In this document: in pieces, positions 1-64,000 of the stretch
How positions within the stretch are numbered: position 1 is the stretch's first letter
How the letters are laid out: each line of letters begins with the position of its first letter
Origin: Utricularia gibba
Lineage: Eukaryota > Plantae > Magnoliophyta
Length of the DNA: 64,000 nucleotides
Assembly: GCA_002189035.1 (NCBI GenBank)
Contig: NEEC01000015.1
Span: 496,001 to 560,000, forward strand
Direction of reading: 5' to 3'
The notes under the pieces: generated by a model
What the model was told of the DNA's origin: nothing
The model's database searches: none
Seen by the model: only the letters and a program-made list of their open reading frames with translations
Made by a program: the position numbers and the translations under genes

Positions 1-141
1 TCGAGAAAACAGCAAACTTTGATGCACTGATGGCTGCCGAACCAAATGAGAATGAGGAAGAGTAGTTCAATGAAATATGATCGCAGCCATCACTTCCTGG
101 AGGTCGTTTCTGTATCCGCATAGCCACACTTTAGTACTTTC

Positions 142-647
142 CTAGTCATGTTCGAGATCTGTCTGTCTTCTCCTTGCAACCGCCTACTGCTTGCTTGACA
201 AGCTTTTTTGTTATATGTGGGCAAATTGTGTTATCATTAGAACCAGCCTTCATTAATAGAACAAATCATTGCAAACCAACCTCAGCATTTTTCATGGTGC
301 ATTGCTCTTACCTTCAGAACGTGTTCGTCTACAACATACCGCACGGATGGATGAAACACCTTAAGATCAACGACAGTAGACTGAGCAAGGGAGGGATGTT
401 TATTACCTAGAAAATCTTCCCAGTTGTATTTCACTGACGCAGGCCATAACAAGAGAGGATGACTAGGATTGCACAATGAACATTCCCTACTTTGCATCTT
501 GCGACTAAAAGGCACGAGCCGCACAAAGCTTGCATTCGTATCGGGGGCTACAGAAATTGGGATTATGAGTGAAGAAGATTTCCACCCACCGTCATGAGTT
601 AATCTCGCGCAGCGGCGGCCGGCGACGGAGGTGACAGTGAAACTCAT
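142..647 (-). CDS. Possible small unidentified gene, head-to-head with LOLITA
   Basis: ORF 647-282 is followed by a good donor (CTGAAG|GTAAGA at 311) and an acceptor at 184, giving a C-terminus ...FHPSVRYVVDEHVLK|AVARRRQTDLEHD*. No family recognised and the start codon is uncertain. Confidence 0.3.
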
Positions 648-725
648 GGGCCTTAGTGCACTATTTGGTTGGGCGGGCCTGGGCAGGGCTCACTAGGGCC
701 ACCTTTACAATGGGCCCCAAGTCGA
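641..725. promoter_or_regulatory. Cluster of site II (TGGGCY/GGCCC)-like motifs in the short divergent promoter upstream of LOLITA
   Basis: TGGGCC at about 647 and 711, plus GGGCC motifs within about 80 bp. Confidence 0.45.
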
Positions 726-849
726 AATAGTTGAAAATAGAGTAAAAAGGTGGGGCATTTTTGAAAATAGCGGAAATACTGGGAGAAACTTTCCCAAGAC
801 AAAACTCATTCTCTTTGAAAATTTGGGGCAGAGGAAGGGAGCTCATCAA

Positions 850-2056
850 ATGTTGCTCGCTGTCTTGATCGCCAATTCCCAAGGCAACATTCTCATTGAA
901 CGGTATACATCAATTTTCGTTCCATTTTGGCTGAGAAAAAGAATATTTTCTGTTGTTGTGGTTTCCTGATCTGCGATCTTCGATTCCTTGTGTATGTTTT
1001 TCCTCGTAGGTTGTCGTTCTCTGTTTTGGGTGGAAATTCAGTAGTTTGTACTTTGAAATGCCATGAACCTGTGCGCTGATCGAGTTTTAGCTTTGTCAAG
1101 TCTTGTAGGGGGTGCTCTCTAGAAGTTGATACAGCGATCTTGAGTGTTCTCTGGGTTTTGGAGATTATTCCCATATGAATATTTCCTTGCCATATTCTGT
1201 CGACAAAGCCAAATCCGTATCACATGAATAAAAAGCTCTGTGTTTTTTTTTGTTTCAGTTTCAATGGGGTTCCACCAGAGGAGCGTCTTCATTGGAGATC
1301 CTTTTTAGTGAAACTGGGATCAGACAACATCAGGGGAATCAAGAACGAGGAGCTTCTCGTTGCAAGTCACAAGTATGACACTTGTTGTTTTCTATTTTTC
1401 CCATTGTGATTCTTCTTGGCAGCTATGGCTTGTAAAATATTGGAGATACAATGCTCCAAGCAATTTGTTGTAAAATCCTAATGAACAGGCATGACGTAAG
1501 TCCCGGGGAGGATCCCTGCCATCGTCAAACCATGGCAAGATGCCCTAATGGCCCTTTTTCCCTTTTCAGGTCTGTTTACATTGTGTACACAGTGCTTGGA
1601 GATGTCACTGTTTTCGTGGTTGGAAAAGATGAATATGATGAGCTTGCCTGTGAGTATACCATTCAGATGTTACTATTACTTTCAAGAGATCCTTTTGCTC
1701 CTGTTACATGATCTGATGAAGGCCATTTCAAACAGCTCGGATTTGTGCTAAGCTCTATTTTCCTGTTGTTAATGATCCTAGTGGCAGAAGCCATCTTCGT
1801 CATAACCTCGGCCATCAAGGACGTGTGTGGGAAACCGCCGACGGAGCGTGTCTTCCTCGACAAGTACGGGAAAATATGCTTGTGCTTGGATGAGATTGTG
1901 TGGAAGGTGAGCAATACTTTGTGTTTCATTCCCCATTAACTGTTCCCACTCTTGGCATTTACATTGAAGCTTCCCGTTTGGAAGGGTCTGTTGGAGAACA
2001 TGGACAAGGATAGAATCAAGAGACTCATCCGCCTGAAACCACCAAATGACTTCTGA
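850..2056 (+). CDS. LOLITA: TPLATE/TSET complex longin-like small subunit (LOLITA/TSPOON, At1g15370-like), 5 exons
   Basis: Exons 850-902, 1259-1372, 1570-1649, 1782-1906 and 1985-2056 with GT-AG introns. They translate to MLLAVLIANSQGNILIERFNGVPPEERLHWRSFLVKLG...KPPTERVFLDKYGKICLCLDEIVWKGLLENMDKDRIKRLIRLKPPNDF*. Confidence 0.9.
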
Positions 2057-2395
2057 TCCAGCTCCCCTTCAACAATACTAATTGTCTCCCTCCATCTTGT
2101 GCTTGTGCTGTATGTTGACATCCGAATCCCTATTCCTGTTTGAGAAATTTCAGGAGAAGAAACCATGTTGGTTGATGGATTTCATTCTCCTTCACACCCC
2201 GACGGTTGAGCTGTAGTTACAACTCCCCGCACTTCTCGTGACGGCAGTGAATGTCCCAGACAGACACTTGTCTTCTCTCACCTCTCGTGATTCATTGAAT
2301 TCCAGTCAGCACTCCGACAACGAGCGGCCTGCCTATAGTTATACCCAGTTCACATGCCACCCCAGTTCAGACTTCCTGATCCGAAGGTTCCAAAA

Positions 2396-3834
2396 ATGCT
2401 GTCCTTGGCTGCTCATCTTCTCATTCTTCTGGTGCTAGCTCCCGACCCTCGCGCTTGTCATTCTCCCTGATCGGCGCGTCGGCGGAGGCGATTCAAGCAG
2501 GCTCGCCGGCACCCGCACCCAGCAGTAGAGCCAAAGCCAGAGCCGACCCGGCGGAGCAGAGGGCGGTGTGTGACATCATGAGAGCCACGGGGAACGATTG
2601 GGTGGCCTCCATCCCCGACGTGTGCCGCGGCCGGTGGCACGGTATCGAGTGCGTCCTGCAATCGGACGGCTTTTTGCACGTTGTGTCTCTGTCGTTCGGA
2701 GTTCTGTCCGAAGACACTGCATTTCCGACGTGCAGTTCATCTCGGCCCGTCATTTCTCCCTCCGTCGCCAACCTCCCCCATCTCCGGGCTCTCTTCTTTT
2801 ACAACTGTCTAGGGAGCAATCCTCAGGTCATTCCATTGTTCTTGGGCCTATTGGGCTCAAACTTACACACTTTGGTCCTAAGAGGAAATGGTCTTATTGG
2901 GCCTATACCAAGTGAGCTGGGAAACCTATCGGGCCTAAGGCTACTGGATCTACACGGCAACAATCTTCACGGTGCAATCCCGGCGAGTCTTGGCCGCATC
3001 GGGGGTTTGACGACGTTGGATCTGAGCTGGAACAGGCTTATTGGAGAAGTTCCAAGCATTTCTTACCCTAAGCTGGTCGTTTTGGATGTGAACCAAAACC
3101 AGCTCACGGGGCGGCTTCCGGTACAGCTTCTAACAAGCAGCTCCCTGTTGAAAGTTGATCTGAGCCGGAACAGGTTTTCTGGCGAAATCCCCCAATTCAC
3201 TGGTCTACCGAACCTCATTCTTCTGGATCTGAGCCACAACGCCTTAACCGGTCCTTTGCCGGAATCTCTGGCGAGTTTGACGTCTCTCCAGGGGCTCGTC
3301 CTCCGTGACAATCCATTAGCGGCGGCGACGCTTCAAGGGTCCACGTTCGCCGGGCTGACCAGCCTAGTCGTCCTCGATCTCTCCAACATGAACTTGGAAG
3401 GACCGATACCTGAATCAATCGGCGGTCTGACGACGCTGCGTGTGGTTCGGCTCGAGCGGAACAGGCTGAACGGCTCCATTCCGAAGAGCTTCGCCAGGAT
3501 GAATGCGCTAAGTGAGCTTTGGCTGGAGGGGAATGAATTGACGGGGGCGATTCCTTTGAAGAGGGAGAAGATTTGGAGAATGGGGAGGAATTTGAGGATT
3601 GCGAAAAACATTGGGCTGTGTTACGATACCGGAATCGGGGATGATGATTTGAGCACATTAGCCGGCAACGGAATAAGGCGGTGTGCGGCGGGGAATCCCC
3701 GGAAACCGGTAAGAGTTGAGCATGTCTCCGGTGAGATGATGGGCTCCGAAACAAGCACCGAATCGGGTTCGTCAAGCAGTGGGTTGGGAATAGGCACCAC
3801 CATCTTCTTCATGGTTCTTTTGCGGTTGCTCTGA
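2396..3834 (+). CDS. TMM: LRR receptor-like protein TOO MANY MOUTHS, intronless, with one apparent -1 frameshift at about 2453-2456
   Basis: Diagnostic N-cap DIMRATGNDW..IPDVCRGRWHGIEC and HVVSLSFG.LS.DTAFPTC, followed by LRRs and a hydrophobic C-terminus. The signal peptide MLSLAAHLLILLVLAPDPRA starts at ATG 2396, one base out of frame with the main ORF. Confidence 0.9.
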
Positions 3835-5052
3835 TCTCCTGTGGCTTGGAAGATTATTCAAACTCAGCCGCTCTGTGGTTCGTCCACATGGGATCCCTTC
3901 ATCATGTTGCAAAACAACCGAACCGAGACTGCTACCAAAATCGGTGAAACCGAAGGAGCTTCACCATGCGATCGGATTAAAAAACACGGAATTCAACTCC
4001 TTGAACTGCCATGTTTCCCCTGTTCCTCCATCCAGACTTAGGGACTGGCTGTGCCATTTAAAAGAGGCTGGAGATAAAAGCATTGATAGGAAACTTACCA
4101 TATGATAGCTGTAGACTGCAGACTCCATGAACTTGGAGAAAATGATGGATAATGTACGCCATATCCTCGCAGATAAAGAACAAGAATATGTATGCTGAGT
4201 GACAGAGCAATTGCGCTTCGGTCAAAGCAGACAACGGAGGCTACATACGCATTTTTTTTTTCCTGCAGAAACAACACATGCGTGAAAAAGCAATTAGACA
4301 GCAACGAAAACATTCAAAAGTGCTGCGTCTTCCATTCATGAACAACCGCGAAACAGAATCCAAAATTTCAACCAAGATTTGAGAATTCGACCACTGAGTC
4401 AACAGATCATCGAATAGACATGACTCAGATGCAATAAACACCTTCAAACTAGAATTCAGAACTAAAGAATTGATCTATACCAAGGCAGCGGATGAAAAAC
4501 CAACCAGATTCGCAAAAAAAAAAAATCCTAACAAAGAATGGCGACGACGGGAACCAGATAACAATCACCAAACTGAATAGCAGATACACGCACCTTGACG
4601 TGTTGCACTCGCTGGAGAGGGGTCTTTGAATGTTGGTGTATCTTTTATGTTTCATAAAATATTTTTTCCCTTACAACTATTATTTTAATAACATTACACA
4701 TATGATTTTAATTATAAATTTTTTATGAAAGAAACAATTTTATTTAAATATAAATGTTTATAATTTTCAAATAAATCTCATTCATATTTAATACCAAGGC
4801 ATACCAAGTCGTGAACGGCCTCGAGATTATCGAATGGGTAAAGAACTAAATTCTGATTACACAACAATACGCACGAAGAAGCCACAAGCATCCCAAAACC
4901 ATTCGTTGCGCATTTAACATACAGTAGTCAGATGTATCAGTTTTCCGGCCTCGCCGGTCGTCCCTGTTCGCCTGTCTCCGAGAAATGCAACGGCCTGTTG
5001 ACAGCCAGGTTAGTGGTCCTTTACGTTCCCCAGCTGCTGCTGCTGTAGGCGA

Positions 5053-14455
<9,403 letters not shown>

Positions 14456-14959
14456 CTCTGTATCCCTTTGAACTTCAAGAAAAACAGCTACAAAGTAGAT
14501 TTCCTGTGCTCATGAGATATGGCGATTCTCGGAACCTCGACAGTGAAAAAAGGGTAGTAGCAGAAGAAGACTATCGAGAGGGAAAAGGGTTTACAGTGGG
14601 AAGAAACGCCAACCGTATTTCTCTCGATCCCACGGACACTGAGCGAAATGGCGGAATTGGGCTGGAATTTATAAAGCCCAAAAGAAGCTCGAAAGGCAGT
14701 TGAAATGGACCGACTACTTATTGCTCTCTGAAAATGGGCCTCCGCAAACGATACCAAGGTGCTGAAACGCCTTCTTCTGAAACTTCCAGGTCAGTCGTTT
14801 GAGGGGAATTACACATTACCTAGATTCAGCATCCGAGGTTCTGCAACCCGGAGCCGTCGAGAGCCTGGAACTTCTGTTATGTGGTTCCGTAATAGCGGAA
14901 AATGATGTCGCTCTTTCCAAATCGAGTACCTATTCAAGAACCCACCTCAATTTCATAGC

Positions 14960-15230
14960 AAGGAAGACGGGAATGTGCAATCTAAACAGCGAAATTCAAT
15001 GCTAAGAAGATGTGCAGGGATTTATTCCGTGTCTTCGATAAAATGGTGGATGCCAATCATTCGCCTGGCCCCGTGAGTTAAAAAGAATGGGTCTTGCGCT
15101 TGCTGTTCTTGTTGGATGATGAAGAGCGGCTGTAATCCCGATACCCAAGTCTTTAGCCCTGTTATGGCAGAGCTATTTCTCCAAGGTAATGTTGACGATG
15201 CAGTTCTTTTGTTTATAGAAATTGTATGTT
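14960..15230 (+). pseudogene. Degenerate P-type PPR gene fragment
   Basis: Broken frames read RVFDKMVDANHSP..VS* and GLALAVLV(G)MMKSGCNPDTQVFSPVMAELFLQGNVDDAVLLFIEI, matching the PPR consensus. It contains stops and frameshifts. Confidence 0.45.
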
Positions 15231-15235
15231 TGGGA

Positions 15236-16756
15236 CTAGTTTCTCTTTGCAAAGCCTATCAGTGACAAAAACCCTTCAGAACTCACGATGATCATCATTA
15301 GGACCAGCAATAGCATGAGAATCATCTGCCAAGATTGGAAGTTTTTTCTGTCGAAGAGGTTCCTGAAGCTGCCCCTCTTCCTCCTGTTGTAATAGGCATT
15401 CACCTCTTGAATGACCGTGTCCAAGAAGCACAGTTTTGTCAGTTGGGTAAGCTTGTTCATGCCATTCCATAACTCAGCCGCTTCTTCATCACTTCTCAGA
15501 TGGTTCAGAAGGATCCCTTGTTCCCTCAGCGTCCTTGCATCCTCTGTGGTGTCGATTATTGCATTTATCAGTTCGACGTATCGAGTTAGAACCGGTGGTC
15601 CTGCTGCTATGCACGATTCATAGGCCACCAAGTTCCTGAGAACCACCTCGGAGTTGATGTCTACGCTGATGATGGGAAGGTGTAAAGTTGCTGTTTTTCC
15701 GTCAAATCTGATGCCGGCGATACCGGAATCCATGGCCGAAAAGTGCACCCCGACCCTCGATAGTTCAGTCACTGATGGAATGGTTGTTTCCTCCATCAAC
15801 GCAGGCTGGTTCCCCATGTCACAGTCTCTGTTTTCCGGATTCTCTTCATTGAAGAAAATGTATCCAACCTGTTTGATCAGAATCAGGCCTGGGAATCCGC
15901 AAATAAACTTCAGAAACAGTTTGCAGATGAACTTCACTGGCCTTGAAACCACTAGTTTCCTGATCAAACTAAGCGGGCTCGTCCATGGAATAGATTTTGG
16001 GTCATGTTGATCAGCAGCATCTTGTGATGGCTCTTCCAACTTGGGAACAGTCAGCTTGTACAAGAAATCCAGCAGATGGGCGGAATCCATGAGCTCTTGA
16101 ACATCGTCATCATCAAGCTTCTCTTTGACTCTTCTGAACGGTGAGATCTTCTCAAAAAACCCCATCAATTGTTTATAAAGAAACTCGTCTGATTCACATA
16201 CAGATTCCAACAGATGATGCCCTGTTTTCTTCAGCAGGAACAATGGTATCTGGTTCTCAAGCATGATGATATCTCTGATCACTGAATCATGGCTCCATCT
16301 TGATAACTGAAGTACCCCCTTTTGATCTGAGACATCAGCTAAAAATTGAAGAAGGAAACATGAGCTAACAGCCATCATCCAGGCGAGAGTTTCGCCGTCG
16401 AAACACAACACCTCATAGTAGCAATGCCGGATCATCAGCTCAAACTTGACCAAGTGATCAACAAGAGCCTGAAACTTGAACCCACGGTGCTCTCTTCTTG
16501 CTCTTCTTGCAGTAGCAATCTTAATAAACTCTGATCCTCGGAGCTCTCTTCGGAAATGGTGGTAAGGACTCAACCCCACCACCTGAGGAGTGTAGTGCTG
16601 TGGACTTGTGAGACTCATGGTTTTAGGGATGGTGAAGATGGAAACCTCGGCAACGGACTCCGATTCGTCGCTATCATCATCGACGTCGTCGAGCCATCTT
16701 CGAATGTCGATGATCCAACGTTGTTCGTCAAAATTCAGGTTAGATTTGGAGTTCAT
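15236..16756 (-). CDS. DUF247 / UPF0481 protein (At3g02645-like), intronless, 506 aa, C-terminal TM
   Basis: Motifs FDEQRWIIDI, SIFTIPK, YTPQVVGLSPYHH, DIIMLENQIPLFLL, IPSVTELSRVGVHF, LHLPII..DINSEVVLRNLVAYE and LTRYVELINAIIDT.EDA. Confidence 0.9.
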   Translation of the reverse strand: MNSKSNLNFDEQRWIIDIRRWLDDVDDDSDESESVAEVSIFTIPKTMSLTSPQHYTPQVVGLSPYHHFRRELRGSEFIKIATARRARREHRGFKFQALVDHLVKFELMIRHCYYEVLCFDGETLAWMMAVSSCFLLQFLADVSDQKGVLQLSRWSHDSVIRDIIMLENQIPLFLLKKTGHHLLESVCESDEFLYKQLMGFFEKISPFRRVKEKLDDDDVQELMDSAHLLDFLYKLTVPKLEEPSQDAADQHDPKSIPWTSPLSLIRKLVVSRPVKFICKLFLKFICGFPGLILIKQVGYIFFNEENPENRDCDMGNQPALMEETTIPSVTELSRVGVHFSAMDSGIAGIRFDGKTATLHLPIISVDINSEVVLRNLVAYESCIAAGPPVLTRYVELINAIIDTTEDARTLREQGILLNHLRSDEEAAELWNGMNKLTQLTKLCFLDTVIQEVNAYYNRRKRGSFRNLFDRKNFQSWQMILMLLLVLMMIIVSSEGFLSLIGFAKRN

Positions 16757-17065
16757 GGTGGCATTGTGTAGAGGAGAGGGATCCCCCTCTAGTCTTTATG
16801 TCGTTGAGAGACGCAGGTAACGGAGAGTGTAACTGTAAGAATTTGGTTTATGTTAAATGAGCCCTTAATTAAGAGATTGTTATTAATGTTGACTTAGTTC
16901 TTTATTAGGGAGACCGTGCATTAATTAATATTGTATAATAAAAAGATTTTTTTTTTAAATGGTGAAATTTTAATTATTTATCCCTTAAATTACGCGTGCT
17001 AAATAGATTTTTCGCTGTCACCCAAGTCGCTCACGACGCGCCGCCGCCGCTGCTGGCAACGAAGA

Positions 17066-18714
17066 ATGAGCTGTTCGATGTCTCTTGCGCTCAACATCTC
17101 ACCAACTCCGGGCACCCGCTGCGCGGTGGCGAAAGGTCCATTCAGTTGGGCCGTAGGACCTCGAGCATGCGTCGGCGAGGCGGTATCGGCACCAGGATCA
17201 AGCAGTGATATATCGGTTCATCAGACGAAAACCGCCAAAATCATGGCCGACGAGAAGAAATTCTTGGTGGGGACCTACGCGAGGTCGCCGGTTGTATTCG
17301 CTAGAGGTAAAGGGTGTAAATTGTATGATGTTGAGGGACGAGAGTATCTGGATCTGACTGCGGGCATTGCCGTGAATGCCCTTGGACATGGCGATCCTGA
17401 TTTTGTCGCTACCGTTAAGGATCAGGTGGAGCTGCTCACGCACGTAAGCAACGTCTTCTACACTGAACCACCGGTGAGTACATGCTATTCCTTTTCCCTC
17501 TTTGAAACGGGGCACCTTCTCCTTAGTCAATTCTGTATTTGATGTGTTCGTTTCTAAAAAAACGACGCGATTTGTGTTGTAGAGGCTGAGTCCCCTGAGA
17601 AATGCACTGTGGAGAATTTTTCTAGAGCTTGAACTCAAAAAGACTGAATCTTTTTGCAGGTGGTGCTTGCGAAACGCTTAGTATCCAGCTCATTTGCGGA
17701 TAGGGTGTTCTATTGCAACTCTGGGACTGAGGCTAATGAAGGTGCGATTAAGTTCTCAAGGAAATTCCAGAGAAAATCACATCCTGATGCAGAGGACCCG
17801 CCAGTGAATTTCATAGCATTTAGCAACTGCTTCCATGGTCGGACAATGGGCTCGGTTGCACTGACTAGCAAAGAGCACTACAGATTACCATTTGATCCTG
17901 TCATGCCTGGAGTCACTTTTTTGGAGTATGGTGATACTCAGGCTACAGTCGACTTGATTCAGACCAGAAAGTTTGCTGCAGTTTTCGTGGAACCAGTTCA
18001 AGGAGAAGGAGGTATACTTGGTGCAACAAAAGAATTCTTACAACAACTGCGTGCTGCCTGTGATGATGCCGGCTGTCTTCTCGTTTTCGACGAGGTATTG
18101 GTCATTGCGCCTCCTTCCCTGTTTTTATACCCTGGACTCTTTCTTTGATATGTGGCTTGCTTTGTGCCTGAAAGGTGCAATGCGGCCTCGGCCGAACCGG
18201 CCATCTCTGGGCACATGAAGCTTACGGTGTATACCCCGACATAATGACAGTCGCCAAGCCTCTCGCCGGAGGGCTTCCCATTGGTGCTATCCTAACAACT
18301 GAGCGCATCGCTGCTGCCATAGCTCCGGGAGACCATGGCAGCACATTTGCCGGCAATCCCTTAGTCTGCAGTGCTGCAATCACAGTGTTTGACAAAATAT
18401 CAGACCCAAGATTTCTTGCCAGTGTGTCCGAGAAGGGACAGTATTTCAAACAACTATTGGCACGAAAGCTTGGAGGCAATCCCCATGTCAAAGAAATACG
18501 AGGTTTCGGGCTCCTTATCGGCATAGAGCTAGATGTGGCAGCCTCCCCAGTAGTGGAAGCATGCCTACAGTCAGGTCTCCTGGTTTTAACCGCAGGAAAG
18601 GGAAATGTAATCAGAATCGTGCCTCCATTGATAATCTCAACGGAAGAACTGGAACAGGCAGCCAGTATCTTGGTTAGTTCACTTACTGCTCTTGATGCCC
18701 GGAGCAAGAGTTAA
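17066..18714 (+). CDS. WIN1: Acetylornithine aminotransferase, plastidial (class III PLP enzyme), 3 exons
   Basis: Exons 17066-17473, 17660-18094 and 18175-18714. Transit peptide, then [35 protein letters not shown] and the PLP motif [12 protein letters not shown]...[14 protein letters not shown]. Confidence 0.95.
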
Positions 18715-18968
18715 CTGTTTCACCCTGCGTGTGCCATGGTAAATGTGCCATATAACTATATATGAATCGCTGGATGCTGGTCTTTAAAGTTTATCTTTTC
18801 TTTTTCTTGTTCCCTTGAATTCTATGGCAACATGCATTCTCTTCATATGAATGTACTTTGAGGGGATTCATCCGATGCATTTAGTCCTCTATAAGAGCAT
18901 ATGTAACAGTTGCAGAAGTACTCAAAGTTTCAAAAACAATGGTAACTGCTCAAGAATCGAATTTGGCG

Positions 18969-19805
18969 CTATGGGAACTTTTGCAAGGTGTCATTTTGTC
19001 TATTCAGCTTGGTATCAATCAGATCTCCATCTTCCAGTTTCACCTGGGAATGCAATTCAAAGGAGAATGACACATTAGAAGCTGCGATTCTCCATTCATG
19101 CATGAAACAGGGGGAAGATAAAGAGACCTCATCTGGGGTGCTCTCCCCTCGGAGGCGATGACCACGGCACACGAAAACAAAGTGATCCCTCTCCACTTGT
19201 TGTTGGTAACAGTAAGCATTCATCAGTTTCCTCAGAGGGGTTGTTCTTTTCATCCTGAACAGCTTCACATCATCATCCTGCCCCTGTGGAAGCCATGGAA
19301 GGGGAGAACTCAACTCCTGCAGTGCCTTAGGAGACCTACCAGACAGACCTCTTTCTTGAGTTTGAGACAGATTTTGGTGGGCGGCTCATCTTCGTCCAGA
19401 TTTCGATGCAGAAACACATCAATCTCATCCCCATCTTCCAGTTTCATCTAAACAAGGGCATCATCAATGGCGTAACGTGAAAAATAGATAAGCCATCAGA
19501 CTACACAAGAAACAGAGTAGAAACCTGCCGTGGGGTGCTGTCGCCGAGGAGGGAACTGCCGCTGAACAAGAAATCAAAGGCATTCATCTCCGGACGTCGT
19601 CGGACACGAATACAATACGCATCCATCAGTTTCTGGAGCGGCGTTGTTGTTTTCATCCTGAAAATCCTTTCACTCCCACCCTGTGAATCGTCCGCAAAAC
19701 ATCATCTCACAGATGAAAGACAGAGGGAGGAGAGAGGGAGAAGAGTAAAACCCTTTTAACACGAAGGTTGATGCGTGCTGCCGCCGTCTCTTCTGCCGGC
19801 TCCAT
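18969..19805 (-). CDS. Di-SUMO-like protein (two tandem SUMO domains, no C-terminal GG), 5 exons, 179 aa
   Basis: Exons 19805-19752, 19680-19525, 19447-19349, 19283-19128 and 19043-18969, all phase 0 GT-AG with an open frame. Each unit has INL.VK / FRMK.TTPL.KLM.AYC / STP / KLEDGD.ID SUMO motifs. Confidence 0.82.
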
Positions 19806-19841
19806 TCTCCGACCCTCCCCACTGGTTGCAGTAGGCATCAC

Positions 19842-19849
19842 TATTTATA
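19842..19849 (-). promoter_or_regulatory. TATA box of the di-SUMO gene
   Basis: TATAAATA on the minus strand about 40 nt upstream of ATG 19805. Confidence 0.55.
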
Positions 19850-20096
19850 CAACAGTACCAATGGAACCAAACCAAAAACGCATGATTAAAAATCAAATAT
19901 TATATTTTTAAATGAATATATGAATTTACTTTTATCTCATTTAAACTATTAAAAAACTATAAAAAATAATTTATCTTTAACGCATGTGCTAAATGCCTCT
20001 CTTTAGAGGGCAACTCATGAAATCACAAGCAATTTTTCAACTGTTTATTCCAAAGCCAAGAGTTTCCAGCTCTGAGAGGCAGCCGCATGCGCATAT

Positions 20097-20566
20097 TCAG
20101 ATGAAGTGGATGCGAGCTCCGCCGCCATACTGATGGACGAAAGCATCGATCTCGTCCCCGTCCTTCAGCTTCATCTGAACCAGCGGTAAAAGAAGAGGTA
20201 CTGTTATTTGCTATCACAAAGCTTTCACCTTCGAAAGCGTGCGTGCGTTGGGTTTATATAAAGCCCATATCTTGCCTGGCATGGCGTGTTCTCCTCTTGG
20301 AGACGAAGGCCATCCATCATGAACACGTAGTGCCCGGGCTGGACGCCACGCTCGTAACAGTATGCATTCATAAGTTTCTTCAGGGGGGTCATTTTCTTGA
20401 TCCTGAAGAATGTTCTGTTATCGTCCTGCGAGATGGGAGCCATTGCATATCTAAGTAACAGAAGGACAGGGATTAAGAGAAGAAGGGATGCAAGAATGAA
20501 GCAAAGCCAGACGCTGTCTTTGACTGTGAGATTGATGTGCGTGGAGTCTTCTTTGCCTGTCTCCAT
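20097..20566 (-). CDS. SUMO: Divergent SUMO paralogue with di-glycine (QYGG) and a 7-aa C-terminal extension, 3 exons, 93-aa precursor
   Basis: Exons 20566-20513, 20425-20276 (canonical 150 nt) and 20174-20097. Protein: [41 protein letters not shown]...TPCQ-MKLKDGDEIDAFVHQYGGGARIHFI*. Intron 2 has a GC donor (CAG|GCAAG). TATAAAT at 20630-20636. Confidence 0.82.
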
Positions 20567-21013
20567 TCTATGGGGCTGCAACTGAACGATTCTCCCTTCT
20601 CCGTGCCTCAAATACAAGTGGGGGGTGGAATTTATATCGACACAGAAGGAAACGGATCGCTTGAACCTCAGAGACCGTACTGCTCCAAGGGGTGTTAATG
20701 CTGCTGTTCTTTCACCTTCCAGACAGGTTTCCTCATCAAGGGTGTGCCCATTTATGTAAATCTTAACGCTTGGTTGATAGCCTGGGGCCATCTTTTGAGT
20801 TGTGCAGTTTTGAGCAGGTCTTTTTTGGTGAAAATGGACTGCAGAGGCCATCAGATTTATTGGGGAAAAGGGTGAATAGAACTCCAAGAAAGGAGTTTGA
20901 TTTCATTTCACTTGAGTGCACAGTATAGAGAGTGTGGCGGCTCTTTGCACAACACACAACGCAGCACCAGCACCTATAAAGTACAATACACAGCAGGATG
21001 GCACAAGCATCCT

Positions 21014-21847
21014 TCAAACCTGGGAGACAGGAGCTTGCCCGTTTTCGACACCTAAACCATACAAAACACCAGAGTACTTCTCCATTGGGCCGCTGAAGAA
21101 GTTCTCCCGCAGCTTTCTGAAGGTGCAGGATGTGAGCAGACTGTCGGAGCCGGCTTGATGGCAAACCCCGACTCTCTCCACCTCCAGGAGCTCAGCCAGC
21201 TTGTTCAATCCGCCGTGCAGGCTATTCGAGAACTTCATCAGATGCTTGATATCGTAAATCACAGGGAAGAATATACCCATCAAGCTGAAAAAACCCCCTT
21301 GGGAATCGGGTAAGTTGTGGCAAGTAAGAAGCTTGAGGAGGTATCCGAAGTCATAACCACTGTGGAATGTCACCCAGAAGACCTTATCGTTCAGGACAAT
21401 GCCTGATGACATTAGAAGCTCAGCGAAACGTCTAGCGTCGACGCCCTTCTCATTATTCGCACCGAAATCAATGCCACTTTGGCTCAGGAGTTCGATTGAA
21501 TCATTCGCAAAAACATCCTCATTGGGGTTGAATTCACGGAAGTTGAATTGCCAAATGCACTGTTTATCAGTCCCACAAGTAGGCAAGTTCCCCAGTTCGT
21601 CAGAAAACGTGAGTCCCAACTGAATCAGCTTCAACAAGTCTACATTGTCTTTCAATGTCTGGTAATGATAATCACTCGAGTTCTTGAAGTTGCCCACCGG
21701 ACGAAGAACAACCCCAGGAAACTCAGTGTCCATCGCGACGTAAGGGTACTCATCAACAATTTCACGAATCAAATCAAACTCCTGTTCCAAATTATCAGCC
21801 CAAACCTCCCGGATCTGAATCGAATCGCTTTTAGGCAAGAGTGACAT
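21014..21847 (-). CDS. CAF1: CCR4-associated factor 1 (CAF1/POP2) deadenylase, DEDD family, intronless CDS
   Basis: [16 protein letters not shown]..., [21 protein letters not shown] and [11 protein letters not shown]. Confidence 0.96.
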
Positions 21848-22768
21848 TTCCAGCAATTTTCACAAGACGGGGTCTTGGTTCTTTACCATTCAACGATCGA
21901 AGATTTTCGAGAGCCCCACAAGCGGATCTATCGAGATTATCGCCAGCTAATATCTGCAGAAACGTCACCGAGGAATCGCAATCAGGCCCAGACCGGAATT
22001 AAATCAAAACAATCTTACTTAAATTTGAACACGGAGTACAATACAACAGATCTACCGTGGAGCCCAGCGTTTCTAAACGAGATCAGTCGGAAAAAGAAAA
22101 ACTCGAACAAGACCAGCACAACCCCAAAAAGGTAATCGGGTAAAACCTAAAGCAGATCTACTATTCGCTCACCGCTTCTTCGCTAGTAATTTCTCAGATC
22201 AATCATACCTCAAGAACCCATATCCCAAAACAACATATTTCAGGAAAGGACCTCACCTCGTCGCCATAAAAAAAAAGGATACGCATCCAAATAAACCAAG
22301 ATCTAGATCCCTTCTGTTCACAGGAGTGCTGGGATCCCTACTGGGCATGCATATGTGTGAGAAAAAAAAGGCACAGTTCAGACCTTGGACGAAAAACACA
22401 CGCTGAGAAAACGGGATTTTGAATGTCCAGACGATGTATTTAACTACAGAAAAGGAAGAAGCAGAAGTCCAAATAAATACCCACTACCTTTTTTCTTCTT
22501 GAATTCGCTGCCGAGGCTCTCCACTCTCTCCCTCCTCCGCCTCCCTTCTCGGATGCTTTTACATTTAAATATTTATTTATTCCGTGTTTCCTAAATATTT
22601 AAATATCATAAGGGGCATATATTGAATATACGCTAATTTCATTTACACATTTTGTTGAAATATTTGTTTACTTTTTGGATTGACTACGAAATTTTATCTG
22701 AAATTCGAATTTTTCTTTTAGACGAATGTCGAGTACTTGAAAAACGACAGCGTTTTGAAGAGGAGGCG

Positions 22769-23617
22769 ATAGGTTACGGCTTCAGTGTGTGGGTGGCGCC
22801 CGGCGGCCTGGTTCACGCCGGTAGTCTCCGGCTCGGACCTTCCATTCTGCGGCAGAGGCGCTGCGTGTTCATGTCTTCATTCTGTAGGCAGCGCCACAGT
22901 CTTCGATGGAATCCAACACTGGGGATACGAGGCCCTGGAGAGGTTGACGTGCAGAAGGGAAGAATCTAACTGAGCATCGGTGGTGATGTGTGAGACTTCG
23001 ACTGCTTTGTGGAGCCACCGGTTCGAGCAAATCATCGATGGCATTCCGAGGAGGAGAAACGCTGAAATCTGCAATGACGATAACGGATTCAAAGGGGAGG
23101 GCAGAAATAGCGATGAAATAACGGATTCTTTGATACGGGAACCAGTTGAAGGAACATGGGCAGAAGATTACCAGAAGAGACGACCCTTGTCCAAGAGCTT
23201 ACTTTAAATATGGTTTTGTCCAATTTGTCCTTCCTGTGAAAAAGAAGGTTAGGAAAAGGTGAGTTGCATTAACGCATCAACAAGCTCCTAATGGTTATTG
23301 TTTTCAAGTTCAAAGAAATGTAGAAGATCAAGCAGTAGTTGTGGCAACTTACATAGTGCAGCATAATCCATAACCGGCCGGAGACTTGATCAGGTTCGAA
23401 CCAGAGCTCCTCCCCTGGTGCAAGAAAGCACTCCACATCTCTGGCCTTAAGAGCTTACAATGGTAAAATAACTGAAGCCTATGAAGCAGAATCTCAACAA
23501 TCATTGGTGGAGGAGATGGCTTCTGCCTTAACCAAGGATCACAGTTTTACAGAGTAACTTGCTGAAGCCAGTTCTGGCAAGTTCCTTCACCCAAGGAGTC
23601 AGACAAAGAGAAGATGA
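22769..23617 (+). pseudogene. WRKY40: WRKY40-like (group IIa) transcription factor pseudogene
   Basis: Remnants of the coiled coil (AE.KNLTE..VMCE), the WRKY domain (GNQLKEHGQKITRRDDPCPRAYFK...PVKKK|VQRNVEDQAVVVATY..QHN) and the C-terminal motif (QQSLVEEMASALTKDHSFTE*LAEASSGKF). It has stops and a lost acceptor. Confidence 0.8.
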
Positions 23618-23856
23618 TAGAAGGCAGGAAATGTAGGAAGTTGCTTAGCTGCTTGTGAAAAGAATATTAAACAGCAGTTTCAGTGGCTCGGCCTCCAACC
23701 CATGGAGGATGAAGCGAGGAACAAGAATGAAATTCTCATGACAGACGAATCACAGTTCAATCTACATGATTTGTACACAAAAATACAAATTTCATGATCA
23801 AAGTGTGGAAACTAACTTCTCACATGACAAATCACACTTTTTCTGCCATACAATCG

Positions 23857-25547
23857 CTACCCAGACAAATTCAGATGATCAATATCCCTAGATAATTCCG
23901 AGTCTATATAACCTTCAGAAGGGCTAGATTGTGATGCACTTCCATCACTGTTATCCCATAAGTCAGCAGCTTTTACACAGTCCAGATACCTGAAACAGTT
24001 GACAAGGTGATCGTTTGTCATTCCAACTGCTTGCATGAACGAGTAGACTACCGTAGGCCCAGCACCTCGAAATCCTCTTCTAACAAGATCCTTGCTTATT
24101 GCCTCTGCCTTGGATGTTTTGATTGGAACTTGACGAGGATACCGAAAATTACCGAGAATAGGCTTGTAGCTGACAAAACTCCATATGTATTTGTCAAAAG
24201 ACCCATACTCATCCATTATCTGCAGGAGTGCATGCATAGAAATCCTTGTCAAGAGACGCACAAATCCAGTCCATACAGAAGGTCATTGACCACCAATGTA
24301 TACCTTACAAATTTGGCGTGCGTTTTCGATAATTGATCGAAGCTTTAGTTCAGATAAAAGTGAGGTGGCAGGACTTCCAGGAGCTGAAACTTTCTTGTCT
24401 TGTAATTTCGACACAGCAATTGGATCAAAGTCAAAGAAGACATCCCTGTAAACATATTCGCAATAAGTCTCCTTTCCATTCTTGATGGATATTCATCTGT
24501 GCCAAACAGTAGCATACCGGAAAATTTTCCTCCTGCTGAGAATGGCTGGCCAGGATAGCTCTGCCAGGGCAGTAGAATAGCTAAAAAGTTCAAAGAGCTT
24601 CCTGAAATTTGATGAAGTGAATCCAAGGGTCAGCTATCATCCCGATGGTGAATGAAGAGTACAAACAAGCTGAAATCGATTCATACTTATCACTGTGGAT
24701 AGGAAGTCCCCACTCTTCATCATGGAAGGCAGCATAAGATGGATCTTGAACAAAAATAAAGAACAATTAACAAGGGGATCTTGTTATATACAGCATGCAA
24801 AAGGTAAAAATGATCTCCAACCGGAAGAGCAGAGACTTGCACAGGCATAGACCCAACAAGAAAGAAACTTGACTATTTCTGCAGTTTTTCGCTCGCAGTA
24901 CATATTCAGATACTACATGACAAAATCCCTTGATCGTGAACTACAAGATCACCAGTCAATCAAGAAAAAACACGCAAACACGACGACGAAAATGCAAAAA
25001 GCTTTTACTATCTGTGAGGGTGAGAACATGTACCCGTATTTGATGTCACCCATGGACATCTTTTTTTAACAAGGTTGGGATCCGAAACCTCGCCGATTTG
25101 CCCTCCATCTCTTCTCCCATTTCTCAGAATTCTCTCAATACTGCGCTCTAAAACATGAGCCGGGGCTGAACTCCGCCTTCTAATCCTCCCAGCAGAAGCT
25201 CTGCTTTGTGAAGAGTCCGTCGATGCATCTGAAGAACACGAAGCATTTAAGGACATGTTCTGCTTTCTGCACCTCAGAATAGACGACACGGTCCTCCCAT
25301 TTTGCCTAAATCCCCTCATGGAAGCAGGCCCATCAGCCGCCACTTCCGGCGACTGCAATTCTGCCAAAGACTTCTTCCCCTTGTCATCATCACCAACCGA
25401 AACCTCTTTCCCTTTCTCGCTCTTCATCTTCAGCATTGGCTTCTGCAATTCAACAGATCTGGACTTATTCCCTGTCGGTCCCAACACCGGTCGAACCTCA
25501 GCCGCCTTCATGGAATTAATGGATTTCGCTCTCGGCGACCCAGACAT
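23857..25547 (-). CDS. DNA-3-methyladenine glycosylase I (TAG) family protein, 5 exons
   Basis: MSGSPRAKS...VRPVLGPTGNK; KRCPWVTSNT|DPSYAAFHDEEWGLP; FELFSYSTALAELSWPAIL; DLVRRGFRGAGPTVVYSFMQAVGMTNDHLVNCFR. Confidence 0.92.
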
Positions 25548-26857
25548 TATCAAGAAACACACCTACGGCTCCGGAAGCGCCGTAAATTTGCTGAAACTCA
25601 GAAAACGCACAGAGGGACCAAAACTAGGGCTTGACCACCGTAACCCGAAATCTGGGAAGCAAAAAACGGAGGAATCCGAGCAGCGGGAGAAGTTCCAGGC
25701 GACTTTATGGACGAAGGCGGTGAATAAAAGGGCGGCGCCGCCTCATATTCTGGGGATATAATCGATAAATAGTTGGCATTCGCAGAAAGGAGTAGCCAGT
25801 AGTTGAGAGAACACACTGCCAAAAGCGCTCCGTTCACGTTCAAAAATGTTGCCTCTACAAAACAAACGGAAAAGTTTCCTCGTATATTATATTATATTCC
25901 ATATTTAAAACAAAAATAATAAATATAATTCCACGGCAGCATGAAGGAGAATGGATGTAGCAGTGGGCATGGGCCGGCCCGACCCCTATATCCGGTTCAC
26001 CCGTCAATTCTTTTTGGGTGGATGACGGATTGGATCGGCCAAAATCAACCCATAAACCGTACGGGTAGGCCCGTTGGGCTGTAGGTTGACTCTCAATTTT
26101 TTCATTCATCGTAATCTCATAGAAACAAAATATATTCGATTGATTCGAATCCTTTTTTATATATTTTATATAAATACTGATTTTCTAAATATTATGATTC
26201 AACTATTTAATAGAATTTGACATAAAATTACAAATGACAAATTTATAAAAATAATTTTTATTTTTTTTCAAACTACCAAACCCTTCTATCATAGCTAGGT
26301 TGCACCCAAAATTGGTATGAGGTGTGAGATTCCGGGTGCGTTGATGCAAGAATTGTTGATTTCAGAAGTCCGATTTTTAGAGCGCATGCATTATTTTAAA
26401 ACATATGTGTATTATACAAATTAATGCAATCATAAGTAAATCAAAATTAATTTATCAAATAAGAAAAGTTTTGAAGTCAGAAATAATTTAAAACAGTATT
26501 CTGAAAAATTTTTGAAATTTTTTTTAAAATTATTTTAGAAAATTAGAAATAAAAATTAAAATTAATTTATTACTTACTTTTCCAAAAGTAATTTTTATAA
26601 TATAATTTTAAAATTATTTTTTGATAAAATTATTTTTACAATTTTTATGTTTTAGATCAAAATTATTTTTATTTTTAAAAAATAAAATTAGGATTCAAAA
26701 ATTTTCCAGAACATTAATTAAATCTCAAAAATCTGTTAAAAAACATACTCAAATAAGAGAAATATTGAGACAAGAAACCATTCATCTCAAAACTCAAATT
26801 GGAGAATAGAAAATATACCAAAGAGAACGTTGATTTTTCTAAATGACCATTAATTAG

Positions 26858-26877
26858 GGTATATATATATATATATA
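26858..26877. repeat. (TA)n microsatellite
   Basis: Direct reading of about 9 TA units. Confidence 0.8.
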
Positions 26878-28127
26878 GACAGAGTGCACCCCACGTGCTT
26901 GATTTCATTGCAGTAAATCGTGCCACGTAGATCCATGAGTTGGGCCGAATTCATTCCAAATGCACGGGGCCGACAAGTCCTGAATCCACTTTTATCCCAT
27001 GAGTTGGACTCATGTGGTTGGTAGTCCCTGGGGCCAGGCCCTGGCCCGGGTCCCATCTGTGCCCACCACTTGGTCACAAGATTACAATTATAATAATGGC
27101 CTGTTTAGATGTACTTTCAGTATTCGTTTGCCAAAATAGATGATGTTTAAAAATAGTTTGTAAAATAGATGAGATTTGAGTTTTGATTTATCAAATAAAT
27201 GAGTTTTGAAATTTTATAAAAACAATGTATCTAATTATTGTTAAATATTATTAATTACATAAATATATATTATTTTCATAATATTTTAAAATAATGTAAG
27301 CTATTTAATATATATTCAAAAAAGTTGTTAATACAAATAAAATATTGCTATAAATATAAATAATTATATAAAATGATATATTTAATTTAGAAAATAGAAA
27401 AATAATCAAGTTATTATATATAAACCATTTGTTTAAATTTAAATAAATGTAAAAAATTATTTATTTGTTTTTTAATGATTTGTAATCTTATTACATTTTT
27501 TTCAAAAAGTTAAATTTATTATGTGTGTTTTTCATTTCTGATAATTTTGTTATTTATTTCATTGATTTTGCTTAAAAATCATATTGATTTAGATTATGAA
27601 TTATATAAAATTATAGATAATTAATTTTCATTCATTTTGTACCATGGTATATGATATTACCAAGCTAAACATATCATTTTAAAAAAACTTAAATTTTATT
27701 AATTAATTAAATATTAAACCGTTATTTAGTTATAATAAATTCATAAGATTATTTATTGTCATTTAAATTCATAGAAAATAAATAATTAAATACTTACACT
27801 TTAATATTTTAGTAACATCATTTATTTATTAAATGAAAAAAAAACTACATCTATTTCAGTAATAATTTATCAACCTCATCTATTGTGGAAATCAAAATAC
27901 ATAAGTGCCATAAAATCACATTTAAAATAAAGTGTTTATAATATCATACTGATTAATATATCCCAACCGCCATTTGAAATTGAAAAAACTGCCAGTCCAA
28001 AATTGATATTTTACTATTACCGTCAGATTCATGAAAGGACATGTGCACCTAAGATCTATAGACGACAAAAGGTTATGTCGATAGGATATGTTGTGTCCTC
28101 CCTGGAAGCACGATGCCTCATTCTACA

Positions 28128-30390
28128 TGTTAAGTGTCATTTTCTAGTTAATTATTAGGTATTATTATGTGTTAATAATATATGAAGTCACCCAAATTAG
28201 GAGTTTTATTATTAAGTATTTGATTTTTACTAGAAAATTCTTATTTTCCCATTTTGTGTATATTTTGTGTCTCTTTTTCTTACAATTTGATCGAGACATG
28301 TCAGGAGACTGTCATAGAGTGTTGCAGTTAGTCAGACTCTGAGTTTTCGTACCTTGTACGCGAGTTGGAATGATTGTGGGCGGAAGACAGACACTAGTCA
28401 AGGCCCTTGACTTACGGCATGTCAGAGTCTGTAGCAATGATTGGACGCAAACTTGCACGCAAAGAAAGTCTGGTGGCGCACGCAAGACAGAAGAAAGTAT
28501 GGGAAGGGGACCAAAATGAGTTAATGCAAGTGGAAAGTCATATAAAAGCTACTTGGAACATTTAGTTTCGAACTATTTTGCCATTTTTCTTTGTAGACTT
28601 AGAACTTTTGAATTCTTTCTCCCCTCCAAGGAGGAAGAACACTTAGCTTCCTTTTCGTTTCTGTTTTCATTGCCCTTTTGGGCTAAAAACCTTTAGTTTT
28701 TGGGAAGTAGATGAAGTTTATTTCCAAGTCCTGAGCAATACACTCGATTCTTCACTGAATGCAATTTGGATTCCGCATACTTCCACGCATCTTGTCGCAA
28801 TTTTTCTGTAACGACTCTTAGTCAAGGTCCATGAGTAGCAGGCCACTTCTCGCGGATTTTGGTGAAGATCAAGGTGAAGAGCACCAACTCTAATCCTGCT
28901 GGTTCGAGGGAAGTAGCAGATTGTTTGTGGCCTAGGTATTGCAACAGTGGACAGGTTGTGACCTCAGACCTGCCACTAGCCATTGACAAAAGTTGGGCAC
29001 ATGCGCACAATTCGATTTTGAAAGCAATCGAAGTCAATCCTCTTGTTTTCCTAATCGTCCAAGGGGGAATCACATGAGACTATTTCCATGCCTCCTTGTC
29101 AATCAGAGTGTAAGGGAAAGTAGGCTATTCCTTGCTCCTATAAATAGCTATTCGGAAGAAATCAATGAAAATCGAGGCAAGGACGGACAAAGAAAGGAGA
29201 TGGAATTTTATTTCCAGGAACTGCGTACCGTAGTCAAGGCCCATCACTTAGGTTGTAACTTCCATTTCTGCATCTTAAAAACCCTCTTTTAAAAAACCGT
29301 GATATTTTGTAGTAGTTTCTTACAAAACACTTTTCACGAAAAACAACTCCCTGTGATCGATACTCGTACTACACTTTCTAGTGTCCTATGTTTTAAATAT
29401 TTAAAATTTGTTGAGGAAATGACACGCAACAAATTTTTGGCGCCGTCGCCAGGGAGTTGTGTATTTTTATATTTAGTGTTGTGTATAGTTTTTCTTTTTT
29501 CTTTTCTTTTTCTTTCTTTCTTCTTGTTTTTCTTTTCTTTCCGTTTTGCTGCTGTTTTTCTCTGTTTTTATGCATTCAGCTCCACCAAAGGGTCACCGAA
29601 GCTTGAGATCGTACCGAGACATCTTGTGCCCCTTAGATCCGGAGATTGAGCGCACATTTCTGACAAGAAAGAGGGAACAAACTACAAATCTATTTCCTGA
29701 CGAAGAAATGGATGCTCAACCATCTGCCACAATCCCCACAATACATGGAGAACAAGAGCAACAACATCCGCAATTTTTCCCAGTACTGTCGATCACTAAT
29801 CATGGCCCAGCACTAAGGACCATAAAAGAAGAAATCACTGCCAGGCATGCTGACCGACCACTTTGTATCATTTTTTACACGGAAGAGGACTTTGAGCTTC
29901 GCCCATATCAGTTCCAAACACTTCGTAAGTTCATTGGGAGAGAAAATGACGACTTAAATCGTCATCTTAGAGAGTTGCACACGACTTGTGCATCCATGCG
30001 CTCAAAAGGTGCTACGGAGAACCAAGTCAAGATGCTGGTCTTCCCTTTTAGTCTCACTGAGCAAGCTCTGGAGTGGTTTTATGGACTACCACCATCCTCT
30101 ATTGCAACCTAGGAGCAAATGGTTCAGAAATTTCTTGATAAATATGCGTCTCTAGGGAGAGACTCCGCGGGAAGAAGAGCTTTAGCCACCATGCTACAAA
30201 GTGAAGGAGAGAATATACAGGAGTATTATGACAAATTCAATCGGATCTGCAATACTTATCCACATCATGGACTCACTGAAGGCCAAATTTTACAACATTT
30301 TTAGAATGACTGACCCCCATGATCAGAGGACGAATGGATGCCGCTTGTAATGGATCATTACTAGAGAACCAATATAAGGATCAACCCCCA
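28128..30390 (+). mobile_element. Truncated Ty3/gypsy Athila-type LTR retrotransposon (5' LTR, PBS and gag remnant)
   Basis: LTR 28128-29431 starts TGTTAAGTGTC and ends GACACGCAACA (9/11 inverted match) and contains a TATA box (CCTATAAATAG, about 29137). PBS TGGCGCCGTCGCCAGGGA at 29438-29455 resembles the tRNA-Asp complement. Gag remnant LDPEIER...FPFSLTEQALEWFYGLPPSSIAT*EQMVQKFL has a stop at the conserved Trp (30110-30112). No 3' LTR. Confidence 0.88.
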
Positions 30391-30391
30391 T

Positions 30392-31436
<1,045 letters not shown>

Positions 31437-32069
31437 ATGACCATGATTTGGTCCTACATTGATTCCAATACTTGTAATGGTTGTTTATTTTAATTGAATA
31501 TTAGTAATGCTCTAAATTGATTTTAAATAAATGTAATTTGACTACGATTTTTATCATTGTCGCATTTTTAGTACAATTAGAATATTATGAAACATGTATT
31601 ATCAAATCAATAAATAAATATCGAAATAGTAAAATAGACTATGGCTTTTAGTTTTTATTTTTAATAAAAATTTATTGGATACGTTAACATAAATGTATAT
31701 GTATATTATATAAATCTATGTATCGATTAGGTGAATTTATATATAATATAAAAATAGATGTTTTTAAAGATAAATTATTCTAAATACAAAAGAAGGGTAA
31801 AATACTCAAAATTCAATGTAATGTCTTACTTAGCTGTAGGGACATTTTAGACATTTCCTTATCACACCAACACTTTGGAGATAAAATTCCAAGATATAGC
31901 CAACTTTGTCCTCTAATGCTCTACTTTATTTACACATCATCATTTCTTATTTAATTTTTACACCAAAATTCAATTAGCATTTTATATTTATATTTTACAC
32001 GAAAATTCAAATAAATAATATATTATATTTATTTCTTTTTATATTATATTATAATCAATTTGATCAACA

Positions 32070-32535
32070 CAATAATACATACGTGACATTGATATGTTTA
32101 GATTTTATCATTGAAATTCTATAAAAGTTTGGTGTAACATTATATTAATTTATCTTTTTTTCCAATGCAAAATTAAAAAACAAATCAATAGTACACATGT
32201 GATACTGACATGTTCAGAAATAGCATTAAAATTCTGATAAAAGTTTGATATAATATTAAATTAATTTATTTTTTTTCAATTTAAAATTAAAAAACGTAAC
32301 AATATTACACATGTGATATTGACATGTTCAGATTTTAACATTAAAATTCTGAAAAAGTTTGGTGTAATATTAAATTCATTTGTCTTTTTTCATATTCAAA
32401 ATTAACAAACGAAGCAATAGTACACATGTGATACTGACATGTTCAAATTTTAAAATTAAAATTCTGAAAAAGTTTGGTGTAATATTAGATGCATTTTGTC
32501 TTTTTTCCAATTCAAAATTCAAAAACGAAGTATAT
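32070..32535 (+). repeat. Tandem repeat, about 4 copies of a 114-116 bp unit, subterminal in the MULE
   Basis: The core ACACATGTGATA(C/T)TGACATGTTC recurs at 32193, 32307 and 32422, with a degenerate copy at 32077. Confidence 0.85.
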
Positions 32536-33184
32536 AATGAAATACACATCTCATATCATCATTCTTTCTCCTTTTATTCCTCTTACAATTTCAATGGCTT
32601 CCTCTCCTATTGAGATCCGGTTATACTAGGGAGGTAACTTGTTTTATGGAAACAATAGTGTGCTATGATTCACCACCACAATTTTCTGCTTGCGTTGCTC
32701 GAGATACCTCGATATCCTTGCTGCTGTCATTTATTTATGAAGTTATGCAACTATCTTCAACTGAGTATTCTATTACCATAATTGTGAATTATGTTACAAT
32801 GGATTTAATAATGGGTTTTCAGAGGTATTGCCATCATCTTAATCAAAACGAATGATAGTTTGTCTTTGATTTTTAATCAAAGTCATATGGTTTCAAGTGT
32901 TGATATGTATATTAGTGCAACTCCAAGCTTCCTGAATTTGATCATTCAACAACACACTGGTATGTAATTTTTTTTCAAATAACTTTATTATTATTAGTTT
33001 TAGATTACATTTAAGATATTTTTTTGAATTCATATGATTAATTTGTGCTAATGATATATTTTATGTTTTATTTCTAGTTAATGTTTGAAAATCATCAACC
33101 AGTCATAATAATCCATGCATTTTACCAATATATCACAATTCTTCACCATCAGAATCACCTTGTGATGAAGACATATTATGGTAT

Positions 33185-35317
33185 TTGAATCATTTATGTG
33201 AGGAAGATGCTACTGAGCAAGCTGAAAACGAAATGATGCAAGAAGTTATTCCATCTGCACTTTTTTCAAGTGATGATGATAATAAACAAATAGAAGTCAT
33301 GTTTTATGAAAGCGATGTGGCAATGGAAATTCCAATAGTAGTTGAGTTTGAAAAGACTTTAAAATTCTATGATGGGACAAGCGGTGATCCATGCAAGGAG
33401 ATTTTCTTCAAAGATAAAACTTCAATGAAGGTAACATTGAATTATTATTGTATCAAGAAGCTGAAAAGGCCTTTTCATGTTGAGAAGAGCAATAACAAGC
33501 AGTATGAAATAAACTGTATCAACCGAAATGCATCACCTCCATGTGAATGGCGTGTTAGAGTATGGAATAGCAGTGTCACTCAGTTTTGGACTGTGACACA
33601 ATACGAGAGGCCTCATACTTACTTTTCTACCAGTTCTAGAACTGCTAGAAATGATAGCATTACTAACAAATTTGTATCTCTTCATATCATGCACAAGGTT
33701 AAAGCAAATCCAGGGATACGTGTTTCTGATGTGATTGATGATATTGATGAAGTTTATCATTTCAATATATCATATAAGCTTGGATGGACTGCTATTAGGC
33801 GTGCTATCTTGCATATGTATGGTACTTGGAAGGAATCAATGACAAAGCTCCATTCTTATTTGTTATCAATTAAGGAATTCAACTCAAGTAATTCATTTTT
33901 ATTATTTTACAAATATTGATGTTTGTTTACTAACATATTTGTTTTATCACAGATACTATATTTGAATATGAGAATTTTCGTTCCCATGATGACAAGCAAA
34001 TGCTACATCATATATTTTGGGCTTTTGGATTATGCGTCCATGCTTTTAGGTATTGTCGTCCAATTATTACTGTTGATGTAACACATCTATATGCAGGATA
34101 TAGATATCACCTTTTAATAGCATGCATACTTGATGGTGACCGCACTATAATTCCACTTGCATTTTCTATTGTTGAGGAAGAATCTTATGAATCCGGCTAT
34201 TGGTTTTTTAACCTTTTGGTTAAGCATATCGTGAAAGGACGTCGTATTTGTCTAGTAACTGACCATGGTGCAGGATTATTATCTGCGATTAAGGATATAC
34301 CTGCTTTCAATGAGCCTATAGGAGATTACAGATTTTGTATGCAACATCTACTTGCAAATTTCATATCCCATTTCAGGTCGAAACATTTGGTTAATTTATT
34401 TTGGGAAGCTTCCTTGAGTTCAAAAAAAGAAAAGTTTCAGATAGCTATGCAGAAAATCAGAAATAAGAATGAGACAGCATTTGAGTATTTCCATGAAATC
34501 GATCCAAAGCGATGTACATTATCATATGATGATGGCATAAGGTAACTTGAAATGGTATAATTTTATTCATATTATTACTATGTTAACCTTATATTTCTTA
34601 TTTTTGTAGATGTAGTGTGCATACCATAAGTATCTCTAAATCATTAAACATTGTTTTACGTGGAGCACAAAGATTACCTCCAAAAGCTTTTGTTGAGACC
34701 ACTTTCAAGAGATGTGTTAAGATTTTCACAAATAGTAAAGTGAAGATGAATTTACTCATGAAAAGGGGTCAATTGCTTACTCCATATTCATTATCTGTGT
34801 ATAGGAAATGTGATGACTAATCAATCAACTACAGGATCAAGAAATACAATGCAGAGAAAATGAGTGCCACTGTGATGTCTCGGACCAAAAATTCTAGAAA
34901 AAAAAACATTATTATATTGTTTGTTTGACAGATTTGACATGTACTTATGGAAAGTGACTGCAAAAAACTATTTCATGTTCACATGCTATTCAGATAAGAA
35001 TTATCTTTTGATGTATCATGTTATTTGTAATATCATAACAGCTGTTAACTTTATTTCTCTCTTAGGTGTACAAGGAATTCAATGAAGATGCAAGTTCATA
35101 TATTTCAAAATATTATCAAGTGAAGACCCTTACGAAAATATATAAAAGGCAATTTAATCCACCAATTCTTGAAAGTGGATGGGATGCATTTCTATTTGAT
35201 CTTGTTCACAATCTAGCAAGAAGATTGAATACCAGAGGTCGTGCTAGATCAATACCATTTTTAAACAACTTAACTCATATACATTCGAAGAGAAAATCAA
35301 GAGTTGATATATTTTAA
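33185..35317 (+). pseudogene. MuDR-family transposase remnant
   Basis: ORFs 33185-33919, 34000-34545, 34617-34820 and 35066-35317 are separated by intron-like gaps and stops. The expected catalytic Glu motif reads ISKSLN. Confidence 0.8.
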
Positions 35318-36775
35318 TTTTAGATATTTTCGAGAATGTGTTTTCGAGATTTTGGGATTTTAATTTGAATAATATTGCTTATGCATTTATTAAATATTTT
35401 ATTGTATAATTTTTGCATATATTTAATTGTTATGTTTTAATTTATTGATTAATATAAATATTGTAATATATTATATTTAAATTTTTCAATATAAAATATG
35501 ATTAAATATATATATTATTAGAAAAGTATGTATTTATATGAATTTTTGTACAAAAATAAATAAAAAATAATTATGTGAAAATGAAATGGAACACTACAGT
35601 ACAAAGTTGGCTACATATTAGAATTCTGTGTACAAGTATTGGTGTGATGATGAATTCTCTCCCATAATCCCTAGCATTCGCGCCCGTGCTCCGACGCCCT
35701 TCAATTTTGACACTCGGCGTGAGCCATACGCCATTTTACGGGGTCTTCACTCGGTAGCGTCGTCCTTGGAGGCCGAGCGCAGCGCAGCGCATTACACTCG
35801 GCAACGAATCTCCGCGCACTCTCGGTGTTAGGTTTCAACCACATCCCGGCAACCACAAGACCCGGTATCCAGCCTTCCACTCGTGGACGACCCTGGAGTT
35901 TCAACATTGGGTAGTGGGTACGTCCCTCTTCGTCCTCGTACTTGCAAGGTGTTTCTTGAAGACCGTACTCTTGAGGACTGTTTGGAGTTTGTTACTTGCC
36001 TTTAATTGTAATCCACAATGAAAAATTAAGGGATTCAATGGTGGGTTTGTTAACGTTTCCTCTGGTTCCAGGATAAAAAAATCTGCATTTCGTTGTATTT
36101 GAAGTTTATTTCCCCAGGCATTGTACTTACTGCTTGCATCTCTAGGAATGATCAATCAATAAGTAAATTTCAATTTGAAATTGGGGGTACTATATTGATC
36201 AAAGTGGGTGGTATCACCTACATCGTTTTTGCTTATCTTCCAAAAGGTTTATGTGAGTTTAGTAATTTGGTTAAAAAATTAATAGAAAGTTGTGCTTATC
36301 TCTCTAAGGTTTGTTTTGTTTGGTTTGCATGCTCTCTGTCTATGAAGCTGTTTGATATTAAAGATTCTCTTTGATTTTTTATTGTAGGTAGGGTTGAATA
36401 TCTATGTAATATCTTTACTCGGAAGTTTTGAAAAATGAATGTACCGTCTTCGAGCAAGCATGAAGATGATGGCGAAGGTTATGCAGTTTTGGAGTTTAGG
36501 AGTTGTTTTTTAGGAATGGAATCTGGGATTTGTTTTGTCCACGCCTCGTTATGGATCATGGATTCCAGTTTTTGTCATCCATCTTTATACATATAAATAT
36601 GTAGACCTTTTACTATGTTTTCAATAGCCTGTCGCCATTGAGCCCTCATTTTAGCATTTGTTCCTCTATGGTTTGCAGTCTTGGTTGTTAACAACAGGCT
36701 TTATGTTTGTGTGAGCTTCTCATCTTAAAATGGCTGAAGAAAATGCAGCGTGTATGTTTTTATAGGTACGACAAA

Positions 36776-37687
36776 ATGGAATCTCACCAGCCAAGTAGTT
36801 CTTCCCCGACATTCCAGAAATGGAAAAAAGTTGCATACGGTGGAATGCAACCTGGGTATGATGATAATCACACCGATGATTCATTCTTGGAAGACATGAT
36901 AATGAATGCCAATGTGGTGAAGCGCAACTTGTTCAAGGTGATGCAGGACTCGGTTTCGATCACTCAGTACTTGTGCATTGTTGCTTTGGTTGTCTTGGTC
37001 TGGACTTACACCCTGAGATCCATCTTTAGCGAAACCTTGGTCTTGATACTTGGCATCATCCTCTTATGCTCTGGCTTTTTAGTCATCCTTTTAACTGCTG
37101 AAGTGCAACCATTGGATATGCTGCTCAACTATGTTCTGAAACTCTCCTTTTTCATTTCCGGTTTGTATCTTCTTTCTCCAGTATATCACACATTAACCAG
37201 ATCGATAAGCTCTGACTCGATCTGGGCACTCACAGCAACACTTATCATACTCCATCTCTTCCTCCATAACTATTCTTACTCCCCTGTAAAAGCTCCTGAT
37301 GCTCAGAATCAGTGGACTGTATCCAGTAACATCTCTCTCAATGCTTCAATTGTTGCCTCTCTTCTCATTGCTTCCCGTCTTCCTTCCAGGCTCCATGTCT
37401 TCGTTGTTGTACTCTTCTCCTTGCAGGTTTTCTTGTTTGCCCCATTCGTCAGCCACTGCATCAAGAAGTATTCTTTGAAAGTGCATCTGTGTTTCTCCAT
37501 GGCGCTTGTGGCTTTGACAATGGTGCTGCTTTACCATTTGCACAAGATGCTCTTCATTCTGATGCTGTGTTTAGTGGTTTTTGTGAATGTTGTTTGCCCT
37601 TTTTGGCTCATTAGGATTCAAGCTTACAAATTTGAGATCAATGGCCCTTGGGATGAGGCCAAGCTGTGTTTCAATGTAACAGAGTGA
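36776..37687 (+). CDS. PIGC: Phosphatidylinositol N-acetylglucosaminyltransferase subunit C (PIG-C/GPI2/SETH1), intronless CDS, 303 aa
   Basis: [59 protein letters not shown] and [13 protein letters not shown]; multi-TM. Confidence 0.95.
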
Positions 37688-38640
37688 GATAGATTATAAG
37701 AGCATGCTTATGATTATATTTGGAGATGAAAACTTGTTTGATAGAGCATGAAACCTTATTCTATACTAAATCATGAGTTTTGATGAGAATTCTGAATTAA
37801 ATATTTTGATATTTGAGTTATTTAATATATGATTTATAATAAAAACATAAGTTTGCTAATTTGAAAACATTATTGTTCCCTTTATCTTAAAAAAGATTTT
37901 TTCTGTACATTTTCATTTACAAAATATTATGTTTCATATGAACATTTATATAATTTTTATATAAATTCCCAATTTTAAATTTTTTTTATTACATATATGA
38001 TATTCCATTTTGGAATAACATTTTCTACCAACATATCTAAGTCGAATTAATTTTTTTATTTTTACATAAATTAATCTCATATACATCTAATTCTAAATAA
38101 ATTAGAATATCGAGTTGTTATTGTTAATTTACATAATCACTATGGTACTTATATGAAAAAAATTTAACAATTGGGCACATTTACAATTAAAATAACTAAA
38201 TTTATTAACGAGCGTCGGACGCCACTAGTTCCCACATTTTGGAGTTTTTTTAAAATTAGTTCCCATCAATTACTATTTATCCCTATTGTTTAAACGATTT
38301 GATATAATTAGTCCTTATTGTTTGAAAAATAACTACATAATTAGTCTTCATTATTTTATAAATTGACACAATTAATATTTCATACACACTATTCGCATAA
38401 ATAGTTTGATAATTGAACGTTGACCTTCTAATGCCAACTTACAATGTAAAATATTTTCACTACACAATCTTTTTAAAATTTTCTAAAATATCAATTTATT
38501 TTATTTATTATTATCATTCTAATTTTGATAACATGCTTGTTACACGTATTAATGTTAGAGACAAATGAATGGTGGCCACTTGCCAGGTTCACACAAGTTG
38601 GAGCTCGTTTATAAAAATACCCACTGTCAACACAAATTAG

Positions 38641-38653
38641 TTGGGGTGGGTGA
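38641..38653 (-). promoter_or_regulatory. AC-like (MYB) element upstream of HCT
   Basis: TCACCCACCCCAA on the minus strand about 175 bp upstream of the HCT ATG. AC elements are typical of phenylpropanoid promoters, but the match is short. Confidence 0.3.
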
Positions 38654-38660
38654 GCTGTAG

Positions 38661-40293
<1,633 letters not shown>

Positions 40294-41806
40294 TGATCAT
40301 GATTTGGGCTCACGTACTACTACTTGCTTCCAATGATTTCTAGTAGTCATTTATTTTAATTGCCACATCCAATATGAACATGTGGTACCATTTGATGATT
40401 GGTATTAAAATTTGAATAATTCATGTTTTCCTTTAATTACTCTAAATTGTGGCTTGAGCACAAGATGTAATATATCCGAAATAATGAGAATCTAGTACAA
40501 CATCTTCATTTTTATTTGGAGTTTCATATCGAAACTCAGTTGAAATCATACCAAATATAATGATTCATACTCTCACTACGTTCTAAATTGATTTTAAATA
40601 AAGCAAAAATTTAGAAAATGTTTTTGAATAAGATTTTTACCATTTGTTGCATTTCTATAATATAGTAAAATGATAATGTAAACATTGATCTTTAGTACAA
40701 TTAAAATATTATGAAACATAAATATGGTAGGTCTTAGAAATAATAAAATAGACCATGGTTTTTCAAAGATATCATAAATTAAATAAATATATAGTTCAAA
40801 ATTTTTTATAATTTAAAATAATATAATATCATTAAATGTTACCAAATATAGATACATGATGATATGCGTAGTTAGTATTTGGTTGATGTGGATGAAAAAA
40901 AATAAGTTTTAATTTAATTAAATTTAAATAAATATGATATAAAAAGATTAATTTTTTAAGTAATATTTAATCATTAAGATTAGAAATAGGATTAAATACT
41001 TTTAAGTAAAATAAGATGAACATATGGTTTTAAATAATGGGATTAAAAAATTATGTAATGTTTAGTGTGTTTAAAATTATTAATTAAATAATTTATAATT
41101 TATAATTCTAATTAATTTCATCAATTAACCAGCCCCGCATAATTTTTATTTATCTTTTCATACCCCGCACTAAGCCCTGGTATCTCTTTCTGGATTCTGA
41201 ACCGCGAACAAGTCGGAATGTTGACTTATGCAAATCTGATGAACGCCTCTGCGGAACTTGTTCGATAGCGAGCCGCTCGTTGGTAAATTAGTATGCTTCT
41301 AGTTTTCTTAAAGGAAATATCAAAGTGTTGTGCTTGGATTATGCAGTCTTGGAGTTTACGAGTTGTTTTTTATGAATGGAATCTGGGATTTGACTCAAAC
41401 ATTTAGGGTTTTTTGAGAAATTGATGCTGCTGCGGTAGGGTGTAGGAGTTTATTCTCATGTGTTCTTTTTGTGTACATAATGTATGATGAAATGCTTGAT
41501 TGATCGATCTGCCCATGCTTTTGTACTTGTACTTGTACTTGCTTCGTGCAATTTCTCTCCTAGAATATGCCTATATCGTTTTGATTATCTTCTGCAAGGT
41601 TTATGTGAGTTTAGGAATTTGGTAACCGTTTATGTACTCCAATCCTTTTTCTGGTGAGTTTATATCCCTGCATGATAATTTTTTTTCGTTTGTTTTGCAT
41701 GCTATCTGACTGGGGAGCTCTTTGATACCGAAGATTTTCTCTTGATTTCCTGTTGTAGGTAGGGTTGAATATTTCTGGAATATCTTTCATCACAAGTTTT
41801 TGAGAA

Positions 41807-44295
41807 ATGAATGTGCCGTCCCCAGACAAGCTTGAAGATGGTGGTGAAGAGTATTTTTTGGATGAAAATGATATAATTCATGATTATGATATTGATGAAG
41901 AAGGTACATGGTTGGCTGCTTTGCTTGTTGACTTCATGGCCATTGAATTCCGTTGTTCAATATATTCATGTGGATGGCATGGCTAGCGTGGTGCTTATTT
42001 TCTTTTAGAGAACCATCTCATTTTAATTGTTGTTGATGCTTTCTACTCTTCTTTTTCTATTAATTGAGTGATATCTTCAGAACTCCCCGACGCCATTGAG
42101 GAAGCAGGCTCTGATGGAGAACCAGACTATGGTGGGTTCTTTAGTCTTTTTTCTAACATCTTTATTATTCATGGGTTCTTTTCATTACAACGTATTACTT
42201 TTACTGAATTCTCTAAGAATTGTTATATTATTATTGACAGTTTATTTTCACTTTGAGTTTGCTGCATTTGAATATTAACATATTCATTAATTTGCATGAT
42301 AAGCAGAGGGAGCTGATGATTCCGTGCATATATTTAATGGTCATACAGGTGAACCTTGTTGTGATGCACTTTATCTATTTCCATTGAAGTAGTATGCTTA
42401 TCATTAAGCGAGTTTGATTATATATTCATGAAAAGCAGTTTCACTTAGTTAAAGAGGTTTTTTCGGGGCAGAGTAGTTTTTGTGCGAGGCACACCATACT
42501 TTCTATAGATGTTGTCGAATGGATAGAGCAGTTTTCAATAGTTTTGGAGGAAGGTGCCTAGATTGGGTCAAATGTATCTATTCTGTCTTTCAGTTTTTGT
42601 GATTGCAGATCTTTCTTATTGAAAGTGTAACAATTAGTTTTTTTTATAGCGCTGAAGTGAGTCTTTTGTTATGTAGATGAACTGTATGCCATTGCCTGTA
42701 GTCCCACCGATGCCACATTGGTGGCCACCGGTGGTGGTGATGATAAAGGATTTCTCTGGAGAATTTGCCAAGGAGATTGGGCTTTTGAGTTGAAAGGTCG
42801 GTTCACTCCTCTTTTCCTTATTTAATTTCCTCTTTAAAGGAAATGCTATGTTTTAGTGATTTCAGCTTAACTTCGTAAGTATCTTTCACAGGTCATCAGG
42901 AATCAGTCTCTAGTTTGTCATTTAGCACAGATGGACAACTTCTTGCAACTGGGGATATGAACGGAGTGGTTAAAGTATGGGATGTAGTCAGTGGACATCT
43001 GAAATGCACCCTTGAAGGCCCTGAAGAAATTCAGGTAAAACTGAATAAAACCTTCATATTGTTTACTCATGGTGCTTATATATAACTGTATACATATTTT
43101 AGTGGGTCAAATGGCATCCTAGAGGACATGTGGTGTTAGCTGGTTCAGTGGATTCGTCTATTTGGATGTGGAATGCTGACAAAGCGACGTATATGAATTC
43201 TTTTGCTGGTCATGGGAGTAGTGTAACATGCGGTGATTTTACTCCAGATGGTAATTCCATTTATTTAATCAATTGTAATTTTGCAGTTCATAACGGTTTC
43301 TTGCGTGATGATAATTGGCATTCTGAAGGGCGTAAAATATGTAGCTGTTCTGATGATGCGACTATGAGGATTTTCAATCCCACGAGTGCCACCGTTATTC
43401 ATGTAGTTGAGGGTATGCTTTGACTAGCTTGCATGTGTTGCTTTTCAATAGAAGCCTTGTAATATAATGATCCATCCGGGTTCAGGGATTGCTATATTAA
43501 ATTTGACACCTTCCTCTTTCTGTAATTCCAGGCCATCGATATCATTCCGATGGAGTCACTTGCCTGACCATCACATCTGATTCTTCGCTTGCACTTAGCG
43601 GAGCAAAGGATGGTTCCCTCTGTGTTGTAAACATAGAAACTGGGCAGGTGCCTTTTTTTGTTATCTTTTTCATTTTTACTTGTGGCACCAGCATACAGAA
43701 TGTGTACCTGATGCCTATGACTTACAATTTGCAGGTTGTTAGTTCCTTAAATGGGCATTCCGATTCAGTGGAGTGTGTTGCATTTGAGCCAAGGTTGGAA
43801 CCCTTTCCATCTAATCATTGCCTAACAATTTGAGCCAGCTCCTTTTGCTGCAACTTTGGTCGTGAAATGATATATTGGTGTAGCTCTCGACGAGATAAAT
43901 GGAGGGCTGCAACAGGTGCATTGGATAACAAGCTCATAATATGGGATCAGGATTCGTCTCCCCGTTGCACATGCGAGCATGAGGTCCGCACGGTTTTTAC
44001 TCTCCTCTCTCTTTCTTCTCATTCACCTTAAAGCCACCCTCAAGGGTATATGCATCTTATTTCGTAGTCTGGTGTCACCTGTTTGCTATGGCTCTCCGGT
44101 TCAAGATATGTCGCGACGGGCACGAACAGTGGGACTATTCACATTTGGGACAGTCTTTCTGGTAACCGTGCGAGAATACTCCGTGGACACACCGATAACA
44201 TCCAGTCCATTTCCACATCTAAAGATGGGCGCTTCTTGGTGTCTGCATCGCTTGATGGCACATCTCGAGTCTTCGAGATTGCTGAGTTTATTTAG
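41807..44295 (+). CDS. Angio-associated migratory cell protein / SQT1-like WD40 repeat protein, 11 exons
   Basis: Acidic N-terminus (EEYFLDENDIIHDYDIDEE), CSPTDATLVATGGGDDKGFLW, LEGPEEIQWVKWHPRGHVVLAGS and GHGSSVTCGDFTPDG. All introns are GT-AG and the frame is intact. Confidence 0.88.
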
Positions 44296-44690
44296 TTAGG
44301 CTTTCCAAAGACTGGAGGTATGTTGAAACCAGTGGCTCTTTTTAAGCTTCACATTAGTTCTGTTAAACCAGCCCGAAGGCGGTGGTTATTGGGACGTGTT
44401 GCGTATACATGAAAAACTGTGTAATTTTGAGTTATGGAATTGCATGAAGTTTCAATTATTTCCAGTAATTGTGTAGGCCATTTAATATTGATTTTAGTTT
44501 TCCCATTCAGCTGGCATGGGAAATCACCCTATCGAAGCTATTCCTCTTTTCGGTTTTTTTGCCATCGACAGTGATACTTCCCCATTGCATTGACAGCGAT
44601 TAAACTGGACGTTGAGAGAGAGTGTGTAGTTCGTAAAGCGATCAGGTAGCATAATATCGAACTTGGGCAGTAAGAAGTAGAAGAAGAGTC

Positions 44691-47600
44691 TCACCAGCGT
44701 TTCTTTCTCATCCTCTGGAAGATGGGCTTCAGCGGCTGGCTGGAGTCCGGGGCATGATTAGTATCTGCAGCCACAGCTGACTTGTAAGGAAGCATGAGGG
44801 GCTTCTTAACCGGAGTAGACACATGTACCGGGGACACCGCTGCCTTTCTCTTCAATCGATTCGGCACCTCAAGCCTTTCCAGTATTCTACTAGTTTTCTG
44901 GTCCAGTTCCTTGATGCTTCGTGATGGTGATGAGCTACCGAGATGATCCAGCTTCGCAAGGGATGTGCATTTAGGAGAGGCTGTTATGCCTTCCAGATCA
45001 GTAACGAGAAGCTGTTCCCATTCCTCGATAGTGCATGGACTCGTTGCAAGGGAGTCGCAGGTTGATGGCTTGAGGGTGTTTTGTGCCGACTCTGATGATG
45101 ACGGCGGTGGCGATTCTGTGTCCACTTGTGGAATCGTTTTCACGTGGCTGGTTACGGAATCACCGTGATTGCTCTCTAGAACAAGTGTGGTCTGCGTCAG
45201 CTCAGATGATTGTGGGACTGAACCAGTGGAAATTTTAGGAGGCACGGCACTGCAACAATGAATCAGTTCAAAAAGGAAGCAGTGATCAAGGAATCATGAA
45301 GATGAGAAGGGTACCTTAAGTGGAGGCTCTCCTTAACAAGGAAGTTGAGTTTCTGATGGAAGCCTCTTTCATGCTGGAGAGGATTGTAGTCACCTACTTC
45401 CACCTGGATGTCAGAAGCCAGAGAGGGACAGAACTGGTAAGTTTCCCCTAAAAGAGTTGATGCACAGGGAGAAAGAAAGAAGAATGTAGGCAGGCACTTG
45501 CCAAAAAAATGACGTTAACAAGATCACAGAAATAACTACTAACTGATTCAGGGAATAGCAGCTAGTCTGCTGTTATTTATATGAAATTTTCTTGGCAACC
45601 TTAGAATGCATGTGAGAAAAATTTCCATAGAGTTCAACCTTTTTCAAGGCGGATTGAACGGCTGTTTCTATCTCTTCACTTACAATGGAGTCAGTGACGC
45701 CAGGGGATGGCAAAAACTCTTCTGACGCTGAAAGCCTCTGTATAGCAGAAACATAGAGAATTATGAAACAAAATGGAGGTAAGTTGGCTGCAAGAATGGG
45801 TGGGAATTTTCTAGTTAATGATCTTGCGGTAAAGTGCAAATGAGCGAAGAATAGCAAGATGGTGACACACAAGGTTGAATTGAAATGTTTACTCTAGTCA
45901 TACGTGGAAAAGAAACTAATCTGAGATGCATATTTGATGCATGCAGGTAAACCTAATGAGCAAAATAATTACCCTGAGAAGCATCTGCTCTTGATGGGAA
46001 GGTAACAGAACATAATAGAACCGGAATGAAGTCTCCGTCAGAGTCTCAATGTTACAGTTTGTGTAGCAGACCAACCCATCATCAACAGAATTAAGAAAAC
46101 GGCATACTACTTGAAAAACTGCAGAATAGTAAAGAAAAAAGAGGACAGAGAGAAAGCGAAGATCAATTCACTCTTCATAGACCATGGTCATATTGGAGAG
46201 AACAAATGCTACTTACTTTGGGTGTTAAGCTCTGACTTTCCATTCTCTGAGCCTTTACCAGAAGATGGAGAAACATAGTAGCTGGCACCAGTTATTAGCC
46301 CTGATCAGATTAAAGTATAAAATTAAACGCACATAATGAGGTGCTTGCTTCTAAAGCCATAGTATCATTCAAGAAAAGAGTGACTTGCCAAGAACTGGCA
46401 TACCATAACGAAAGCTAAACTAATGCAATATCTGTCTCCTTTCCATCCCCTAGTTTCATAGGCTAAGGTGCGTATTTTCTGAAATGCCAAAGATATAAAC
46501 ATGCACCTTCGCTTAGTGATCCCAAGTTTGTCCTCTGAATGACATTAAATTCTATAGGACATGAAACTGGCTTCGGCTCTGGATGGTCCTGGAAAGATGG
46601 CATGTGGAGCACGGTAAACGCCCCAACCCTCACGGAGTTTTCAGTTGTATCAAAGGCCCCTTGTTGCTCATCTGTTATGGGAGTTGATGATGAGCAGGTA
46701 CTCTGCTTCTTATTTGAGTTGTATCTGGATGTCTGAATATAAACAAAAAAAGTTCATCCAATGAGTCCATGTTCAAAGCTACTTGGATGCCCAATTTAAG
46801 TTGTTACCCAGGATAGACCCTGGTAAATATTGAAAATGAAAATAATTGATAGTCTGAAACTGAATGCGCAAGAGAAATACACATGCAAATTTTAGAACTC
46901 ACGACCGTTGCTGAAGCTCAAAGAAGGATATGACAAACTTCAATACCTTAGAGTAAACGAACTCATCGTCAATGGAGTTGAAAGATCCACGCAAGTTACA
47001 ACATATACTGTTCACAGGGCCTAACAAATTTGTCTTAAAAACGAAACGAGCTTCTAAGGGGTCCTCACTTTCGTCCTGTAGCTCCAGGGACCATCTTTTG
47101 ATTAGACCATGTAATGCCTGTGGAACTGAGAGAATTTCTGACAGAGTCTGGATTCCATAAACGAAAAAACCTAGCCCCAATAATTTTTCTTGCCCATGCA
47201 TTTTTCTCTTCTTTTTAGATTGAAGGACTAAAGCAGTTTTTCATCATTCAAAAATGAGTGGTCTGATCCCTGATATGAAGAAGGAATAAGAATGCCAGTG
47301 GAATTCTAGATTTCATTTTACTAGATTGAAAAGTGCAGCATCATCATTTAAAGCCCATTCAGAGAACAAAGACCTACTACCTGAAATGCATTTCTGGAAG
47401 GAGCAGTTTTTAAGAGAAGCCAACTGCTGTTCAAAGTGGTCCATAGTCTCCATTACTCCTCCATTAAAGCTTGAGTTTTGGTCTAATAAAATAAATTCTA
47501 CAGTAACAACATTTTCAGATGCATCCTGCAAAGAAAGTCGTGAGATGTGTGGTTCCAAGCATGATTATCCAACGCAAACAAATTATTTCTTCCTACCACC

Positions 47601-48440
47601 AGTGCCTTCATCATCACCGAGTCCAGTGTCACGAAGTAAAGAGAAGTTATCAAAATAACTTTTTTTGTATCATTCGAATCACTCGATGCCCACGGATATG
47701 CTACTTTTTGACTCAGAAGATCTGCCAGCTTGATGTCTACCCCTCAAAAAAAAATCAACACCAATAAATGAAATCAATAGCTTTCACTAGAAAAACTATT
47801 TTATGATGAAGAAATGGGATGCGATACGCACACAGGTCACAACAGTTGTTGTCATCTGGTGCACAACCATCCGAGGGTAGAGTGTTCAGAGCATGGTGGA
47901 GCTCACGCAAGTTGAAGTTTCCCTGGGGGTTATATGCAATCTTCAGCTGGTAGAAAAAAACACCATCAGGCATGAAGTCAAGTAACAAAAATTGCAATTC
48001 TCAAACTAGTTTCACAAGAACGCTTTCTGATGGCCTGTCCATGAACAGTAAACCAACACAGCGTAAAAATAAGAGGTAAAATTGTAAAAGATAGTTTACT
48101 TCACTGCAGCAAGTAGTTCTATTCCGTACTACATAGCAAATCCCAATGCGATCAACCTGATGCTTCGAGCCAATCCTCGGACGAGAAACCGCGTAGTAAT
48201 TTGCGAGCTGAAACAACGACTGATACAACCGGCAAAAGCACAGTGAAGAATTCGACTACAATTCAATATCATCGTCCATCTTCAACTTATTATCACTAGG
48301 TTATTCTTCGAATCAGTCAGCGGAAACGAATTCTTCAGGTGTCCGTAAAAAACGGAGGATCGTTCTATTACCTGCTTCAGATTACGAAACACCGGAGGCG
48401 ACAAGCTTCTCAAATCCAGCACAAAGCAAAGTAGCACCAT
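44691..48440 (-). CDS. Uncharacterised 12-exon protein (about 640 aa), probable M1AP (meiosis 1 arrest protein) homologue
   Basis: The exon chain from ATG 48440 (MVLLCFVLDLRSLSPP) to TGA 44691 is open with GT-AG introns. The gene call is strong; the M1AP assignment rests on remembered motif similarity (see findings). Confidence 0.75.
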
Positions 48441-48789
48441 TTTCCGAACTCCTCCTCTGCGCTTCCCGCCTTCAAAGTTTATCCGACCGGACAAATACTC
48501 GCTTCAGATATTCACGGCAACATATCGATTGACAGAGGTTGCGGTTTCTCTTATATAGATATTCTTTATGAGAAATGGGTTTTTATTATAATTCATTTTT
48601 TGGCTCGAGAACCCGACGATTCGCATATAACTGAAAGCTGCGTGTGAAAGAGAACGCCATTACAAACTCTAAACCTTAGAAGGAAGGAACAAACGGCCAA
48701 AAGAACAGGTCCGGACAAAATCCAGAATGCGAAACTAACCACCAAACAAAATTCAAGCACCAGATGATTGTCTTCTTCTCCAGAGCCGA

Positions 48790-50976
48790 TCAATCATCCC
48801 TTCTCGTGTTCCTTCTACGAGGAGCAGCAGCAGCATCACCATCATTCTCGTCTTTATCGTCAGTAATCTCCTGAATGTCCGAAGACTGGGCAATGTTCGT
48901 TGCCTCCTTGCTCTCAGCCTTGGCTTGAGGAGCCTGTAGTGCAACATTACAATGATGGTTAGATCACACCCAAGCAGCAAGGGTTGCGCTCAAGTCAATG
49001 CTGGAATAGTGAAGAGATAACTTACCGGCTTCTTACGACCGAAAACTAGCCTGAAGAAAAGAGACAAGATGATAACCACGATGGAGACAAGGACACCAAT
49101 TGCGAGGTTGGGTTGCTTCTCAGCCTTCTCAATCAGGTCCTGAAAATGAAGAACGATTGCAGGTTAAGATACATATGATATGGAGTAGCTAATGATCCAT
49201 CTTAGTTAGTTATACCAACACTTACCAAAACCTTGCCCTTGTGTTCACCCAAGAAAGGGAGGTCAGCGGCCTTGTAAAGGTAGTCGAACACCACTTTCTG
49301 ATTTGGTTAAACAAGAGAACCTTCAGCATGAAGGGTGAATAAAGGAAAGGGGGTTTAAACAAGTATCCTCAATCAATTACCTGGAAACCCTTGAGCCCAT
49401 CGGAGCCACTGGGTTCTTCAGCTTTTTGTTTCTCTTTCTCAGCCTCGAACTTGGGCTTCCAGTTAGCATCACGGTATGATGCTGCAACTTTCTCGCTTGA
49501 AGCAACCAAAATGTTGTCAAACAGTATACCATCTTGCATTGTCCAAATTTCAATTCCAATAGCAGCAATTGGTTCATAGTTTGGACTGTCGAGCTCAAAA
49601 TACTCAGGATTATCAATGTCCCTGGGCTTCCATATTCCCTTGTAATTGGGGTTATCGATGAGCGGGGCGCGCCATTTTCCCTTGTAAGCAGGGTTCTTCT
49701 TCTTTGGCCTCTTCCACTCACCACATCCAGGAGCTTCTTGACACTTGGGATTTTCAATCTTAGGTGCCTCAAACTCACCATCCTCCTCATCATCCCAATC
49801 TTCAGGTTTTGTTGCATCTGGATCATCGATTTCCTCAGGCTCATCATCCAACCACCCTTCAGGTTTCACAGCATCTTCGTCATCAATTTCCATTGGAGCA
49901 TCCTCATCCCAGTCATCCGGTTTTGTTGCATCCGTATCAGGAATTTTCTCCCTCTCATCCCAATCCTCTGGTTTCTTATCATCCGGATCGGGGATGGTCT
50001 TAGGAGGAATAATTGGTGGTTCAAAATCATCCTTAGATAGAATATTGGTCTTCTTCTTCTCTTCGCCATCAATCAGAATCCTCAATTCATTATCCGGCTT
50101 CAAAATGGCAGTGTAGACATGGGTCAACTTGTCATACGGCACAGAGGGTGGAAGCTGGAGATGGTGTTCAACAAAGTTTCCAGTCTTTGGGTTTTTGTGC
50201 TTCAGAATGAAGTGAACCTTGTTTGTTGCACCACATTTATCGGGTCCAAACATTATTGTGTAAGGTGACTCATTATCAAACTCCTTCGGAGTCCAACCAG
50301 CTTCCTGAGGCCTCAAGAATTTGATATAAGCACCACCACATTCAAGTCCTTCTTGGAGACGAACCTCATACTGAAGTACAACGGTTCCATCTTTCAGGTC
50401 CACGGGCTCATCAAGTTCCTTCACAATTGCATACTTCCGTGCCTTCTCACTCACAAGAAGCCCATAATCATCGTGTCCTTCACTCTTTTCGTGTTTCCAA
50501 ACGCCTGATATTATAAAACATTTTAAAGAAAATTTAAAATTACAATTTCAGCACCTAGAAAGTCACAAGCTTGAACTACTTTCCACACAAAAAGCACAAA
50601 CGTTAATACATTCGCTATTTCCCAATCGAGAAAATAAACAGAAACTTCAAACCAAACCAGGAAACTCCAGGAGCAAAATCTCTAGACATATAATTGTTAA
50701 GACAAAAAGGAGCAGGAAAACAAAAACAAATCTCACCCGTATATTCCTTATTCTCAGACAAAGTCCATGTCCCCTTGAAGTCCTCATCAAACGATTCATA
50801 GAATTTCTAAACGGAAAGCGAAAACAACAAACTCAAAACACCAATAAAATTAATAAACGATGATATCAAAATAAAGAAAAGCATTAAAGGAACACTACTC
50901 ATACCACATCATCGGAGGCGTGTAGACTCCCAAAGAAGCAGGCTATCGCCAGCAACAGCAGCAGAAACGATTTCAT
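48790..50976 (-). CDS. CNX1: Calnexin, 6 exons
   Basis: Signal peptide [33 protein letters not shown]-domain repeats ([26 protein letters not shown]), a TM segment and C-terminal [10 protein letters not shown]. Confidence 0.97.
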
Positions 50977-51157
50977 TTCTTAGAGATCAAGCCCCTGACG
51001 ATCTGAGGCCTATTCCCCAATGAAATCTGAGAAGTCTCTAGAAACTTGAAATGCAGCACGAGAAACAATTGAAATAAAAGTGCTGAAACGCGCTTTATAG
51101 AGATCTGAATGACGGAGCTGTCTCGCCCAATCAAATTCGTTTCACGTGTACATTGAA

Positions 51158-51176
51158 CCAATAATAAAATGCCACG
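51158..51176 (+). promoter_or_regulatory. ER stress response element (ERSE, CCAAT-N9-CCACG) in the calnexin/SDR divergent promoter
   Basis: CCAAT AATAAAATG CCACG read directly, about 180 bp upstream of the calnexin ATG. A second, imperfect copy (CCAAT-N11-CACG) lies at 51127-51146. Confidence 0.75.
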
Positions 51177-51309
51177 TGTAATCATGTAATTAGTCCAGAT
51201 CTGCGTTCGTGGGCCTAGTTTACACACATGTTTTGGCCCAACTTCATTAGTTTTTCCTTTTTTTCTTTGAGAAATTGATGCTGCTGCGGTAGGATATTGA
51301 GATTTGAGA

Positions 51310-52898
51310 ATGGGCAGAAAGGAGAGGATCAAGGAGAGAAGAGAGAAGAGGCGTGAGGAGATCTCAATCCTTCGCACAGTTCCCTACCCCGATGAGCAAA
51401 GGTGACGGATACTGGTTGCGAATTTGAATGATTATAGAATAAGTGCGGTTTCTGAGGTTTTACAATAGGATTTTGTAGCATACCTGACTTCTTCTCCGAA
51501 GATATCGAAGTTTTGTGTTCATGATATTTATGATTTGATGAATAGGGTGTTTTGACCGTCGTCGATGATTTTTGGCAAGTGAGATTTCTAGTGGTATCAG
51601 TGTATTAGACTTGGATTTGGGAATTGGTTGCGTAGATTTATGTGCCCAATGTTAACTGTTTGTAATTAGTGTCTTTTGACTGTGATGATTTAATTACCAA
51701 GAAGAATTATTTGAGTCGCGGATTATGCATTCCGAGTTGTTTTCACCTGAGTTCTGATGGGAAATCAACCGGAACACTTCCATATAGTCCATATTATATG
51801 ACAGAGGTTGAAAGAAAGGGCCATGAATTTTCTTCTTTGCTCATGGTCTTGCGTGCTTTTGATTTTTAATAAGGAAGCTTTTTCATTGTTAGATGGTGGA
51901 GCTCTGATACTATTGCAGTGGTGACGGGTGCAAACCGAGGAATTGGATTCGAAATTGCTTCCCAGCTCACGTCTCATGGGTTGACTGTCATTCTCACATC
52001 AAGGGAAACTTGTGCAGGAGAAGAGGCATCCAAGGTCCTGCAAGAACGAGGTCTCAATGTCGTGTTCCATCAGCTCGATATCACTGATGAATCATCAATC
52101 GATGCATTTGCAGTATGGGTACAGAAAGTATATGGGAGCATAGATATTCTGGTACGTCGCCTCTGTTTCTCTGTTTCTGCTCGGAGATCTCCCTCCAGTA
52201 GCCATGCATTTTTATGCTTGTGTGGTTCAAGAACTCCCTGTAGGTAAACAACGCAGGAGTGAATTTCAACACTGGGTCTGACAACTCAGTGGATTTCGCT
52301 GATAAAGTTCTTGCAACGAACTATTTTGGTACCAAAAACATGATCAAAGCTATGGTGCCTCTCATGAGATCTTCACGCGATTCTGGTGCTCGTATTATCA
52401 ACGTGAGTTCGAGGCTAGGAAGATTGAATGGCCGCAGAAACGTAAGATTTGCTTTCACCTTCCATTTTTATGGCATCTTGAATACGTGGTTTCCTGCATG
52501 CATTCTATCTACAGAGAATCGGCAATGTTGATCTGAGAAAGAAGCTGGAGGACGATGAGACGCTCTCGGAGGAATTCATTGACCACACGGTGAACACCTT
52601 CTTGGAGCAAGTCAAGGATGGAAGTTGGACAGAAGGTGGATGGCCTCAAGTTTTCACAGATTACTCCTTGTCGAAACTAGCAGTCAACAGTTACACGAGG
52701 GTGATGGCGAAAGTGCTATCTGATCAACGGATTTACATGAATTGCTACTGCCCCGGATGGGTGAAGACCGCCATGACTGGTTGGGCTGGGCATACGAACC
52801 CAGAAGAAGGCGCCGACACCGGAGTGTGGCTGGCGCTGCTCTCCGATCAACTCATCGCCGGCAAGTTCTTCGCCGAGAGGCGTGAGATCAGCTTTTGA
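51310..52898 (+). CDS. Short-chain dehydrogenase/reductase, carbonyl reductase-like (At5g51030/At5g61830-like), 4 exons
   Basis: VVTGANRGIG, VNNAG, catalytic YSLSK, CPGWVKTAMT and KFFAERREISF*. Confidence 0.92.
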
Positions 52899-53062
52899 AC
52901 TGTATTGCGCTTGGAAATACTTCTTTTTGTTTTTGTGACAATAAAAATAAATAACCTTATATTTAGTTATTTATAAACAGTAATTTGAGAAAAATGTTTC
53001 AACATTATAATTATCTTATCAGTTGGGTGCTTGTGAGTCGGTGTTCCTCCCAGACGAGAAGC

Positions 53063-53783
53063 ATGAGGCGTATCCTATCCGTTTCGCTGCTAATCCTCGT
53101 CCATTGCCTTCGCTCTGCGGCGGCGCGCACACCGCCGTCTTCACCGTCGCCGACCCCATGGCCACTGCAATTCCACTCGATTCTGTTCCAGAACAACACA
53201 GCAGGGAATCTACAGATTATCGATCTGTGGTATGATTGGCCCAACCGCCGAAACTTCAACATCATCCAAAGTCAGCTGGGGAAGAAGACGTACGATTTGG
53301 AATGGGGAAACGGGACTTCGTATTACTACACTCTCGACGCTAACAAAGAATGCCGGACCATGCATTTTTCGGTGGGGATTCTCCGCCCCGATTGGCTCGA
53401 CGGTGCGGAGTATCTAGGGCAAGAGAACAAGGATGGGTTTTTGTGCAATGTGTGGACCAAAGTCGATTTCATTTGGTACTACGAAGATGTGGTTTCAAAG
53501 AGACCTGTTTACTGGGTTTTCTTCACAGGTATTTGTATCGTCTTCCCACCGGATACTTGTTATATCCTACTCTGCATGTTCTTTCTATGCTTAGATGTGT
53601 GATTGACGACTTCCAGGAATGGAATTGCATGTGATGACATTTGAGGTTGGTAAGGTTCTGGAGGATCCAAATTGGCAAGCTCCGGTTTACTGTTTCGAAG
53701 AAAAGGTGCAGGAAGAAGAAGCCTCAGATTTGGTATTTGATGCACCCTTCAAACTCAGGAGCTTGATGCCATATTCCAGTTGA
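53063..53783 (+). CDS. Secreted uncharacterised protein, At4g14100-like, 2 exons
   Basis: Signal peptide, [41 protein letters not shown] and [20 protein letters not shown]. Intron 53529-53617 (approx.). Confidence 0.85.
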
Positions 53784-54315
53784 ATCAGTATGGAAATCGG
53801 AAACGCTTCCTTCCCCAATCAAAATAACTGGCTCATCATCGTTGTATCTCAGTGTGCATTGTAGAGGACTCCCGTGCGCCATGTTTTTCATCAGTAATAA
53901 CCATGGCTTCTTCATTAGAAAGCAACTTCAATGGCGCAGTGTTGCAGCAAATTAGAAAGATACGAACAAATCTCCTGGGGCGCTGGGCGTGGCTCCTAAA
54001 ACTTTCAAGAAAACTCCCGATCCATTATACATTGCCGACAGCCTACAATAATCCAGATTCAACAAGACGAAAGCTGTAGATTTTCTTAAAAGCATTCCGC
54101 AGAAAACTGATCCTTACGCGTTCGCCGGCTTTCAGGGGGTGAGCTATGGAGAAGAAAAGGCGAAACCCTTCAACCCTAATTTTGAGGGAAGCAATTACAG
54201 ACGGTAGCTTTTTAGGATTAGGTAGTAAATGACCAGTTTAATTTTGGATAAAACGGCATGCTTGACGATATCTTTCGGCATTTCAATATCGTCGATTCCC
54301 GCCGGGAGAAAGCCG

Positions 54316-55879
54316 ATGAAGACGAGTAGGTCGATGGCGCCGGCGCACGTTCTCCGGTCGAAGCTCATGCAAATCGTTTCCCGACACGAGCAGCTGAAGG
54401 TTGTCTATCATCAGCTTCATTCGCAGATCAAAGCTGGTTTGATCGAGGTACTCTGCCCCTTCGAGAACTTCGATTCTACATTCCTGTGATTGTGCCTACT
54501 ACGGTGATGAATTTGTGCTACATTTTAAGGCGGAAGATGTTTTTGCGTCGTTGGCTGTTCCGCTTACAGCGCTTGTGGGACTTAAGACGACGGAGATGGT
54601 TCGTGACGGACGATCTAGTGCTATTTTGACTAGTAACGATCTTTCCTGCGCTAAGGTGACCCTCCGAAACCGCGAAGAGTAGAAGTGATCGATAATCGAT
54701 GCTATCTTGTGTGCTGCAGCTCATTCAACACTTCTCTTAATTGTTCTCTGTTAGATACAGTGATTGCTTGGATTGACTAGACACTTCTTAAAAGCTTCTT
54801 CATTGAAAATTTCTACTTCAAGCTTCGGCATCATTGTCTTGGTTGAAGAATTCTGCAATTTTTTTCGGGATCTTTAACTTACTTCAGGTGTTTCAATGCT
54901 GCATCTTTTGCATATGCAGGCTCCATTGTTGCTAGAGCAGAATTACTCAAGCAAAGCCACAGCCGCCAGCAACGAAATGATCAACAGACAGAAGCTGCAT
55001 TTTTCTAAACTCATCAACCTCCTCAAAACAGTGGAGTTCCAAATAAATTCCAGGCACAGAACACTATTTCAGGAGCTTGCCGATAACCAGGCCTCCTTCA
55101 AGAAGCTGATCATCAAGTCCTTTGCCTATATTTCTACAGTCCATCAGTCAGGGCGACCTGATGACCTCTTGAATATCATGGTAAAGATTCTTAAAGCCAT
55201 ATATAAGCTCATTGGAGGTACCCTCGGATCGGTGGAAATCGGAATCCATGACCTGATTCATGAACTTGCACAAAAGATGTGCAATCCCATGGTTGAGTAT
55301 GTGAATGATGTTAAGCAGGATATCACAGCAGGAACATGCTCACGTTTATTAGACATCATCAAGGAAATGGATGAGGAGTTGAAGATCACAAGGTTTGAGT
55401 TGGTGGAAGCAAGACAAAGAGCCAGAGTAGCAGAGGAACGTGCAGCCAAGGCTTTGGATAAACCAAAGGCATCAGAAGAAACAGTTGTGAAACTGAACAC
55501 TTTCCTCACTGGCTACTCTACAGAACCCCCACAAGTTTTGGCCCCAGAAAAGGTACATATTCTTCTTCTAAATCATAGCTGCTTAGCAATCTAATCCACT
55601 CCTGTGAACAAGAAGCTTTCAGCCACTGAAGAAGACCACAGAAGAGACGACGACTTACTCTGGGACATCCTCAAGAAGAAGCGGAAGCTTCAGGTAGAAG
55701 AAGTAAAAGAGGTTGCTGAGCTTGGAAAAGGCAACAAACGACTCTGCAAGAGGGGCACAGCAGTTTCCCACTTGAGTCACCGGATAACCACGCGATCGCA
55801 GTCACGGGCATTGGCTCTTCAATCTCCACCGTCCATCAAGTCGAAGATGATCGGTACCTCCTCTCTTTTCCGAAAATAG
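54316..55879 (+). CDS. Uncharacterised plant coiled-coil protein, about 4 exons
   Basis: Spliced frame LRSKLMQIVSRHEQLK..GLIE|AEDVFASLAVPL..LVGLKT.EM...|...LAQKMCNPMVEYV...|DDLLWDILKKKRK. Confidence 0.7.
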
Positions 55880-56107
55880 CTCCTTGGCTCTTTGGTATCC
55901 TTCTGCTCTTTTCCCTTATTATTTGAATCTCGTGCATTCTCAACTCTCAAGGCTGGTATGAGTTCATTTTTTTCCTTCAAAGCTTGCTTTACAAGATGTA
56001 TGGAACCTTTTACAAATCTTTCGTGGAGCAGGCGGGCCCACGCCCCCGTTTTATGAATATAATGCTTTAGTTTTATATTCATATAAATATAAATAAATAA
56101 ATAAATA

Positions 56108-56127
56108 ATATATATATATATATATAT
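56108..56127. repeat. (AT)n microsatellite
   Basis: Direct reading of about 9 AT units. Confidence 0.75.
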
Positions 56128-56592
56128 TTTGTGAGAAGGAAGAAGAATCTAGAATAAACTTTTTATTTCCAGTTCCATTTCCGCAAGCGGGCTTCTTTCT
56201 CGTCTTCCCTAGGGATCGCGTGTTCTTCTCTTCGACGCCGTTTCTGGAGCTCTGCGTTTTTCTTGGTACGTTTTTCCGATGTATATTGATTTTTGAGTTA
56301 GTTCGATGGTTCGGGGGAAGGAGTTACGTAGGTTTGCGGTTTTGTCTCGAAGGAGAGAACATGTTTTCGATTTGTTGAGGTCGTTTGAGGTTTTCTTTCT
56401 TAAAATTTTCTCGCACGGAATTTTTTTTTTCTGTTGCCTTTTCGTGATACTGTCGATGTATTAAATCGTTATGTATAGGCAATTTCTTTTGTTTAAAATC
56501 CATGTTGTTTGGATATTTTGCTGATGTACATCTTTTTTTCTTGCAGACTATTGATTTAGACAACCTACTAGCCTTGATCAACATCTAAATCC

Positions 56593-57494
56593 ATGGTATG
56601 CACTTTGAAGTTAGATTCCAGTGAAAGTGAACTTAGAAGTACATCGCGTTGGTTATCATGGAATTTTGTGGTTGCTGGTTCATTTGAAAGCTGTAAAGTG
56701 ATATGGCCTTGTACCTTAGTTGATTGGATATAATTTTTGTTCACAGGCTGCCAAAATTATTGCAAATTTGATCGTTGTGGGATCTGGAGTATTGGCAAGA
56801 GCATTTGTCCAAGCGTATCGTCAGGCTCTAGCGAGTAAGGTCTTCTACTCTAATGCAATTTAGATTTTTCGATACAGCTGTGTTTCAGATGTCTAGAAAT
56901 TATCTTAGAGTGCAATTTATCCATTGGGACTTGCTTTTAATTGAGTTTCATATATGTAGGAAGCATCGACAGTTTTATTCCTGTTTTAAAAATTAGTCTT
57001 CTGTGACCTCGGACTTGAATTTAGGGTTTAGGGTTACAGTTTAGTAGGAAAGAAATGAGGATGTCTTTAGAATCAGGAATGTTTGATGCAATACCCTACG
57101 AGTCAAACTGAAGATGAAAAATACAAATCACCCGAGATCAAAATTCTGCACTTTGGTAACTGCCATTCACGTTGCAGATGCTTCAAAAAATGGTGTAGCC
57201 AAGGAAGCAGTCCAAAACATTAGACGAGGCGCAATGACAGAGACGGAGGCGAGACAGATTCTTGGTGTGTCTGAAAATTCAACGTGGGAAGAGGTTTCAA
57301 AGGTAACAGCTTCACTTCGAACGAGTGACACTTCTCATTGCTATTGACTCGGATTGATTCTTCTTTTCCAGAGGTACGAGAGGTTATTCGAGCTGAATGC
57401 AACGAAAGGGAGTTTCTATCTCCAATCCAAGGTCCACAGAGCCAAAGAATGTCTAGAATCTGTTATGAATCAAAAACAGCAGGGCACAAGTTGA
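56593..57494 (+). CDS. PAM16: Mitochondrial import motor subunit PAM16 (TXR1-like); first coding exon is the ATG alone
   Basis: ATG|GTATGC, AAKIIANLIVVGSGVLARAFVQAYRQAL, MTETEARQILGV and GSFYLQSKVHRAKE. Confidence 0.93.
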
Positions 57495-57808
57495 GCTTTG
57501 TCACCTCTACAAAGGTTTTTCGCCGCCTGCTGCCGATGTCTTCCTCCTTACAGGAGATCAAGTCTCAGCCCCTGAAGCTTAGTGGATCCATCCGTCTTTA
57601 ACCCCTACGAGTTGTTTTGATATATTTTTCTGATATTCCCACAACGGGAGTTGAAAAATGAACCAAAAGAACAAAAAACCGTCCCCAGCTTCTGGAATGA
57701 TGTACTGCTTACTAGATGTTTATTGGCGTTGTGGTGGTGCATGGTGACTAAAAGCTCCAAAATGTTGTCCATTGGTATAAACTACGCCTGTTGGGTGGTG
57801 CCGTTGGG

Positions 57809-59075
57809 CTATTGAGTCTGTTTCTCAGGCGCGTTGTTGTGAGAGTTTGCAAGGCGTTCGGCCTCAGCTTGGTCGAGTAGTGCTTTCCTTTGCATGGCTT
57901 TTATCATGTCTCTCATTCTCGCTTCCTCTCCTTCCAGCTGCATGTTCATGATGATCTCTGCTTCCTTGTCAATGGGGCTGAAGTACTCCTCGATGGCTGC
58001 TTCCTGCGCAAATTCAGTTCACGTTTAGTGTCACAGTAGAACAGGCCTGAAAACAAATAATCGGCCCATGAGAAGGAACATGAGCGAGTTAGCAACCACA
58101 TATGCACGAGCCAAAAAAGAAAAATATAGCAAGCCTTGCCAAGCTCAACTCCTTAACGAGGTCCTAAAGAAGAGACTGCTTAGGTCGAATCCGAGTACTC
58201 TGCACTTTTATCTTTGGAAACGAGGCCTCTGCAACTTTCTGCACTATATTCAAACAACTAAGACTATGTTTTACGCCTTACAGTGGGCCAACAGCTTCCT
58301 GAGACTCTTCATGCGTTTCAAGGCACTTAGTATCTTCTGCTCTACTACATTTTTTAATCAGCTTCTGCTTTTACTTTATTAAAACAAGTGTCAGGGTCAT
58401 ATCCTCTAACTCTCCCAATGATGCTAAATCAATCCAGAAATACTATCCAAGTTAACTGGAAGCATCCATGGGAGCACACCCAGCAGAAGCACAACCACGG
58501 CAGAAAGGCTGTTATAGTAGATAAATAAAACACAAACTTACTGTTTCGTCTAGCTTCTTGTTCAATGCTTGCATCTCCTCTACCATTCGTCGCACCTCTG
58601 ACAAAATAACCTGCTCAGGAATCCTTTTGAGTGCCTCTTTCCTTTCTTGTGCCTTCATAACAAATCAGAAAAGAGTAAATCCTTGTTCCATATCATGGAT
58701 TATGAGATGCAAACGGCAACATCCAAGTGAAAGACAGTTTCCTATTGGCTCTCAGTGAGCATTTCAATAGCTTTCAGAAACATTTAAAAAACAGCCCCAT
58801 TTATCTCAGTTTGTAACCAGTTAGGTTAATATTTTTTCCTCAATCAAAATTCAACCGTAGTTCCGCGAAATTTCGCAATTCAAACAACGAAACTCCGTAA
58901 TCAGACAATCCACGTACTAGATGGAAACGGGAGAATAGAGAAGGCAGGCAAAGAAAACCTTCTGGAGGCGTTGGTGGAGCTGCAATCTATAAGATCGGAT
59001 TCTCCGCTGCTCGTAACCTGAAAGAAGTCTCACATAGAACATAGCTTTTCGCCCAAATTCCAAAAACCTCTTCAT
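57809..59075 (-). CDS. Uncharacterised small coiled-coil protein, 3 exons
   Basis: MKRFLEFGRKAMFYVRLLSGYEQRRIRSYRLQL|AQERKEALKRIPEQVILSEVRRMVEEMQ|EAAIEEYFSPID...; clean GT-AG junctions. Confidence 0.8.
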
Positions 59076-59425
59076 CGCCGGAACCGCCGTGTTCTTCAAT
59101 CAGAGTGCAGTGCTCCAATTCCAGACCAGCAGCGAGAGAATTTCCAAATGGAGGAGGAAACTGGGAACAGACAAAGCTTCGAATGAATCTTCTTCATTCG
59201 CTCTTCCCAGAAATTCTAATTTAATTTAAATGTTTCTTTTAAGAAATCAATTTCAAAATACCTTGTTTTTTTTTTCTACACTCGATATTCCCATTTTTTC
59301 ATGGCGAAAATAAGAGCATTTATTATTAAATTAATATACACGGGAAAAGAAAATGTAGATATAATTATCACATAATAATAGCCAATAAATTGAAGATATA
59401 AAATGAGGAAAGAATAAAAGATACA

Positions 59426-60326
59426 TCATAAATCAGCTGTCGGGATCGAATCTGCAACAGCACTGTCATCGTTCCTAGGGATCTTCTTCCTCTTCTTCTC
59501 GGCCAGAGGTTCCTTTGCTTTCAGATCGTTGCAGAAGGATCTCAGCATGGCAGTCAGATTATCATTGCGATGTGCTTCAATGAAATGCGTAGCCCTCAGA
59601 TACAGGGGTGAAGGATGGAGTTAAAGGGCTGAGAAGTATGGGAATGTTACCACAAAGAATGACGTCTTCCATGTTGACGGACTTGCGGCCAGCATGGCGT
59701 GCAAACACCTCGACATCCTTCGCCATCTGCTCTGCTTTCAGAAGCAATGCAAGATAAGTGTTGTTACAGATTTCCAGCACTTCTACCCATTGAATTGGGA
59801 AGCAATAAGAATGCGCGAAACTGGTCACATGGTTCATGAATTTGAGTGGTTTCCCGTGTCTAGCTAACAAAATTCCGACAACCAGAAACCATGTGGGAGC
59901 TAAAGCCACTCCTGAAATCACTTCAAAAAGTTTCCGTCCCGCAATGCGGAATCCGGCAGCAATAATACCTCATGATACTTTTACAGCAGGAAGAATGCGT
60001 ACTTCACAACCGGCACATGAAGCAAAAGCAGAACCGTAGTCAAGATGAAGGAAATACAAGCAGAAAGGGACTAACGTGCGTATTTGAATGCAAGATCGGA
60101 GACACAGGCGACGATCAAGGGAGAAATTTCCATGCCATTCTGCTTCGCTGCAACAAAAAAAAAAAAACAAGTGAAGAAAAATTCATCACAGCCAAAATCG
60201 TGAAAGTAGTACTATATTGAGACCTTCGGCCTCTGCAATCGAAATGCTACAGAGCCTGAATCGATCTCTCAAGAGCTCGCTCACCGAGTCCTCTTCTTCT
60301 TCTCCTCGCTCCACGTTGCTTTCCAT
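59426..60326 (-). CDS. MHF1: MHF1 / CENP-S histone-fold protein (FANCM cofactor), 4 exons
   Basis: LLRDRFRLCSISIAEAEAKQNGMEI, DLAFKYA, AKDVEVFARHAGRKSVNMEDVIL and AHRND.L. Confidence 0.93.
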
Positions 60327-62476
60327 TTTCCCGCTTCGGCCGTCTGTGGATCGACAGACGCGTCAATGGAAACCCACGAATTTTGATTTCTAGGGTTACC
60401 GCAATTTTGGGTTGGGAAAGAAGCAAATATGCGCGGGAGATCATGGTGCCGGTGCACGTGACTCGTGCGCGTGACAATGGCTCGTCCAAAAAGGCACTAA
60501 AAAGAATCCTCCGCCGAAATCAATTTCAGCTCCAAAGCTTCGGGAACCCGAGTCTGCCGAACCACCATGCTGCGATTCACCATCGCCATAACTACCTCGA
60601 CAGATTCCCGAACCATCTCAAATTTGCACACTCGGATATGCGGAATCGGGCCGTCGACACGCAAATGAAGATCCCGAGTGCTTTCTCAGGGCAACGCTTC
60701 TTTTCGCGGAATTCGGATTCTGATTGAGGCAACCTAGGGAGTGGCGAAGATCGGATTCGAGAGATACGGCGTTGGATAAGAATCTGGAGAGGGAATATAT
60801 CGGACGTTGACGGGCGCAGACGACCGTGGATATGAGATTTATGGTGCTCCGACGAATGTCGAAGATTCCTTACCGCTGTTCCCATGGCGGCGGCCAACGC
60901 GGGCCTTCGGACTTCGGGTTTCACGGTTTTGGGCAGCCCATGTATTCTTCTTTATTATTAGGACTTTCTTTTTTGTTATCGTTTCTTATTTCTATTTTCA
61001 TTTTCAGGGAATTAACAAAAAGACAAGGCGTGCATCTCCTTCCTTCTTGGACACCTCAATTTTCCTTATCCATTTAGGGTTCAATTTCTATGGTATATGG
61101 TACGTGGGACATACATGTGTGACATGCCAATTATCCTCTCACCCAAAATCTCAATCACATCTTTTTTTAATATCCTCAAAAGAAAAATCCAGTTTCTATT
61201 ATTATATTAGATTTGAAAATCTAAAACACTACTTTTTATTATATTAGATTTGAAATTTTGTTTCACTTTTTGAGTAACCGCAATTAAGTTAAAGATTTTG
61301 TCAAACAACGAGGTGCTACTTTGATAATTATTTTTAAATAAATTTAAATTATAGTCGCGTGTGCTCTAATCTCTGTTTTTTTAAGAAAAAATAATGTCAA
61401 CCACTCAAAGTCAAGACTCACCCAACACGGAACGTAGGAATATTCAAATGTTGAGCGTTGACATTGGATATTCATATGCATATATGAATAGACGGGTGTA
61501 CATCGAATCCTAAACGTTAGATTCGGTGTTTGAAATTTAAAGCATGGTTGGTAAATGGTAGATATTTATGAGTGATATTAAAGCATTTTATTTAATAAGA
61601 ATATTTGGTAAAAAAAATTAAAATTAAAATAATAATTTAATTCAGTATTTTGCATTTTCTGCTCTCAATTTATCGAAATAGAGGGAAGATTAAATCTTAC
61701 ATATCTAATTTTCAAACATATCTAAATTTTTAAATTGCATTTTATTTTAGTATATATAATTACAATTTTACAGAAAACGACAAAACCATATTCTATTTGT
61801 GTTTGATATAATGCAAGGTCATTTTCGTATTATGTCATTTTTTAATATTTTTAATTATAAATGATATCTCATTATGTCTATTCATTCTAAATTTTGTACG
61901 CATCTATGAGTAATAGTTTTGAAAAACCATATTCTATTTATGATTATTATTATTATTATTCAAATAACAAGCATTTGAATGTGATCATGTAAGTATACAA
62001 ATAAATTTTATATAGAAAATAATACAAATATAAAAAAATTTTATTTATAATAAAGATCAAACTTATGCTTTATTAGAAACATTATTTTTAAAAAAACATA
62101 ACTAAATATAACCTTAGTTTTATAATTCTAAGCAAACTCGTTGACCGGAGTAGTGATGCGCGAATGATATTGGCGTTTAGATAAGATCATCATATGTGTA
62201 AAAAATTTGTTGTATGAAAGAGAAATTGATAGTGACGGATTTTCTAAATGAGACTTTAATGTGAATGGTTGGTTAATCAAGTACCCAAATGATGTAATTA
62301 GCCATTTTCAACTGCGTATTATTTTTTATTTTTTTATTTTGAAAGATTCTGAGGAATCCAACTGGCCTATTAAAGGGTTGCTTGCTTCACTCTGCTCATC
62401 CATTCATTCCTGGATTCCACTCAAGGTGGTCGGTCAAACTTCCCAGCACCACAAGGCACTCGAGAGAGGATAAACA

Positions 62477-64000
62477 ATGGCTCTCCTGAATGATCTACTG
62501 AATCTGAATCTCTCCGATACTACTGAGAAGACTATTGCTGAGTACATATGGTTCGTTTTCGGTTTTATTTCTCATTTTGGAGGTTGCGGATCTGGGTGCT
62601 CAAGTTTTTTTTTTTTTTGAACTCTCTTCTGAGTTTCTGGGATTTTCGTGGTGTTGTTTACATTAAAATCTCGATAAAGGATGTTTCTTTTTGGAGTCCG
62701 GTTAGACTTTTCTTGTTCCTCTTTCCTGGAAGTTTGGAATCTGGGTAACCAAGTTTTTTGATCTTTTGCGTATATTCCGTTTCTTTCTCGCTTCCTGGGC
62801 ACTTTTTTGCTAACTCTACATGTCTTCTGAAGTTTAATCGCCACGAAAATGGCTGCTTCTGAGGGCCTCTGCATATGTGCGTTATCTTTTAAAAGAAACT
62901 TTTTTCTCACTTCGATTGCTAAACAGGATTGGTGGATCCGGAATGGACCTTAGAAGCAAGGCCAGGGTAAAGATTTTTCTCTTTCAAAACTGAAAAATGG
63001 CAAAAACATGTTTTCATTTGATTACGTTTCATAATGTTTTCATAGAATTGCATTTTAATACTAAAAAGCAACACAAGATTCACTTTGCCGGCCATCTTTT
63101 TCACTGTATTTTGGTTGTGGGTTCATTTATTCCACGAATCAGACTCTTCCCGGCCCTGTGTCTGATCCTGCTAAGCTTCCAAAGTGGAACTATGACGGTT
63201 CTAGCACAGGCCAAGCCCCTGGACAGGATAGTGAAGTGATTCTCTAGTAAGATTCCTTCTTTCATACTCACAGTACCTTTGTCAACAATATCACAACTTG
63301 CTATATTCATTTATTGTTTTGCAGCCCACAAGCAATCTTTCCTGATCCATTCAGACGAGGAAATCACATTCTTGTATTACTCGACTCAGTGTTTTACAGT
63401 TCATTGATGTAGATGTCTTTTTTTTGCTCTGACCTTTTATTTACAGGTGATCTGTGATACTTACACTCCAGCTGGAGAACCGATTCCAACAAACAAGCGA
63501 TTTGATGCTGCGAAGATTTTCAACCACCCTGATGTTGTTGCTGAAGTTCCCTGGTAGGATACCAAGTTCCAAGTTTTTTCTGGTCTATGATGTGGTCTCC
63601 TGTCCTTATCTTTCTGGGATTGTTTCGACTTGATATAACTGATCCGACTATTTGGAGTAGAGGTTCTCATTTGACAATATTGAATCACAGGTATGGGATT
63701 GAGCAAGAGTACACCCTCTTGCAGAAAGATGTGAAGTGGCCGCTTGGCTGGCCTGTGGGAGGCTTTCCAGGACCCCAGGTACTTGAAGAAGAACCGCTAT
63801 GGCATCATTTTCGATTCACTCAGATCAGGAAAAATAGCTCGATTTGAGTAGTTGCCTTCTTCCTTGCTGAACTTGATGGGTACTCTCTGCTTAAACCAGG
63901 GGCCATACTACTGCTCCGTGGGTGCTGATAAGTCCTTTGGACGCGACATCGTCGACGCCCACTACAAAGCTTGTCTCTATGCCGGCGTCAACATCAGCGG
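62477..64000 (+). CDS. GLN1: Cytosolic glutamine synthetase GS1, 5' part, runs off the window end
   Basis: [25 protein letters not shown]|[41 protein letters not shown] and [11 protein letters not shown]; no transit peptide. Confidence 0.96.

Follow-up and report, generated by a model that had tools for sequence, protein, structure and literature searches.

The window, that is, the whole 64,000-nt stretch of Utricularia gibba DNA analyzed here, carries on its minus strand an intact gene in which two SUMO-like domains are fused head to tail and neither is followed by a di-glycine. We somewhat favor reading this gene as a lineage-specific di-SUMO-like concatemer which, if expressed, would act as a bivalent SIM-binding stand-in for a chain of two SUMOs. 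Fusion of SUMO-like units and loss of the di-glycine have already been described or annotated in eudicots, and the Utricularia gene is a further case of this known evolutionary pattern.

Structure of the di-SUMO-like gene and loss of the di-glycines

The di-SUMO-like gene occupies positions 19805-18969 of the minus strand. Its five exons of 54, 156, 99, 156, and 75 nt (exons 1 to 5) join into a single 540-nt frame coding for 179 amino acids and a stop codon. The introns separating them (71, 77, 65, and 84 nt for introns 1 to 4) are all bordered by GT-AG and all inserted in phase 0; the donor of exon 1 reads AGG/GTTTTA. The features of the locus, in window coordinates, are as follows:

20097-20566, minus strand: single-unit SUMO-like gene for a 93-aa protein (exons 20566-20513, 20425-20276, and 20174-20097)
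19842-19849, minus strand: putative TATAAATA box, 37 nt upstream of the ATG, read from the sequence
19752-19805, minus strand: exon 1, which holds the ATG and codes for an N-terminal tail of 11 residues, none of them lysine, and for strand beta1 of unit 1 (INLRVKR)
19525-19680, minus strand: exon 2, the core of unit 1 (beta2, alpha1, beta3-4), matching Pfam Rad60-SLD
19349-19447, minus strand: exon 3, the fusion exon, in which the GG-less unit 1 end MKLEDGDEIDVFLHRNL is followed by an acidic linker and by strand beta1 of unit 2 (TKICLKLKKE)
19128-19283, minus strand: exon 4, the core of unit 2, matching Pfam Rad60-SLD
18969-19043, minus strand: exon 5, closing unit 2 (VKLEDGDLIDTKLNRQN..., GG absent) and carrying the stop codon

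Exon 3 resembles exon 3 of the neighboring single-unit gene as well as its exon 1. It passes from MKLEDGDEIDVFLHRNL, the end of unit 1, into DEDEPPTKICLKLKKE, the beginning of unit 2, and is the composite of unit-1 exon 3 and unit-2 exon 1 that had been proposed in the preliminary description. The splice-site positions agree within one or two codons with those of the single-unit gene and of the di-SUMO-like gene of Rosa, as well as with the genomic ORF calls of archetype SUMO exon 2, in keeping with the earlier statement that both units retain the canonical SUMO intron positions.

Exon 2 contributes a two-residue basic insertion (RVRRRP) to unit 1. Several variants of the gene model can be drawn. 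In exon 4, an alternative in-frame acceptor 6 nt downstream (start 19277) would give a protein of 177 aa with a gapless match to the archetype, and an in-frame upstream ATG at 19837 would lengthen the protein by 11 aa. The anticipated TATA element was recovered as the putative TATAAATA box at 19849-19842, within a promoter space of approximately 290 nt. The A+T content of intron 3, a short intron (65 nt) whose splicing the fused frame requires, is 45%, below that of its flanking exons. Intron 4 (19044-19127, minus strand) contains no in-frame stop codon, and its retention would yield a 207-aa protein with a 28-residue insert ahead of the last strand of unit 2. The predicted 179-aa protein is basic (pI 8.3), whereas the archetype SUMO is acidic.

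The joined 179-aa model was used locally, for the alignment, the profile, the tree, and tblastn against fetched loci, while database searches were run exon by exon or with a 114-aa open frame composed of exon 4, the open intron 4, and exon 5. Pfam Rad60-SLD (PF11976) matched exon 2 with 26.1 bits and exon 4 with 27.9 bits at a gathering cut-off of 23.8. A profile of archetype plant SUMOs delineated two full-length domains at residues 12-84 and 98-169 (profile positions 1-72 in unit 1 and 2-69 in unit 2), flanked by 11 residues before domain 1 and 10 residues after domain 2. The gene model, Pfam, and the SUMO profile therefore agree on two head-to-tail SUMO domains in one open frame of 179 aa, as initially described. 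The best match among single-domain solved structures was the plant SUMO 5jp1_B, with E values of 3.6e-7 for exon 2 and 1.1e-12 for exon 4, and the fused units are approximately 50-54% identical to the archetype SUMO. In the whole-library HMMER search, made on a collection without the species and its genus, no protein exceeded 59% identity. A homology search with the 114-aa open frame gave no match, and neither this frame nor the DUF247 frame of the window occurs as an exact entry among 15 billion proteins; with the species and its near relatives absent from that collection, these negative results carry no information on expression. The top matches of that search were proteins of approximately 500-2900 aa with 6-19 SUMO-like repeats.

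The site of the archetype QTGG is taken by HRNL in unit 1 and by NRQN in unit 2, and direct reading of the 179-aa translation revealed no GG after either domain. Besides the di-glycine, the fused units lack two other marks of a conjugatable SUMO, the near-invariant archetype sequence and the N-terminal acceptor lysine motif. The archetype is nearly invariant in land plants, at 69 of 77 fold positions (Hammoudi et al. 2016, PMC6680281). Since both di-glycines are lost, processing by ULPs, activation by the E1, and attachment to substrates would all fail. Judged by the predicted ends of the domains, neither unit is maturable, activatable, or conjugatable by the canonical route, and the original claim that both are unconjugatable is upheld.

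Locus context and origin of the fusion

Exactly three SUMO-like units were found by tblastn of the exons in the whole window. They form direct repeats with spacings of approximately 404 nt and 730-745 nt and together span less than 1.6 kb, one unit carrying GGG and two being devoid of a di-glycine. The single-unit gene lies 291 nt upstream of the di-SUMO-like gene on the same strand. It ends in QYGGG followed by a 6-residue tail, scores 39.8 bits with Pfam Rad60-SLD on its exon 2, and uses a GC donor in intron 2 (CAG/GCAAGA). Its 93-aa product may still be conjugatable, in the manner of SUMO5.

The cluster is flanked on one side by the 3' end of an acetylornithine-aminotransferase-type gene, convergent and with its stop codon at 18714, 254 nt away, and on the other by a single-exon CAF1 deadenylase gene (21017-21856); a DUF247 gene is situated on the far side of the aminotransferase gene. 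The CAF1 frame is 85-89% identical to proteins of Handroanthus, Salvia, Orobanche, Buddleja, and Sesamum. For the DUF247 frame, too, the best matches come from Lamiales, among them Erythranthe, Paulownia, Orobanche, Sesamum, and Salvia, with identities of no more than 45-49%. The host had been taken for a eudicot, which is correct, and it belongs to Lamiales. In Arabidopsis, CAF1 homologue 7 and SUMO5 presumably both lie in the At2g32 region.

In the five Lamiales families represented by Handroanthus, Salvia, Penstemon, Sesamum, and Buddleja, no SUMO-like sequence was detected within 10 kb of the CAF1 orthologue, and none was present in the 870 nt beyond the aminotransferase gene of Erythranthe. 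The gene order DUF247, BRAP2-type gene, aminotransferase is retained in Erythranthe and Paulownia; the BRAP2-type gene is missing at this place in the window, where DUF247, the aminotransferase, the SUMO-like cluster, and CAF1 are packed into 6.6 kb (15239-21856). In Penstemon, Catharanthus, and Cinchona, approximately 19-40 locus tags separate the orthologue of DUF247 from that of CAF1 on one chromosome. The closeness of DUF247 and CAF1 together with the absence of the BRAP2-type gene suggests gene loss or rearrangement in a compact genome. Elsewhere in the window, long open frames at 10087-13247 (minus strand) represent parts of the spliceosomal Prp8 protein (PRO8NT, PROCN, and RRM_4 domains).

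The three units of the window are 43-46% identical to one another, and all of them, the single gene included, are approximately 50-54% identical to the archetype SUMO. They have in common three derived residues, namely P in place of Q in TPL and KL in place of EM ahead of DGD, seen in none of 160 related proteins. In the best tree, they formed one clade with support of 75/93.7, which is not strong and comes from 72 columns. A clade uniting all the first units of the plant di-SUMO-like proteins sampled was rejected with a p-AU of 0.03, the first-unit group having been chosen for this test after an initial view of the weak 72-column tree. The same tree, weak as it is, gave no support to an ancient origin in common with the di-SUMO-like genes of Rosa, Linum, and the Logan contigs. 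The proportion of silent differences (pS) equals 0.44 between the two fused units and 0.70-0.80 between either of them and the single gene. On the strength of the shared derived residues and the one weakly supported clade, we attribute the fusion to tandem duplication at the locus itself, and its origin was probably local and independent. No terminal inverted repeats were found around the SUMO-like cluster, and a transposon capture of the Pack-MULE type was therefore ruled out.

According to the proposed scenario, a diverged SUMO-like gene would have been duplicated locally in a small tandem cluster, bringing two units to lie head to tail. Unit 1 would then have lost its stop codon and 3' end and unit 2 its start, so that the last exon of the one and the first exon of the other became a single exon and the two units a read-through fusion. 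The preliminary description had put forward genomic tandem duplication with read-through fusion, and the presence of three homologous units at the spacings reported above bears this out.

Persistence of the frame, surfaces of the two units, and rival explanations

The ratio omega between the two fused units was 0.71 (95% CI 0.39-1.25), a value that is compatible with neutral drift too. Against the single gene it remained below approximately 0.55, with silent sites saturated. The searches yielded no orthologue of the di-SUMO-like gene. In a neutral simulation in which only substitutions were allowed, the start codon, the frame, and the eight splice dinucleotides all survived in approximately 3% of trials at 0.1 substitutions per site and in a fraction below 0.001 at 0.2 substitutions per site. 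Given this outcome and the large silent divergence of the units (pS 0.44-0.80), the frame must have been guarded for much of its history.

The main residues lining the beta2/alpha1 groove (F, R/K, I/M, K, T, K, L, and Y; FRMK..TPL.KLM.AYC) are present in both units. The preliminary description had stressed that the SIM-binding beta2-alpha1 region is kept, and to the extent that FRMKTTTPLQKL and FRMKRTTPLRKL are present and the main groove residues preserved, this stands. The region is not singled out by its conservation, however, as the identity amounts to 12 and 14 of 22 positions in the groove stretch of the two units and to 19 and 20 of 38 in the remaining positions, i.e., the groove is kept only slightly better than the rest of the domain. 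A different picture emerges for the surface facing the E2. In SUMO-Ubc9 complexes, the acidic residue of FLFDG touches the back of the E2. This acid is replaced by Ser in unit 1 and by Arg in unit 2 and is retained in the single gene. As the key acid is changed in both units, backside binding of the E2 by the fused units appears less likely, and the suggested role as a modulator of SCE1/Ubc9 is weakened.

Without di-glycines, any function would be non-covalent, and the predicted protein, if expressed, would act through such contacts alone. Because the main hydrophobic and basic residues of the groove are kept in both units, the likeliest mode would be that of a protease-resistant mimic of a two-SUMO chain, a bivalent SIM binder. 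Its targets for binding or titration would be tandem-SIM proteins such as SUMO-targeted ubiquitin ligases, PIAL/SIZ ligases, and ULPs. The bolder proposal, that the gene is both expressed and selected as an independently evolved, uncleavable two-SUMO mimic and that together with the genes of Rosa, Linum, Medicago, and Ipomoea it makes up a recurrent class of non-covalent regulators, is one we regard as rather unlikely.

It is possible, if doubtful, that tandem duplication in a fast-evolving SUMO-like cluster left the gene behind as a silent or trivially expressed by-product, drifting without function and still unbroken. Such drift would fit an omega whose confidence interval includes 1, the disappearance of both di-glycines and of the E2-contact acid, a GC-rich intron 3, and the small promoter space. 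It would also fit the lack of a SUMO-like gene up to 10 kb from the CAF1 orthologue in the five other Lamiales families and in the 870 nt of Erythranthe, and several GG-less SUMO paralogues of Arabidopsis and Brassica are rated as pseudogenes by Hammoudi et al. (2016, PMC6680281). What speaks against it is that neither the 540-nt frame nor the start codon nor any of the eight splice dinucleotides is broken despite an old divergence, a combination with a neutral expectation below 0.001 at 0.2 substitutions per site. The core fold and the groove residues are kept as well, and comparable fusions persist in three Rosa species.

Production of single-domain proteins with no fused protein at all seems improbable to us. 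Unit 1 could be made through retention of intron 3 (115 aa), or unit 2 alone (109 aa) from a transcript starting in intron 2 and using the ATG at the start of exon 3. Exon 3 indeed opens with ATG, a retained intron 3 leads to a stop after 12 codons, and the composition of this intron is the weakest of the four, but every splice site is canonical and every intron is in phase 0, neither a TATA-like element nor a long promoter space precedes exon 3, and the Rosa gene is annotated with the same fused five-exon layout. Still harder to credit is orthology with a known two-SLD family, be it grass DSUL/GSUL2 or RENi (Rad60/Esc2/NIP45), even though RENi and some grass concatemers share the head-to-tail SUMO-like domains without GG. 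Domain 1 is preceded by a mere 11 residues, while the SLDs of RENi end a longer protein; the closest sequences are archetype plant SUMOs and not RENi proteins; and the intron positions are those of the SUMO gene itself. Moreover, the units cluster with the neighboring single SUMO-like gene, and the DSUL locus is described as grass-specific, whereas the genome studied here is from Lamiales. The reading as a lineage-specific concatemer with a capacity for bivalent SIM binding is the one we retain.

Relation to other SUMO concatemers

The RENi proteins (Rad60, Esc2, and NIP45) likewise possess two consecutive SUMO-like domains without a di-glycine, which act non-covalently. They are, however, long proteins with C-terminal SLDs, whereas the product of the window gene consists of two domains and nothing else. 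SLD2 of RENi binds Ubc9 and has an obscured SIM cleft; in the window units, the groove residues are kept and the Ubc9-contact acid is replaced. With 11 residues before domain 1 and 10 after domain 2, the architecture ruled out membership of RENi.

Grass DSUL/GSUL2 genes (maize DiSUMO-like; Srilunchang 2010) resemble the Utricularia gene in being head-to-tail SUMO-like fusions that arose at a tandemly duplicating locus. At the grass locus, such fusions occurred repeatedly and independently, and some of them have no internal or terminal di-glycines (Hammoudi et al. 2016, PMC6680281), so the absence of internal and/or C-terminal di-glycines is a likeness as well. Maize DSUL differs in that a C-terminal di-glycine is predicted for it, and it is regarded as a modifier that undergoes conjugation and has targets of its own. 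The grass genes belong to Poaceae and the present one to Lamiales, and the latter is probably of independent origin, its units grouping with their own neighbor. Membership of the grass DSUL orthogroup is very unlikely, given the Lamiales host and this grouping of the units.

Among eudicots, Hammoudi et al. (2016, PMC6680281) described the SUMO-like hotspot SUL-gammaC, the source of Arabidopsis SUMO5, with tandem duplicates and a variable di-glycine; some of the entries are flagged as gene fusion or misannotation, and a SUMO2::SUMO3 fusion was noted in Arabidopsis lyrata. By this description, the hotspot and the window cluster are alike in their diverged tandem SUMO-like genes, variable di-glycine, and occasional fusions; in the window, a GG-bearing single unit adjoins a GG-less fusion.

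GG-less di-SUMO-like proteins of 182 aa are annotated in Rosa chinensis, R. rugosa, and R. sericea (XP_024198147.1, XP_062017898.1, and KAM5585473.1). The annotations of Linum tenue (164 aa), Medicago truncatula (319-366 aa, four to five units), Ipomoea nil (356 aa), Oxalis, and Artemisia likewise contain SUMO concatemers devoid of GG, as do two assembled contigs from plants. The Rosa gene shares the layout of the Utricularia gene: its five exons, the third of them fused, encode two SUMO domains, and neither domain carries GG. The annotated eudicot concatemers nevertheless differ from the Utricularia gene: the identity is approximately 35-40%, synteny is lacking, their units do not group with the window units, and the junction peptide is of another length and sequence. 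The preliminary description had envisaged an independent eudicot origin. The origin does appear to be local, the units grouping with their own neighbor, but the gene is not a eudicot first, because at least six other eudicot genera have annotated concatemers without GG.

Another di-SUMO-like gene of Lamiales was noted in Henckelia pumila (XP_073135604.1; fetched locus 10001-10450). It is intronless, has a truncated first unit, and ends in cysteine instead of GG; a further SUMO-like fragment lies 1.5 kb downstream (11952-12059). A Logan contig of SRR30806928 encodes a related protein of 193 aa with two units, and the Henckelia gene has the look of a distinct lineage, of retrogene type, among the GG-less di-SUMO-like genes in Lamiales.

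Reviews still describe the di-SUMO-like protein as a grass speciality. The Utricularia gene and its annotated look-alikes in several eudicot genera indicate that GG-less SUMO-like fusions recur outside the grasses, and the eudicot concatemers have so far not been studied as a group. The interest of the gene would grow with a spliced transcript and purifying selection. If silent, it would exemplify the fast decay of duplicated SUMO genes, the archetype being dosage-sensitive. If expressed, such genes would provide natural uncleavable mimics of SUMO chains and a simple handle on how plants read poly-SUMO signals; were the mimic reading true, the Utricularia protein would bind SUMO-targeted ubiquitin ligases and tune poly-SUMO signaling.

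What the first reader, a model, noticed from the sequence alone, without database searches (positions are those of the whole stretch)
44691..48440. Probable plant homologue of the mammalian meiotic crossover factor M1AP
Splicing this anonymous 12-exon gene by hand gives a protein whose motifs run colinear with human M1AP as I remember it. Pairs (this gene vs M1AP): PQGNFNLRELHHALNTL vs VKGNFARLQTCISEL; KVILITS vs LEITILTS; FNVIQRTNLGSLSEGLITGASYYVSPSS vs LQVIKALKSSGLCESLTYGLPFILRPTS; ELNTQIFQVVCRFL vs ETNQQHFHALCHSL; FYYVLLPSHQEQMLLRRLSASEEFLP vs FYVIMPSHSLTLLVKAVATRELMLP; QSALKKVEVGDYNPL vs ESMLDSLELEPTYNPL. M1AP partners the ZZS complex (SHOC1-TEX11-SPO16) in mammalian class I crossover formation, and plants have the ZZS equivalents SHOC1, ZIP4 and PTD. 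I know of no characterised plant M1AP, so this may be an unrecognised plant ZMM component. The M1AP segments are recalled, not looked up, and the functional link is inference.
Basis: partly seen in the sequence, partly recalled or inferred. Interest (0 to 1): 0.8.

Follow-up and report, generated by a model that had tools for sequence, protein, structure and literature searches.

The report
Plant M1AP-like Ku-fold gene
This is a real, expressed 12-exon plant gene for a Ku-shaped protein whose nearest known relative is the mammalian meiotic crossover helper M1AP; nobody has studied the family in plants, and the M1AP literature calls M1AP vertebrate-only.

Summary
A minus-strand gene at 48440..44691 has 12 coding exons. 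RNA contigs from three public runs confirm all 11 GT-AG introns. They also corrected three acceptors in my own first hand model. The product is 656 aa.

It is the orthologue of Arabidopsis AT5G07380, an uncharacterised family of about 650 aa. I found members in angiosperms, gymnosperms, ferns, lycophytes, a moss and a partial hit in a charophyte alga.

An AlphaFold model of a 46%-identical orthologue shows a vWA-like domain, a Ku beta-barrel and a disordered tail with conserved short motifs. Against 550,129 Swiss-Prot models, mouse and human M1AP rank first and second (E 4e-18 and 1e-17), ahead of Ku80 and Ku70 (9e-16 or weaker). INTS13 and INTS14 are not in the top 30. Language-model features put a chordate M1AP cluster nearest among named non-plant families. 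The Atlas shows Pfam M1AP_N on 21% of members of two plant clusters. Some sources already name plant members "Meiosis 1 arrest protein".

So the homology is supported. It is already implicit in databases but absent from the literature. I could not run a direct profile comparison with animal M1AP. A meiotic, ZZS-linked role is inference only.

The parts
44576..48585 (-). Transcribed span (5' UTR, 12 exons, 11 introns, 3' UTR) as far as RNA contigs reach
   Evidence: contig pieces run from 44576/44595 to 48541/48585 in runs X1, X2, X4 and X6.
48372..48440 (-). Exon 1 (coding part), ATG at 48440; aa 1-23, first beta-strand of the vWA-like domain (MVLLCFVLDLRSLS)
   Evidence: junction 48372|48219.
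48100..48219 (-). Exon 2, aa 24-63
   Evidence: Acceptor at 48219 from RNA. It restores the family motif SL(F/L)QLAN seen in orthologues.
47832..47946 (-). Exon 3, aa 64-101 (YNPQGNFNLRELHHALNTL motif)
   Evidence: Junctions 48100|47946 and 47832|47736; conserved columns Y71 P73 F77 L79 H83 A85.
47597..47736 (-). Exon 4, aa 102-148 (KKVILITS strand)
   Evidence: Acceptor at 47736 from RNA.
47381..47525 (-). Exon 5, aa 149-196
   Evidence: Junctions.
46947..47125 (-). Exon 6, aa 197-256; end of the vWA-like domain and start of the Ku-type barrel
   Evidence: The main acceptor at 47125 is seen in X1, X2 and X4. A minor acceptor at 47117 is seen in X1 only; it is 8 nt shorter and shifts the frame. 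The phmmer hits start at query residue 22 or thereabouts, which agrees with 47125.
46507..46732 (-). Exon 7, aa 257-331; barrel strands. This is where the family's C-x-C-H...C-P cluster would lie; it is absent here
   Evidence: Junctions; alignment.
46217..46300 (-). Exon 8, aa 332-359
45973..46118 (-). Exon 9, aa 360-408 (IFQVVCRFL helix, FYYVLLPSH strand)
   Evidence: invariant columns N369 F373 L380 Y407 P411 S412.
45639..45737 (-). Exon 10, aa 409-441
45315..45403 (-). Exon 11, aa 442-470 (DYNPLQHERGFHQKLN, C-terminal arm helix)
   Evidence: invariant P464 and H472.
44691..45249 (-). Exon 12 (coding part), aa 471-656 plus the stop codon; disordered tail
   Evidence: The orthologue model has pLDDT below 50 over residues 468-652.
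47073..48440 (-). vWA-like alpha/beta domain (aa 1-214), introns included in the span
   Evidence: Secondary structure of the orthologue model, mapped onto the window protein.
45723..47060 (-). Ku-type beta-barrel core (aa 219-413), introns included
   Evidence: Ku70/Ku80 are the best solved-structure matches. The Atlas gives TM 0.58-0.65 to Ku clusters for residues 1-470.
45006..45047 (-). Conserved tail motif 1, (I)EEWEQL(L)V, predicted helix
   Evidence: W546 and L549 are invariant in 50 orthologues; mapped.
44871..44900 (-). Conserved tail motif 2, TSRILERLEVP, predicted helix
   Evidence: I589 L590 E591 R592 L593 P596 are invariant; mapped.
44694..44744 (-). Conserved basic C-terminus, SSQPLKPIFQRMRKKRW (looks like a nuclear localisation signal)
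   Evidence: Near-invariant S640 Q641 P645 F647 Q648 R649 K651 R652; alignment. The NLS reading is my inference.

Best explanation
The gene is the intact, expressed orthologue of Arabidopsis AT5G07380 in a fast-evolving lamiid (asterid) eudicot. It encodes a member of a family of about 650 aa that I found from angiosperms to a moss, with a partial hit in a charophyte alga. The family belongs to the Ku superfamily: an N-terminal vWA-like domain, a Ku-type beta-barrel and a C-terminal arm, followed by a disordered tail of about 190 aa with three or four conserved short motifs and a basic end. Within that superfamily its closest known relative is animal M1AP, which has itself been described as a fourth human Ku paralogue. 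By analogy, the most likely mechanism is a non-catalytic nuclear adaptor in recombination. The Ku-like body would give a nucleic-acid or partner-binding platform. The conserved tail motifs would dock partners, with ZIP4 of the ZIP4-SHOC1-PTD complex as the prime candidate. The effect would be to enhance class I crossover formation rather than to be strictly required for it. Shown here: the gene structure, its transcription, the family's range, the fold, and M1AP as the nearest known relative. Inferred only: DNA or partner binding, nuclear localisation, and any meiotic role.
For: Gene model and RNA junctions. Full-length colinear orthologues at 42-47% identity. The window protein keeps 42 of 44 invariant and 88 of 118 near-invariant family columns. 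Family range: angiosperms and the 'like AT5G07380' name; Taxus; Ginkgo, Cryptomeria, Adiantum, Diphasiastrum and Sphagnum; Selaginella, Ceratopteris and Closterium. Fold: model; Ku70/80 top the PDB search at E 6e-15 to 1e-12. M1AP link: mouse and human M1AP rank 1 and 2 of 550,129 Swiss-Prot models (E 4.1e-18 and 9.8e-18, 15% and 14% identity), against 8.7e-16 for the best Ku. A chordate M1AP cluster scores 0.94 with 202/256 shared features, and M1AP_N sits on 21% of members of two plant clusters. Source names 'Meiosis 1 arrest protein'. Human M1AP as a vWA + Ku core + Ku_C paralogue: PMC11377751. M1AP binds TEX11 and loses that binding without its last 97 aa: PMC12162868.
Against: I made no direct sequence-profile comparison with animal M1AP. 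The local Pfam copy gave no M1AP_N match to any member scanned and appears not to hold that family. The Foldseek margin over Ku is only about two orders of magnitude. TM-scores on the full-length model are low (0.33-0.42), because of disordered tails and domain orientation. The structure is that of a 46%-identical orthologue, not the window protein. The model is of moderate quality (mean pLDDT 57.8; the core mostly 65-85). The window protein lacks the family's conserved Cys/His cluster. I have no tissue information for the RNA runs. AT5G07380 was not found in the stored supplements of two Arabidopsis meiocyte transcriptome papers. PMC12162868 states that M1AP is conserved only down to fish.
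Confidence: 0.7

Rival explanations
1. It is an independent, plant-lineage Ku paralogue. On this view it arose from a Ku70/Ku80-like ancestor separately from animal M1AP, the resemblance to M1AP reflects shared Ku ancestry and loss of Ku-specific parts, and it shares no function with M1AP.
For: Foldseek E-values for Ku80/Ku70 (8.7e-16 to 1e-12) are close to those for M1AP (4e-18 and 1e-17). In AFDB clusters, probable animal M1AP models and Ku models are interleaved at ranks 10-30. No member outside Streptophyta was retrieved by sequence. PMC12162868 reports M1AP only in vertebrates.
Against: Both M1AP entries outrank every Ku entry and have the highest identity among non-plant hits. Language-model features favour M1AP over Ku. 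The M1AP-specific Pfam model PF28287 is reported on a fifth of members of two plant clusters. No Pfam Ku, Ku_N or Ku_C match was found in 50 members even at E up to 10.
Confidence: 0.2
2. It is a true M1AP homologue whose plant role is somatic or general, for example DNA repair, replication or transcription-coupled processes as for other Ku-like proteins (Ku, INTS13/14, Treslin N-terminus), rather than class I crossover formation.
For: The transcript is assembled at moderate depth in RNA runs of three studies without any selection for meiotic tissue. AT5G07380 is absent from the stored supplement tables of two meiocyte-enriched gene lists. I found no paper linking this family to meiosis in plants: AT5G07380 occurs in a single, unrelated paper, and no paper joins M1AP with plant ZMM genes.
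Against: Tissue of origin is unknown for the runs. The supplement files may be truncated. Mouse and human M1AP are functionally tied to ZZS, and plants keep ZIP4, SHOC1 and PTD (established knowledge).
Confidence: 0.3
3. It is the plant counterpart of Integrator subunit INTS13 or INTS14, which form a Ku70/80-like heterodimer.
For: INTS13 (Mat89Bb) and INTS14 clusters appear among the language-model neighbours at 0.92 and 0.91. They share the vWA + Ku-barrel architecture (PMC11377751).
Against: Neither INTS13 nor INTS14 is among the top 30 Swiss-Prot structural hits or the top 50 PDB hits. Their feature overlap (171-181 of 256) is lower than that of chordate M1AP (202 of 256). No Pfam Mat89Bb or IntS14 match was found in 50 members.
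Confidence: 0.03

Closest known systems
M1AP (meiosis 1 arrest/associated protein; mouse Q9Z0E1, human Q8TC57; Pfam PF28287 M1AP_N)
   Same: It is the best structural match of the family model, with a colinear alignment over nearly the whole folded part. The architecture is the same: vWA, Ku core and C-arm. It is the nearest named non-plant family by language-model features. M1AP_N is reported on part of the plant clusters. In M1AP a C-terminal region is needed for partner binding; here the tail carries the most conserved short motifs.
   Different: Identity is only 14-15%. The plant proteins are about 120 aa longer, with a long disordered tail. Most plant members have a C-x-C-H...C-P cluster in the barrel region; I do not know whether M1AP has one. 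No plant member has any functional data. M1AP is described in the literature as vertebrate-only.
Ku70/Ku80 (XRCC6/XRCC5; Pfam Ku_N, Ku, Ku_C)
   Same: The fold is the same. Ku chains are the best solved-structure matches (E about 1e-13 to 6e-15). The Atlas gives TM 0.58-0.65 for residues 1-470.
   Different: No sequence-level match to the Pfam Ku, Ku_N or Ku_C models or to PDB Ku chains. No SAP or Ku_PK_bind domain was detected. Plants have separate canonical KU70 and KU80 genes, which appear as weaker hits.
INTS13/INTS14 (Integrator Ku-like module) and the Treslin/Sld3 N-terminal domain
   Same: They are further members of the vWA + Ku-barrel architecture and turn up as weaker neighbours.
   Different: Their scores are clearly lower. 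They are absent from the top structural hits.

Membership tests
M1AP family (Pfam PF28287 M1AP_N; 'Meiosis 1 arrest protein') | Significant match to an M1AP-specific sequence profile | not testable with these tools
   The local Pfam copy returned no M1AP_N match for exons or for any of the 50 orthologues scanned, and appears not to hold PF28287. Indirect evidence: the ESM Atlas (Pfam 38.1) lists M1AP_N on 21% of members of two Streptophyta clusters that hold the family. Several sources name plant members 'Meiosis 1 arrest protein'.
M1AP family (Pfam PF28287 M1AP_N; 'Meiosis 1 arrest protein') | M1AP is the nearest known protein by structure (forward best hit) | tested here: met
   Mouse and human M1AP rank 1 and 2 of 550,129 Swiss-Prot AlphaFold models, ahead of all Ku entries. 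This was tested on a 46%-identical orthologue (P0171), not on the window protein. The reverse search was not possible.
M1AP family (Pfam PF28287 M1AP_N; 'Meiosis 1 arrest protein') | vWA + Ku-core + C-arm architecture | tested here: met
   Model secondary structure; Ku hits; architecture of human M1AP from PMC11377751.
M1AP family (Pfam PF28287 M1AP_N; 'Meiosis 1 arrest protein') | Monophyly with animal M1AP within the Ku superfamily | not tested
   No tool returned an animal M1AP sequence, so no tree or profile-profile comparison could be made.
M1AP family (Pfam PF28287 M1AP_N; 'Meiosis 1 arrest protein') | Binding to ZZS (TEX11/ZIP4, SHOC1, SPO16/PTD) and promotion of class I crossovers | not testable with these tools
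   This needs interaction assays and mutants. No plant data were found in the literature library.
Ku70/Ku80 | Match to the Pfam Ku core (PF02735), Ku_N or Ku_C models | tested here: not met
   No such match in 50 family members at E up to 10. The profile search against PDB sequences found no Ku chain.
Ku70/Ku80 | Ku fold (vWA + beta-barrel + arm) | tested here: met
   Foldseek PDB top 50 are all entries of Ku-containing complexes. This supports membership of the superfamily, not of Ku70/80 proper.
Integrator INTS13/INTS14 | Match to Mat89Bb or the IntS14 domains, or best structural hit to them | tested here: not met
   No Pfam match. They are absent from the top 30 Swiss-Prot and top 50 PDB hits.

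The most novel reading that the evidence does not exclude
The streptophyte AT5G07380 family is the true orthologue of animal M1AP. That would make M1AP an ancient eukaryotic accessory of the ZZS (ZIP4-SHOC1-PTD/SPO16) complex rather than a vertebrate invention, and an unrecognised pro-crossover factor in plants. Its conserved tail motifs would dock on ZIP4.
Probability: 0.3. Interest if true: 0.8.

Novelty: new member of a known kind. Interest (0 to 1): 0.55.

Why it matters
[quoted passage not shown] A conserved family found across land plants, with a partial hit in a charophyte alga, whose nearest known relative is M1AP would push its origin much deeper. It would also give plant meiosis research a cheap test: the Arabidopsis orthologue is AT5G07380, and no paper in the library addresses its function. 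If it promotes class I crossovers it would be a new handle on recombination rate in crops. If it does not, it is still an uncharacterised third Ku-like protein of plants. The window gene itself is an ordinary, if fast-evolving, orthologue.

Tried and rejected
1. My first hand-spliced model (676 codons) had three wrong acceptors. RNA contigs corrected them.

2. Pfam scans of single exons, six orthologues and 50 orthologues gave nothing meaningful. The library copy appears to lack M1AP_N.

3. The Atlas search with an 80-aa exon fragment was uninformative.

4. A profile search of PDB sequences gave only chance-level hits.

5. I tried to reach animal M1AP by sequence. The word-indexed search cannot reach relatives at about 15% identity and lists only 120 rows. 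So no hhalign comparison or tree with M1AP was possible, and I did not type M1AP from memory.

6. The window's own spliced protein has no reference, so I did not fold it or search with it whole. I used orthologue P0171 as a proxy and compared the window protein locally.

7. Supplement look-ups for AT5G07380 in two meiocyte transcriptome papers found nothing. This is weak negative evidence because stored files may be cut.

8. I considered and rejected the INTS13/14 reading.

9. Source names such as 'Sperm protamine like', 'Ig-like domain-containing' and 'Replication factor A C-terminal domain-containing' are best read as annotation noise. They probably come from the basic tail or from fused gene models.
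Full report
**Observation**

The region 44691-48440 holds a minus-strand gene. I spliced it by hand into a 12-exon open frame.

All 11 introns are present in the RNA contigs of runs X1, X2 and X4, with CT..AC ends on the + strand, which is GT..AG on the gene strand. The RNA corrected three acceptors of my first model:
- Exon 2 begins at 48219.
- Exon 4 begins at 47736.
- Exon 6 begins at 47125.

A minor acceptor at 47117 (run X1 only) shifts the frame. Contigs covering 47100-47410 show some retention of intron 5. The corrected CDS is 1971 nt and encodes 656 aa. Contigs extend to 48585 on the 5' side and to 44576 on the 3' side.

**What family it belongs to**

A phmmer search with exon 6 against 1.84 billion representative proteins gave 57 hits. 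None reached E 1e-30. The full-length hits are 600-670 aa. Those proteins align with the window protein end to end: 42-47% identity over residues 1-655.

A profile of 12 of them retrieved several hundred plant proteins. Almost all are named 'uncharacterized' or 'hypothetical'. One is named 'like AT5G07380'. A few carry the name 'Meiosis 1 arrest protein' (Cajanus, Arachis, Medicago, Heracleum; later Ananas). Others carry 'Ku domain-containing protein' or 'Sperm protamine like'.

Further look-ups show the family in these groups:
- Gymnosperms: Taxus, Cryptomeria, Ginkgo.
- Ferns: Adiantum, Ceratopteris.
- Lycophytes: Diphasiastrum, Selaginella.
- A moss: Sphagnum.
- A zygnematophyte alga: Closterium, a partial match covering 33% of the query.

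In a quick tree the window protein nests among lamiid asterids (Lithospermum, Solanum/Lycium, Forsythia). It has the longest terminal branch of 51 sequences. It keeps 42 of 44 invariant and 88 of 118 near-invariant family columns. I therefore read it as an intact orthologue in a fast-evolving lineage.

**Fold**

No Pfam model in the local library matches the exons or the orthologues. A family profile finds no solved structure by sequence.

I folded the closest orthologue with a protein id (P0171, Forsythia, 46% identical) using a 50-sequence alignment. The model has mean pLDDT 57.8. The folded core, residues 1-467, is mostly 65-85. The tail, residues 468-652, is below 50. The secondary structure reads as follows:
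- An alpha/beta vWA-like domain, residues 1 to about 220.
- A beta-barrel, about 225-425.
- Arm helices, about 444-483.
- A disordered tail with two short helices that coincide with invariant motifs, EEWEQL and TSRILERLEVP.

Foldseek against the PDB returns only entries of Ku70/Ku80-containing complexes in the top 50 (E 6e-15 to 8e-12). The Atlas gives TM 0.58-0.65 to Ku clusters for residues 1-470. The family therefore belongs to the Ku superfamily.

**Link to M1AP**

Against the AlphaFold models of Swiss-Prot (550,129 entries), mouse M1AP (E 4.1e-18, 15% identity, hit residues 23-529) and human M1AP (E 9.8e-18, 14%) rank first and second. The best Ku is Arabidopsis KU80 at 8.7e-16. INTS13 and INTS14 are not in the top 30.

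By protein-language-model features, the nearest named non-plant cluster is a chordate 'meiosis 1 arrest protein' cluster with PF28287 M1AP_N on all members. It scores 0.94 with 202 of 256 shared features. Ku and Integrator clusters score 0.91-0.93 with 171-187 shared features.

The same resource lists M1AP_N (Pfam 38.1) on 21% of the members of two Streptophyta clusters that hold this family. A 2024 survey independently described human M1AP as a fourth human Ku paralogue with vWA, Ku core and Ku_C (PMC11377751).

**What is missing**

I have no direct profile-profile comparison and no tree, because no tool returned an animal M1AP sequence and I did not type one from memory. The margin over Ku is modest. 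An independently derived plant Ku paralogue remains a live rival; I give it about 0.2.

**Mechanism**

The mechanism is inferred. In mouse and human, M1AP binds the ZZS proteins. It behaves as an enhancer of class I crossover formation rather than an essential component. It loses TEX11 binding when its last 97 residues are removed (PMC12162868).

In the plant family the strongest conservation outside the folded core lies in short tail motifs and a basic C-terminus. This is the pattern expected of docking motifs and a nuclear localisation signal.

My best reading is a nuclear Ku-like adaptor whose tail recruits partners, with ZIP4 the obvious candidate. Nothing here shows meiotic expression, DNA binding or any interaction. 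The RNA runs are of unknown tissue. AT5G07380 was not found in the stored supplements of two meiocyte transcriptome papers.

**Novelty**

No paper in the library links M1AP to plants or characterises AT5G07380. A 2025 paper states that M1AP is conserved only down to fish.

The link already exists in automatic names and in a recent Pfam family. The finding is therefore a new member of a known kind, not a new kind. It is a well-founded and cheaply testable hypothesis for plant meiosis.

I did not check it.

Noticed in passing
window 46650-46960 (exon 6/7 junction region; aa about 250-275): Most family members carry a Cys/His cluster here, (P-C-x-T-)C-x-C-H-G ... about 15-20 aa ... C-P; 113 of 129 full-length-sized fetched proteins match CxxCxCH. 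It could be a zinc site. The window protein has replaced or deleted every one of these residues (SKTSRY...STCSSSTP), across an RNA-confirmed junction. It is also missing or altered in Nepenthes and Tetracentron entries.
   Followed up: partly
window 47100-47410: Exon 6 has an alternative acceptor at 47117 (run X1 only), 8 nt downstream of the main one at 47125, which shifts the frame. Separate contigs run unspliced through intron 5, with depth up to about half that of the spliced form in X4. These look like unproductive isoforms.
   Followed up: partly
window 48512-48523 (-): A three-codon upstream ORF (ATG TTG CCG TGA) lies in the RNA-supported 5' UTR, 83 nt before the main ATG.
   Followed up: no
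window 44083-44295 (+) and 48790-49200 (-): The neighbours are tightly packed. A WD40-repeat gene on the + strand ends at 44295, about 280 nt from the furthest point the RNA contigs reach on this gene's 3' side (44576). A minus-strand gene for a small protein with a hydrophobic helix and an acidic/basic C-terminus stops at 48790, about 200 nt upstream of this gene's 5' UTR. Introns of 65-255 nt and this spacing indicate a compact genome.
   Followed up: no
whole gene product (tree of 51 family members): The window protein sits among lamiid asterids but has the longest terminal branch in the tree: 0.76 substitutions per site, against 0.2-0.6 for the others. This suggests a lineage with an accelerated substitution rate.
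   Followed up: partly
P0239 (Closterium sp., 1029 aa): The only non-embryophyte hit is a 1029-aa charophyte protein that matches 33% of the moss query at 39% identity. I did not resolve whether this is a fusion, a longer form or a gene-model artefact.
   Followed up: no
P0076, P0198, P0028, P0179 (Gossypium, Salix, Acorus, Nelumbo entries): Several database entries fuse this family with cupin domains or PPR proteins, or are otherwise over-long. They are probably merged gene models of neighbouring genes.
   Followed up: no
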